This document shows positions 1 through 64,000 of a stretch of DNA of 64,000 nucleotides, piece by piece (the stretch's first letter is position 1; every line of letters starts with the position of its first letter). The notes below the pieces were generated by a model, which had not been told where the DNA came from, did no database searches, and saw nothing but the letters and a program-made list of their open reading frames with translations. Source of the DNA: Entomortierella parvispora E1425 (taxonomy: Eukaryota; Fungi; Mortierellomycota); assembly GCA_020891255.1 (NCBI GenBank), contig BQFW01000014.1, positions 1 through 64,000 of the forward strand, read 5' to 3'. A program made the translations under genes and the position numbers.

Positions 1-379
1 AATGCCATCATGAAGTTTCTGATTTCGAAACGCCGGAGCCATGCCTCGAGTCTAGTACTTTTTGTTGCATGGGTCCACATTCGCACAGAAGACATAGACT
101 GGTTGCACCCTGCTGTCCTTGCTGTCCTGGATGTTGCATCCGTTCGTACGGTAAGTTTGAGAAGAGTATCTTTTGAAGAACGGGGAAAGAGTGATTTCTC
201 AGAGCCGCAAAGGCAAAAAGAAAGAAAAAGTGCTGCGAAAAGTCACGGACAGCGGAAAGGGAAAAAAAACGAAATGCATTCTAACGTGGTCTCTTCTTGC
301 TGTTGCCAACCTAGCCAGTGACCTTGACCTTGGTTCTGAGTCGACTGAAGTTTCGGATCAGGTCGAGGTCGGGGGTTTT

Positions 380-715
380 CTTCTTGGTCCTGGCCTCTTC
401 CTGGTCCTGGCCCTCTTCCTGGTCCTGGCCCTCTTCCTGGTCCTGGCCCTCTTCCTGGTCCTGGCCCTCTTCCTGGTCCTGGCCCTCTTCCTGGTCCTGG
501 CCCTCTTCCTGGTCCTGGCCCTCTTCCTAGTCCTGGCCCTCTTCCTGGTCCTGGCCCTCTTCCTAGTCCTGGCCCTCTTCTTGGTCCTGGCCCTCTTCCT
601 GGTCCTGGCCCTCTTCCTGGTCCTGGCCCTCTTCCTGGTCCTGGCCCTCTTCTTGGTCCTGGCCCTCTTCCTAGTCCTGGCCCTCTTCTTGGTCCTGGCT
701 CTTCCTAGCCCTGGT
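380..715. repeat. 18-bp minisatellite, about 18 copies
   Basis: Unit CCTGGTCCTGGCCCTCTT repeated head-to-tail, with CTG->CTA and CTG->TTG variants; translates as (LVLALF)n, (RARTRK)n or (EEGQDQ)n depending on frame. Confidence 0.95.
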
Positions 716-1129
716 CCTCCTCTTGGCTCATTATTCTTGGCCAAACCCTCCTGACTGGATCTGACAATGGACGGACTTTTCGCTTCCCTGCATAGTTGCT
801 ATTCACTTCTGTCCTGCGGGCTTGATCTTTTTTTTTTTTTTGGCGGAAACAAAAAAAAAGCTTCACTCCAGCGTGTTGTTCTGTCCACTTCTGCAGTAGG
901 TGTTGCTTCTCAAGCGCTTGGTGTTGCTCTCTTGGAAAAAGAATCCATGCTGATGTCCTTTTTGTTTTCTTGTTCACATAGACCACAGCCAGCCGGGCTT
1001 CTCGCTTCAGTGGTCTTTTGGTTGGGCCTTCTCTCCCTTTGGAGACTGAGCTAGGAGGTCGATCTTGGTCTTTGCCTCTATTTGCTCTAGTTGTCACTGG
1101 TTGGCGCTCCATTCACTATGACCATCATG

Positions 1130-1980
1130 TCACTGCATGTCGATTCCCCTGTGGCCAAGTTGTTGATCTCGGCGCGGATCTTTTCCCCCTGGCCGGCTCC
1201 CCACCCACTCCCCCCCGAGGGACTGGGGGCCAGGGGGTTTCTCCCCTCTGCCCATCCCTTTTGTGTGAGGGATGGGAGTTGGGATTAGGGGCTGATTCTG
1301 CAGCAGCAGCATCTATTGCTATTGCCCCAGATGTCACCGATGGACGCTTCCTGCGCGCCATCCACTCAAGCCCGTCGACATGTCGCTGCATGCCGATTCC
1401 CTTCAGCCAAGTTGTTGATCTCGGCGCGGATCCTCCCCTCTGGCCGGCTCCTGCCCACTCCCCCCCGAGGGACTGGGGGCCAGGGGGTTTTTCTCCCCAC
1501 TCTGCCCATCCCTTTTGTGTGAGGGATGGGAGTTGGGACTGGGAGCTGATTCTGCTGCAGCAGCCTCTATTGCTGTTGCCCCAGATATCACCGATGGACG
1601 CTTCCTGCGCGCCATCCACTCAAGCCCGTCGCATGTCGCTGCATGCTGATTCCCTTCGGTCAAGTTGTTGATCTCGACGTGGATCTTTCCCCCCTGGCCG
1701 GACTCGCCACCCCACTCCCCTTCTGAGGGAATGGAGTCCAGGAGGGGGTTCTCTTCTCTTCTCTCCCCACTTGCTCATCTTCCTCACCTGTGAGAAATGA
1801 GATTTGGGGCTGACTCTGCTGCTGCTGCCCTCTGCCGCGGCTGCCCCAGATGCCACCGATGGACGCTCCCTGCGGTCCATCCTTCAAGCCCATTGCAGAC
1901 TGACTGCTCCAAGTTGGTCTGTTTTGCCCCCCCTCTGGCCGGCTTCCTCCCACTTCCCCCGGGGACTGGGGGCCAGAGGA
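1130..1980. repeat. ~252-bp tandem repeat, 3 good copies plus 1 diverged
   Basis: Anchor (C/T)CAAGTTG at 1155, 1407, 1660 and 1909 (spacings 252, 253, 249); long internal identity between the first three units. Confidence 0.9.
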
Positions 1981-2695
1981 GGTTTTAGCAGCCCTATCCA
2001 TAGCCCACTCGTGAGCCGTGGCAATGGGGCTCGGGAGGCCACTCGCCATCAGCTATCCCATTAGCTTGCACTTGCAGCTTCTTCTTGCGCCTTTCTGCTC
2101 ACCGTTGCCGTTCAAGACTCTGCCAGCTTGCGCATCCCAGCTCGCCCATGCGAGCGCGCAAGCAAGGACTCCCATTCCCCGCTCACCCCTACTTGGGGTG
2201 ACATGGGCGGGGCTTTCCTCCCATGCAGGCAGACAAGACAAGACAAGGACACCCTACTTTCCCCACCTTGCACCCTAACTTGGGTGCCCTGGGCATGGCT
2301 CACCCCAATCTGGGGTGTCCCCAGCGTAGGGTCTCCCCATTGCAGGGTTTCCCCATTGTAGGGTTTCTTCACCCTAAAGTCCGTCCACCCAGTCTCCCCC
2401 CAGAGACCCCTTAACTTTCCCCCTGACCCCCACTCAGGGGGGTCATTGCCGGTGTGACCAAGAGACCAAGAGTTGGAGAATGCCCTCATGCATCTTGTCA
2501 GGGTCGTGGATGCATGCGATTGGTCCGATCGGGTTCCATCGATCACGCCATCGTCAGGGTGGATTGAGATGGAGTAAGATGGAGCAAGATGGAAAAGATG
2601 AAAGATGCCCAACCTTGGACCTTTTCTCTTTCTCTCCATTCTCTCCATTCCTCCATTCCCACCCACCCACCCCCACCAACAACAGCACTCCCACC

Positions 2696-3537
2696 ATGAA
2701 CCGCCACGCTGCCCCCCAGCACTCCCCCAGTGAGCTTCAAGACAGTTGTCCAAACCCCCAAGAAGGTCACCATCGACGACTTTGTTGGCGAGAATGGCCT
2801 GGTTCCCTTAACACAGGCCCACAGCCACCTTAAGGGCTCCATGATGAGTCCTAGACCCATGAATCCCTCCGCCCCCGCCAGAGGCAGGGCTCTCCCCACC
2901 CACACCGTCTTCGGCGGGTCCGATGACGAGGGGCAGGGGAGCGAGGACTCCAAGGAGGACAACCACCAAGATGACGACGCCGAGATAACGGACCCTCCCT
3001 CGGGACAGGGAGGACGAGACGGGGCAAGGCCATCACGTTGCTGACACCACGTACGTGGCTGATGCGGACGATGAGGCTACCCAACCATTGCCGGCGCTCG
3101 AGCAAGAACAAGACCTGTTGGAGATGGTGCCACAGAGCCCGCTGGAGACAATGGGGGGTGGACTCCCCCCCCTGTCACAGGCAGCGACTGGCACTGTCGA
3201 CCAGGCGCCCGTGGTTGACGTTCACCAACCACAAGACGCCCCAACCCCTATGCATCCGAGGCAATATACCCAGGCCCTGGAGACCTTCGTTCAGACTCTC
3301 CAAAGGCGCTTCGAGTATGTCGAAGCGCGCCTCAGGATACACGAGCAAGCCCAAGTAGGCGAACATTCGGCGATGCAAGGCTTGGATGACCTGGAGGACC
3401 AGTTCATGGATTTGAGTGATCAGATCTCTCATCACCTCTTCCGCCTCAGGCCACAGGCCCATCCCAAGCCCAAGCGTGCCCACTCCCGCCCCAAACCATA
3501 CCACTCCCGCCCCGCCTCCAGGCGTGGCCCCAGATAG
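2696..3537 (+). CDS. Putative ~280-aa orphan ORF with two apparent frameshifts in C-rich runs; acidic middle, coiled-coil-like segment, basic tail
   Basis: CCACCATG at 2696; ORF-track pieces 2730-3044 and 3055-3537 join by single-base shifts near 2715 and 2995 into a compositionally continuous protein; no family recognised. Confidence 0.4.
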
Positions 3538-3588
3538 CCCCGTAAACCATCAAGCATTGAGCCGACTGGCATACCCCATTAAAGAATT

Positions 3589-3655
3589 AAAACCTAAAAA
3601 CCCTAAAAACCCTAAAAAAAACCCTAAACCTTAATTTTAGGGTTTATTCCCTAAA
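3589..3655. repeat. Degenerate telomere-like/telo-box cluster (A)nCCCT with a 10-bp hairpin
   Basis: AAAACCTAAAAACCCTAAAAACCCTAAAAAAAACCCTAAA-CCTTAAT-TTTAGGGTTT-ATTCCCTAAA; AAACCCTAAA pairs perfectly with TTTAGGGTTT. Confidence 0.75.
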
Positions 3656-3914
3656 CTCGCGTATTTATACAGTTTAACGATGTCCTGGAGTGTCTGTGCA
3701 TCGTTTGCGCTATTCAGACTGACCGTGCGATGCGTTTTCTGTTTGTCCTAAAAAGGAAATATTCAATTTATTGGTGGCTTAGACTTCCTGGACTATTAGG
3801 TGTTCCCTTTGTTTACTTTTGCTCCCGGGTTCGAATCCGGCTTCGGCCTCGCTTTTCTGAAGATATAAAAACAATGTGTTTTTTTTCCTTCGTAGAGATA
3901 TGAGATACAGTGCA

Positions 3915-4142
3915 TTAAAGAGCTATCCTCATAAGTATTCCACCAAGCTAACAACATCGTCAATCCATAAGGTGGATCTTGAGCAATTGCATTTTTTAAT
4001 CTCGTTTTTTTTGAAATTCGAACACTCTTTTCTCGATATCTACGTTGATGACCTAGGTGATTTTATATGGGGAGGTGCCTATTCATCAGAGGTCAATATT
4101 CATGAAGAAAAACTGGCGAGTGATAAGGTGGTTGTGGTGTAA
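3915..4142 (+). mobile_element. Possible degenerate Ty1/copia reverse-transcriptase fragment
   Basis: ORF 3876-4142 reads LKSYPHKYSTKLTT..KVD..FLDIYVDDL..GGAYSSEV..EKLAS, which echoes the copia LKQAP/KVD/YVDD/EKL motif order; resemblance by eye only. Confidence 0.3.
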
Positions 4143-5029
4143 TTGCTGTTCTTATATTTCGTTTTTTTTTTGAAAAAAAATTCTCTCTTAAGATGGAGGA
4201 GTGAAGTGGTGACAGGAGCCGAGAGCTAGCCACTTAGACACTTCGTAGCTACATTTCACGAAGTATGAGAAGGGAAAAGAGCAAAGTCTGCAGTTTGGGG
4301 TGAGAGAACGACTGTTGGGCGCTTGAAAGGACAATCCACTAGCAACAGGAGACCGAGTGTGAACCGTACACATGCTAGCTCTCTCTTGACTTCAGCGAGG
4401 AACTTGTAGCTCTCTCAAACAGTTTTTGCTCTCCTCATCGTGCATGTAGACAAGAACATCAGCTCGTGCAGTTGTCACGTAGTTTTTTATTAAAAGTTGT
4501 ACGCGCTAGACAAAAGGAGGAACAAGATGGCAGAGACGAAGGCGCAAGACAGACGAGAGTGAGGTGACTTTGCCCTGGAATCGTCTCGTTCCTCGCTAAT
4601 GCATGCTCTGCCTGAGGGCCAGAGAAATCTAGCAGTTGAGGGTAGAGAGGACTTACCTGAGAAGTGCGCACGCCTGAATTAATCACTCCATGCTTCCTGC
4701 ATGCATCTCGTTTGTCGCATGTCCACTCTGGTTCATGGCTAGATTGAATGAGCTTTCTCCGTATGATTAGATGTAAAAGAAGTTGTTGACGACAAAGGGA
4801 AGGAGTAGCGAGCAACGCGTGAGAAAGGAAGGAGAAAGGAGAGGAAACGCCCAAGCTTGCGTCAACAAGAAAAGAAGAGAGCGAAAACGAAGACAGGGGC
4901 ACAAAAGACCCGCTGATGTTTGATGTAAGAGTCGAGTTGGATGCATTGGGTCGGTTGAGACGGCGGCCGCAAAAGGTGAAAGATGTGAGCTCGATTCATG
5001 GGAGGAGAAGGATGCACGAGATGAGATGC

Positions 5030-5180
5030 AACAAAGAGAGATGCAGCAAAGAAGAGAGATGCAGCAGAGAAGAGAGATGCAGCAGAGAAGAGAGATGCAA
5101 TAGAGAAGAGAGATGCAATAGAGAAGAGAGATGCAATAGAGAAGAGAGATGCAACAGAGAAGAGAGATGCAACAGAGAAG
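5030..5180. repeat. 18-bp purine-rich minisatellite, about 8 copies
   Basis: Unit AGAGAAGAGAGATGCA(A/G)(T/C). Confidence 0.9.
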
Positions 5181-5414
5181 AAAGATACAAAAAGGAAAAG
5201 GGATGCAGGAGACGAGAGATGCAAAAGAGGAGAAAGATCCAAAAAGGAAAAGGGATGCAGGAGACGAGAGATGCAAAAGAGGCGAAAGATCCAAAAAAAG
5301 AAGACGGATGCTAGATACGGGAGGACAGGGTAAGGATGCAAGAGTCGAGGAGAAAGGAAGGATGCAGGAATCGAGACGAGAGACATGAGAGGAAAGGGAT
5401 GCAAAAAAAGAGAG

Positions 5415-5736
<322 letters not shown>

Positions 5737-6099
5737 TGCAAGAACTGTGGAATGCAGGAGACGAGAAGGTCAAACAATGCAAGAGACAAGATGAATGCAA
5801 GAGACAATATGAATGCAAGAAACGACATGAATGCAAGGGAAGAGAGGGATGCAAGGGACGAGATGGAGAGGACGAGATGGAGAGGACGAGATGAATGCAA
5901 GAGACGAGAGGGATGCAAGGAGGATGGGTTGAGATGGCAAGAGAAGGGAGGGAGACAGATGGGAGAAAAAGACAGGAGTTCTGGGATGCTCTATCCAAAA
6001 AACAACAACAAATGGAGCTGGCCCCATCCAAAAGAACATTGGTCTTGGGAGGGAAGAGGACAGGAGGAAAGAGAAGAGGAGGGAGAAGAGGAGGAACAA

Positions 6100-6297
6100 G
6101 AGGGAGGAGGAACAAGAGGGAGGAGAAGAGGAGAAGAGGAGGAAGAGAAGAGAGGGACGAGAGGGAGGAGAAGAGGAGAAGAGGAGGAAGAGAAGAGAGG
6201 GACGAGAGGGAGAAGAAGAGGAGAAGAGGAGGAAGAGAAGAGAGGGACGAGAGGGAGAAGAAGAGGAGAAGAGGAGGAAGAGAAGAGAGGGACGAGA
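6100..6297. repeat. 45-bp purine-rich tandem repeat, about 4 copies
   Basis: Translates as repeating GTRGRRRGEEEEEKR (15 codons) in ORF 5752-6423. Confidence 0.85.
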
Positions 6298-6421
6298 TCA
6301 GTCCATGCGGGTCCCTTTTGTGCTTTTTTTTTTTTTTTTTGCGCTGTCATCCCGAGGAAGGGTGGACGAGCACGAAACTCACATCGTGCGACCAAAAAGT
6401 GCAAGAGTGAAGACAAGAAAT

Positions 6422-6585
6422 GATCAAGACTGACGAACAAGAGAGACGAGAAGACGAGAGACGATCAAGACCGACGAACAAGAGAGACGAGAAGACGAGA
6501 GACGATCAAGACCGACGAACAAGAGAGACGAGAAGACGAGAGACGATCAAGACCGACGAACAAGAGAGAAGAGAAGACGAAAGAC
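6422..6585. repeat. 41-bp tandem repeat, 4 copies
   Basis: GATCAAGAC anchor at 6422, 6463, 6504 and 6545; unit GATCAAGACCGACGAACAAGAGAGACGAGAAGACGAGAGAC. Confidence 0.92.
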
Positions 6586-6884
6586 GACCAAGAGGGAAGA
6601 GAAGAAACTAAAGAAGGGAGAGAGAAGAAGAGAGGGACAGTTGACAAGTTCAAGAGAAAAGAAAACACCGTCAAGGGAAAATAAGAGGAAGAAAACGGTG
6701 GAGCAAGAAAGATGAGAAGAGGGGGAAGACACGAGAGGAACAAGACGGAAGAGAAGAGAAGAGAAAGAGGGAGAAGAGGAGAGGGACAAGGCGGAAGAAG
6801 AGACGAGCAAGAGAGAAGAGAAGAGAGAAGCAACAGGGAAGATAGTGAGTTCCGAAAGAGGAGGAGAGCAAAAAGGAGAAAGAA

Positions 6885-7830
6885 ACGGTCAGTCCATGCG
6901 ACAACAAACAAAAAGGGGGCAGGGTTCTTGGTTTTTTTTTTCTCGCCAGCAGCTGTAAACTGCTCCTCCAAGAATTACTCCTCCCTTGGATGGACATGTC
7001 CACTCTGATGCGGAGATAGATGCCACAGTCGGCAGCGCAATATCTTCTTCCAGTTCTCTTCGTTGTCGCGCCGCAGGGAATGGACTGGATCGACTTGTCA
7101 GAACATGAGGACATTTGTCCCCTTTTTTTTTAAAGTTTCCTCTGCTGCTGGAGCTGAAGGGCATTTGTTTCCAACAAGTCAAGGTCGGGTTAGCACCCAT
7201 CTGTCCGGCATGACGGAATGCTGTAAATGGAAGAGGAGGTATGGAAGAGATGAGAGGCATGGAAGAGACGAGATGGCAAGCCTAGGAAGGTAAGAAACAA
7301 AGAGAGATGGAGGGAAGGCAGAGAAAAAGAGACTAGTTCAGTCCCAACGGCAACAAACTACAACGCGCATTTCTCCCCCTCTACAGTGGTCTTGGGATAA
7401 TTGTCGAGAGGGAATGGAAGGGAAGAGAAGATAGGGCCAAGAGGAAAGAGAAGAGAAGGGCAAGAGAGCTCAGGAACGATCAGTCCATGCGATGCGGACA
7501 ACAAACGACAACACGGTGAAGAGTCGCTGACTTTTTTTTTGTGCCAACGGCCGCAAAGTGCTTCTCCAAGATTGCTCCTTCTTTAGACCTTGGATGGACA
7601 TGTGCATCTCGATGCAGGCACGGTGCGAGAGTTGTCACAGTGGATGGTGCGACCTCTTCCTCCAAGTCCCTTCGGTTTGTTGTGCTCTGGCGGAGAGGAA
7701 AGCGCGTCAAGACGCGATTTTTTTTTTTTTTTTTTTTTTGGATTCCGCGTCCGGTTTCCACAGGTGCCACTGGGAATAGGGCTCCAAGTCAAGGACAAGT
7801 GGGTCTCCATTAATCCGACCATGAACGAAT
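6885..7830. repeat. Diverged ~350-bp direct duplication (about 6885-7230 and 7475-7830)
   Basis: Shared ordered anchors TCAGTCCATGCG, ACAACAAAC, T-run, CTCCAAGA, CTTGGATGGACATGT, T-run, CAAGTCAAGG. Confidence 0.75.
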
Positions 7831-8249
7831 GCTCTGAATCTACCTCCATAGCCTCTTCCTGCGCGCTCACCCATCAATCGCACCCTACCATTTGTCATGT
7901 GTCTGTGCTGCTTCCCTCAGTGATCCAGGGATTGAAGAGAAGGGCACGCACGACAAAGACAACTGAGCAGGCTATCCTCTCACTAGGCAAGAAAGATGAA
8001 GGCTACGACAGAGAGGTACATCAAAAGAACAACAACTATTTCTTTCGAGTCTCGTAGAACTTCCTCGCTCCGACGCCTTATCAGCAGGTAATCGCAAACG
8101 CAGTTCCTCCGCTTTTTCTTCTAAATGAGATGAGATCGATCTGTCCCGTAAGAGCAGATAACCGCAGTACTTTTCCCCTCCTCACTCTCCTTGCCCTGCT
8201 TATGGCACTCGCCTACCTCAAGATGAAACGATCTTGGTTTAGGCAGTGG

Positions 8250-11200
8250 TGCTCCAACAGAGAAAGAGGCCACGAAAGCTAGAAGAGGACAATGTAGAGG
8301 AACATTTTGGTTTGGCAGTCTATCAACAGAAGAGATGGGCTCCATGCGAAACGCGCCACATCAACAGTCAGGACTATAAACAGAAGACAAGCGGCCGAAC
8401 CTGGCTCAATCAATGGGTATGTAGTTCATGTAGTTCATATATCGACTTAGTTGGCGGCCGAGTGGAATGCAAGAGGCAAGATGGAAGAAAGATGAAACGA
8501 AGGGAGAGACAAAGGTAAGAAAGAATTGGGAGGACAGCGATACATGAGAAGAAAGCTGACAGAACTTGACTTTGTTCCTCAAGTGCAACCCCAAGACACT
8601 CTGTCTCGATTTGCTTTTCCCATGACTTATCTGAAGTGCAAGGGAGACAAGTCACGATATTGATCGATGTTAGCCAGGACTTCTCGAGGAGACAAAGAGT
8701 CGTTGTCACGACCAGACAGGGCAAGAATACGAAAAGGGCCGAAAGGCATGGTTTATTATGAATTGCAGACTGGAGGACAAGGTAAGGAGCCAGAGCCACA
8801 TACAATTGTGTGGTGTAGGATGTACAGGCCTACTGTTGAATCAAAGCGAATAGGGGAAAGTGACTCATCATCCGGCAGGTAATAATAACAAGCTGGACCT
8901 GACGAAGGAGAGTCGATATTTCTGAGAGACAATAACAATCTTACAACGGAAATGCATGCCAAGTTCGATCCAAGTTCCTGGTGGTTCGAGAAGGGGCAGG
9001 GACATACATCGCCGATATTGCGACACGGATCATGAGATCAAGGCAGCCTTTTCAAGGTCGATCCATGATAGCCATCTTCTCATTTTTCTTTTTTCTGCAC
9101 TTGGTGGATTTCACGCGTGCTTGCAAGTGTTGCTTTTGACTGTCGGGTCTACAACCAGCTCTGAGGCGTTGACATTATGGCCGACTTTCAGCTTCATTTG
9201 TTTCCAGATGGCCCTGCATTCTGCTGGAGTGGCGTGGTGTCTGGCGATTATCAAGGAGAAGGAAGTGCAAAGGCATGGTCAACCGTGACCTCAATGGCCA
9301 TATCTTGTCATTATTGTTCTTCAGTCAGTCAGCCAGGCGGGATGGTCTATCGATTGATATCTATCGCGGTAGTCCATGAAGCGGGATTCAAGTATGTAGA
9401 GGGGAGCGAGGAAGACAAAGGTCGATGCTGAACCCACAAAAAAAAAAAAGGTGCCGGTCCAGGCAGGCATGGTCTCTTTATTTCCCTGCAGAGTAGGAAA
9501 TAACGACAGCAGCTGGCACCATGCTGATGCTTCTGATGCCTCCTTCCGTCTCCTTCCAACAAACATCGGAGACCCACACATCATCCTCTTGGTCCTCCTT
9601 CTTCCACGCCATTCCCGTCTCGACGCTGTTTCCTAGCTCCTACTTTTCTCATCTCGAGCCTACATTTCATTTTCCCCCTTCTCAGAGACACGCGCAACAT
9701 GCTGCTTTGTTTCGCGGAAAGCCATCCCTGTCGACATGCACTCTGCCATTACAATTGGTACCTCAACGTTTCAATCAATGTCAAGAAAATCAACAGACTT
9801 ACAAACCTCGAACACACATACCTTTCCTCTGGTGCGTTTCCAATCCTGATGCCAATCAGGACTCAGTCGAAATCATCAACGCCCTTGAAGTGAAGACCAA
9901 GCAGAACAAACGGACGATTGTTTCCCGAGAATCTCGATGACCACACCGACTTCATTGCCCAAGGACCACCATCAGGTAATGTCTGCGTTTTTCGTTAATG
10001 CTGCGAAAACCCTTGTACGTGCGCTCATACAAACTACTCTTGCTTCTAGGTGTAATGGTTGGGTATCAGGGCGTCAACGTAACCGTGGCAGCAGCGCTCA
10101 GTCCGATGTCCATACTCCAGTATCTGCTCATCTCTCTCCAAGGTCTCCCCGCTTCCCGTTCTCTATATTCAGATGTACCTGGTAAGTTAATCGCGCGTGT
10201 CCTTCTCAGCTGCGTCTATTACCGTTTTGCTCATCTCTTCAAAACAGTCGCATTGACCGCCATAGGAACAGGAATTATCGCATGGGGCAGGATCTCAGGA
10301 GCAGGATCTCAGGAGCAGGAAAGCGCGGACAAGTGAGGGCTGAAGAAGTTCCACCGCCATTGTTTCTAGCTTGCCAAAATCTGCACGTTCTAGAAACTCA
10401 ACAAGTGGCGCAGATGACATCCTCACCAACTATCCGTGGGACCATCAACGTCCCGAGATGCAGCTGAAAACATGTGGCCTTTACGTCAAAGCGGATAAGA
10501 AGGGTCCCGGATCGAATGACATACTTGGCTGTACGGGCGTTGTCAGATAACCCCAAACGTCCATTCAACGAACAACAAACAACAAATCACGGACCGCGTG
10601 CGAGATTTGACATACGGCCTTCTGTATTTGCAGCTTCTGATTCTGGAGTACAGAGTGAGTATCCATCAGATTCGCCCTCGCTCTCCTGCAGAAGGTGGTT
10701 ACTCCTGCAAGGCAGCACTAGCCTTCCTGCATGTGCTTGGGGGCCTTTTCAAGGATGTCAGACTGGTGACTCACGGCTTCCGACTCGTGGAACCTCAATA
10801 TCACCAACCCTGTGCGTGGACTTGTATGAAAGAGACACTAAGGCGACTTCTTGCACGTGCACCACAGGCATGGCCAGGTTTATTTTGACTCTGGGCGATG
10901 CTCAAGTGCTGGGAAGGCTCCCGATGGACTGCCTCAACATTGACCATACCACCATTCCGCCCCATACTGGTTTAACTCCACAAATTCCGGCGAGCTTCAA
11001 CAATGCAGGACGACATCAAGATTCGCATCCATGCCTTGAGACACGGGGTTAAGCTACTATGAGCTGGAATGGTCTAGTGGCTCTTCATCAGGTACCAATT
11101 TTTCAGCAAATGAACTTGATAATGCAAAGACTGCCAGAAAACTTTCCGGATGCAGAACAACAAAATCTGTTGGATCAGGATCTAGCACTGGACTTGGGAG

Positions 11201-13350
11201 CAAAGGCCCAGCTCGCTAGTCTTCTTCATCAGGATGTGGTCAAAGGCTCTGTTGCGACTTGTGTCGCCAATCTACCCATCGTATACATTAATGAAGACTT
11301 GCTTCGGAACAACAATCTGACGACGTGGACGAAGCGCCTCAGCGACTTTATGTATCGAATGACAACAGATTTATCCCAGTCAGCACTATTGACAGGGAAC
11401 TCACCCACGATGACCTCCGTGCCAAACTCGTCGGTGCTCACCCTCGACCGATTCCAACGTATCAAGGACATATTCTCTTTTATCATTCAGGGCGGGCCCT
11501 GGACGTAGAAGGAAGGGCTCCTGGAGTAGGTGGCGGTTGCATTTGACCTGATTCGAGGATGCGTGGACTCATAAGTGATCTATGGGTGGTCATGCTCATG
11601 GTAGCAGACCCTTTTTTTTTTTTTTTTTTTTTTTTTTTGGAGTACGGATCCCGAGTACTTTCGGCTTGGCACCAGCGTTACATACAGGCAACATGTTCTC
11701 GGGAGGCTGCTCGTAGGTGGAATCGGGATTTCATTATATCAGCAAACTTGAAAGGGATACTCCATGACAAGGTCGTCTCAAAAGACATTTTCAACGGCGC
11801 GATGCATCTACAAGAGATGTCCCTTGCAAATCAGATATCATTGGATTTGCACGGTACGGACTCCCAGGATTGAAGTCATGAGCTTGGGATAGATTATGAA
11901 TGTTCATTTCTATCATAATTTTAGGAACGACGAAGCTATTGTGCCGCCGCTCTTTCCTAAGGTATGCGAGTCTCGCTCCAATCTTACTTTTATAGTAGGG
12001 CGCACAGATCCAGAAACTGATGCTCCGGCAGGCATGATGTTTGCATTGTTCACCCAAGCTTTTAAGCAACTTTGCGTGCTGATGCAAGGAAGGTATGCTG
12101 AAGAGTTCAAGTGTCTAAATAAACAGCCTTGGGCATCGACATCAATCTTATGAGGCGGACAATTGATGTATCAGCTGCAGCCGAAGCCCCGAGGCATCTC
12201 AAGGACGAGCATCGTACAATGAACAACGGGGAGTAGGAGAGTATATCTTTGAGATCGCCATTACAAACCGACGGGAGAATTATCGGGGGACTTTTTGCAG
12301 CGGAATTTGAGACGGTGTTGAAGCAGGGTGAAGCGTTTAGGACGTTGGATGGTAGAAAGGCTGGAGTGCGCTCAACGTTTCAACGTTCCAGGACCTAATT
12401 GATTCAGCGCTAGTATAGTCTTTCTCGACTTGTAATAATAATCACCGCACCTTGCCAATGCAATATAAATCAACCTCAAGTTCTCAAGACTAGTGATCGA
12501 GAAACCAAAAGAATGAATCGCCAGTTGGGACAGATATTGAACTGCAAGGGGATAGTCTCCAAACTATTGGACTTGGCCGTGATGCCAGCAACTTTTTTGT
12601 TGTCAAATGTACTTCGACCGTTCGTTCACATGATGGATTCGTTGGGTCCTATCCTATCTATTCCATGAACGGGTGAATAGGATTATTATTTCTACATCTT
12701 CTCGCTGCTGCGATCCTTAGCCGAGGCAGCAGAGTGCCGATAGACTCCCAATCAATTCATCCGCACCGTAGGATCCATACATCGATAAGTAATGTTGACT
12801 TATTGCAGCGAAGGAACCATCATGTAGAAACAGGAGCAAGAAGTAGCAAACAGCTCTGCTTTTTGATCTTTTTTTTTCAGTACGTATTCTGCTTTTGTAT
12901 ATGACATTGGATCATGAGCCGTTGTTCAAAGATGAAATGAACTTCTGATTAGCATCCTGGCGGTGGTGTCTGGGCTGAAACGACATGAAATGAGAGACCT
13001 CAAACAAGGCCCAGGGCCATGACTTCAGACTTGAAAGCTAGAGGCACGTTGCTCCCATATAAAGCCCGTGGCGGTCAATTGGTATCACCAGGATCCTAGC
13101 AATCCTGAACTGTCGACAAAAAACAAGGGCTCTGGTATGAACCCCATTCACTTGTAGCACCTTTTACAACGGGTCAACAGAATCTACAATGATGATTCAC
13201 TCCTATATTTCCACGGGACATTGTTTTAACTGTTGCCTTGCGACGGCCCTTGTTCATTGAATGAGTCTTTCACAGATTTGGCGCGATATTCATGATGTTG
13301 TAGAACTCTTTATCGCAGACAACGAGGTTAACTTCAGGAAACTACTTTGA
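8250..13350 (+). pseudogene. Large decayed multi-exon gene of unknown family
   Basis: Phase-compatible GT..AG introns join protein-like blocks (PENLDDHTDFIAQGPPS|GVMVGYQGVNV..SDVP|VALTAIG; ITDRVRDLTYGLLYLQLLILEYR; ORF 11059-11508; final block IWRDIHDVVELFIADNEVNFRKLL* ending 13350); many stops, frameshifts and a 14-bp duplication near 10290; 5' limit uncertain. Confidence 0.55.
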
Positions 13351-13389
13351 CTAGCCAACTCGACCTGTTTTACTTGTTCAATTGCTTCA

Positions 13390-13940
13390 GCCTGGCGTTG
13401 TCAATTGTCCACTCCTACTCTTCTGCGAGTCTTTGGTTCACGAGTTTTCTCCACGGATGCGGCGGCGGTTTGATTCCATGTGTTCATGACCCAACTCCCC
13501 TTGCTGCAAGGCTGCTTGCCTAGAGAGTTTTGAGCTCCCCCTCTCCTCGGTTGATCCAATCTGGAGGTACCCAATTGCTTTTGCGATGTGGTAAAGGTCA
13601 TCACCGTCCTCCTTTTCGTATCACTCTCGTTGGCGAAGCCAGCCCTTGCAAAAGTAGTGTGAGGATGAAGATAAGTGCAAAGAGGGAGGAATCCCAGGAA
13701 GAAGAGGTCGTAGGACAGCGGGACAGCGCACAGTGACGCTGAGCGCAGATGCATCCATACCTCGGGCACCTTTACACCCCAAACGGCCGCGTTGTTTCGA
13801 ACAGGAACAAAGATGAGAGAATCTGACCGAGATTTTCATTGATTCCAACAATCACGATGCTCTACTGTATAGTACTGTCGTGCCATCCTGCTGTCCTGTC
13901 GTCATTGCAGGTTGTTCCGAAGATGATCCACCTCCTCTCA
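13390..13940 (-). pseudogene. Small decayed spliced gene, head-to-head with RHO1
   Basis: Phase-0 intron 13760-13645 (GTATGG..CTCAC..GCAAG) joins SDSLIFVPVRNNAAVWGVKVPE to GWLRQRE*YEKEDGDDLYHIAKAIGYLQIG; all in-frame stops are TGA. Confidence 0.4.
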
Positions 13941-14681
13941 CACACAGACACAGTCGAGAGTGAGAAAAGAAAGAGAGAAAACTGATTCCATCAGAGCGCC
14001 ATTCGTGACACGACCAAGACGACCACAACAACCCGACCGACGAACGACAGCAGCAGCAGGAGCAGCAGCAGGCAAGGACTGTAGCAGGCAGCGGGAGAGC
14101 AGAGCACGACCAACTAGTTGTTATTATTATTGAAATGTAGGCTCTCTCGGCTGTGTCGCACATTCGGTCGCTCCACTCCGTGTTTTTTCTGTGGTGCCTT
14201 TTTTTATTTTTTTTCTTTTCTTTTGGCGCTCGTATGTCATCCTGCCCCTCTGGCTGGGACAAGACAGGACAGGACGGACACACAGACACAGGACAGACAG
14301 GCGAGGCGAGACTGGTCTGCTCCGCTCCGCTCCAAGGCGCATCACACCGCGACCTTTTTTTTTTCTTCTCATTTTTCTTTTCTTTGTTCTTTTGATTCTT
14401 TGCTTCTGATCATCATCTTCATCCATCCCCCCGCCCCCATCTATCCCTCCATCCCCCTCATCTGTCCATCCCCGCCTCTCTCCCTCCTTTCAATCTCTCC
14501 AGCAAAACCCCCACTCTTGTTAGTATCATTTTATGGCCGTGTCGTCATCCATGGCACATTACTGTGCAACATCCACTTCTCAAAACGATTACAAGGCCCC
14601 AGGCCCTTCACTGCTCCTCATGCTAACTCATCTTGTGTATCTTCTTTTGCCCACCGATAGATACTATAGACATTCTACAAG

Positions 14682-15875
14682 ATGACCGAAATCCGTCGCA
14701 AGCTCGTGATTGTGGGCGATGGTGCCTGTGGCAAAACCTGCCTGTTGATTGTCTTCTCAAAGGGAACTTTCCCCGAGGTAAAAAAAAAAAAAGCGACTTC
14801 GCTTCCCGCTCTGAGTGTCGTGTTGGCCTGCGGTCCACAATGATGACCACCCCCTCGTAGTCAATACCACTCACTCCTTCTTTCCTTTTCTCGAAACAAT
14901 AGATTTACGTACCCACAGTGTTTGAGAACTACGTGACCGATGTGGAGGTCGATGGCAAGCATGTTGAGCTTGCGCTTTGGGATACTGCTGGTAAATGCCC
15001 CGAATTGTTCAATGGCGTGACAACTGAAGCACAATCATGCTGTTTGGACTCTCAAACAGAGGGCGGTGCTGAACAATGGAGAAATGGCGCCGCACAGCCC
15101 GCTGAGGGCTTCCTTGGCAAACCAGACTGCAGACAGGCGGATGGACAGCGGACAGAGGACACGCCTGGACCCAAAACTGGGCCACTCTCACCCCAAGAAT
15201 ATTCTGCTCCCCTGGACTGCGTGAGCTGTATTGCTAACATCCTCCTCCTTTGTGGTGCTCGTTATTCCTCTAGGCCAGGAGGACTATGATCGCCTGCGCC
15301 CTCTCTCGTACCCTGACTCTCATGTGATCCTCATCTGCTTTGCTATCGACTCTCCCGACTCGCTCGAGAACGTCCAGGAAAAGGTACGACCATCAACATA
15401 CACTCACGCACCGTTAGGATTGTCTTTCAGTCTCCCCTAACTTTTGGTTTGTTTTCCAACTGCAGTGGTTCTCTGAGGTTCAGCACTTTTGCGGAGGCCT
15501 CCCTATCTTGTTGGTTGCTTGCAAGAAGGATTTGAGATACGACCAGCGCACCATCGAGGAACTCAGGAGGAGCAATCAGGCTCCCGTCAGCCCCGAGCGA
15601 GTAAGTCCTGCCGAACTTGGTTGATTTCCCAGAATGGCATGAAGTTGTTGTTTTCTCTCTGTTGCAACCCTGTTGCAACCCTCCGCTAACACACCATTGT
15701 ATCGTCCAACTAGGGAGCTGAGGTTGCTCGTCATATCAAGGCCAGGGACTACCTTGAGTGCTCTGCCAAGACTGGCGAGGGTGTCCGTGAGGTTTTCGAG
15801 GGCGCCACCCGGGCCTCTCTCCTTGCCAAGCCCAAGGGCGGTCGTCGCACCAACAAGACCTGCCTTGTCCTTTAA
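14682..15875 (+). CDS. RHO1: Rho1/RhoA small GTPase, 5 exons
   Basis: [22 protein letters not shown]; YVPTVFENY; [20 protein letters not shown]; CKKDL; ECSAKTG; C-terminal CAAX CLVL*. Confidence 0.98.
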
Positions 15876-16057
15876 AATCATGGAACAAGGAAGCTCACTT
15901 ACGGTCCCATCACTCTCTTTTCCTATTCCCGCTCAACAGCAGACTCTCAAGTCTGTTTTAGTCCAGCTCGTAGCAAGTTACCAATGCAATGAACCCTCCA
16001 AAGAATGAATCGACATATCGAGAAAAACAAAAAAAATCTTGATGAAAAGAGTAAATT

Positions 16058-17130
16058 CTATGATATGATGCTTTACTTTTTATTGCCACAGACCAACAGA
16101 TCTGTTTCTGGGTTCAGGCGGTTCAAGCGGCCCCACCAGGGAGCGTGCATGGGCATCGACTCTGGGTCCCAGGCTGGATAGCGGGTCCGAACAATGGTCA
16201 TTATCTGCTCAAAAATCAACTGGAAGAGAGAAGAAACTTCACAATTCAGAACTTTTGCGTGAGGCAGTAATCAGATTTGTCTCCGAGTCAACAAAACTTA
16301 CATCGTTCCCAGCAGCTGCAAGATGGACACCATCCTTCAGATAATCGTTCAGATCTCGACGTCCAGCGTCGATCTCGGCCATCATCAAACCCCAGGTGTC
16401 AACTACATCTACCTGGTGGTGCTCCAACGCATGCTCTACATTCCTTTGCTGGTACTGGCGGCCTAGCTTCAAGAATCTTTCAGCATAGGCACGCGTCACG
16501 TCTTTGTCCCTGTCCATGGCCATAGCTCTCTCCTTTCGTCGGATTGCCCAACGATCCTCATCGATAACAGGCGGCCCGATAAGGATAATACGAACATGAG
16601 GAGCATATGTAGGTGACTCTGGGTTGTGAACCATTCCAATTAGAGTATGCAAGTTTTGCTCATATCGATCCAAGGCCACATGCTGAGGCGACACTGGCAA
16701 ACAAGCGTCGTTTGCTCCGAGGAAGATGGTCAGGAATTGGATTTTCGATATCGCGGATTCATTCTGCCGAGGAAGGAACTGAGGGAGAAGATGAATTGCC
16801 TGCTCAGTGGTGTAGCCTACAGAAGAAACAAAAAAGGCAAGATCAGTCGCTGAAAACCACCTTGAGGATGCCTGCGTCGTTGTCGTCCAGACCTATACCT
16901 GAGAAGCCGCGGTTGACAATATCCAACCGACGCTGGAAGAGGTGGGCAAGCTGGGCGCCAAAGCCACGCTCGTCCACATCAAACGAGTACTACAGAATAT
17001 CAAACGATTCGAGGGTGAGTAATCAGAAGTTTGAAGCGGATGGGATGACACAGCTCTGAAATCAGGAATGTACCTGAGTGATCGAGTCACCAAGGAGCAC
17101 AAAGCTGTCGAATGAGGTATGCTGGAGCAT
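16058..17130 (-). CDS. IAH1: SGNH/GDSL isoamyl-acetate-hydrolysing esterase, 4 exons
   Basis: Block I LLGDSITQ, block II NRGFSGY, block III FLGANDA, block V DGVH; GT-AG introns keep frame. Confidence 0.93.
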
Positions 17131-17286
17131 GATGAGCGAAGAATGGATGCGAGATGGAAGGTTTGGAGCCTCAAAGCCAAAGGCGCAAAAGTGGTGGCGC
17201 AGACGCCACGACATAAAGGACTGTCTCCTCTACGTGCACCATGGCCATTCTTCGTCCTTCTCTCTTTTCCCATTCTCAACTTCGCC

Positions 17287-19024
17287 ATGGCCGCAGTCAA
17301 CCAGGACACCACCTCAGTGGTGATCAACCAGTCGAACAACTCGGGTCTGCATATTGCAATGTATGAACAGGTTCACCTCTGCACCTCACTGAGCTCACCA
17401 CCTACCAACTTGAACATGGACGAAAGCGAGAGCCAGGACCTTGGCTTTTTTTTTTCTTGTTGCTGGACGTTGGGAGTTCTTATGAGGAAGCTGGACCCGG
17501 AAGACTTCAAGCACTGACAAAATTGCGACGCAACGCAACGGACATCAATGTTGATAGCTCGCCATTGACCGACATTGAACTGCAGAGAACATGATGTACT
17601 CACGCCAATGACGCGTCCCTTGACATCAACACAACATAGCCATCCATTGACCCTGCTGAACATCTCAGACCATTACACGCGAACAGTGCTCCAGCAAGGA
17701 GACGGGAAACCAGTTCATGGTATGATCAAGACTCTCCTATTCCAAACGTCAGTCTGGAGGTACGCTTGCGCTGACCGTTTTCTCTTTCTGTCTCTGTGCC
17801 ATAGTCATTGGCGCTTTGCTCGGAATTCAGGCAGGGCGCGAAGTCGAGATTTTCAACTCATATGAATTACTCTTCCATCTTCGAGCGGACGGTTCTATCC
17901 ACATCAACGAGGAGTACTTTGTGACAAAGCAAGAACAATGTAGGTTCTCTGCATACTTTACAGCCTCTTCCTGGCCCCATCCATCGCTGACACATATCGC
18001 TCTCCTTGCAATGCCCCAACAGTTCGCCAGGTGTTCCCAGCGTATGACTTTCTCGGATGGTACTCCATCGGCTACAAGCCATCTATGATTGACATTGATG
18101 TTCTCCAACAGGTACCATGAAGGACTGCGTTGATATTGCTGCCTACAGTCGCAAGTACCCTCAAGCTAATATGACTACTCTCTAACTGGATGATATAGTT
18201 GATGACCTACAATGAGAGTCCGCTCTTCTTGCAGTTGGATCCGAATGAAATATCCACCCCAGCTCACTCACTTCCCATCACTGTCTATGAGTCGATCGTG
18301 GATATCGTCGACAACCAGCCCCAACCAATGTTTATTAAAGCTGCGTACAAGGTCGAGACAGGAGAAGCAGAGAGAATCGCGGTTGACCACGTTGCACATG
18401 CCGCAACGCACCAGGAGGGCGAAAGCTCGCTTGTATCGCACCTGTCTGGACAACAAAACGCTATCAAAATGCTGCACACCCGCATCAAGCTTTTGCACGA
18501 GTACCTCCAAGACTCTGTCCAAGGTACACTCTCGCCTTTCAAATGTGTAGCCAAGTGATTTAAGGATGCTCAGTTGTATTTTGTGATCATTTTCATAGGC
18601 CGAGTTCCCAAGGATCGCGATCTGGAGAGGCAGATTTCCAGTCTTTGCAATCTATTGCCCACAATTGCCGGCCCTGCCTTCGAGGAGGAATTTCTCACAG
18701 TATGATATGATATAATTGCTTTTTGTGCATCGTTCTTTTTTTTTTTTTTTTTCAAACATGGGCTAAAACTACGTGCTGATATGATGATATGATCGTCTAC
18801 GATAGGAATACAACGATGTGTTGTTGACTTCATATCTTGCAACCGTGACCAAGGGCACCCATGCCATGAGCGAGGTATTCATTCTGGGAAGATGCTCTTT
18901 ATTCATAGTAAGCAGAGGCTCATACATTCTTCTATCTTCTTTCGCGTGTTAGATGGTGGACAAGTTCAATATCGTGGCCAACCAATCCCATTCTGGCCGA
19001 CCCCGCCGAGGCATGATGGGATAG
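17287..19024 (+). CDS. CSN6: COP9 signalosome subunit 6 (MPN-minus), multi-exon
   Basis: IHPLTLLNISDHYTR; GALLGIQAGREVEIFNSYEL; GWYS; VETGEAERIAVDHVA; EYNDVLLTSYLA. Confidence 0.95.
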
Positions 19025-19272
19025 CCAACCGCAAACTAGCGTCGACAGGCTGACACATTACCCACTGAACCTCATTCTAGCAGTCTTGACCAAAGCTCAG
19101 AATGAAATACCATCAACCCGTCAATAAATGGATGAAATGTTGACACCATGTTTCCATGGTTCTTTTTTTTTTCTTGCAAAGAAAATAATTATAATATTGT
19201 TGCATGTATAGTATTGATAAATGAATGAAAGGAAGGGAGCAGCCTTATAAATGTGTATATGCGACGGCCACT

Positions 19273-22229
19273 TTAGGCCTTCAAAGCCTCGAGAGCCTTG
19301 ATCTTGAGTCCGACCTGGCGGACTTGATCGATCGAGGACCAAACGCGCTTCTGCTGGATGGCACGAACCTTGCGAGCAGCAAGCTTATCCTTGCGGGCCT
19401 TGGTGGGCCAGGCGTGAGCAGTGAACTCGAAGTTCCAGTGCTTGAAGATGAAGACCTTGACAAAGTCCAGGAAGACGAAGTAGACCAAGGAGATGGCAAT
19501 GACAACAATACCCCAGATCCAGCCGATAGCCTCACCGACAATGACACCATAGACACAGATCAACATGGCGAAGACCTGGGTACCCATGACGGCAATGAAG
19601 AAGATAGGCGAAGGCATGTTCTCCCAGAAGTATCCAGAGAGACGAGTCGAGAAAATGACGAAATGAGGTGCGGACGAGATGTGCAAATACATGATAGCCT
19701 CCAATTGCTTCTCAGAGACATGCATCACATCTCTGGAGATGAAGAAATGGGCGAAGGAGAGGGCAGTGAGCAAGGCACCGAGAACGATGGACAAGAAGAT
19801 GAGCTGACCGATTCTCCACTTGTCGGGGTGGGCAGAGATCTTGGCGTTATCAACCGAGATGACCAAGGTGGCGGCGTCGTTAAGAATGCAAATGAGAATA
19901 AGCAGGATGGGCTTCATTCTCCACTGGAGAGCCATGGTGATGCAGAAGAAGAACATCAAAAAATGGACGGTGGAGGTGATACGATACAAGGCGTAGGAAC
20001 GCATGCGCTGGAAAATGGCACGGGAAGTCATCAAACCATCGACAATAGTCGACAAACCGGGAGCGAGCAACACAATATCGGCAGCGGAACGGGCAGCATC
20101 AGTGCATCCGTGGACAGCAATACCGACGTTGGCCTTCTTGAGGGCTGGGGCGTCGTTGACACCATCACCGGTCATACCGACGAGGATACCACGGTTCTGG
20201 AGCAATTCCACGACACGGTACTTGTGCTCGGGAATAACCTGAGCGAAACCGTCAGCGCGGATGCAGTGCTCGGTAATCTCATCTTCAGTCTTGTCGGCAT
20301 CGACCAAGTGTCCGGCATCCAAGATAACACGACCCATACCAAGACGGTGGGCAACCTCCTTGGCAATGATCTGCTGGTCACCAGTAATCATCTTGACATC
20401 GACACCCATATCGTTACAGCGGCGAATGGTCTCGCCGGAATCGGGACGGGGGGGATCAATCAGGGAAATCATACCGACCAACTCGTACTCCTCGAGTGAG
20501 CCAGGCTTGGTACGGGCGACACCCAAGGCACGGAGACCGCGCTTGGCAAGAGAGTTGACGGCACGGACAGCATCATCATCACCACCCACGAGACGGACAA
20601 TAACCTGGGGGGCACCCTTGGCGACCTTGAAGGACTCCTGGGTGTCCAAATTCATAACGGTGGCCTGGGTCATCTTGGTGGAGGGGTTGAAGGGCAAGAA
20701 AGAGGTGACCTTGTATCCGGGGACATCGTGCTTGTGGGTACGGTTCTTCAAGATCTCAAGTTGCTCCTCAGCAGCGGTACGGACAGCAAACTCAATGGGA
20801 TCGTTGGCACCGGGCTCGGCAGCGAGGTAAGAGTAAAGGAGGATATCCTCGGAGGTGTAGTTGTTCGTCAAGTAGGGCTCATCGAAGGTCAACTCGTTCA
20901 AAGTGAGGGTTCCAGTCTTATCGGAGCAGAGAACAGAGACAGAAGCCATCTCCTCGACGGCTGTGAGACGCTTGACAATAACCTTGCGGAGAGCGAGCTC
21001 CTTGGCACCCATGGCCATGGTAACAGACATAACGGTAGGGAGACCGACGGGAATGGCAGCAATGGTAAGGACGAGAACCTGCTCGAGAACATGCTTGAAG
21101 GAACCCTCTTTAGTACCACGGTTCTTGACCAAGAGGAAGATCAAGATGATGACGACGAGAACAACAGTGATAAGAATCAAAAAGTTTCCGATACGGTTAA
21201 TGATCTTCTGGAAATGACCCTCCTCCTGGGCGACGGCCATCAAACCAGCGGCACGACCAATGAAGGTGTCACCACCAGTCTTGGTGACAACAGCCATCTG
21301 CTGGCCCTGCTTGACGATCGAAGAAGAGTAGACAGTAGCGCCCTTGTTCTTGCTGAGAGGCAAAGACTCGCCAGTAAGAGCAGACTGATCAACTTGGAGG
21401 TCACCCTCAGTGGCCTCACCGGTAGCACCGATACCGAGGAGACGACCATCGGCGGGGATAATATCTCCAAGACGAAGGACAATGACATCACCAGGAACGA
21501 GCTCGGAGGTGTCGAGCTCGACCAAGTGACCGTTACGCCAGCAGCGGGTCTTGAGGGCAAGGGTCTGCTTGAGGGCATCAAGGGCAGACTCTGCCTTGGA
21601 CTCCTCAACGAAACCAATGGTGGCATTGATGAACAAAAGGGCAAGAATAATACCGAAATCGGCCCAGTCCTAATGGCAATTGAAAAAAAAAAAAAGAAAT
21701 CGCATCAGTCAACAGCGGTCGGACAAACGACATTTCGCGCTGCTTGTGCAACCAGCAAAAAGCCGGGCATTCGCAAAATGGATTGTGAGCCCGCAGTTAT
21801 TGCCCAGTGCACAGCACAAGTGTATTTTCGGGAAAGAAAAAGCGAAGGGGGAACAGGCAGTAGAGCACAGACACAAACAAAGGGGAGAGAAAGAGACTGA
21901 ATACTTACACCGACAACGGCAGAGCAAATAACAGCAATCTCGATAAGGTAGGCAATGGCACCGGTGAAGTAACTCAAGAACTTGAGGAGAGGGTGGCGCT
22001 TCTTCTCGACCAACTCATTACGACCGAAGGTGGCACGGCGACGCTCGACCTCATCATCAGACAAACCCTGGAGAGGGTCAGTTTGGAGGAGGGCTTCGAG
22101 CTCGGGAGAGATCTCCTCGACGTGCTCGTGGTGGACCTGTTCCTCGATTTCGACATTGCCGACTTTTTCGTCCTTGTTGCCAACCTGGTGAGATCCAGGC
22201 TGATTTTGGAGCTCAATCTTTTCACTCAT
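19273..22229 (-). CDS. PMA1: Plasma-membrane H+-ATPase (P3A); one coding intron 21908-21670
   Basis: DQSALTGES, IPVGLP, CSDKTGTLT phosphorylation site, KGAP, DPPR, MITGD, TGDGVNDAPALK. Confidence 0.98.
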
Positions 22230-22248
22230 GGTATTATCTCTTTATGAA

Positions 22249-22642
22249 CTATCGAATAGATGCGGCGACAAAGAGAATGGAGTCTAAGGAGAGAGTTGGT
22301 GTTGTGGTAGGAAGAACGGGGTTATTAAATGTTTACAGGAGAAGGGGTGGGTTTGATGCTGCGAGATGAGTGGATGGAGGTCGTGATCGAAGATGATTGC
22401 AGTCTGTGGATGTGTTGAATGTAAGAGGGCCGATGAGGAGCGAGACAAAGTGGGCGGTCGTGTGCAGGTGAAAGGTTGTGTCCAGCAATGTTCGTGAAGG
22501 AGCTGTCGCTGCTTTTTTGTGTGTTTGGCAAAGTGGGATCCGTCGAGAAATCCCGAAAAGATGAAGAGTTGAAGGTAGAAAGGGTCGGCCAGGCAGATGC
22601 TGATGGCGTAAATAAGGGGCAGGCTGGACTGATAAGACTTAC
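22249..22642 (-). promoter_or_regulatory. Probable 394-bp 5'-UTR intron of PMA1
   Basis: GTAAGT donor at 22642 and TAG acceptor at 22249, 20 nt upstream of the ATG; minus-strand TATAAA near 23040. Confidence 0.5.
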
Positions 22643-23252
22643 AGTTGTGGTAGGGGAGGGAGGCGAGGGAGGGAGGGAGGGAGGGAGGGAGGAAGACGAA
22701 GGGTGAAGAAGAAAAGAAAGAAGAAAGAAGAGAAAGAGAGGAAGATAAAAAAAACAGCGAGGGAGAAGAGAAAAAAAAACAGAGGAACTGAGCTGGTCTA
22801 TTCTATCCAAGGATACAATACAAAGAAGGCTTTCTACTGTCACGCAGTGCGCAACAAACACAGGCTGAGCAATACTGAAGGCGGTGGGGCCTGTAACTGA
22901 GAGAATGGAATGGGTCGTAGAACAAGGAAGGGCGGAACAACAAGGTGGGGTTGTGGGATGAGTATGAAATCAGAGACAAGGAAGAGAAACGGAAAAGAAT
23001 GTTTTTCTTCTGATCACCCTATGGCCCAACGGGCCTTTATATTCAATCAATTGATTGAGCTGGACGCTGCCAGCTTGCTGGACATGCTGGCTGGGCGTCG
23101 CTTTTCTACTCTGCCGTACCTCCGGCGGTTGTAGATGTGGCGACGACCTGGCTCTCTTGTGCTACTGCCAATTTTGCGCACAAAGGGGTGAGATCATGGC
23201 GGTAGAAGGATTGGCAAGGTGATGATCCCGATGGTGACGGAGTGACACGGCA

Positions 23253-25082
23253 TCATTTCGTCCAGGGCAGTAAGCACGTAGCAGCTTGGATGTTGGTGTC
23301 GAACCTCATATTTGCAAAAGGGCCGTTCGATCCCAAGACCCACGCTACTGCTGTGTGCTTGAAGATGTTGGCAGCATCGTCACCACCGTCGCGTTCAAGT
23401 CTGACCCGATTGTCCAGTTCACCTATTTCGATCCATTCAAATTGGGCTGGTTGGAAATGATAGACATGGAAGCATTGGAAAAGGTCCACACTATCGAGTG
23501 CCTTTTTGCTCTCTCCTATCTCTCTACTCCTCCCTTCCTTCCGTCCTTTCTGGCTTCGCCTCCTCCTCTTCCTCTTCCTCTCTCTCCCTACTGCAACGCT
23601 CCAGCAACAGCTATTTCAAACAAAGAAGATCGCACCCTTGGTGTTGTCTCAACCAAAGCGTCCGAACCGCAACCTTACAGTCAATTGCTCCCAGAAACAT
23701 CACGAAATGTTTATATATTTGTTTCCTTGCTTACGCTCGGAGGGGCGACAAGGAGTCACCGAGAAGGGTGAAGGGGAAAAGGGAAGCACCATAGAGCAGG
23801 AGAAAAGAGAGGCAGGAGGAACAGGCCTGCATGCGTGCGAGCAAGTACATAGCCAATAAAGTGGTCACCACGATTCAAGGAGAGGTCCTTCTGTCAGCCT
23901 CAATGTCTGGGCCTGAGAGCGCGCACGTTCTTGTCAACAGCTGTTGAAGAGCGACTGACAACAGCGGAGACAAAGTGAGATAGAGCTCACTGAAAACATA
24001 ACTGATGGCAGAGTCGAAGGTACGACCGATGGCGAGCCACCTTGGAAAATGAAGAAGATCGATTCACAAACAACCTCCGTCAGGAGAAACATGATAGCAG
24101 AGACCTGCCGAATAGACAGCGCTCGCTCCATCCCCGCGCGACAGACTCAATAGCCTACAGGTCTGAGTTGTCGATGTTTAAACCGCTTTGGCATTGGAAA
24201 GGAGTTACTCAGATAGCCAGATAGTCTCGTTCCTGGTATTCTTTTCGGGGTTGATGCCAGGACGGAGGCCCGGGGGACTTTTTATTTTATCATCGCCAGC
24301 GTGACTCCTTCATTTTTTTTTTTTTTTTTTTGGTGGCTCCTCATGTCGCAGTCTCCTTGAAAAAGGAGAATTTTCTAAACTGTTGCACCATGCCAGTTCA
24401 GTCCGATTGATAGACCTGTGTCGATGCAGCGCAACTGATCACATCTGCGCTCCTCTCAACAAAAAACAACCTGCGATCGACTCCTCTCCTCCTCCTTGTA
24501 TTGTGGTACCGAGAATCCTACCGAACCTACCAAATGTTGAGCTAGCTGAGCTTTTAGCGGAGCTGAGATGTCAGAGATCTGTCGGTATCGGCGTGCAATT
24601 GGCGGTCGCTTGTCTGGGTAACAGCCATAGCAACATTTGTGTTGATTTGGTGCCGCCATGCAAAAACATCTGCCACCCAAGAGGTTAAGACTTTGATCTT
24701 CGGGGTTCAATCTGCGTCAGTCAGGGATCCAGAAATGAAGGATGCAACAACAAATAGGGAAATTGAAATGAACATGGACTTGCACCTGTGCCTGCACAGC
24801 CTGGACCCTGTTCGTGGACCACGCGCACCTTTTATTTACAGAAAGAGAATAATGAGCCTACTATCAAGGTGACGTTTGGGCTGACAGACTTGAAGTAGCT
24901 GCCTCCTTGCGTTTGCAAGATTCGCAATCACCGCGGCAAGATGACCGTGGTGAAGATAGCGTGTCTTCGATGTCCTGTAGTTCTGGTACCTCCGCACGAT
25001 CGAGTGGGATAGAAGAATTGGTGCTGTGGAGGACCGTGGATGTAGCCTCGGAACTGGCGATGGCGGGAAGTGCGTCAATCAT
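23253..25082 (-). pseudogene. Possible decayed gene immediately left of the transposon
   Basis: ATG at 25082 (MIDALPAIASSE..), GT..CTGAC..CAG intron-like segments, protein-like but stop-ridden blocks (KIKVLTSWVADVFAWRHQIN; EWIEIGELDNRVRLERDGG); no family recognised. Confidence 0.3.
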
Positions 25083-25262
25083 GACAATACAAGTCAAGGT
25101 GAAGAAAAAAAAAAGAGTTGAGTGGGCGATGTTGAGATTGCAAGACTTCTGGCATGGCGCTCTATTTAAACCTCTCGGCGATCCCATCGTTACGGCTGTC
25201 AATTGCTCCCTCAGCTCATGCATCGGGATCGAACCCGCCCGTCCCACCGTATCTGCACCATT

Positions 25263-25971
25263 AGTCCGCCTCAAAGTCAGGAGCACGTTTTGTACGTGGG
25301 TACGTTTTCCCAATTGGGCCTAATTGCGCTGGGATCAAATTCTTCAAAGGGGATTTCGTGCCCACCTTGATTTGGAAAACGGAGCCCTCCTCCTTCCTTT
25401 ACCGGCGAAACGAACCGTTCCACATAAACATGAAAACGTTCCAGCGAAAAAACTTAGAAGACCCGCAGCTTCGCGAGCACGCATCAGAGAGGGACAGGAG
25501 TCGTATCGCTGGATTGGGCTTGGCCAGGGCTTCCCCCATGAAGTGTTTTTTTTTTGTCTTTGATTGAAAGTTAGCAACTGACAGTGAAAATACGAACGAG
25601 AAACTCTTTTGTCTGCCATCCATGCATGCAAAGCCCAGCCATCCATGCACTACAAAAGAAGATGGTGCGATTCCGCTCGGTGAAGAGCGCGCAGTGTGAA
25701 AAATTAACGTACTACAACATGTACCTCTCATCTTTCGCCTCGTCCCGGGTCCCCAGTCTCGTTTTCATCCTCGTCCCCGACCTCGCTCCATCCTCACCTC
25801 CTAACCCCTCTCCATCCTCACCTCCCAACCCCTCTCCATCCTCACCTCCCAACTTCGCTCCATCCTCACCTCCCCAACTTCGCTCCATCCTCACCTCCCC
25901 AACTCGCCTTAATCCTCGCCTCCCCAACTCGCCTTCGTCCCCCCCTGGGACAGTAGCCCACATGCCAAAAA
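25263..25971 (+). repeat. Left terminal inverted repeat (709 bp) with internal 24-bp minisatellite (5 copies plus 1 diverged)
   Basis: Reverse complement of 28953-29610; mirrored ORFs 25399-25731 and 29142-29474 translate identically. Confidence 0.97.
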
Positions 25972-27361
25972 TTTCCGATCGTCAGAAAGCTTTGCGAGAT
26001 CTGGAACAAGCGTTTTTGCTTGGAGTCCTTGAAGCTGAAATAAATACCAATTCGAGCCACGACTCAGAAAACACCTCAGAAAACGACTCAGAAAGCGACG
26101 AGGACAGCAGCTCAAGTAGCGGTTCGGATGGAACCATCACCAGCGATTCTGAGAGTGACTCTGATCGCGAATGGGAGCTTGTGAGGCATATCTACATTAG
26201 CCATGTTTCTATTACAGAATCTCGGTATTTTGATAGACCCATAACACACCGACAAGTCGACAACTACTTTTTCACAACCAAGTTTTATTCTTACACGGAC
26301 GGTGAATTTCGACAACATTTCCGTATGGATAAAAATTCCTTTTCAGCTATCGCAGTCATTATAGGGCCTCACCCCGTTTTCCAGAACTCCTCACGGTGCC
26401 GCCAACTACATCCGTTTTGGCAATTGGCGGTGACACTTGAACGATTCGGACACTACGGTAACAGGGTGTCAGAGAATATGTTGGCCAGTGATTTTGGCAT
26501 CAGCCCAGGATCTGTTGTCTTGTGCACCAACAGGGTAATGACGGCGCTAGTGTCCCTGGTACCTGACTGGATACGTTGGCCCAATAGTCAAGAAAGGGAG
26601 AAGCACAGTCGGCTGATGCGCAGGGAGGGTTTCCCTGGTTGTGTTGGCTTCATTGACGGAACCACAATTCCACTGTCCCAAAAGCCTGCCCAAGAAGGAA
26701 CAGCGTACTTTGACCGCAAACAAAGGTACTCATCTGGTGCTCTTTTTCCAGTGTCGTAAAAGGATGTCCTTCTAAACTGCAAAAAATATGACGGTGGGAT
26801 AGGTACTCAGTCAATGCTCAAATCGTTTGTAACATGGATCGAGAGATCATCGCTGTTCATGTCGGCTGCCCTGGCTCTTCTTCAGACTCAAAAGTCTTCA
26901 GTAGAATGGATCAGTATAAATTGCCAGAGGACCATTTCTCTCCAGGACAGTTTCTGATTTCTGATTCGGCCTACGGGGCCACCACATTTTGTGTCCCTGC
27001 CTACAAGTCCCCCGAGGCAGATCATCCTGATAACACAGCTTTCAACTATTATCTGGCCTGCTCTCGAGTGCGAAATGAGCACTGCATTGGAGTCCTAAAA
27101 GGTCGATGGCAATCCCTTAAAGAGATGAGGCATCAACTCCAGAACGACCGCAGCATGAGACAACTTTGCTTCTGGGTCTTGTCCTGCAGCGTTCTACACA
27201 ACATGTTGGCCAAACTAGGCGATAAGTGGACAGATCCAGTGGATGCCCGCCCGGTAGCGTCAATATTTGATCCCCATTTTCAAGGTACAACGGGAGGTGG
27301 AGCATTCCGCGAAGCGTTAAAGAAGACAACACTCGAGACAAACAGAGCACAGGGCAGATAA
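25962..27361 (+). CDS. Harbinger-type DDE transposase (DDE_Tnp_4/HARBI1-like); intron 26726-26802
   Basis: FRQHFRMDKNSF; QLAVTLERFG HTH region; catalytic GFIDGT, LISDSAY, RVRNEHCIGVLKGRWQSL; SCSVLHN; no stops after splicing. Confidence 0.95.
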
Positions 27362-27428
27362 ATTTTTTTTCAGTGATGTAAACAATGGCTGATGGTGAAA
27401 GAACGTACTGTACATGGAGGTGGAGGGG

Positions 27429-28835
27429 CTACTCTAATACGTCAGTGTTCTCGTCGGCGTTCTCTTCTGGCCTTGACAAAAGGCCAAGGCCCTTGAGGAC
27501 ATCTGCGACAGTGTTTTTGTCCCAGCCTTGATCAAAGATTTTAAGGCGAATCTCGTGGTCTCTTTGCAGCTGCTGTTCCTTCGCTTTTTCGTCAAGCTTC
27601 TTGTAAAAGCGCTCCTGCCTCATTCTTTCTCTGATCTCCTTCTGTTTTCGTTTTTCTGCCGCTTCTGCTCTCCTGTCTTCTCACAAATAACGAGTGCCAG
27701 AGGAGGGAGAGAGTGTGTGAGAAAGAGACAGACATGTAATGAGAAAATGATCAAGTGCTCAGAAGTAAACGCACCTTCACGGTTCGCCGCCAGGAGGCTT
27801 TCCATTCCAACAAGGCCATTTGGAGTTTTTACTGGTTGGTGGCCGGGAAATAATGTCGGGTTTGGGGGGTCCTTCCGTATAGCGTTGGGCTTGGGATTCT
27901 TTGGGTCACCTTTGTCGTTGCTCGGAGGGGGCGTGGCCGAGCATTCAGGAGAGCGTCTTCTCTTGGGCTGAGAGGACCTGCTTGCAGTTGATGGCGCCGA
28001 GATTTGGGACCTATACTCTTGAAAGGCTCCATGATTCCTACTTAATGGCTCGTCCTCTTCCTCTTCCTCTTCCTCAACTTCATCTTCATTAAGTGGCTCG
28101 TACAGCTCGTGACCCAGCTCATCGCACTCTCCCTCTGCATCTAACAGACTCACTTCCTGAGATTCGTCGTCGTCATAGGCGCATCCCGACGAACCGAGAG
28201 TCAGAATGTTCACGCCTTTTGAAGCAAACGAAACCTTCCCTGCTGAGGTCCCTGCTTCGCATGGGGGGTTTAGGTGTGGACTTTTGCCGAACAAAGAATG
28301 CATCCTCTTATAACCATGACACCGATGCTCCAACTTCTCTTCGAAGGTGACGAAGTTGTCTTTTTCATCCAAACCTGCACCTGTGCTTAGGGCGTACCTT
28401 GCCGTTTCGAAAAAGGCAGATCTGTATCGTCGAAACTTTGCTGCAACGCTTTTCGTGGTGAATTTTTCTTTTGATCGCCCTTTTTCGGCCAACATTTTAC
28501 CAGCCCGAGTCCAGGCTGATTGGGCTCCTTCTTGCTTTGGCCCGACTGCTGTCTTTTGCGTGCCATAAACTGCCGCGTAATTAGTCTTGACCTCCAGCCA
28601 TGTCAGCATGAGTTCTCGCTCGTCATCCTTCGAGACCTTCTGCAAGGACGGCTCCACGAACTGATAATCTGCATCGACAGTGGAACTCAATCCTACACAA
28701 GGGCACGTTGTTAAAGTTAGAGGAAAATGACAATTGGGATTGCAACTGGATGACCAACTACAATTCGTTACCTCCACCGTTTTCGCTGTGGACTTGTTTT
28801 AACAAACGGTTAGTAGCTGCTTCGTGAAACTTCAT
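27429..28835 (-). CDS. Transposon ORF2, Myb/SANT-like DNA-binding protein; introns 28771-28693 and near 27770-27682
   Basis: LMLTWLEVKTNY..SAWTRAGKML..KSVAAKFRRYRSAF..STGAGL; acidic linker; spliced coiled-coil C-terminus EDRRAEAAEKRKQKE..DVLE*; an alternative start at 28962 needs one extra A (see findings). Confidence 0.85.
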
Positions 28836-28952
28836 ATTGCACCGTCTACGTAAGGATATCACTCACCACCATCTGGGTAGATCGTAGATAACGGGTGGAT
28901 CTTTGGTAAACCGGATTCGGACGACGAACCCTCCTCATTTTTTTTTATTATT

Positions 28953-29610
28953 TTTTTGGCATGTGGGCTACTGTCCCAGGGGGGATGAAGGCCAGTTGGG
29001 GAGGTGAGGATGGAGCGAAGTTGGGAGGTGAGGATGGAGAGGGGTTGGGAGGTGAGGATGGAGAGGGGTTAGGAGGTGAGGATGGAGCGAGGTCGGGGAC
29101 GAGGATGAAAACGAGACTGGGGACCCGGGACGAGGCGAAAGATGAGAGGTACATGTTGTAGTACGTTAATTTTTCACACTGCGCGCTCTTCACCGAGCGG
29201 AATCGCACCATCTTCTTTTGTAGTGCATGGATGGCTGGGCTTTGCATGCATGGATGGCAGACAAAAGAGTTTCTCGTTCGTATTTTCACTGTCAGTTGCT
29301 AACTTTCAATCAAAGACAAAAAAAAAGCACTTCATGGGGGAAGCCCTGGCCAAGCCCAATCCAGCGATACGACTCCTGTCCCTCTCTGATGCGTGCTCGC
29401 GAAGCTGCGGGTCTTCTAAGTTTTTTCGCTGGAACGTTTTCATGTTTATGTGGAACGGTTCGTTTCGCCGGTAAAGGAAGGAGGAGGGCTCCGTTTTCCA
29501 AATCAAGGTGGGCACGAAATCCCCTTTGAAGAATTTGATCCCAGCGCAATTAGGCCCAATTGGGAAAACGTACCCACGTACAAAACGTGCTCCTGACTTT
29601 GAGGCGGACT
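28953..29610 (-). repeat. Right terminal inverted repeat (658 bp) with 4 copies of the 24-bp unit
   Basis: Near-identical to the left TIR except for 51 bp of minisatellite and a few substitutions. Confidence 0.97.
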
Positions 29611-29844
29611 ATTGCCCTCATTTGCTCATAAAATATGAAACCCCTCCCGGGGACACACGCCACCAACTGGTCTATATTGAGACCCACCCGATTTCCTCTT
29701 TCGCCACAGCCGTGAGGCCGTTTCTCCCTGCTGCATGAATCTGATCATGTATCTGAAAGGGGCAACATTTGCCCTTTGTCAGCCCGTTTCCTCTGTGCAA
29801 AGGAATCGTGTGGGGGAACGTTTTTTTTTTAGAAAAAAAATGTA

Positions 29845-31467
29845 CTATGCATAGAGATATGGATCAGACTGAACAAAAAACGGCTGACTGACGTCGGCCC
29901 ACTGCATGCCAGCACGTCCAATACCTTGGACGCGTACTTGATAGATCCCTTGCGGTACCCAACTCGGGATCCGTACCATGACTGCACCCCATGATCCAGG
30001 AATTTGATCTGAGAGCAATGATACTCGAGGTTGATCCAGTGACTTTTGAATGAGCTCAGCCCGTGTCGATGGAGGTCGGGTGGAACCTTCTTTCTGCGGT
30101 TCTGGAGTCGCAATGAGGTCAACGACCATGAGAGGATGATCTTCTTCTAGAGTTGGACTTGTCCTCCAACTCACTGTCCGATCTCGGTTGGCTCTCCACG
30201 CGAGTGCCTCGCTATGACTGACAACATTACGACCATTCTCGATCTGGATCTGAAGATCACTGAGGCCTTCGAGCGGGCGTCCATATGACTCGTCCTCATC
30301 CATTCCGTCATCGTCTTGGACAATCTCCTTCGCAAAATTGCTCTCTTGGTCATCCTGGTTGTTGTTCCACACCGTCATCAGCTGATCCAACTGTCCCAAC
30401 TCCTCATCCGTCACAACTGGGTGCTTCTTGTGAGTTGCAAGGACCTCCTCAAGCTCGACCTCTGTGTAGTCCGGTACACTTTCTTTGTCTGACAAAGCCA
30501 GATGTTTCTTCAGCTGGAAAGCCACCTGTGAGATCGATGTGCGCGGATATGTGGACTCGGCTTCACGCACCATTCTGAGTGGATCAGCCACAGCCTTCCA
30601 GAGCTTAGAGAGGACGCCCAAAGAACGTCCACCGCTCTCCACCTTCCCATTTGAAGGAGGCTGGAATGCCTCTCGCTTTCTCCTCTCCTCTGCAAACTCA
30701 GCCTGAAGCGCCTGACGTTGCGTCTGCAGAGAAAAAGACTCTGGTCGACCAACAATTGCGTCCTTTCCCAGCGCTTCTTGCTTTGTCTCATGACTGACGG
30801 TAGCAATGAACTCACTCCACTCCAAGTCGTCAGGTCCTAGTGTCATGACTTTGATGGCGTCGGGGCCTCGCCAAAGACCAATCCGCTCTGGATCTTCTTG
30901 ATCCAGCGGCTCTTGCCAAAAGTTAAAGACGAGTCGATACCACCCCTCTGGAATCTCTGAGCGGATATGAACTTTGGCACGCGAGGACTGTGCAGGAACT
31001 CTGGTCAGCAAAAGCTCACTTGTTCTGCTTGGATCCAAAGGGACGAGATGAATATCCATGGTGATGGTATGACCAGGGGTCGGCAACATTTTCTCCAGAA
31101 GATCAGGCTCGACCGTCCAGTCGATGTCGTAGGTCATTCGATGGCGCCACGGCATTTCAACTGTGCTCATTTTCATGGCGGGGATGCTCCCTTGGTCAAA
31201 CGTCGGGCCGTGATACGGTGCAACTCGTAGACGCGGTGTACCATTGGTATCTTTGCGATTTTTTTTCTTCTTTTTTGGCTTTTGTTTTTGATCTGTGGTT
31301 GGATCCTGGGCAATGGTGGTGTCAGGTAGGAGACTATTCCGGGATCCGACCAAGAACGTTGACAGTGCTGACTCCCCCACCACAGGGAGAGCCTCTACTT
31401 CAGACAAAGAGAGCGTCGCCATAGAGAGGACGAGCGCCAGTGAAATCCAGACAACAGGTCGAATCAT
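29845..31467 (-). CDS. Intronless secreted protein with two related beta-sandwich-like domains
   Basis: ATG at 31467 followed by a signal-peptide-like MIRPVVWISLALVLSMATLSLSEVEA; uninterrupted ~540-codon ORF; internal similarity between N- and C-terminal segments. Confidence 0.8.
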   Translation of the reverse strand: MIRPVVWISLALVLSMATLSLSEVEALPVVGESALSTFLVGSRNSLLPDTTIAQDPTTDQKQKPKKKKKNRKDTNGTPRLRVAPYHGPTFDQGSIPAMKMSTVEMPWRHRMTYDIDWTVEPDLLEKMLPTPGHTITMDIHLVPLDPSRTSELLLTRVPAQSSRAKVHIRSEIPEGWYRLVFNFWQEPLDQEDPERIGLWRGPDAIKVMTLGPDDLEWSEFIATVSHETKQEALGKDAIVGRPESFSLQTQRQALQAEFAEERRKREAFQPPSNGKVESGGRSLGVLSKLWKAVADPLRMVREAESTYPRTSISQVAFQLKKHLALSDKESVPDYTEVELEEVLATHKKHPVVTDEELGQLDQLMTVWNNNQDDQESNFAKEIVQDDDGMDEDESYGRPLEGLSDLQIQIENGRNVVSHSEALAWRANRDRTVSWRTSPTLEEDHPLMVVDLIATPEPQKEGSTRPPSTRAELIQKSLDQPRVSLLSDQIPGSWGAVMVRIPSWVPQGIYQVRVQGIGRAGMQWADVSQPFFVQSDPYLYA

Positions 31468-31733
31468 AGTATAAGTCGTTGTTGGAGAGCTGGGGCAGGA
31501 GAGGAAAACGAAGGGGGCTCTGAGCGTTGATGTTGCGAGGAAGAAAGCAAAAAAGAGAAGGCGAAGACGACGTTTCTTCTGAATTCCATTCTCACTCCTC
31601 CCAACTTGATCGCAATATTCCAATCACAACGCAAGAGAGCAATGCAGCAGTACAAATTTCTGTGCGACCCCTGATTTGACATTGATCGACATGGATTTTT
31701 TTTTATTTTATTTTTTCCTCCAAAGGTTCTCCA

Positions 31734-33854
31734 CTAGAAGTTGAATGCCTCGGTCAACACGCTCTCTGGTGACACACCCATCTTATCACACATGGCCCGA
31801 ACGGCATCCATGAAGCTGTCTGGTCCACATATCAGAACTTTGCGCTCTGTGAGGTCAGGGACTACCTCGGCTACACTTTGATCGTCAAGCCTCTTGAAAA
31901 AGACCTGAACGCCGTTCAGATCGAGCAGACTTGCATGCCGACCTTCCCCAGGGCTCTCTCGTGTTAAAAACACGCTCACCTTCAAATCAAGCCCTTCGCT
32001 GGAAGCATTGTCTTGTCCTGAAGACCCGCAAAGCTCTTTCAAGATGGATGGGAGAGATTCCAACGTTTGAGAGACGGACATAATCCAATGGATCGACAAT
32101 GGAGAAGAAAGCTTTGCAACTTGCCGAAGACCTCGAATCATTGAAATAAATGGGGTGGAGCCTATACCGCCAGAGATGAAAGCCACCTTTTGAAGAGCTG
32201 ACTTGTCCGTTCCAGAAGGCAGAATGAACTCTCCACCGGTGCATACAAGCGGAACCGTAAGATGAACCTGAGATGCAGACCTGATTGAGTGCAGAATCGA
32301 GGTGAGGAGACCGCCCGCTTTTCGCTTGATGGTCATGGTGAAGTTGGAGCTATCCTTCCATGCCACAGCTGCGTCAGTCTTGGTTGCCGGGTCTGGCGCA
32401 GAGGATATAGTCCATGTCCGGATATAGTCGTCGTTCAGGCTCCGTGGATTTTCAGGTGCCATATGTCGATAACCTGTTGTATTTAGTTGGCTAAAGTCCA
32501 AAACAGCATACTGGCCAGGCTGATAGTGGATCGGCCGAGAGGTCTGGAAGTGAAAGGTCGCTATGTCGGGTGAATGGCGAATAATATTGGTCAACTGCGC
32601 CATTGTACTCTCACCAGCACCAGGGGCGTCAGCTGGAAGACGATGACCAGGGACGCGAGGGTTGTAAGGTGACAGCTCCTTGGTATGCATCCGGAATGGA
32701 ACGGCGGCTTTACGAAAGACCACAGAATCAAGTTCCACCTGAACAAGACGTTGCGCGTGGGGATATAGAGTCTGGGACTCTTGTCCAAAAATGATTTTGG
32801 CCCGTCCTGTAAACTGAAGAGTATCGCCTGTTTCAAATGAGAGGAACAGCAACCCTACTCGTTCGTCTTCAGCAATGTTTCCTAGGGTGTTGAAGAACTG
32901 CAGTTTTCATTCTCTGTTAGAATACCACTTCAAAAAAGTAAGATAGAGGATAAGAAAGACCTGTATACACTTACACGATTGCCGCTGTAATCGGGGAATA
33001 GAATCGTACGTCCGTCTAGGTGGATAAATCCTGGATTTCCGCCTCGGTGGTTACAATCCATGCCACTGGTCAGGTCTGGAAGAGACTCATCAATATGGCG
33101 AGATGATATAAAGACACAGTCTGCTTGTCGAATGATCGTCTGGTGGAGTTCAGTCAGGCCGTGATCGTCATCAAGGTCAAAACGTGCTGAGCCTGAACGA
33201 CTAGACTCCTGTGTCTGATAAGACAACTCCCTGATAGTCACGTACTTCGGACAGTTGCCTATGGACCACAAAAAAAAGCATTCGTATCAGTGCATTCGTG
33301 TATGAGGTACCTGTACACAATATTGCTCTAGGTCACAACTTACCAATAGTTTGCTCCACAGTTAGCATGACGTGCAACTCTCCCGTCTTCTCATCGTTGA
33401 CCAAGAGGTCGTCCTTGTAGAGCACGCCATTCATTTTGTTCCTCCTGCGATTTGAAAAATCAAGGGCAACCCCAGACCACATGGTTTTTTCTCCATGACC
33501 AAAAGATTCACCGTTCAAGAGATTGCTGTAAAGAGGATCAGAGACCTCTTCTGGCTCCTCGTCCTTGTTTCCTTTGACGACAACCTCCAGGATCTTTCCG
33601 TGTGTTGATTTCATGAACCCTTTAGGGCCCGTCAAGATCGATACCCATGGCCGTCCTCGACTATCCAGGGTGCCCAAGAACATATATTCAAGGCTTGGGA
33701 CAAACTCCTGCATCTGTGTGGTGAGGTACGGACGAAAGATCGCGCTGGCGCCTTCAACTTCTTCTCGAACATGGATCTGATCCTGAACCCAACGCTCGCC
33801 GCTATGCCATCTGTCTCTCAGGCTGACTGTGGACTCTTGAACTCTTACTGGCAT
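31734..33854 (-). CDS. Pyridoxamine-phosphate-oxidase-like FMN-binding plus ferredoxin-reductase (FAD/NAD) fusion oxidoreductase, 3 exons
   Basis: WHSGERWVQ; FLGTLDSRGRPWVSILTG; DFSNRRRNKMNG; DCNHRGGNPGF; FPDYSGN; RTWTISS; GGIGSTPF; ICGPDSFM; EAFNF*. Confidence 0.9.
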
Positions 33855-34099
33855 TGTTGAGGGGATTCCGATGAATGACTGGTGTTTGAAAGAGGGGTGG
33901 TTTGAGAAAGGAAGAAAGGGAGAAAGGGACTGAGAAAGACAAAAAAAAAATCACAAAAAAAAGGAAAAAAATCCGAGCGTGACCGTGCGCCGTCTGAGCG
34001 ACTCATGATGACAAATCCACCAGTTACAAATGCAATGCGCATCGCATGGTGATGGCGATCCCATATAATTTAATAAAAAGCTCCTCACAAACAAATAGT

Positions 34100-36221
34100 C
34101 TAGTTTCCTGGCTTCATGGCCTTCTTGATAATCTCTTCAGCCTCGTCCAGATCCTCGGGCAGCTGTACCATCTTGCGATCGAAATGCTCTTCGATAGCGT
34201 TCATGACCGCCATAGACCTGTCGTCGTGCACAAAGTTTACTGACACTCCAGTGCGTCCGAAACGTCCAGTTCTGCCAATACGATGAAGGTACGTTTCAGG
34301 GTCAGGGCGGTGATATTGATCCGTAGGGAGGTCGTAGTTCACAACCATGTTGACGTTCGCAATGTCGATACCACGCGCAATAACGTTGGTCGTGATCAAA
34401 ACCTTGGACTTTCCAGCGCGGAATGAATCAATAACTCCATCACGTTGTGCCGCCTCCAACTTTCCATGCAATGACACAACAGCGTGGTGCTTTTCAGACA
34501 TCTTTTGTGCAATTGCGTCCGCCGTTTCGCGTTTCTATTGGGAAGTTGGCAGTACAATACGGATTGTCAGGATTCACGTTTCGAAGGGTACGAACAAGTG
34601 CGCAGCCTAGAGAGGAACACCACTGTACCTTGACGAAAATAATACTCTGACTGACAGTCAACAGAGAGTAGAGGCCGACAAGAATCTCGTATTTCCTGTT
34701 GCTATTTTCCCTTGATTGGTTACGGCAGTCAACATAAAACTGCTTGATACCATCGACTGAAAGTTCCTCTGGCTTGAGAGTAATCTGGTTGGCATTGGGC
34801 GCCATTTCCTCCGCAAACTTGCGGACACGGTCTGCCCAAGTGGCGGAAAAGAGAACAATCTGGCAATCCTTAGGAAGGTTTCTATACGCAACAAGGGTGA
34901 TGGATTTGTGAGAACTCCCAAACCTGCTCTAGGCCATAGCAACACCATTATCGGCAAGATCTGCTTACCTCTTCATGTTACGACTCTGCTCTCCTAGACC
35001 CTGCATGTCAAGCATATTATCAGCCTCATCCAAAACGTAGAGGCGGATGTTCTTGGCGTCAATGACACGTCTCTTGATGAGGTCTGACACTGTGCCGGGT
35101 GTGCCAACAATGACATGGGCGGTAACCCTTGGTGGCAAATTCTCATCCTTGATCGCCTGTGCTGTGGTCACTTTGGTGAACTTGCCCATCTCCTGAATGA
35201 CTTCCATGGTCTGGCGAGCCAACTCTCGAGAAGGAGACAAAACCAGAGCCTACGCAATTGTATCGTTCTGTTAGATCTGTTCACTCGTGAATTATTCTTA
35301 CATACTCATCATCTTGAGAGCTGTACTCACCTGAGGGGCGTTAAGATCATAGTTGATGCGGCTCAAAATGGTCAGAGCGAAGGCGGCAGTCTTTCCGGTT
35401 CCGGACTGCGACTGGGCAATCATGTTTCTTGGGCTATTCATGTGATATCAGACAGAGGATTGAAGTTTGCCGTCAGATTACTTGAGAATCTCCACCCCTA
35501 CCCCTTCCCCAGCAACTTTGAAACTTACGGGTTCTGCAACAACAAAGGCAAGGCACGCTCCTGGATTTTAGAAGGCTTAGCAAACTTCATGTTGTAGATT
35601 CCTTTGAGAAGGTCCTCGTGCCTGTTTGTGGACATGACGTTGCAGCCATCAAGGATGTTAATAAGAAGGAGCAATGACCATTATAGGCTTTGGGAGATTC
35701 AGACGCTCCAAATCTGTTCAACTTACAAGCCCAAGTCCTCGAAGGACTGTGCAGAGTAAAGGGGAGAGCTAACGTCCGCCTGCTGATCAGCCAGCTTGAC
35801 AACGACACTGTAAGATGACTCGAGAAGATCCGTGGCGCGCTCCTCGGCCGTAAGAACATCTTCAGAACGAACAAGATAATTTGAAAAGGAAACAGGCACA
35901 CATGCTGTCAATACGAATGCAGTCAACTTAATGTGAGAGATCTAAAGACAGTACTCATTATTACCCTCGGAAGAATCTGGAGTGGCTGCCTCTGCTGTAG
36001 TGGTTGCCTCTGCTGTAGTGGTTCCATCTACATCTGTAGTGAGGTTCTCGAGCTTCGAGGTGAGCTCTACATTAAGAAAGAATGGGAGGCTGAGTCAATG
36101 CTGGGTGGCGTGGCAAATTGCGGCACTTTGGCGAAAGGTAAAAAAGTTTGCTCCAGACGTGGGTTCATGGGGATTCCGTCGACATACCCTCCTCGGTAAT
36201 CTTATCGGCGACAGTGGTCAT
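34100..36221 (-). CDS. DBP5: DEAD-box mRNA-export helicase Dbp5/DDX19, multi-exon
   Basis: [11 protein letters not shown]; [13 protein letters not shown]; PSRELARQ; GTPG; LDEADNML; SIIF; TNVIARGID; [13 protein letters not shown]. Confidence 0.96.
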
Positions 36222-36413
36222 GGCGGGTGGATGGATTTGAGGACTGAAGAATGAAGAGGAAAGGAGGAAAGATGGATCGGACCAGGTCCCAATCCAAGCA
36301 GGCATTTTCACTTTGAGAAGGGTAATTATGAAACACGTGACTTCAATATTTGTATTTCAAATTATGTAGGTCTACTTGACATGCGCTGCTCATTCGTCGG
36401 CACATATCTAACA

Positions 36414-37062
36414 CTAGTGGTGAGACTCGCTCATGTTGGGCTGCAAATTCTCAACCTTGGGGTTGGTGTACGAGTTGCCTTCTTGGTTGGCGTTCAAGTT
36501 CGATCCCGACGAACTGGGCACTGCAGACATGGAAGGCGAGGGAGTCGCGCCTACGAAATGCATGACGATGTAAAAAAGACCGGCGGCCATAATAAGGCAT
36601 CCAACCACAATGTTGAACCACTTCCATGACAAGCAAAGAAGACCGATACAGACATAAAAGATACCGCGTCCCAACATTGAGAACAGAAAGCCCAGGTTAT
36701 ACACAATCGATTCTGGGATAGTGAATTCGAGCGCGAAGGTCAAGAGACCAAAGCCGCTATTGAGATGAGCAGCACAACACATCTTTATCAGCTACAATCG
36801 TCAGAAAAGACTGTTCTGGATGAATTTCCTTTCAATTGACTTACACAACGAAGACACCGAGAATACCAGAGTTCCATGATCCGAGGCGGACAAAGAGGAT
36901 AACACCACCCAAGATGATGAGGATTGCTGTTCACAAGACCACATTAAGGAGGATACATGTGAGTAGACTGCCTCTGTACCACTACCTTGCGATTGATCAG
37001 GAAGTCGGCCTCTTACAGACGATGAGATTCAAGCAACGAAAGAGCGAAGCGCCTTTAGCCAT
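36414..37062 (-). CDS. TVP15: COPI-associated Golgi membrane protein, Tvp15 family, 3 exons
   Basis: Spliced hydrophobic protein MAKGASLFRCLNLIV..; hallmark FLFSMLGRGIFYVCIG. Confidence 0.8.
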
Positions 37063-37959
37063 GATGATGAAGATTTTTTTTTTTTTTTTTTGCTGGACGA
37101 GTTCTGGTGTTTAGAAAGGTGCGGGGCTAGATAGTGTCTGGAGCTCAGGAATGTGTTTGTGTTTGTGGAGAAAGAGACGGCGGGGCGCCTTTAATAGAGG
37201 ATGGGGTCGCACTTTTTTTGACCATGAGACTCTATGCGAAAATATTTTATCTGACACACGCGTCTCAGATGCAACAGCACATTAAGGGTATGATTTTGGG
37301 CCCTAGGTCTTCATTCCTCAGCCGATCACCGGAATACATGAAGACACCTCAACATGGACCGTAACAAGGAGAACGCCAGCGTTGCCATTAAGACACCGCA
37401 AACCAGTGAATGCACTTTGTGGTCTCTCGTCCAATATGAATGCGACCTCTCGCGTGAGCAAATCGTCTGCCGTCCAGTGTACCGACTGCTCAAAAAGTAA
37501 CCAGAAACAGGCCATCGTAATTGTAATGTTGTGAGAGGATGCGCATTCAATTCTAAAATGAATTTGTTCACATAGATGCAAAGGAAGACCAACAGTGGAA
37601 GTGACTCCACTATATGACCCTCTCGGCAATGTTCTCCATACTTGATGTTAAGTTGAACGAGAGGAATGAATCTCAAAGATTTGCATGAAAGCCCGAAGAA
37701 ACCCCTCTGCCATGTCCTTCACCTCTTTTTGCCTGGCCATCCCACCTGAACCTCGAACCCCACATAGGAGCGGCACCATTTATACCATCTTCGAGGTCGC
37801 GCTTTCAGACGCAGGAGAATAGCTGCAATAAAGCGACTCCGAGCAATTGCTCGCCGCAAATGTATTGGATTTTAGATGACGGGATGGTACTGCTGCTGTT
37901 TGCCCTGGGCCTTCTGGGTGTTGATCCATAATCCATGACTGTAACCAATGCCAATTCCT

Positions 37960-38534
37960 TTATCCCTCATGGTACTTTTGACTGATCAAGTATTCCTCCC
38001 AAGATATCTTGCCACTATTCAATAAGAATATCAATGGTCAGCAGTGAAGAAGATCTCTAGCAAAGAACAAGTTCCAAGGACCACTACTTACTCGTTATCT
38101 GTGTCATCCTCAGCGATGACGTGGTCAATCATGTCAAGCATGGTCGTCAAGGGGAGAGCAGAGTCCGCTGATCCCTGGTTATAATCGCTGAAGGCAGCTC
38201 GGAGCTCGATTCCATCCAGGTACCCGTCCTTATTGCCGTCATGGAGCGAAAACAACATCAAAAGCTCCTCCTTTTCGGAAAGGTTTTTTCCTTTGTCGCC
38301 CATGTGCTCCTTGGCGAAGCTAATATGAAGGGGACATGGCTGTTAGAAGAGTAATGTGATGGTACCTATGAAGATATCCAATAAGTTGACGTACACCTTG
38401 GCTTTGCCCATGTCGCCGTAGTTGCTGTGCTCAGTCTCGGTCTGTCCTGGGATGCCAGACCCGGCACTGGCGGTGGCAATGAGGGCAAGTAGCGCAAGCA
38501 GGCTCCAAGAATTGGTCCGGCCAGAAGGTAACAT
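37960..38534 (-). CDS. Secreted two-EF-hand protein, MCFD2/Ssp120-like, 3 exons
   Basis: Signal peptide LLALLALIATASA; EF1 FSLHDGNKDGYLDGIEL; EF2 DDTDNDGKISWEEY; ends KYHEG*. Confidence 0.8.
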
Positions 38535-39096
38535 TTGAGAGACAGAGGGGTGGGGGTGTGAGAATGTAAGAATGAGTTTCTGTGAGGGTCTTGGGATTGA
38601 AAGGAGCGCAAAGCGCGTATGGGAGCCCGCTACATCGTTTGTTCGTTTGGCGACGAACCACATGCACCCACGTCCTCTTCCAACTGCAATCAAATCATTT
38701 TGTAACTGTGTCGCCCCCTTGGCCATGGACACACCCAACTCGGACAAATGTAGACGCTCACCCACTTGATCACGGAGATCTTTCAGGCTTCATTCATGCA
38801 CCATTGTCCTTCCTCCCATGCACACTCTCTGACGCGTGTCGGGGTCCCAGGTGTGTCGAGCACCAGCACCAACTTTCCCCCAACTGCAAAGTTGGCCTCG
38901 AGGACTGGTGTACGTTGAATGTGTCGTACGTGATGATTATAAATTTCCCGTGAAAGAACAAAAAGCCATAAAAGAAAGAAGCACAGAACCAAAAAAAAAA
39001 AAAACTCCCATCACCCACGTTCTTTCGTCCCTCCCAGCTCTACTTCTCTATCGTTTCCCTTCCTACCTTTGAATGTACCGAGCCTTCGCCCGCACA

Positions 39097-39890
39097 ATGT
39101 CATCAGTCGCCTCTACCTCCCCCAAAACTATCAAGATTGATATTGTCTCAGACACCGCCTGCCCATGGTGCTATGTGGGCAAGAAGCGTCTCGAGGTAAC
39201 CGACTAGATTCAATATACAGTGATATGCCAGAAGTTGCTGGTCTCGACCGTTGACGCCCACGGAACGATGGATGTGGATATTTCCATAATCGACTGACTC
39301 CAGGAAATCCACCTTGAACACAATAGAAAGCCATTGCTTCTTTTAAGGCCGATCGACCCGAAAACAAAGATGTCCAGTTTGCAGTGAACTGGCACCCTTA
39401 TCAACTGGATCCCTCTTTGTCCAAAACCCCTCTCCCAAAGATGGATATGTACGTCAAGAAGTTTGGTGCCAGTCGAGCCCCACTAATCCGCAATCGAATG
39501 ATCGAAGTCGGTCAGGAGGAAGGCATCGCCTTCGCTTATAACGGCTCTATTGTCAATACTCTCGACTCTCATCGCTTAATTGCCTTTGCGACTAAGCGTG
39601 GCAAGCAGAATGAGATGGTTGACGAACTCTTCAGAAACTACTTTGAGGAGGACAAGTGTGGTGAAATCCCAACGCTGATTGAATCTGCAGTCAAAGTGGG
39701 TCTTGACCGTGACGAAGTGGAGCAATATTTGAAATCTGACCAGGGAGTGGCAGAGATCCAGGCAAGCATCGAACAGGCAAAACTGGAGGGCGTCAACGGC
39801 GTGCCAAACATCACTATCCAGGACAGGTATGTGCTCTCTGGAGCACAGGAGCCAGAAACCTTTGAGCAAGTCTTCAATCGCCTCACTTGA
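39097..39890 (+). CDS. DsbA/FrnE-like thioredoxin-fold protein, 2 exons
   Basis: IKIDIVSDTACPWCYVGKKRLE; WHPYQLDP; NTLDSHRL; GVNGVP; SGAQEPETF. Confidence 0.93.
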
Positions 39891-40111
39891 GCACAAAATG
39901 GCAACATACAAGTCGATTTTTTTTTTATTTCGCCATCTTCCCTTTAAATAAAAATACGCCGGAAAGCAACGAACGCGACAAGAGAAAAAGAGAACGCGCA
40001 GAACTATGACTATCTTGCAAACGTCCTTCTCTCCTGTCACCATTTTGCCACTCTGATTCTTCTCGACATCCCTTTCTCGCCTTCCTGAAGCCGCTGTGAA
40101 AGAACAGGTCC

Positions 40112-41369
40112 TTAGGCAGTGACAGTGGTCTCTCCCTCGGCCTCAGCAGGCTGCTCCTCTGAAAGTGCAATCTTGATCACGAGATCTCTGCCGTCGGCCT
40201 GTGCATTGCTCATCTGCTCAAGAACCTTCAGCTGTTCAGCCTCATCAACGAGTTCGACAAATCCGAAGCCCTTGGAGGGTCCATTGCCATGGCGGCGAAC
40301 AACGTGAGCAGAGGCGACCTTGAACTCGGCAAAGAGAGCCTTGAGTCCATCATCGTTCATGGCGAAGGGCAAGTTGGCGACAAAGACGGTGGTCTTGGAA
40401 GGAGGTCCAGCAATGCGGGGGGTTGAATGTGCTGGCTTCTCAGTCTCGCCAGCGGCAGCAGCGCCCTTACGTCCAGACTTGCGGTTGTTGCGGTTACGAC
40501 GCTTGGTACCCTCCTTTGCCTCGCCATTAGATTCTGCTGGAGTCTCGGCGGCAACCTCCTCGGCGGTACCTTCCTCTCCCTCGTTCTAGAAAAAAAATGG
40601 GCCAAAAAATAACGCTCAGGTTAGAAAAAGACAAAGGACACCAAGAAAACAATCATCATCAATATGAGCCAACATACGCGAGTCTTGTTGCGGCTGCCAG
40701 CCTTGCGGTTGCGACGGCTACGGCTGGATCTGGGCTTGACCTCCTCAGCGTCGCCAGCCTCAACAGTCTCCTTGGGCTCCTTGGGCTCCTTGGGGGCTCT
40801 GGGGGCGCGCTCAACCTTGGGCTTGGCGACCTCGACATTGATCGTACGGCCTCCCAACTCGGTCTTGTCATGAGTGGCAGCAGCCTGCTCGGCCTGGGCC
40901 AGGGTCTCGTAAGCAACAAAACCATATCCGAGGGGGCGCGTTCCACGGGTAATGATGTTGGCCCTCAAGCTATACAAGCAACAAACGTCCAGTCAGTACC
41001 ATAACCATATACGTCGAGACCAATTTGCAAAGACGAAGCTTGAGTCTCTATCATTCCGCATTCTGACATGACAAGTAGCCCCTGCACAATGTTGCCATCT
41101 TTCATCATCTGCAATGCAGCATTTCTGAGAGATGATTGCCACTAGAGAGCAAACTTTACATCTGCTGCAGTCATCCGCGCAAAAACTCTATCAGGGCACA
41201 TCATCCTCGCATCATCTCTACCATGAGGATCAACTTACACAGGCGTGGGCTTGCTGAAGAGTTCCGAGAGCTCGGCCTCGGTGGTCTGGAAGGACAAGTT
41301 TCCAACAAAGACCTTGTGGCCATCCTCCTCGACGTGAACCTGGGTGGTGGGTGCGGTATCTTGGCTCAT
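40112..41369 (-). CDS. Two-RRM RNA-binding protein (Sbp1-like architecture), 3 exons
   Basis: RRM1 KVFVGNL/GYGFVAY; basic linker; RRM2 VFVANL/KGFGFVE. Confidence 0.92.
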
Positions 41370-42253
41370 GGTGTAGGGACAGGTAGGACGGGTGAACTAA
41401 GGGGGGGCAGGGGACGGGGGGGCGTAAATGGGACGCGGGTTGGGGGGGAACAGGAGCAAGAGGGCAGGAGGGACTGGAGAGAATTGAGAATAGAGAGAAG
41501 AAGAAGAAAGAAGAAAAGAAGGAAATTATTCCAGGGAGGGTGACCACGAACGACGACGAGTCGAGTCGAGAGGAGCAAAGAGAAGAAACGAGAAAAGAGA
41601 GCCCTTTCTGGGCGTGTGTGCGTGTGTGTGTGTGTATGTGTGTGTGTGTGAATAGCAATTGCCGCCTCTTGTCCTTGCCAGCAGGGGTGGACGAGAGAAC
41701 GGGGCTGGCCGACCGGGCTGCCTTGCTGGTGCCTTCCATGTTCCTGGCCCCCTTGTCCCTGCCATCGCGGCTGCCGTTGAAGGCAGACAAGAGCCGTCCC
41801 CTTGGCCCTTGCGTGCTGCAAGAGTCGCCTTTGCCTGCTCTGCTCTGCTCTGCTCTGCACACGACACTCCACATCCAACAACGCCTCCAGCAGAGAGAGA
41901 GAGGAGACCAGGACAGGACAGGACAGGTGGCAGCAGGCCATCGCCGCCTTAAGGGGCCATAGCGACAACAAATTGCCCAAATTGCGTTCGTCACGTGGGC
42001 ATGACTGCCATCTCAAAAAAGTGACAAAAAAGAAGTACCCCCGTCAAGACGGACTGCAGACAAAACTGATCTCCTCCCTTCCATTCCATTCCTCTTCCTC
42101 CATCCTTGCCTGCCATCCTCCGACCGGATCTGAGTACCGTCTGTCTGTCTGTCCGTCCGTCTGTCTTCCGTCTGCCTGCCTCCCCGTCTATCTCTATCTC
42201 CTCCGTCGATCGGCTCTACTTCTTCCTACCACCACTAATTACAAAGATCCACC

Positions 42254-43042
42254 ATGCCTCGCTCGTCTGATCACTCCCGCGATCCCTGGTACTGTCTGCA
42301 GTCTTGTTCGACTCGGGGAAACCTATCCAGCTCTTTGCCGCTGTCGTCGTCTTCTTACTAACATGCTCTCTCTGTCGCTTTTGTCGTATCTCCTTATATC
42401 TTTGCCGTCAACGACAGCCCATATGTCATCTTCTCGGACATTGGTGTTTCTTTTGCCATGGGCGCCATCGGAGGAGGTGTCTGGTATGGTATCAAGGGTG
42501 CCAAGAACTCGCCAAGGGTAAGCAGTCTAGCGGAAACTATCCCCACGACCAGACTATTCTTCAGGTTGTACTTACTCTTCGGCGTACCTCTTTTGTAGGG
42601 TGAACGTTTCCCAGGTGCCTTGGTCTCTTTGAAGGCTCGTGCCCCAGTCTTGGGAGGAAACTTTGCTGTCTGGGGTGGTCTCTTCTCCACTTTCGACTGT
42701 GCGATGAAGGGCATCCGTCAGAAGGAGGACCCCTGGAACTCGATTGCTTCTGGATTCTTGACCGGTGGTTGTTTGGCTGCCCGTGGCGGTCCCAAGGTCG
42801 CTTTGACCTCTGCAGCGATCGGTGGAGTCTTCTTGGCTGTTATTGAGGGACTCGGAATTGTCATCTCGCGCGCCTTTGCTGATCAAAACAGACCCATGAT
42901 GCCTCAGGTATATGAAAGCTCTGGCACTGTATCCTGTTTGTTTGTTTTCGACTTTGCTTTTCTATCCTGGTGTACTGACATGGTTTTTTTTTCCTCTCCG
43001 CATTCGCAGCTTCCCGATATTGCCCCACCAGCGTCGCACTAA
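42254..43042 (+). CDS. TIM17: Mitochondrial inner-membrane translocase subunit Tim17, 4 exons
   Basis: DHSRDPCP; FAMGAIGGG; [16 protein letters not shown]; [13 protein letters not shown]. Confidence 0.97.
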
Positions 43043-43368
43043 AGAAAAGGGCTTAAAGGACCATCAGAACTCCTTTTGTCATTGGAAAAATACTACCCCT
43101 GCCCCTCGATCCCAATTGTAACATCATGCTGTTCGATCATATTCATGGCCCTGGCATCCAAGGCCACAATCTTTTTTTCATCCCTCATTCTTACTCTTCT
43201 TTCAACATTATCTTTGTACCCCCACAGTCATTTTTTTCCCTTCAACTTGTACAATTATCTTAGAGCTGTTTCTCTTATTTTTGAATTGAATAAGACTCTT
43301 TTCCATAAAAAAACAAACCAAAAAAAACTTGTATTGTTGATATTTCTTATTTATTTGATACAAAGCCT

Positions 43369-46300
43369 TCAGTGCTCGATAGTGCCGTTCAAGATCCCAG
43401 CAGACAGATCGTTTCGACGCCTCTTCATTCGGCCTTTGACTAGCTTCGCCTCTACTTTGAGCGACTTCAGCAATTTGTTCTAGCAGTAGGGAAAGAAAAA
43501 AAAATGAGAAACAGACAACTTATCTGACCATGCAATAGTTCTCTCGTCAACATTACCTGCAGAGTCTTCTCCAAGTCTAGCTCGGCTGACTTCAGTTTTT
43601 GCCATCCATTATGACGGTCGCAGTGGCGGCGAACCAGGCACACCTCTCGCCCAATGTCTTCGAGCAGTAATAGTAGATAGGATGGCTGTGCGGTCAATGA
43701 CGATGAGGGTTGACGTTTTGAATCCACGGACAGCTTGTCCTCGTTGCCATTATGAAATTTCTTGGTAGAAGGCGAGACTACCACCACCACACCAGACGAC
43801 GGAGGAGCCATGGAGGAAGAACGTGACCCAGAGGGTGAAGTTGCCACTGACAGCGAAGCAGCGGCGGCGGCTCGCTCCATTCGTTGCATGTCCTGCAAGT
43901 CGTCCCAAACCAAGCTGAAATCAAACCCACAAACATTCTCCTTCTCCAGGTCCTTATCTTTCGCAGACTTGTCCTTTGAAGAAGCTTTGCCTTTGGGCTT
44001 GAACTTGGAGCTGGAGGATCGGCTAGATGCTTCTTGATTCTCATTCCCAACTCCGTTCTCATCCACACCCGAGGATTTTGGTTGAGTGAGAACAACCATC
44101 CCTTCTAGGTTCGAGGGTGACCACGCTCCTAGATCTTGATTTGCCTGTCGACTGACACAAATTTCAAGTTGCTTCTCACGCCCTTCCAAGATCGAACACA
44201 CTTTGCGGACATGGGCCATACGCTCGCGAATGTTGATCAATCGCTGACGATCGTCCAAGTCCGCCAGTGTAAGGCGTCGTCGTTGGAGGTGCTGGTGTTG
44301 CCGCTCTTGTTCAGGCATCGACTCCTCTCCGTCCTTCGACAAAGGCAACGACGTCAAGGGCAGAGACGCCAATCCAAAAACGCGTTCCTGGGAAGCATGG
44401 ATGCGTTCTGTTGCCATCAACAAACCACACTCTTTGGAGCAGTACTTGGATTTCCGAGCTGCTGGCTTTTCGCAACTCGACCGCAGGCAGCTCTTTTTCA
44501 GAGATGCATGTCGACCTTTGTCTAATTGTAATTAATGTGAAAAATGTTAGATACAGGTGTCAGCCATGCACCCTTCTGCTACATGAAGTTGTGGGGAAGA
44601 TGAGCCTTACCTTCACATCGCTTGCAGTAATACTTGTCAACCATCTCGCTGTCCTTCTCTGCAACGCCAACACAGTCTCCGTGGAACCAATCATCACATC
44701 CATCGCAAGCAATCATAAAACGACTACGGTCATAGGGTGTGCGACAAATGCAGTAGAGTCCAGCTCCACCCTCAGATTGATCCGATACGTCAGCGCTTGG
44801 CACGACATCTTGAGCAGGAACCTCAACCTTTGCAACATTCAGATTGGTTGAGCGATTCGTGTTTTGCACAGACGGGACAAGTGCTTTGGAGGACCCCGTC
44901 ACCCCTCGGCGATTATTGGCGTCAGCGTGTCCATCCAAAGTCGAATGTCCCGGTTTTTTCAAGACCGCAGGAGTGGGCTTCCTAGACTGCATTTGTCCTT
45001 GGCCATGATCCTTTGAGCTTGGAGAAGATTCGCGTTCTGAACTCCTGGGCCTTTGACCTGCGGCGTTATTTTTTAGCGCTTTGGGGGCTTTTGCCGTCGA
45101 TTCTTGAGTATCAACAGTCGATTTCTTTTTGCTAAGTTTCCTGTCGATGTGGTCGAGCGAGGTAGTATTAACCTGACCATCGGCTCTGCTGCCAGTCGCC
45201 GTAACACTGTCGGAAAGCCGGTTGGGTTGAACATCCTGCAACACACGATCCCTGTGCCCAAGTATTGATCCCCCTTGTGCTGAATTTGGCCTGGAAGGAG
45301 ACCTTACACTCTCAAGGATAGTTTCCCCTTGGTTGTAGGCAGCGTGACCTGAAACCGATGCGGGTCGCGTCAACTCTGACGGGGTTTGCAGGGTCGGCTT
45401 TATAACATCTGATCCTAGGCCTATTGGTCGGCCCTTCGAGATCTCCATTTTGGCAGGCTTGCTCTTTGACTCCTCGTGTCCAAGTGCCGTACTCTGATCT
45501 TCGTCATCATTGTCGACACTGCTTGTCGTGCCTAGCACAATAGGCTTTTCAGTCACAATAGTCGGCTTGAGGTCAACCGGTCCTTCAGCCCCAAGCATTC
45601 CGGTCTCATGCGGCAAAGGTTCCTTTGAGAGTGCGCTTTCCAGGCGTGCCTTCTTCAATGGAATTGCAACAGAATCCTCTCGGTTCCCATCTAACGAGTG
45701 CTTTTGTCCAGATAGAGGCAACGCGTCTCCTTTCGATGCGAGTTGGACCACAGACTCCAAAGGCGGCTTCTCAGTCTCCTCTTGATTCCCGCTCAAACCC
45801 TTCTTGGACACTTTTGGAACTCGCTCTTTCTTTGGTTGCTTGAGGGGCTTATCTTTGACAGGCTTATCCTTCCCTCCCTTCTTTTTGGATGGAGGCACTG
45901 GTTCTGCTGGATGAGGCGCAGACGATGGTTCATCTTGGTGGTCGTCCTGGACAGGTGATCGCTCAGCCGAAGCCTCCTCCGCGCTAAATGAGGTCGGAGG
46001 TAACATGGGATGCTGCGGGTTCTTCAAGCCTTCCTGTTTGTAGACGGGACTGGTCTCCAGGCGGTCCGTCGTTGTCGGCTGCGGTGGTTGGTGGTTTAAC
46101 ATTGCGATACGGCGATCATCCCCAGTATCCGTGCGAGAATTGTCCTCGTTGTTCTCTGGTTCAGGTGCATTCAAGAGATTCATAAGACTTAAAGTCCTTG
46201 ATGAAGGCAGTGAGGGGACCTTGTTGACAGGGGAGGCCAACTGACTGTCAGATTGTATAGAGTACGAAGCCGCGCTCGTTCGAACTGATGGAGAACCAGA

Positions 46301-47936
46301 GTGTCCAGCTAGTGAGCTTGAAGGGGCACGTTGACGGGAATCATTAGGTAGAGACTTTGAAGATGATGCGGAATGAGCTGGTCCAGGGGGGGTTGACAGA
46401 CCGGTGGGTTCTGGTTGTGGCGACAGGTGAGACGTTTGGCCATGGTACATAACCTCATCCTGAGTGCTGTATCCCGGATGCGTTCCAGGACGGGATGGGT
46501 GCAGAGAATAGGGCTGTGGTGGGGCCTGATGTTCCAAATGTTGAGTTAGATGTGCTTGTGACTGGGAGTGAGCAAGCTGATGTTGTTGATGCTGCGCTGG
46601 ATGAGGGTGGTGCTGAATTGAGCGAGGTGGAGGATGCTGAGTCGACGACTGGGGTGATGGGGCGGCGATTCCTGCACTCCTGTTTTGTTTGTGCTCGTGG
46701 CCTTGCTGTTGCTGTTGCTGTTGCTGCAATTGCGACATAAAAGTCATAACCAATGCCTCATCGTTTTCCGGGTGAGGGGACTGTCGAGGGTACTGCTGAG
46801 CTGTCGGTGAGGGCCTCGGCATTGATCCGGCGGATGAGTCCTGACTCAACGTGCGATGTCCAGTAGGCACTCCGCTGTGTTGGACTGAGGGAGGAGGGGA
46901 ACTACCTCGGCGAGCATATTCATATTCGTGATGGCCATAAGGCTGCCCATGAATTGAGTGGGCATGTGGAGCATGCTCATCAGGACCCGGTGCCCTACTG
47001 TAGTTCGCTCCTGGCTGCATCGAGAAATGAGAACTATGTGGTGCATGCTGGTGAGGTTGATGCAAATGTTGTTGCTGATGCTGCAACTGCTGTTGCTGTT
47101 GTTGATGTTGTTGTTGTTGTGAATGATGATGAGGCTCCAGGCGTTGCTGTTGATGCTGTGCTGGAATAGAGTGGTGTGGATCTGGGAAGTTTGGCTCTGT
47201 GTAAATGGATTGCCGGTGATGCTGATATTCAAATGTTCCTGGGTTCCCAGCTTCCGTTGCATGCTGTCGATATTCACCATGGAACGGGTGGTTTGAGAAA
47301 GATGTTTGTCTCGACTTTGAGGTAAATTCCGGTGGATTCCGAGAAGGTGAGCCAGGCCGCATTCCAGAAAGTCCCGTATTAGTAACCCCATAACGACCAG
47401 ATCCAGCAGGGGGCGATTGTAAGCGTCCATCCCCTGATGGCTCTACACTTGTGCGTCGTGGTGTCGAGTGGAGAGATGCATTTGAAGGATGGGATGTCAT
47501 CGAAGCTGCAGCTGCCACAGGACCAGAAAATGACGATGAGTGAGAATGCATACTCGTACCCTGACTGACATTCCCAATCTGTTGTCGGGCCTGCCTATTG
47601 TGTGTTGGTGCCATAGTGACTCCTTGGTTATGGAACTGTGCCTCTGAAGGACCTTGCCCGGGAGAATACTGAGGATACTGCCTAAACTGCGGTGGTTGGT
47701 TTTGGGGTGTCATAGATGATGGAAGTCCGGGACCGCCGCTGGCATAAGGAATCGATCCAGATGAGGCTGAGGATGTGGATGAAGAAGATGTCGGAGGAGT
47801 ATGGGGCTGGTAGTACGACTGATGCTGCAATTGTGCAGGGGGCTGGCCAGGATGCTGGTGCCTGGGTTGCTGCGCTTGGTTCTGAAAGTGAGAGTGCGAT
47901 TGAGGTTGGTATGGCGGCAGCGGCTGATGTTGTTGT

Positions 47937-47968
<32 letters not shown>

Positions 47969-48481
47969 TTGTTGCTGTTGATGTTGCTGTTGTTGTTGCT
48001 GTTGATAATGATACGGCTGTGGAGTATATGAACGATCGTCTGCGTGGAAATGGTCTGGGCTCTGCATTAACCGCTGCTGCTGTTGGTGCTGCTGCGAAAC
48101 CTGGTGCTGATACTGATGGTGACCTGGGTGGGGTGGAGTCTGTTGACCAGGACCACTGGCGGAATGACGATACGCCTGCTGCTGTTGTTGTTGATGAGGG
48201 GGTCTGGAAACAGGTTGTGGGGGAGGGTAAAGAGCAGAAGATGGCGGGTGTCCTCCTTGATGGGCTGGATAGTAGTGGAATCCTGCTGGGTCTGGTGAAG
48301 CTGGATTGAGCATACTCTGAATTGAAGACCGCCGCGGTTGGGGCGAATGTGCGTCCGGATGGTATCCTAACTGGTCAGTTTGTTGGTGATGTTGCTGCAC
48401 ATGTGGCGCCTGCCCATAGCCGTGAGGTAGCGGCTGATTCATGGGGTGACGCGGAGGTCTTTGCTGAGAGGGGTCGGCCAT
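43369..48481 (-). CDS. SPP1: COMPASS PHD-finger subunit Spp1/CFP1 with a very long Q/H/P/S-rich N-terminus, 3 exons
   Basis: [32 protein letters not shown]; [10 protein letters not shown]; CGFD; [10 protein letters not shown]; 1300-codon first-exon ORF. Confidence 0.88.
47923..48005 (-). repeat. CAG/CAA polyglutamine tract within SPP1
   Basis: Mixed TGT/TGC/TGA triplets on the + strand encode a ~27-residue Q-rich run interrupted by H. Confidence 0.9.
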
Positions 48482-49259
48482 CGTTGTCGAAGTATGTACA
48501 AAAGTGAAGGGTCCTGCCGTTGCAACTTTGATGATTCCGAAGTCGATAGTGCCTGATCTATGGTTGCAAAGAAACCTTTGTTGTCAGAGAACTATTGGGG
48601 GACACCTGTGGCGAACGTTGCAGCCGCACTCGCATATAGACTCATAGTGTCCTCTTGGGTTTTCAATCCCACATGGCTGAAGGCATCCAAATTCCTGTGA
48701 ATTGCCAGCCCATGTGCCCATCTGGATTTCTGCGAAGCAAGTAAAACACAACACGCCTTGTCCGACATTATACGGCACATACATGCAGGAACCTGAGCAG
48801 TTGATTAAACGCGGGGTCCTCGGTCGCTACTGAATAGACGAGTGGAAGAGATCAGAATCAGCCACGGCCGGTTCCTTGTGTATGGTGAGGCAAGATTGAT
48901 GTCGAGGGAGGAGGAGCGGAGGATGCAGTCAACAATCATGCGAAGTGCGATGGTCTTTGATTCTGCGCGGTGTGCATGCGCACGTGATGTGACAAGTCAT
49001 GTGATCATACGCCTGTGTCTGTCGCGGCGCGCGGATCTGGTCCTCCTTCCAAGACCATGGCGCCCATATTCTATCGAGGTGATCTTTGCCTGTCGACTGA
49101 TATGTCCTCATTGTTTATCAGCAGGGCGTCCGAAAAGAGTCAGGTCGATTGCCATTTGGTTATAAAGCCGCAATCGTCTCTCTACCTTTTTACCTTTCTC
49201 TTTACACATTGCTGCAAGTCCTCATCGTATCTCTCTCTACGTTTCTTCACCGTCCTTCA

Positions 49260-50427
49260 ATGATGAGTCTTCGCATCGCTCTATCTTTGCTGGTCAGTCT
49301 CTCCATCGCTGGCCGAGGTACTTGCACCCCTGACCAACAGCACAAGCTGCCCAAGCGTGATAATACAGTCTACGGTAAACGATCGTGATCTTTTTTCTTG
49401 CCTGTTGCTCACTGTTGTCCCCTGCTCAACATCATTTGTCCTTCCTCTCTCTAGTAACTGTAACCGAGTATCGATACGTCCCCGTCCCACCTCCCGCCAC
49501 CCCGGCGCAATCCCCGGCTTTCTCACAGTCTGCCCTTGTGTTGACGAGCTCTGAACATCATGGTAATGTCTGGAAATCCACATGATCTGCGACTTGATCC
49601 ATAGAATACATGAACTCATGGACAAGCGTCCAACGACCCCGTTTTTCTATCTTTTTTTTTTTTTGTTCAACTCTGCTATCTCCTCTCCAACCATGTTGCC
49701 GACATCTCGAACCTTTTTTCTGGGCTGTGCCTCAGCACAACCTCCATCAATTGTCTCTACCGTCGCAACTGCATGGCACACGAATCCGAATGATGCCCTG
49801 ACATATACCTCCTTTGCTGGCTTATTATCTACGGTGGCACCGGCCTTTTATCCCTCACCTTCGCCTACCATCAACATTCCTGTGCCTGTCATTCCGGTCT
49901 CAATGACAACCCCTCTAGAACCTTCACCATCTTCTATCGCGGTCTGGACACCTCTGCCAGTTTGGGTCTCCACACACCACCCTAGTGAGTCATCGCCGTT
50001 GTCTGTGTCGATGACATTCCCGACCAATTCACTGCCGGATTCGACATCCAAGGGTCCGAAGCAAAGCGACAGCAAAAGCATTTCGACAACGGAGGTTTCC
50101 CCCAGCGCCAGTTCGACTGCCATGCCCACATCAACAGACGTAACAGTCTCGACCTCCACAACCACTCGAGTTGAATCTATCACCACCTCGACTTCTGTTG
50201 GCTCGGATGGTACGACCACTGTCATGACCGAGTATCCCTCGTTAACTCGCCCACACAGTCCTCAAAGTACCTCTGGAGCAGACTCGCGACTGCCTCGACC
50301 CAAAGCCAGTGGACAGACATTTGAGTCCGCGCTTGGCTATTTTGTGGACAACATTTACCCTGGTCCAGTGTGGGTCACAATGGCAATGGCGTTCACGATC
50401 CCAGGTGTGTTCTTGTTGGTAGTGTAA
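49260..50427 (+). CDS. Ser/Thr/Pro-rich secreted, probably GPI-anchored surface protein, 3 exons
   Basis: Signal MMSLRIALSLLVSLSIAG; phase-1 introns keep frame; S/T-rich body; hydrophobic terminus VWVTMAMAFTIPGVFLLVV*. Confidence 0.75.
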
Positions 50428-50680
50428 GAGTGTAGGAGGTTTGAACCCACCCATTTACATAGGCGCATGCATCCTCTACGAAGACCCTTCAGCAATAAAG
50501 ACCCGAATTCATGGCAATCGACGGCTCGGCTTGTGAGCGTGAGCGCCCGTCACACGTTCATCTCGATCGCCGTTGGTGATCCGCTCATGTCTCTTTATGG
50601 TTTTTCTGTCTCTTTCTTTCTCTTCTTTCTTTCTGCTTCCACCACTTGTCACCCTCACTCCTCGTCAAACTCCTGCCGTC

Positions 50681-51407
50681 ATGTCTCTTTCTAATTACCC
50701 TCACTTCCCTTTGCTTTCATTGCCTATTGCTGCTGGCATCGCCTACGCTCCTCACTTCATCCGTGCGCTGGTACAGTGATATTAAGTGGTGCTGCGTCAT
50801 TTATCGTCATCAGTTTTCCTTGTTCGCTCAGTTGCTAACCCTTTTCATGTATACTCAATCGAACAAAACGACCTGTAGATTGTCATCAACGCAACCAAAA
50901 GATGGAACAATGGTATGTGGGCCTTACAATCGACCTCGTCTCCCAATGGCTGTGGTTAACGACCCTTTCATTTTGTATGTCATAGTCAGTCCTCGCGGCC
51001 AGCTGGAAAAGGTTGAGACTCGTATGAGCAAGGCTGCTTGGGCCATGGCTAAACGTGCCGAGGGTGCCCACATCAACGGCATTGAGACTTTGCCAATCTT
51101 TTACGGTGCTGTGGTAAGTCCATGTTGTCAAAGGATTATACGGAAAGTAATTAATAGTACGAGAGAAACTATCTGACGCCTCCGATCGTGACAATGATGC
51201 TTGTAGCTTGCAGCGCTGCAGGCTGGTGTCGCCAAGGACACGGTCAACTATTACTCTGGCCTCTTCCTTGCCACTCGTGTCCTGTACAACCTCGTCTACA
51301 TTATCAACACAACCCAGATTACCGCGCTCGCTCGAACTGGCATCTGGACTGCCAGCATGGTGGCGTGCCTGAAGCTGTTCCTAGCTGCTGCTGCCACCAA
51401 GTACTAG
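50681..51407 (+). CDS. MAPEG-family membrane protein, 4 exons
   Basis: WNNVSPR; RAEGAHINGIETLPIF; FLATRVLYNLVYI; RTGIW. Confidence 0.88.
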
Positions 51408-51772
51408 TTACGTCAGGCACCAAGCTCGCCCTCTTCCCAGATGAATCAAAAAGAAAAAAAATAAAAAAGAACTGCTGAACGGACTTTGGTCAGGAACTCA
51501 GAACTCAAAACTGGATTGGTCACGTGCAGAGCTCCTTTTAGAGTTGCCAACTGCATCGCATGACGATGTCAGCTTCCATTCCCCAGGCTTGGCAATTTTC
51601 CCCCTTGACTTCTCTCCATCTCTCATCACTTGCACTCACCCGCCGCATCAACGACTGACCGACCGACCGACCGATCGACCGTTCTAGCTCAACCCATTAT
51701 ATCCCTGCGATACCTCCCCCGTCTTCACACGACACAGCAACACTCCCCGCATTTCATACAGGATACCACATC

Positions 51773-52893
51773 ATGCAGCTCTTTTTCAATCGCAAGCCGA
51801 AGGTTACGCCCAAGGACTCAATTGTTGAACTCAGGAATACCCTTCAAATGCTCGAGAAGCGAGAGACCTTTCTTCAGACAAAGATTGACAATGAGCTCAA
51901 GATTGCCAAGGCGAACGCCACGAAGAACAGAAGAGGTACCCAGTTGTTTTTCCGTCCCTGTCCAGCGCTTCCAAGCTTTACCAGCCCGCACAGGGAGGCA
52001 GGGCAAGGATATCATGATCAATGTTTTCCTCTTGTCTGCGCAAATGGTTTCTGACTCCACTTTTCTCTCCACAACCACCTTTATGCTCTGTGTACCTAGC
52101 CGCTTTGATGGCCTTGAAGCGCAAGAAGCAGTTTGAGGGTCAGATTGAAAAGATCTCTGGGTCGAGACTGACGATAGAAACCCAAGTGATGGCCATTGAA
52201 AATGCAAACGTCAACTTGGAGACGATGAAGGCCATGCGTGCAGGAGCGGAAGCCATGAAGGGTATCCACGGAGCCATGTAAGCTGCAGTTTGAAAAGGAT
52301 ATGCAAAAAAATCATCGGAGGTGGAGCTCTTGCCGGTGTTGTGCTATGGGAGATCTCTCAAATCAACTGAAAAAATAATGTTCGTATCTGAATAGGGACA
52401 TCAACAAGGTGGACCAGACAATGGAAGAAATTAGAGATCAGATGGAACTCGCCAATGAAATCTCCGATGTCATTTCGCAGCCAGTTGGGGGCATTGAAAT
52501 GGACGATGTAAGAATCTGGAAGACTGCACTGACTCGACAGCGGATGAAATATCACTCTGCAAAGACTGGCTATCCACGCCTGGATCGCGTTTCTGGTACC
52601 CCGTACTGACATGTTGACCTCTCTCCTTCGTAGGACGAACTCGCGGCTGAGCTTGATGAACTGGAGCAACAGGAGTTGAACAAGCAGCTTTTGGAGACCG
52701 AACGACCCCCTCAAATGGGCTTGCCATCTGTACCGAACCATGAACCTGGTAAGAAACTGCCTAGCTTGAAACTACTTGCACCCCAGCACCTTCTAGTCTT
52801 ACGTCCTAATATTTACTCGCCTGTTCATTTGTAGAAGTGGAAGATGAAGAAGAGGCGGAGCTCCGAGAATTGCGTGAGAGCATGGCCATGTAG
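51773..52893 (+). CDS. SNF7: ESCRT-III subunit Snf7/Vps32, 5 exons
   Basis: AALMALKRKK; IENANVNLET; DINKVDQTMEEIRDQMELANEIS; DELAAELDELEQQ; AELRELRESMAM*. Confidence 0.96.
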
Positions 52894-53125
52894 ACTACCA
52901 ATCCCACAGCGTGAAGTGCGTAGATCAAGGCCCCGAGGCCTTCTGTCTAGACGCTGGTTGCGAGTGAGGACTAGGAACGAGAGAGTCAATAAATAAAAAT
53001 GACCAAAAATCACTCATTCTCTCTGTTTTCTGCATTCAGACCGACAACCTTAGCATCTTCCATCTTTCATTCAACGTTGGCCCCATCCCTCAGGCGTTGG
53101 AACGCATGCTCTTGGCCCACTCACC

Positions 53126-54730
53126 ATGGTCAGGCTTACCTTGGCAGATTATGACTCCAGTATGTCTGCTGACAGTGATTCATCTCAGCCCTCGTGGACC
53201 ATCCAGGACAAGTCTGGGAGCGAAGACGGTGCCAGTGCTTTTCTCAGATACTCGACCCCTCCTGGCTCTGGACGCTTTCGCTGCAGTGTGGATTTGGCGC
53301 GGCTAGAAAAGCTGACCGCAGTCTGCAAAGAGCTCGAGGGCGCAGTCAACGCCCACTGTGCCGCAAAAATGAACTCGAAGGCAGGAGAGAAAAAGCCCGT
53401 ATTGGCCAAGGAGCAGGAGCAGGATGAAGCTGGCATGACAAGCACAAGGACTAAACCCCCTGTAACCCTGCCTGGAGACCCTTGTCATGGACGAGACGCG
53501 TCTTTCCTTACTCGACCTGGCTCCGATTCGCAGATCCAGCCTAGACTGGCGGCCGCGATCGTACCCGGTGATTTGAGGAGAATGCTTCTCTTTCCTTTGC
53601 TGAGCCTGAAGCCTGAAAACTCGCAGGAGCCCATAGCCCAGCTTCGGTTTGTCTTTTCAGCATACCAGATCCCGAGAGGTGCAGCCTTCGCCTTGTTTAT
53701 GAACTCTCTGCAACAGGTACGTGTGGTTGACACGTACCTGATTCCGTTCGAATATGAACATGTCCGACGTGATCAGGATGTTGTCTTTGGTCTGACAGGA
53801 CCCTTGGAAGCCGCCTGCAGTCTGCTCAAAAAATTCCTATTGTGCAATGGAAAGAAGTCTTTGACCGGGAAGCCTTACAGGATTCACTGCCTGGTGCCTG
53901 CCGATATGCTCCCCTCATGCTTCTCCCCTAGTCCCGGATCCTCGTGGTTCTCTTCATACAAGAGAATTAAAGGCACTGACGAAAGTCTGCTGTCGATCGA
54001 GTCAACATCCCTACGTGCTCTCTTGGCTGCGACAAAATTGATAGGAGGAGTTCTTTCGACGCAAGAAGATTCGCTGCATTGTGTATTTTACCAAGGAGGC
54101 CTCCCCTCTATTATTCCTGATAGAAGACTACACCATCACGAACCGAACTTGCCGCCCATGGGGCTCTTGGATTATTCTAAGAACCCTCCTGATAACACAG
54201 TGGATCTGGACCGTATGCCATGCTTTGGTTTGAGTTTGTTGCTGAACCGGGTCCATACCCACGCGATTTCTGGAGAGGAAGGTGTATTGATCCGCCTGCT
54301 GTTGACCACCCTTGGGTCAAGGTTTCGAATATCAGGCAGCGGACTGAAGACTCCAGGTGGGATTTTTTTTGTACACGAGATTGGCGCCCACGATCTGAAT
54401 ACTCTAGAGCGAACAGTGGTTGAGCTGACCCGCTGGACAGAACGACCCACCCCTTCATCGGAATGGACCCTCATGCTTCTTCTCCCGCGAGGAGTCTTGC
54501 ATGTCCTTCAAAGTGAGAGTGCAACTCAAAATTGGCGTCTACGAGAGATTTTTGGCTGTAGGATGCCAGGGCCGGCACCAGATGAGAAGTGTTGGCTGAA
54601 TGAGACTATTGGGTGTACTGTGGTAGCCCGCAGTGGCCGTCGAGGGATGCAAGAAGCAGTCAGAAGCATACTGTCGACGTTGTACCGTGGTCTCATTGAT
54701 GACGCGGGTTGGCAGCCACTCAACAATTAA
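53126..54730 (+). CDS. Intronless 534-aa hypothetical protein with possible degenerate KH-like repeats
   Basis: Uninterrupted ORF filling the SNF7-GSIII gap; HAISGEEGVLIRLLLTTLGSRFRIS resembles a KH GxxG segment; family uncertain. Confidence 0.7.
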   Translation: MVRLTLADYDSSMSADSDSSQPSWTIQDKSGSEDGASAFLRYSTPPGSGRFRCSVDLARLEKLTAVCKELEGAVNAHCAAKMNSKAGEKKPVLAKEQEQDEAGMTSTRTKPPVTLPGDPCHGRDASFLTRPGSDSQIQPRLAAAIVPGDLRRMLLFPLLSLKPENSQEPIAQLRFVFSAYQIPRGAAFALFMNSLQQVRVVDTYLIPFEYEHVRRDQDVVFGLTGPLEAACSLLKKFLLCNGKKSLTGKPYRIHCLVPADMLPSCFSPSPGSSWFSSYKRIKGTDESLLSIESTSLRALLAATKLIGGVLSTQEDSLHCVFYQGGLPSIIPDRRLHHHEPNLPPMGLLDYSKNPPDNTVDLDRMPCFGLSLLLNRVHTHAISGEEGVLIRLLLTTLGSRFRISGSGLKTPGGIFFVHEIGAHDLNTLERTVVELTRWTERPTPSSEWTLMLLLPRGVLHVLQSESATQNWRLREIFGCRMPGPAPDEKCWLNETIGCTVVARSGRRGMQEAVRSILSTLYRGLIDDAGWQPLNN

Positions 54731-54882
54731 AAACATCACCACTCCTGCAAACATGAGGTTCAGCCCCTCGTTTTTTTTTTTTGTCTCTTTCTCCTTTCTT
54801 TCCTTCCAATTCACACGCTTTCTTTTTGTCAACTTCAACCTCAACCACTCGCCTCAATCGTCCCACACAAAGAAGAAAGAAA

Positions 54883-57273
54883 ATGTCGTCGTCCGCTAAC
54901 CAGGCCCGCAAGGAAGCCATTCGCGACAATGTCATGAGACCAAGCAGAGTGGTTCCCTACCCCTCCAAGGATGGCAAACCAATTTACACCTCCGAATTCT
55001 TTGGCGAGAGTGTCTTTGGTCTTGCTCAGATCGCCAAGGCCCTTCCTAAGCCAGCGTACGCTCAGTTTCTCCGTCAGATGAGAGGTGGTCGTGCTCTTGA
55101 CAAGGGCACAGCAGATGCAATCGCACATGCTGTTCGTATCTGGGCCATGGACAAGGGCGCGACACATTTCACTCATTGGTTTCAGCCACAAACGGGAACC
55201 ACGGCTGAAAAGCATGATGCATTCCTGACACTCAAGACAACTCATGGTCCACATGGTGTTGAAGAGGTAAGGCTCTAGTCTGGTCAATTAGTTGATAGAA
55301 GAAGAGGTAGAAGACTACATCAGGTCTAAAGATCTGATGCTCAATTTGATTCTCATGACCCGTCTCTTTAGACCAAAGCAATCGATGCATTTTCTGGTTC
55401 TCAGCTTTTGCAGGCAGAACCTGATGCTTCGTCCTTCCCTTCCGGTGGAATGCGAACGACGTTCGAAGCGCGAGGATACACCGTTTGGGATACGACTTCG
55501 CCCATGTTTGTGCAACAAGGACCTCACAAGACGTGCGTCCTGTATATTCCTTCCGTCTTCATCTCTTACAATGGCGATGCCTTGGATGAGAAGACTGTCC
55601 TCTTGCGTTCGACACAGCAGGTCGCTAAAGCTGCGTTGGCGGTGTTGGCCTTGCTTGAGCCGGTGCCTCAGGGCGCGCCGCCAATCACCTCTGTAGTGTA
55701 TACCACCTTGGGAACAGAACAAGAATACTTTTTGGTCGATCGTGCTCTCTATGTCTTGCGTCCTGACCTCAAAATAACTGGACGAGTCTTGGTCGGTGCT
55801 CTGCCTGCCAAGCATCAGCAGATGGAAGATCATTATTTCGGCCATATTCCCTCGCGCGTTCTGGCCACTATGAGTGAGGCCGAATTGGAACTATACAAAC
55901 TGGGTGTGCCTGTGAAAACACGCCATAACGAGGTGGCTCCACAGCAATTCGAGTTGGCACCAATCTTTGAAGAGACGTCTTTGGCGGTGGATCACAACTT
56001 GCTGACAATGGATGTGCTCTCCAAGGTCGCTCATCGCAACAACCTCAAGGTCCTCTATCACGAAAAGCCCTTCAAGGGCGTCAATGGATCTGGCAAGCAC
56101 TGCAATTGGTCCTTGTCCACGGGCTCAGGAGACAATTTGTTGGATCCCACTATCAAACCTGAGACCAACTTCCGGTTCTTGTTCTTCCTTCTTGCCACAC
56201 TTGACGCGGTTCAGAAGCATGGTAGCTTGTTGCGGGCTGGTATTGCCAGTGCCAGCAATGAGCATCGCCTGGGTGCCAATGAGGCGCCTCCAGCTATCAT
56301 CTCTGTGTTTTTGGGTGAACACTTGACCGAGGTACTCAACTCGATCGAAGAGTCGCGCCCGATCAAAAACTTTTCCATGCCCAATATCCAGTCCATCAAG
56401 CTCGGAGGCACCGCTTTGGATGTCATGGTCTCTACTTTGCCCGAGATCTCTCGCGATCTCACTGATCGAAACCGAACCTCCCCCTTTGCTTTCACGGGTA
56501 ACAAGTTTGAGTTCAGAGCTGTTGGATCCAAGCAGTCGCCTTCCTTCCCAATGACACTCTTGAACGCTGCTGTTGCCTCTTCCTTGCAAGATATGGCCGA
56601 GGCATTGAGAACTGCATCGGGAGACAAGGCCTTCCCATCGGATGCGGACAAGTTCAAGGTGATTCGCCAGTATATTGCCTCGACCAAGAATGTTCGATTT
56701 GAAGGCGATGGCTACTCGGATGATTGGCGCCAGGAGGCAGCTCGTCGCGGCCTCCCGAACATCACCAACTGCCCAGATGCGTTCGATCAGATCATTGAGA
56801 AAAAGAACTCGGCCATGTTGTGCAAGCTTGGAATTTTTTCAGAATCGGAGCTTCAGTCGCGTCATTACATTCTGATGGAACGTTACTCCAAGGACTTATT
56901 GCTGGAGGCCAACACCCTGCGCACCATCTTGGCACAGCAGGTTCTTCCTGCCGCCTATGAATACCGTGCAGCCCTGGCTTCTTCGTGCGCTCAGCAGAAG
57001 GCAATTGGAGTGGGATCGAACTGCCCTGAGCTCACAACCTTGAACTTGACGACCCCCTTGGTGGAAAGTTTGTTGGTTTGGATCGAAAAGCTGGACGAGG
57101 CCATTAACCACGTCCACAACGCCAGCGATGACCCTTCAAAGGAGGCTCGCGCTTCCGCAAAATATCTCTTGCCGGCCATGGAAGGCGCCCGCGAGGTTGC
57201 GGACGAGCTGGAAACGATTATTGCAGACAAATACTTCCCCTTGCCCAAGATGTCAGAGATTCTCTGGTTCTAA
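54883..57273 (+). CDS. glnN: Glutamine synthetase type III; intron 55267-55371
   Basis: GATHFTHWFQP..TAEKHDAF; EPDASSFPSGG.R.TFEARGYT.WD; GTEQEYFL; HNEVAPQQFE; EKPFKGVNGSGKH; RLGANEAPPA; DRNRTSPFAFTGNKFEFRAVGS. Confidence 0.97.
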
Positions 57274-57483
57274 AATAATCAATGATAGACACGCGGACGT
57301 TGTTACTAGTTCAATATGATTAAAGGACATATCATCTGTCATTGTTGTCTTGAAGATTGGAAGGTTGGACTCTGCTGGGGGTCTTCAGGACAAAAAAAAA
57401 AAAAAAATAATATCTGCGATCTTGGTCGGCGGATATGCGCTTCGACCAGCCGTCCGTCGCCGAATGCAAAAAAAAAAAGAATT

Positions 57484-57556
57484 CGCCCGTACTAGGACTC
57501 GAACCTAGAACTTTCACCTTAGGAGGGAGATGGAATATCCATTTTCCCATACGGGC
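57484..57556 (-). tRNA. tRNA-Arg(CCT)
   Basis: GCCCGTA/TACGGGC acceptor stem; GGAA/TTCC D stem; loop CT-CCT-AA; CTAGG-TTCGAGT-CCTAG T arm; downstream poly-T. Confidence 0.88.
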
Positions 57557-57721
57557 GATTATTCAGAATCTTTTGATCTGATTCGTTGAAACATTTTTTT
57601 TCTCTGTTCTACAAATATCGCTCATCTTCGATACCACGTGACAAGATATCACATGATCGCATCGACCATGTTTCAGTTCGCTATTCTTCAATAATCGAAA
57701 TCAGAAGAAAAACAACAACAT

Positions 57722-57804
57722 CCGAAAATAGCTCAGTTGGTAGAGCGGGAGACTGTAGTTTGTCTGTCATCTCTAGGTCCCTGGTTCAAATCCGGGTTTT
57801 CGGA
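57722..57804 (+). tRNA. tRNA-Tyr(GTA) with a ~10-nt intron
   Basis: CCGAAAA/TTTTCGG acceptor; GCTC-AGTTGGTA-GAGC D arm; CT-GTA-G followed by intron; CCTGG-TTCAAAT-CCGGG T arm. Confidence 0.93.
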
Positions 57805-57973
57805 TTCCTTTTGTCTCCTGACTTTTTTCTTTTTTTTTCCCCTCGCTTTGGCCGAAGAGCCGAAGAGCCGCTGTGGAGGGTTCTAGACTTCAAAGCTGCC
57901 CTTGTCTGTCAAGAGTGAGTCGTTGATTCTTTTACTCCTGCGCTCATTCCCCTCCTCAATTGCATAGAAAGAC

Positions 57974-58920
57974 ATGTCATCAGCCTACGGAAGCATTGCC
58001 CGACCTATTTCGGACAAGAGTCTTGGATCGATCCTCCCTCGCCATGCAAAACTCAGGGCGGTGACTGATCAGGACTCATCCTCCGCAGTCAATGATGCAA
58101 CCTTGTTCAAGATCATTTCTCAGCCATTGAAACAAGACAGCAAGAAGCAGGACGAGTCCGTCTACATTCTTGACGCTGCCGCCCACAGCACTTTGCTCGA
58201 AGCTATGGGAACTGTGTTTAACAATGAGGTTGACAGAGGTGATACCTATCCACAGGAGCATCGGTTGGATACGGCTCAATTCGACAACTATTTCTTTTCG
58301 GGCGACGCGTTCGTGTTGCTCAAGGGCCATTATAGTCACGCGACGGATGTCCTGCCAAAGGGCTCTGCCTCAGAATGGGATGACGATCTCCTAGGATTCT
58401 TTTACATCAAGCCTAATTTCCCGGTATGACAGATCAAAGGGCGTTGGATGGAGAAAGATATGCAAACATGACGCTAAAAAAATAGCTCCTTTTTTTTTTA
58501 TGGGTCTCCAGGGTCGTTGTTCTCATGTAAGCTGCCAGTGGTCGATGGATGTCTTCTCCCGAAGCAGCTTGTCTTAAACATTCTTCTTTCTGATCTAAAT
58601 AGATTTGCAATGGAGGGTTTATGGTGAACCCTGCGCATCGCGGATTGGGTCTTGGTTCCATCATGGGCAAGGCCTTTCTCCGGATCGTGCCTGTGATCGG
58701 CTACAAAGCCTCCATGTTCAACCTGGTCTTTGTCTCTAATGTGGCCTCTATCAAGCTCTGGCGCCGTCTTGGATTCAAGGAGATTGGGCGCATTCCAAAG
58801 GCTGGACGTCTCCGAGGACAAGGTGCAGATCACAGCCAAGACAACAGTGACAACGAGGGCTATGTGGATGCCATTCAGTTCTATTGGGACTTTGAGACCA
58901 TGCCTGTCACCGAGGATTGA
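57974..58920 (+). CDS. GNAT acetyltransferase (Mpr1/Spt10-like), multi-exon
   Basis: EVDRGDTYPQE; GFFYIKPNFP|GR.SH|ICNGGF; HRGLGLG; FNLVFVSNVASIKLWRRLGF. Confidence 0.88.
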
Positions 58921-58998
58921 CAATAAAAGTGTTTTTTTTTTATCATTATTTTATTATGTACAAGTGAGAAGAGGGGGTGAAGATATAACGTGCTTTTT

Positions 58999-60274
58999 TT
59001 AAGCAAGAATCTTGCGAAGACCTTCTTTCTGCGCAGGGGTAAGAGTCTGAGGGAACTTCACCACGTACTTGACTACGAGATCGCCCTTCTGGCCTGGTTT
59101 CTTGGAGATGGGCATTCCTTCGCTCGGGAATTTTTCTTCTTGGCCGGGCTGGATGACGCGTGTGCTGGCTGAGACGGGAAGTGTACGTCCATCAAGCGTC
59201 TTGACAGTCTTTGAGAATCCAGTCAAAGCCTCCATGAGAGATAGTTCGACCTCAACAATCAGATCGTCTCCACGGCGCGTGAATGTAGGGTGCGGTTTCT
59301 CTTCCAAGACAAACTCAATATCCTGCACAGCCCCGCTAGGGAACTCGTCACCCTCGTTAGGGAAGCGGATCTTGGTACCCGCCTTCCAGCCAGGTTTGAC
59401 ATCAACGGTGAGAATCTTGTCGGCGGTGCGTCCAGATCCGTCTCGGACTTTGCGGGTGACCTTGAGTCGTTTGGTGACGCCCTTTTGGAGATCCTCGAGC
59501 GAGACAGCCAGACTGCGAACCAGCGCTGGTGGTTTCTCAGGAACGGATGACTGCGATGACTGTTGTTGTTGCGACCGTCTGCCTCCTGGCATTCCACCCA
59601 TACCTCCGGGCATGCCACCCATACCTCCAGGCATACCGCCCATACCGCCCATACCATGCATGCCACCCATGCCGCCCATACCTTGTCGCATGCCGGGGAA
59701 TCCTCCCATGTCGTCATCGCCAAAGCCACCGCCACCTCCAAATGATGAGAAGAACTGCTTGAAGATATCCTCGGCATCGGTGGGTCTGAATCCGCCTCCA
59801 GCACCGCCCATGCCTCCAGGCGTCGATGTGAAACTGAAGGTGTGTCCACCGCCGCCTGGGAAGCCACTGAATCCGCCTGGTGGGAATCCTCCTGGACCGC
59901 CGGCACCTTCTGGCCCTGAGCTGGCGCCACCCTTGAGACCTTCCTCGCCAAACTGGTCAAAGACGGCGCGCTTGTTTTTGTCGCTCAGGACCTCGTACGC
60001 TTCAGAGATATCCTGGAATTTCTTTTGGGCATCTGGGGCAGAGTTCTAAAGTTGATTGGAGAAATATGAAGGAGGTCAGTCTTCATAGTCAAAGAAAGAA
60101 AGAAAAAAAAAAAAGGCAAAAAAAGCAGGAAGTTCGGGAATATTGAAGCGCGATAGAACGTAAAAGTACCTTGTCTGGATGGTATTTCAATGCGAGTTTG
60201 CGATAGGCTTTCTTGAGCTGGTCATCTGTGGCAGCCTTGTCGACTCCAAGAATCACGTAGTAGTCTTTTCCCAT
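58999..60274 (-). CDS. SIS1: Type II J-protein (Hsp40) Sis1/DNAJB, one intron
   Basis: MGKDYY..LKYHPDK J domain; G/F and G/M-rich linker; [11 protein letters not shown]; no zinc finger. Confidence 0.96.
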
Positions 60275-62841
60275 GGTATAGTTGACTTGCGTTCGAGTGT
60301 GGAAGTGTAGGGTATGGGGGTATCGAGATAGAAGCGGTTGAAGAGAAAAAGAAGAAGAGAGTGAGGGGTATGTGAATCAGGGAACGTGGAGAAGGGTCTG
60401 TGAGGACGGGAAAGGGAGGAATGAGGAAAGATGAGAAGGAACAGGAAGAGGTAGGGGAAGATGGGGACGGGACCTCCTTTATGCATCTAGTGAAGCATGG
60501 TGTCATCGCGCTGGAAGCGACGAGAAGACTCGCTTAAGGGTATTCTGGCTGGGATTCAATAATCACGTGTCGGTCACGAGATCACTTTGCCACCAACCAA
60601 GATGAACCGACAAACCAACCGACAAACCCAGATAAAGGTGAGACCAAAGTGAACCAGGAAACCACAAGGGGGGCTTACCGATGATGGTGGCTGGGTCTGT
60701 GTGCAGGTAGGTCCGCAAAGTGGCTTGTTGTCCTATGGGTTTCCGGATGAACAATCGATCTGAGAAACAAACCATAGGGCGAAGAGGGGTGTGCGGGATA
60801 TGGATTGCAAGATTCGCAAGAACCATTCTGCCTTGTGGACATCATCAAACTGTGAGCTTGTTGGTGACCCGGAGAGAGAAAAACTATGTTTGTACAGCAG
60901 ATGTGCTACTGAGCACAAACCAAGTGAACTTGATCCCTTTTTGTAGTAGCCGGTAAAGTCAATACTGGTCCACTGACTGCACCCTAGCGCACAATTGTTC
61001 AATCGGGACCATCCGCGTTGAGGCGTGGTGTTGCCTGGTTGCTGCAGCCTAACCTGCCGCCAGTTCAGTTGTCAACACAACCACAGAGGCAGTACTGTAC
61101 CTGAAACCACAAACTTTGCTCCACTTTGTTGAGAGTGCGCAACGCAGGGCAAGGTTGCTGTTCAATTGCCTTCATTGGGAGATGGGTCATCGGAAGCTAA
61201 TCATTAAGATGGGTCATTCGGTAAACTCTCTGACAGGACACGAGCTTTTCTGTGGAGTAGAGTCCAAGACTGGGATCAGGTATCCGTCATCTTGATGCTT
61301 CTGGATGGAAGGACGCAATTGGAAAATAAGATCTCCCAATGGTAAAAGGTTCAAAGAAACCGAAAAATCCAAAAGTGAACCAGCTGGACTATGACGAGTG
61401 GATAAACACACATCCGGTCCGACAGAACTCTTGCTTGCGGGCTTGCAAGTGGTGAGGAGTTTTTTTTTGCTCTCTCGTTGCTGGCTCCTCTTTTTTTTTT
61501 TTTTTTTTTTTTTTTGTGAGCCAGAGCTGCCAACTACCAATCTGACAAAGAACAACAAACAACCAGCAACAAACCAGTCCAACTGTGTAAACAGACAATT
61601 AAACTGCGCAGGTACCGTTGACAGTTTGGTTCATCAATGGGGAAGAAGAGCGAGTTATGATATTGTATCTTCAGGGGTGAATGTCAAGGAGAGAGAGAGA
61701 CCGTTGGAATGAGTAAAGACAGCCGTTGGATTTTAGATTTATTTGTTTGGATATGACCTTGTGACAGAAAGAAAAGCTCGCGCGCACAGTGCGCCGTTGC
61801 ATCATCTTTCTCAAGGTCGGCCGCAAGCAAATCTGCAATTGCCTTTCTCTAACGGCCGCTACATGATCATGTTCTTGGCGGGATAAAATACAAAAAAAAG
61901 GAAAAAGCGCAGTTGCGGCGGACCTACAGAGTTGGACCCCTGGAGTTTATGGACATTTGTCATGCTCACACACCCCGCGTAGCCAGTGAACGCTGGATGA
62001 ATAATAGGGGCGCCCAGGTCGGTTTGTTTCCTTCTGGCAGACGGTGGGTGCCTGGAACAGTTCTGGGTCTTGAGGTGCAGACCTGCGGGCAATTAAGAAC
62101 AGATGGCGTTCATGTACAGTACTTTGAGATGATTAAATTGGCATGCGACATACATGGTTTTGTTATCGCTGCGTAGCGCAGGCATGTATGTCAACCACAC
62201 AAAAGCAAGAAAGCAGCCAAGACTCCAGCGATTGTCTCGGGCTGGAGTCGAGGCTGTAGGGGAGACATGCACAACGACGCAGCAGCGCGTCGAGAAACAC
62301 GGATGAATCCCTGGCACTGGGTGTGGTGGAGCAAGGACAAAACAGCAGGTGCCGAGGGAAAAACGAGAGGGCCAACAGTCGAAGATCTGTAATCACCGCA
62401 CCGTTTCCGGTTCCACCGGATGACGGAAGACGAAGCGGAAAAAATAGAGAAGAGAGTAAAGTAAAAATCCAAAAAGATTTTTTTCTTCTCTCCGCTTGAA
62501 ACAGAGCGAAGTCTGTCAGCTCGCTCTGTGTCAATCTCCAATCCGGTCAAGAGAAGATCGCAGGGGGTGCGGGATGGCGGCTTGATAATATGAGTGATGG
62601 TGGTGGTGATGATGGCTCGTGGTTGAAGAGGAGGTGCACTGCGAGCAAGAGGAAGCGAGGGAGAGAAAGAGGGAGGACCACCGCGAGCAGGACGCGACAA
62701 AAAGAGGATCCCGCCCACAGGGACACCATCCAAACCGGTTCTTCTTTCTCCCTTGAGAACAGACAGCAGACAAAGCGGCCAGAGAGACCCGCCCTCTCAT
62801 GCTCCAGGGTCAGGCAGGATGCGGTCATCGGCCCGACCGCA

Positions 62842-62848
62842 TATAAAA
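62842..62848 (+). promoter_or_regulatory. Candidate TATA box of SUR2
   Basis: TATAAAA followed by a ~400-nt pyrimidine-rich leader before the ATG at 63249. Confidence 0.45.
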
Positions 62849-63248
62849 GACCCGCCCCGCAGCCGCCGCCCTTTTTTCCTGTTTTCTGTCCTCCTCTCTT
62901 CCTCTTCTCTTCTCTTCTCTTCTTGTATCCGTTGACCTGTTCATCATTCCACTCTGCCATTCTCATTCCTCCATTGCGTCTGTCCTTTCTTCGCTTTCTT
63001 TCTCTCTCTCTCACTCTCTCACTCACTATCTCACTCTCGCTCTCTCTCTCTTGCCCTCTCTTGTCCTCTGCACCTCTCCCGTCTCCGGTTTCATCAGCTC
63101 TGACTTGTGAAAAAAGCACCGACCACCCTCGACTCAACTTCTGCACTCTCGACCTTCCGCTCACAGAGTGCTGCTCTTCTTCCCTCCTTTCCTTTCTCCG
63201 TCCCCCTCTATCCCTCCCAACCTCCATCCATCCTACATCTCACCTACA

Positions 63249-63479
63249 ATGGCGCCCACGGTTCAAGCCCCGTTGTTCTCTTTCATATCCGACCAGTCGC
63301 TGGCTCTGCTGCTGCCTGTCATCGTCTACTGGGCCTATTCTCTGCTCTTCCACTGGGCCTCGCTGAAAGAGTTTGCCTGGATGGAAAAATACAGAATCCA
63401 TGACAAGGAGGAGGAAACCCGTAACAGAGTGTCTTTGCCCGATGTCATCAAGGCCGTTATTGTCCAACAGGTGCTCCAG
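63249..63479 (+). CDS. SUR2: Sphinganine C4-hydroxylase, first exon only (gene runs out of the window)
   Basis: FISDQSLALLLPVIVYWAYSLLFH..EKYRIHDKEEETRNRVSLPDVIKAVIVQQVLQ, then GTAAAC donor. Confidence 0.85.
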
Positions 63480-64000
63480 GTAAACTACCACCTTGTTTTT
63501 CCATTTTTTTTTCTTCAAGTATTCGTTTCTGTAAAGATCAGCGCTTCTCCTGTTCGCGGGTGGGTAGAGAATGTGGGGGTGGTGTTTGCCGTACAATGGT
63601 ATGCAAGCTGGTACCTGCTAGGTCTTCTTTTGACAAGGAGGAATATTCCTTTCGAATCCGACAGACTTTTGGTCAAGGAGAGGAGAGGATCAAAAAAAAA
63701 AAAAGAGGAGTCTTACTGTGGTCTTTGTATCCTTGGAGAGATCAAAGGGCCACCATGTCTCAAAGAGTTTACTGAGGAATGAGCTGTGTCAGGAACAGCC
63801 CTTAGTTTGACGTCAACAAGACTGGGGGTTTGAGCGCGCTTCTTTTTGTTTTTTTTTTTGTTTTCAGGGGACAACGGGAACAGGACGCGGCGTTGTGCGG
63901 ATCCCAGTCAAGGAATCTTTATAAAATAGTGTACCCGACAAACGACATAGCTTGCTCCTGTGACCAACGGGGCAACCAGCGCGCACCCCAAGGCGAGATG

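Follow-up and report, generated by a model that had tools for sequence, protein, structure and literature searches.

The window analysed here, 64,000 nucleotides of contig BQFW01000014.1 from the soil fungus Entomortierella parvispora, contains a 4,348-bp transposon at positions 25263-29610. The element carries two convergent genes, one encoding a DDE_Tnp_4 transposase and the other an accessory protein, ORF2, and is bounded by long terminal inverted repeats (TIRs; Table 1).

Table 1. Features of the transposon and its flanks, in window coordinates
Feature	Position	Strand	Details and basis
Left target site duplication	25260..25262	.	ATT; fits 5'-ANT-3'
Left TIR	25263..25971	+	709 bp, starts AGTCCGCC; tip through 10th base of transposase CDS
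CT-rich tandem array, left TIR	25774..25932	+	24/25-bp units, 6.5 units; just upstream of ATG
Transposase exon 1	25962..26725	+	MPKISDRQ...FDRKQ-R; N-terminus kept in homologues; 33 relatives found
Transposase intron	26726..26802	+	77 nt, boundary +/-1 nt; homologue alignment ...DRKKRYSxNxQV
Transposase exon 2	26803..27361	+	DDE_Tnp_4 domain (Pfam PF13359); stop 27359-27361
ORF2 last exon	27429..27676	-	DRRAEAAEKRK...TDVLE, stop TAG 27431-27429; 67 bp from transposase stop
ORF2 intron 3	27677..27774	-	98 nt, GTGCGT...AAG
ORF2 main exon	27775..28692	-	Conserved helical core at about 28630-28240
ORF2 intron 2	28693..28771	-	79 nt, GTAACG...CTCTAAC...TAG
ORF2 micro-exon (predicted)	28772..28792	-	21 nt; public model P0034
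ORF2 intron 1	28793..28866	-	74 nt, GTGAGT...TACTAAC...AAG
ORF2 first exon region	28867..28962	-	Mirrored ATG 28962-28960; second ATG 28938-28936
Right TIR	28953..29610	-	658 bp; inverted-repeat comparison
Tandem array, right TIR	28999..29097	-	24-bp units, 4.1 units
Right target site duplication	29611..29613	.	ATT; fits 5'-ANT-3'

Class and copies of the element

The transposase matches Pfam PF13359 (E 1.7e-18; 67 bits, where the cut-off is 24.8) and has the motifs GFIDGT, SDSAY and RNEHCIG; such a transposase, between TIRs flanked by a short target duplication, is what is expected of the PHIS superfamily. Only two full-length copies were found in the genome, that in the window and a sister on contig 11, and they differ at 6 of 4,348 positions. 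The sister has AAT at both flanks in the same orientation, and a fragment (C15) has ATT at its left flank; the duplications of both full copies fit 5'-ANT-3'. By its appearance this is a young and possibly active element of the Mortierellaceae, fungi with few genetic tools.

Judged by the descriptive criteria of PMC4482050 rather than by a DDE-domain tree, the element resembles the Pangu group, called Harbinger2 in Repbase (PMC12730594). Like Pangu elements, which occur in fungi and oomycetes and measure about 3.5-4.3 kb, it has an ANT duplication, TIRs starting with AG (AG or GG in the group) and a second ORF without known motif beside the DDE transposase; the transposase matches in Phytophthora and Austropuccinia fit the reported host range only loosely. 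With classic PIF/Harbinger elements it shares the DDE_Tnp_4 transposase, two genes and a 3-bp duplication, but the latter is ATT/AAT and not TWA (TAA/TTA), which sets the element apart from a classic Harbinger. The transposase/Myb pair proposed in the earlier note gained no support from sequence, Pfam giving no Myb/SANT or MADF match for ORF2. Pfam, a PDB sequence search and Foldseek returned nothing significant for this protein. It is one of a family of 175 members whose helical fold is DNA-binding-like, with weak fold similarity to the DNA-binding domains of Zeste and Sap1.

It is in the TIRs that the element departs from Pangu. The 34 families described have TIRs of 11-40 bp (Han et al. 2015, PMC4482050), a descriptive range and not a definition, whereas the present ones measure 658 and 709 bp and take in, besides the entire 5' region, the first codons of the genes. 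The earlier note gave PHIS TIRs as usually tens of base pairs long; PIF/Harbinger TIRs on record span 5-1042 bp (PMC4482050).

The inverted repeats and the two start codons

The two arms differ by one substitution and by one 51-bp repeat-number indel within the 24/25-bp CT-rich tandem array, an array that numbers only 1-2 units in older copies. Their innermost 32 nt are identical, ending ...CCCACATGCCAAAAA, and both stop directly after CACATGCCAAAAA, confirming the long repeat and common inner end reported in the earlier note. An assembly artefact was considered as the origin of the TIR and rejected, since both full copies have it and so do diverged fragments. At the transposase end, MPKISDRQ aligns to MP-x-x-S-x-R-Q, the conserved N-terminus of distant homologues, which bears out ATG 25962 as the transposase start and places this start codon inside the TIR. 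A literature search revealed no clear precedent for a start codon within a eukaryotic TIR, though one may exist. Since the TIR fills the whole space from tip to gene on both sides, it must supply any promoter that the element carries.

At the ORF2 end the situation differs between copies. The mirrored ATG of the window copy reads ATG CCA AAA AAA TAA TAA, that is MPKK followed by two stops, and as assembled this copy has no ATG at all in the frame of the public ORF2 model. On contig 11, two A-runs (28951, 28938) are each shorter by one A, and there the mirrored ATG is in frame with ORF2 through two introns, matching the public model GJJ75478.1, which reads through this ATG using two introns and is an AUGUSTUS prediction informed by cDNA derived from RNA-seq (PMC8759367). 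Public RNA-seq for the species is available as DRA013164. The extra A's of the window copy may be Nanopore homopolymer errors; taken as assembled, they would sever ORF2 from the mirrored ATG, so that either this copy depends on that of contig 11 for ORF2 or the Nanopore-based assembly is in error at these runs. Hence the mirrored ATG leads into ORF2, as had been claimed, in the contig 11 copy and not in the window; of the symmetric 5' ends proposed for the two genes, the repeat spanning both 5' regions stands, and the symmetry of start codons is confined to contig 11.

We compared two readings of the ORF2 start: frame B, from the mirrored ATG with the introns spliced, and frame A, from a second ATG at 28938, 15 nt inside the TIR boundary, with intron 2 retained. 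If the latter were used, the two genes would have promoter and leader in common through the TIR, while ORF2 would begin at a start codon of its own; the mirrored ATG would then only have travelled with the duplicated transposase leader, as an upstream AUG that opens a short or overlapping uORF. The second ATG is open into ORF2 in all three copies, provided that intron 2 is retained, and has a good context with A at -3, whereas the mirrored ATG has a weak one (C at -3) and sits in the other frame in the old fragment. The two ATGs are separated by a spacer of freely varying length (24, 22 and 21 nt in three copies), which holds two stops in the window copy; such variation is as expected of a non-coding leader and counts against our best explanation. 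Homologues of ORF2, whose N-termini vary, do not inform the choice. Codon usage, on the other hand, gives +0.08 bits/codon for frame B against -0.23 for frame A and -0.40 for the retained intron 2, where known exons of the element score +0.06 to +0.15, and substitutions relative to the old fragment are synonymous, Ile>Leu and synonymous in frame B but non-conservative in frame A (Arg>Asn, Gln>Leu), this evidence comprising 23 codons and 3 substitutions. A search for more old copies found only three loci with the ORF2 5' region, which limits the substitution test to these 3 sites. In intron 2, moreover, the branch site (CTAAC) is canonical and the acceptor is YAG, and the RNA-seq-informed public model takes frame B. 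Codon usage, substitutions and intron signals thus favour frame B at the sequence level, and we regard a start at the second ATG as rather unlikely. In the contig 11 copy, in-frame ATGs of frame B occur only within the TIR, which holds the only possible start codon of this best-supported frame and would therefore provide the one used.

Much less probable still is a start further upstream for both proteins, at MYLSS..., such that the TIR would encode a shared Pro/Ser-rich N-terminal domain. This frame is open across the CT-rich array in both arms and the public ORF2 model begins at the MYLSS ATG, but transposase homologues begin at MP, and CT-rich DNA is short of stop codons by composition alone. 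Moreover, unit number varies between arms and between copies, and the 25-bp units throw the repeat out of register, so that no peptide repeat is kept.

History of the arms in older copies and relatives

The old transposase-side and ORF2-side arms stop at the same ATGCCAA boundary as the young ones. Old arms of both sides share 16 states in which every one of the four young arms differs. At least 10 substitutions are fixed in both arms (fragments at least 10% diverged). The arms have changed together, a pattern that points to concerted evolution. A common boundary in fragments at least 10% diverged, together with at least 10 shared substitutions, indicates that the architecture has persisted and been homogenised rather than decaying; the arms have stayed similar while the family diverged by at least 10%, presumably through gene conversion or re-copying. 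This agrees with the homogenisation suggested in the earlier note as regards co-evolution across young and old copies, the mechanism being our interpretation. Pairwise arm distances in old deletion derivatives are uninformative here, since once a copy is dead its arms merely decay.

Outside this lineage the picture is different. The closest relatives, in Linnemannia elongata and Mortierella sp., are 53-57% identical. The one relative examined for arms, 45% identical, has its two genes laid out alike, but its 5' regions do not form an inverted repeat, which argues that the long TIR is lineage-specific and not a family design. The comparison proposed in the earlier note, of TIR boundaries with start codons in related elements, is positive in the older fragments and negative in this relative. 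A metagenome scan gave six contigs of 1.2-3.3 kb, of which one (L024) had both genes; none of the six showed both element ends, and a search of them for the 24-nt tip motif found no match above chance. Among paralogous transposases of the same genome, five loci lacked an inverted repeat of at least 30 bp; in one degraded element the TIRs measured ~150 bp and the ATG lay ~900 bp inside. A long TIR including the start codon was absent from all paralogous transposase loci examined.

Origin and significance of the long repeats

Our best explanation, to which we assign a probability of roughly 65%, is that this is a young, recently active, autonomous Pangu/Harbinger2-type PHIS DNA transposon with duplicated, homogenised TIRs that hold the putative promoter, leader and start codon, ORF2 being cut off from its start in the window copy as assembled. 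The 658/709-bp TIRs would most likely have arisen when the 5' end of the transposase gene was duplicated, in inverted orientation, onto the ORF2 end; the segment copied would have begun at the terminal binding site, included a CT-rich promoter/leader and ended with ATG CCA AAA A. Promoter activity of the TIRs, and with it a fixed stoichiometry of the two genes, may follow from this arrangement.

The same duplication could, however, have been a one-off event with the long TIR as its neutral by-product, bringing no selected benefit of co-expression or stoichiometry, and the likeness of the arms would then reflect no more than the youth of the active lineage or its re-copying. The 45%-identical relative has the same two genes and no such repeat, the paralogous family has TIRs of ~150 bp and an ATG far inside, the number of array units drifts from 1 to 6.5, and full copies number only two. 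The inner boundary common to both sides in the diverged fragments and the substitutions fixed in both arms speak against it, and we consider this neutral origin the less probable account, though one to be taken seriously. A stronger proposal, that selection maintains the 0.7-kb TIR as a duplicated expression module evolving in concert, whose single promoter, leader and Met-Pro-Lys start fix the transposase:partner ratio and which doubles as an RNAi brake, seems to us doubtful. Here, read-through RNA across both arms would form a hairpin of ~660 bp aimed at the shared promoter/leader, and through it either the RNAi machinery of the fungus or the transposon could have an inherent brake on copy number.

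The nearest functional analogy to the duplicated-TIR arrangement that we favour is maize MuDR of the Mutator superfamily, whose two convergent genes each have their promoter inside a ~0.2 kb TIR and which makes a 9-bp duplication; to our knowledge, MuDR TIRs do not include start codons. The present TIR, in which a promoter role is suggested by position, is three times longer, reaches 10 nt into coding sequence and belongs to another superfamily.

To conclude, the feature is seemingly confined to one lineage and long TIRs are already on record, so its wider significance is moderate. The element is nevertheless a clear-cut example of long TIR arms evolving in concert. Two-component PHIS transposons require the transposase and its partner protein jointly. 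If our reading is true, one 5' region and start codon serving both genes would be a simple natural solution to co-expression, paralleling MuDR in an unrelated superfamily and going one step further, with coding sequence starting inside the TIR.

Inverted repeat and transposase start

Direct alignment showed a single continuous inverted repeat spanning 25263-25971 on the left (709 bp) and 28953-29610 on the right (658 bp), in agreement with the coordinates and lengths reported in the earlier note. The repeat finder returned it as 632-nt arms, 99% complementary (25259-25890 / 28983-29614), and an identical 32-nt inner pair (25940-25971 / 28953-28984). Apart from one substitution and a 51-bp indel the two arms match; the indel falls within a CT-rich tandem array of 24/25-bp units (6.5 units in the left arm, 4.1 in the right). 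The 5' tip of the element is AGTCCGCC, ATT flanks it on both sides, and the inner boundary of both arms lies directly after ...CCCACATGCCAAAAA.

A search recovered 33 relatives of the transposase. Linnemannia and Mortierella have the closest ones, and further relatives occur in Phytophthora and in a rust. The N-termini of independent homologues (MPKESQRQ, MPKLSERQ, MPKRSERQ, MPRVSERQ and MPYTSERR) align at MP with MPKISDRQ, and the metagenomic relatives have the same N-terminal start. On this alignment ATG 25962 is the real transposase start, with the terminal inverted repeat (TIR) entering the coding sequence by 10 nt. Met-Pro-Lys is transposase-derived by origin, which points to the TIR having arisen when the 5' end of the transposase was duplicated in inverted orientation at the opposite end of the element, with the junction in an A-run.

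Genomic copies and the frame of ORF2

A search of the 38.9-Mb, 20-contig assembly recovered a second full-length copy (contig 11:285119-289463), with an AAT duplication that reads in the same orientation. The two full-length copies differ at six positions only: a C in a C-run of the left arm, TC>CA in ORF2, a single A in both of the A-runs at 28938 and 28951, and 29327. The remaining copies are fragments, including two rearranged derivatives that are mostly TIR sequence, and no additional ORF2 copies were found in the genome. Two old derivatives of 0.8-1.3 kb, at G000:C7:333770-335061 (L013) and G000:C15:201590-202392 (L015), consist almost entirely of two back-to-back TIR arms in a foldback-like layout; one arm of each is missing its outermost ~35 bp, so both are probably immobile, rearranged copies and not MITEs.

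ORF2 introns and micro-exon, and fragmentary copies
Feature	Location	Strand
ORF2 intron 1	28866-28793	-
ORF2 micro-exon, 21 nt	28792-28772	-
ORF2 intron 2	28771-28693	-
ORF2 third intron	27774-27677	-
Transposase-side fragment	contig 15	
ORF2-side end fragment	contig 14:2147803-2148538	

Homology searches were run exon by exon, splice-junction frames were checked by a local script, and P0034, the public model GJJ75478.1 (EMPS_07836), served as the joined reference. This Entomortierella parvispora model was the only match to ORF2 in a word-based protein search (100% identity); annotated on the contig 11 copy, it reads ...VAH-MPKNNKKNEEGSSSESGLPKIHPLSTIYPDG, a 21-nt exon, then LSSTVDADYQ.... The earlier note, whose observation is mostly right, had the mirrored ATG (28962, minus strand) pointing into ORF2. 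With the A-run lengths of contig 11, this ATG and both introns give the entire ORF2. In the window copy, however, it reads ATG CCA AAA AAA TAA TAA, a stop after MPKK that the note had missed. With the window A-run lengths the public-model frame is without any ATG, and the sole open reading of ORF2 begins at the second ATG (28938) and requires retention of intron 2. The assembly is Nanopore-based and short-read polished (PMC8759367), so a one-base difference in homopolymer length from one near-identical repeat to another may be an error.

Three lines, each weak but all concordant, lean towards the public-model frame, whose ATGs lie inside the TIR only. Codon usage scores +0.08 bits/codon in this frame, compared with -0.23 in the other; intron 2, if retained, scores -0.40. 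The element's known exons range from +0.06 to +0.15. Of the three changes from the old ORF2-side fragment, the first and third are synonymous and the second is Ile>Leu in the public frame; read in the other frame, they include Arg>Asn and Gln>Leu. Intron 2 carries splice signals, namely a branch site (CTAAC) and an acceptor (TAG). The public annotation itself came from AUGUSTUS with cDNA input derived from RNA-seq (PMC8759367). Against the public frame, however, the ATG-to-ATG spacer measures 24, 22 and 21 nt across three copies, the mirrored ATG of the old fragment is in the other frame, and a C occupies position -3 of the mirrored ATG.

Age and distribution of the long repeat

Two old arms, one from the transposase side (contig 7) and one from the ORF2 side (contig 14b), both reach the same ...ACATGCCAA boundary, after which each runs into its own gene; their tandem repeat has 1-2 units only. 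At 16 of the 536 compared sites, ~10 of them outside the repeat array, the two old arms share a state that none of the four young arms has. Judged from this shared boundary and these shared states, the long TIR predates at least 10% of family divergence, with changes fixed on both arms; we infer concerted evolution or re-copying as the mechanism.

A 3.35-kb soil-metagenome contig (L024; 45% identity in the transposase, 24% in ORF2) has the same convergent gene pair and no inverted repeat between the ~270 bp upstream of the transposase and the ~340 bp upstream of ORF2. In the genome of the window, the TIRs of a degraded paralogous family measure ~150 bp, and its transposase ATG lies ~900 bp inside. 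By comparison with L024 and this family, the long-TIR architecture therefore seems lineage-specific. Directly upstream of its ORF2 start, L024 carries two 18-bp tandem arrays (3037-3247; 7.6 and 4.3 units), reminiscent of the 24-bp array that precedes both starts in the element; arrays of this kind may represent a promoter or protein-binding feature common to both.

Elsewhere in the assembly, three distant DDE_Tnp_4 paralogues (G000:C10:402720, C9:974581 and C6:1303942; 28-30% identical, long open frames of 423-487 aa) have no inverted repeat of at least 30 bp within +/-5 kb and could represent either families with short TIRs or domesticated HARBI1-like genes. A dense cluster of nested inverted repeats of 170-308 nt, 76-92% complementary (L050:161-1733; G000:C6:1299161-1300733), lies close to a distant paralogue of the PHIS transposase and is probably another foldback-type or MITE family. 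The window itself starts at a contig end and, over 379-719 and 5023-6842, carries an 18-bp satellite (19 units), an (AG)n run of 326 bp (5409-5733) and several arrays of 13-82 bp that are rich in purines. Together these account for the strong skew in both GC and AT at 4-8 kb, and they resemble low-complexity subtelomeric DNA.

Expression and classification

On each side the TIR wholly occupies the interval from tip to gene, so that an element expressing itself wherever it inserts would have to carry its promoters inside the TIR. Pyrimidine-rich tracts are common near fungal transcription starts, and the CT-rich array immediately before the ATG fits this pattern; a relative (L023) likewise has a CT-rich tract in that place. 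The stop codons lie on opposite strands (transposase 27359-27361, plus; ORF2 27431-27429, minus) and only 67 bp apart (27362-27428), and the two mRNAs are therefore likely to have 3' ends that overlap and are complementary. The earlier note's interpretation is supported in part; equal expression of both genes is putative, as is any selective value that it might have.

Transposase exon 2 matches DDE_Tnp_4 (E 1.7e-18). The Pangu group, named Harbinger2 in Repbase (PMC12730594), is defined by a 5'-ANT-3' duplication, a TIR start of AG or GG, and two ORFs, the second without a known motif (Han et al. 2015, PMC4482050). The element has this duplication, TIR start and ORF pair, and lacks the TWA duplication of classic Harbinger; its placement follows these features rather than phylogeny. 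Its TIR is far longer than the 11-40 bp reported for Pangu, yet inside the PIF/Harbinger range of 5-1042 bp, in which 93% are <60 bp (PMC4482050). Within this known transposon group, the element represents a new structural variant.
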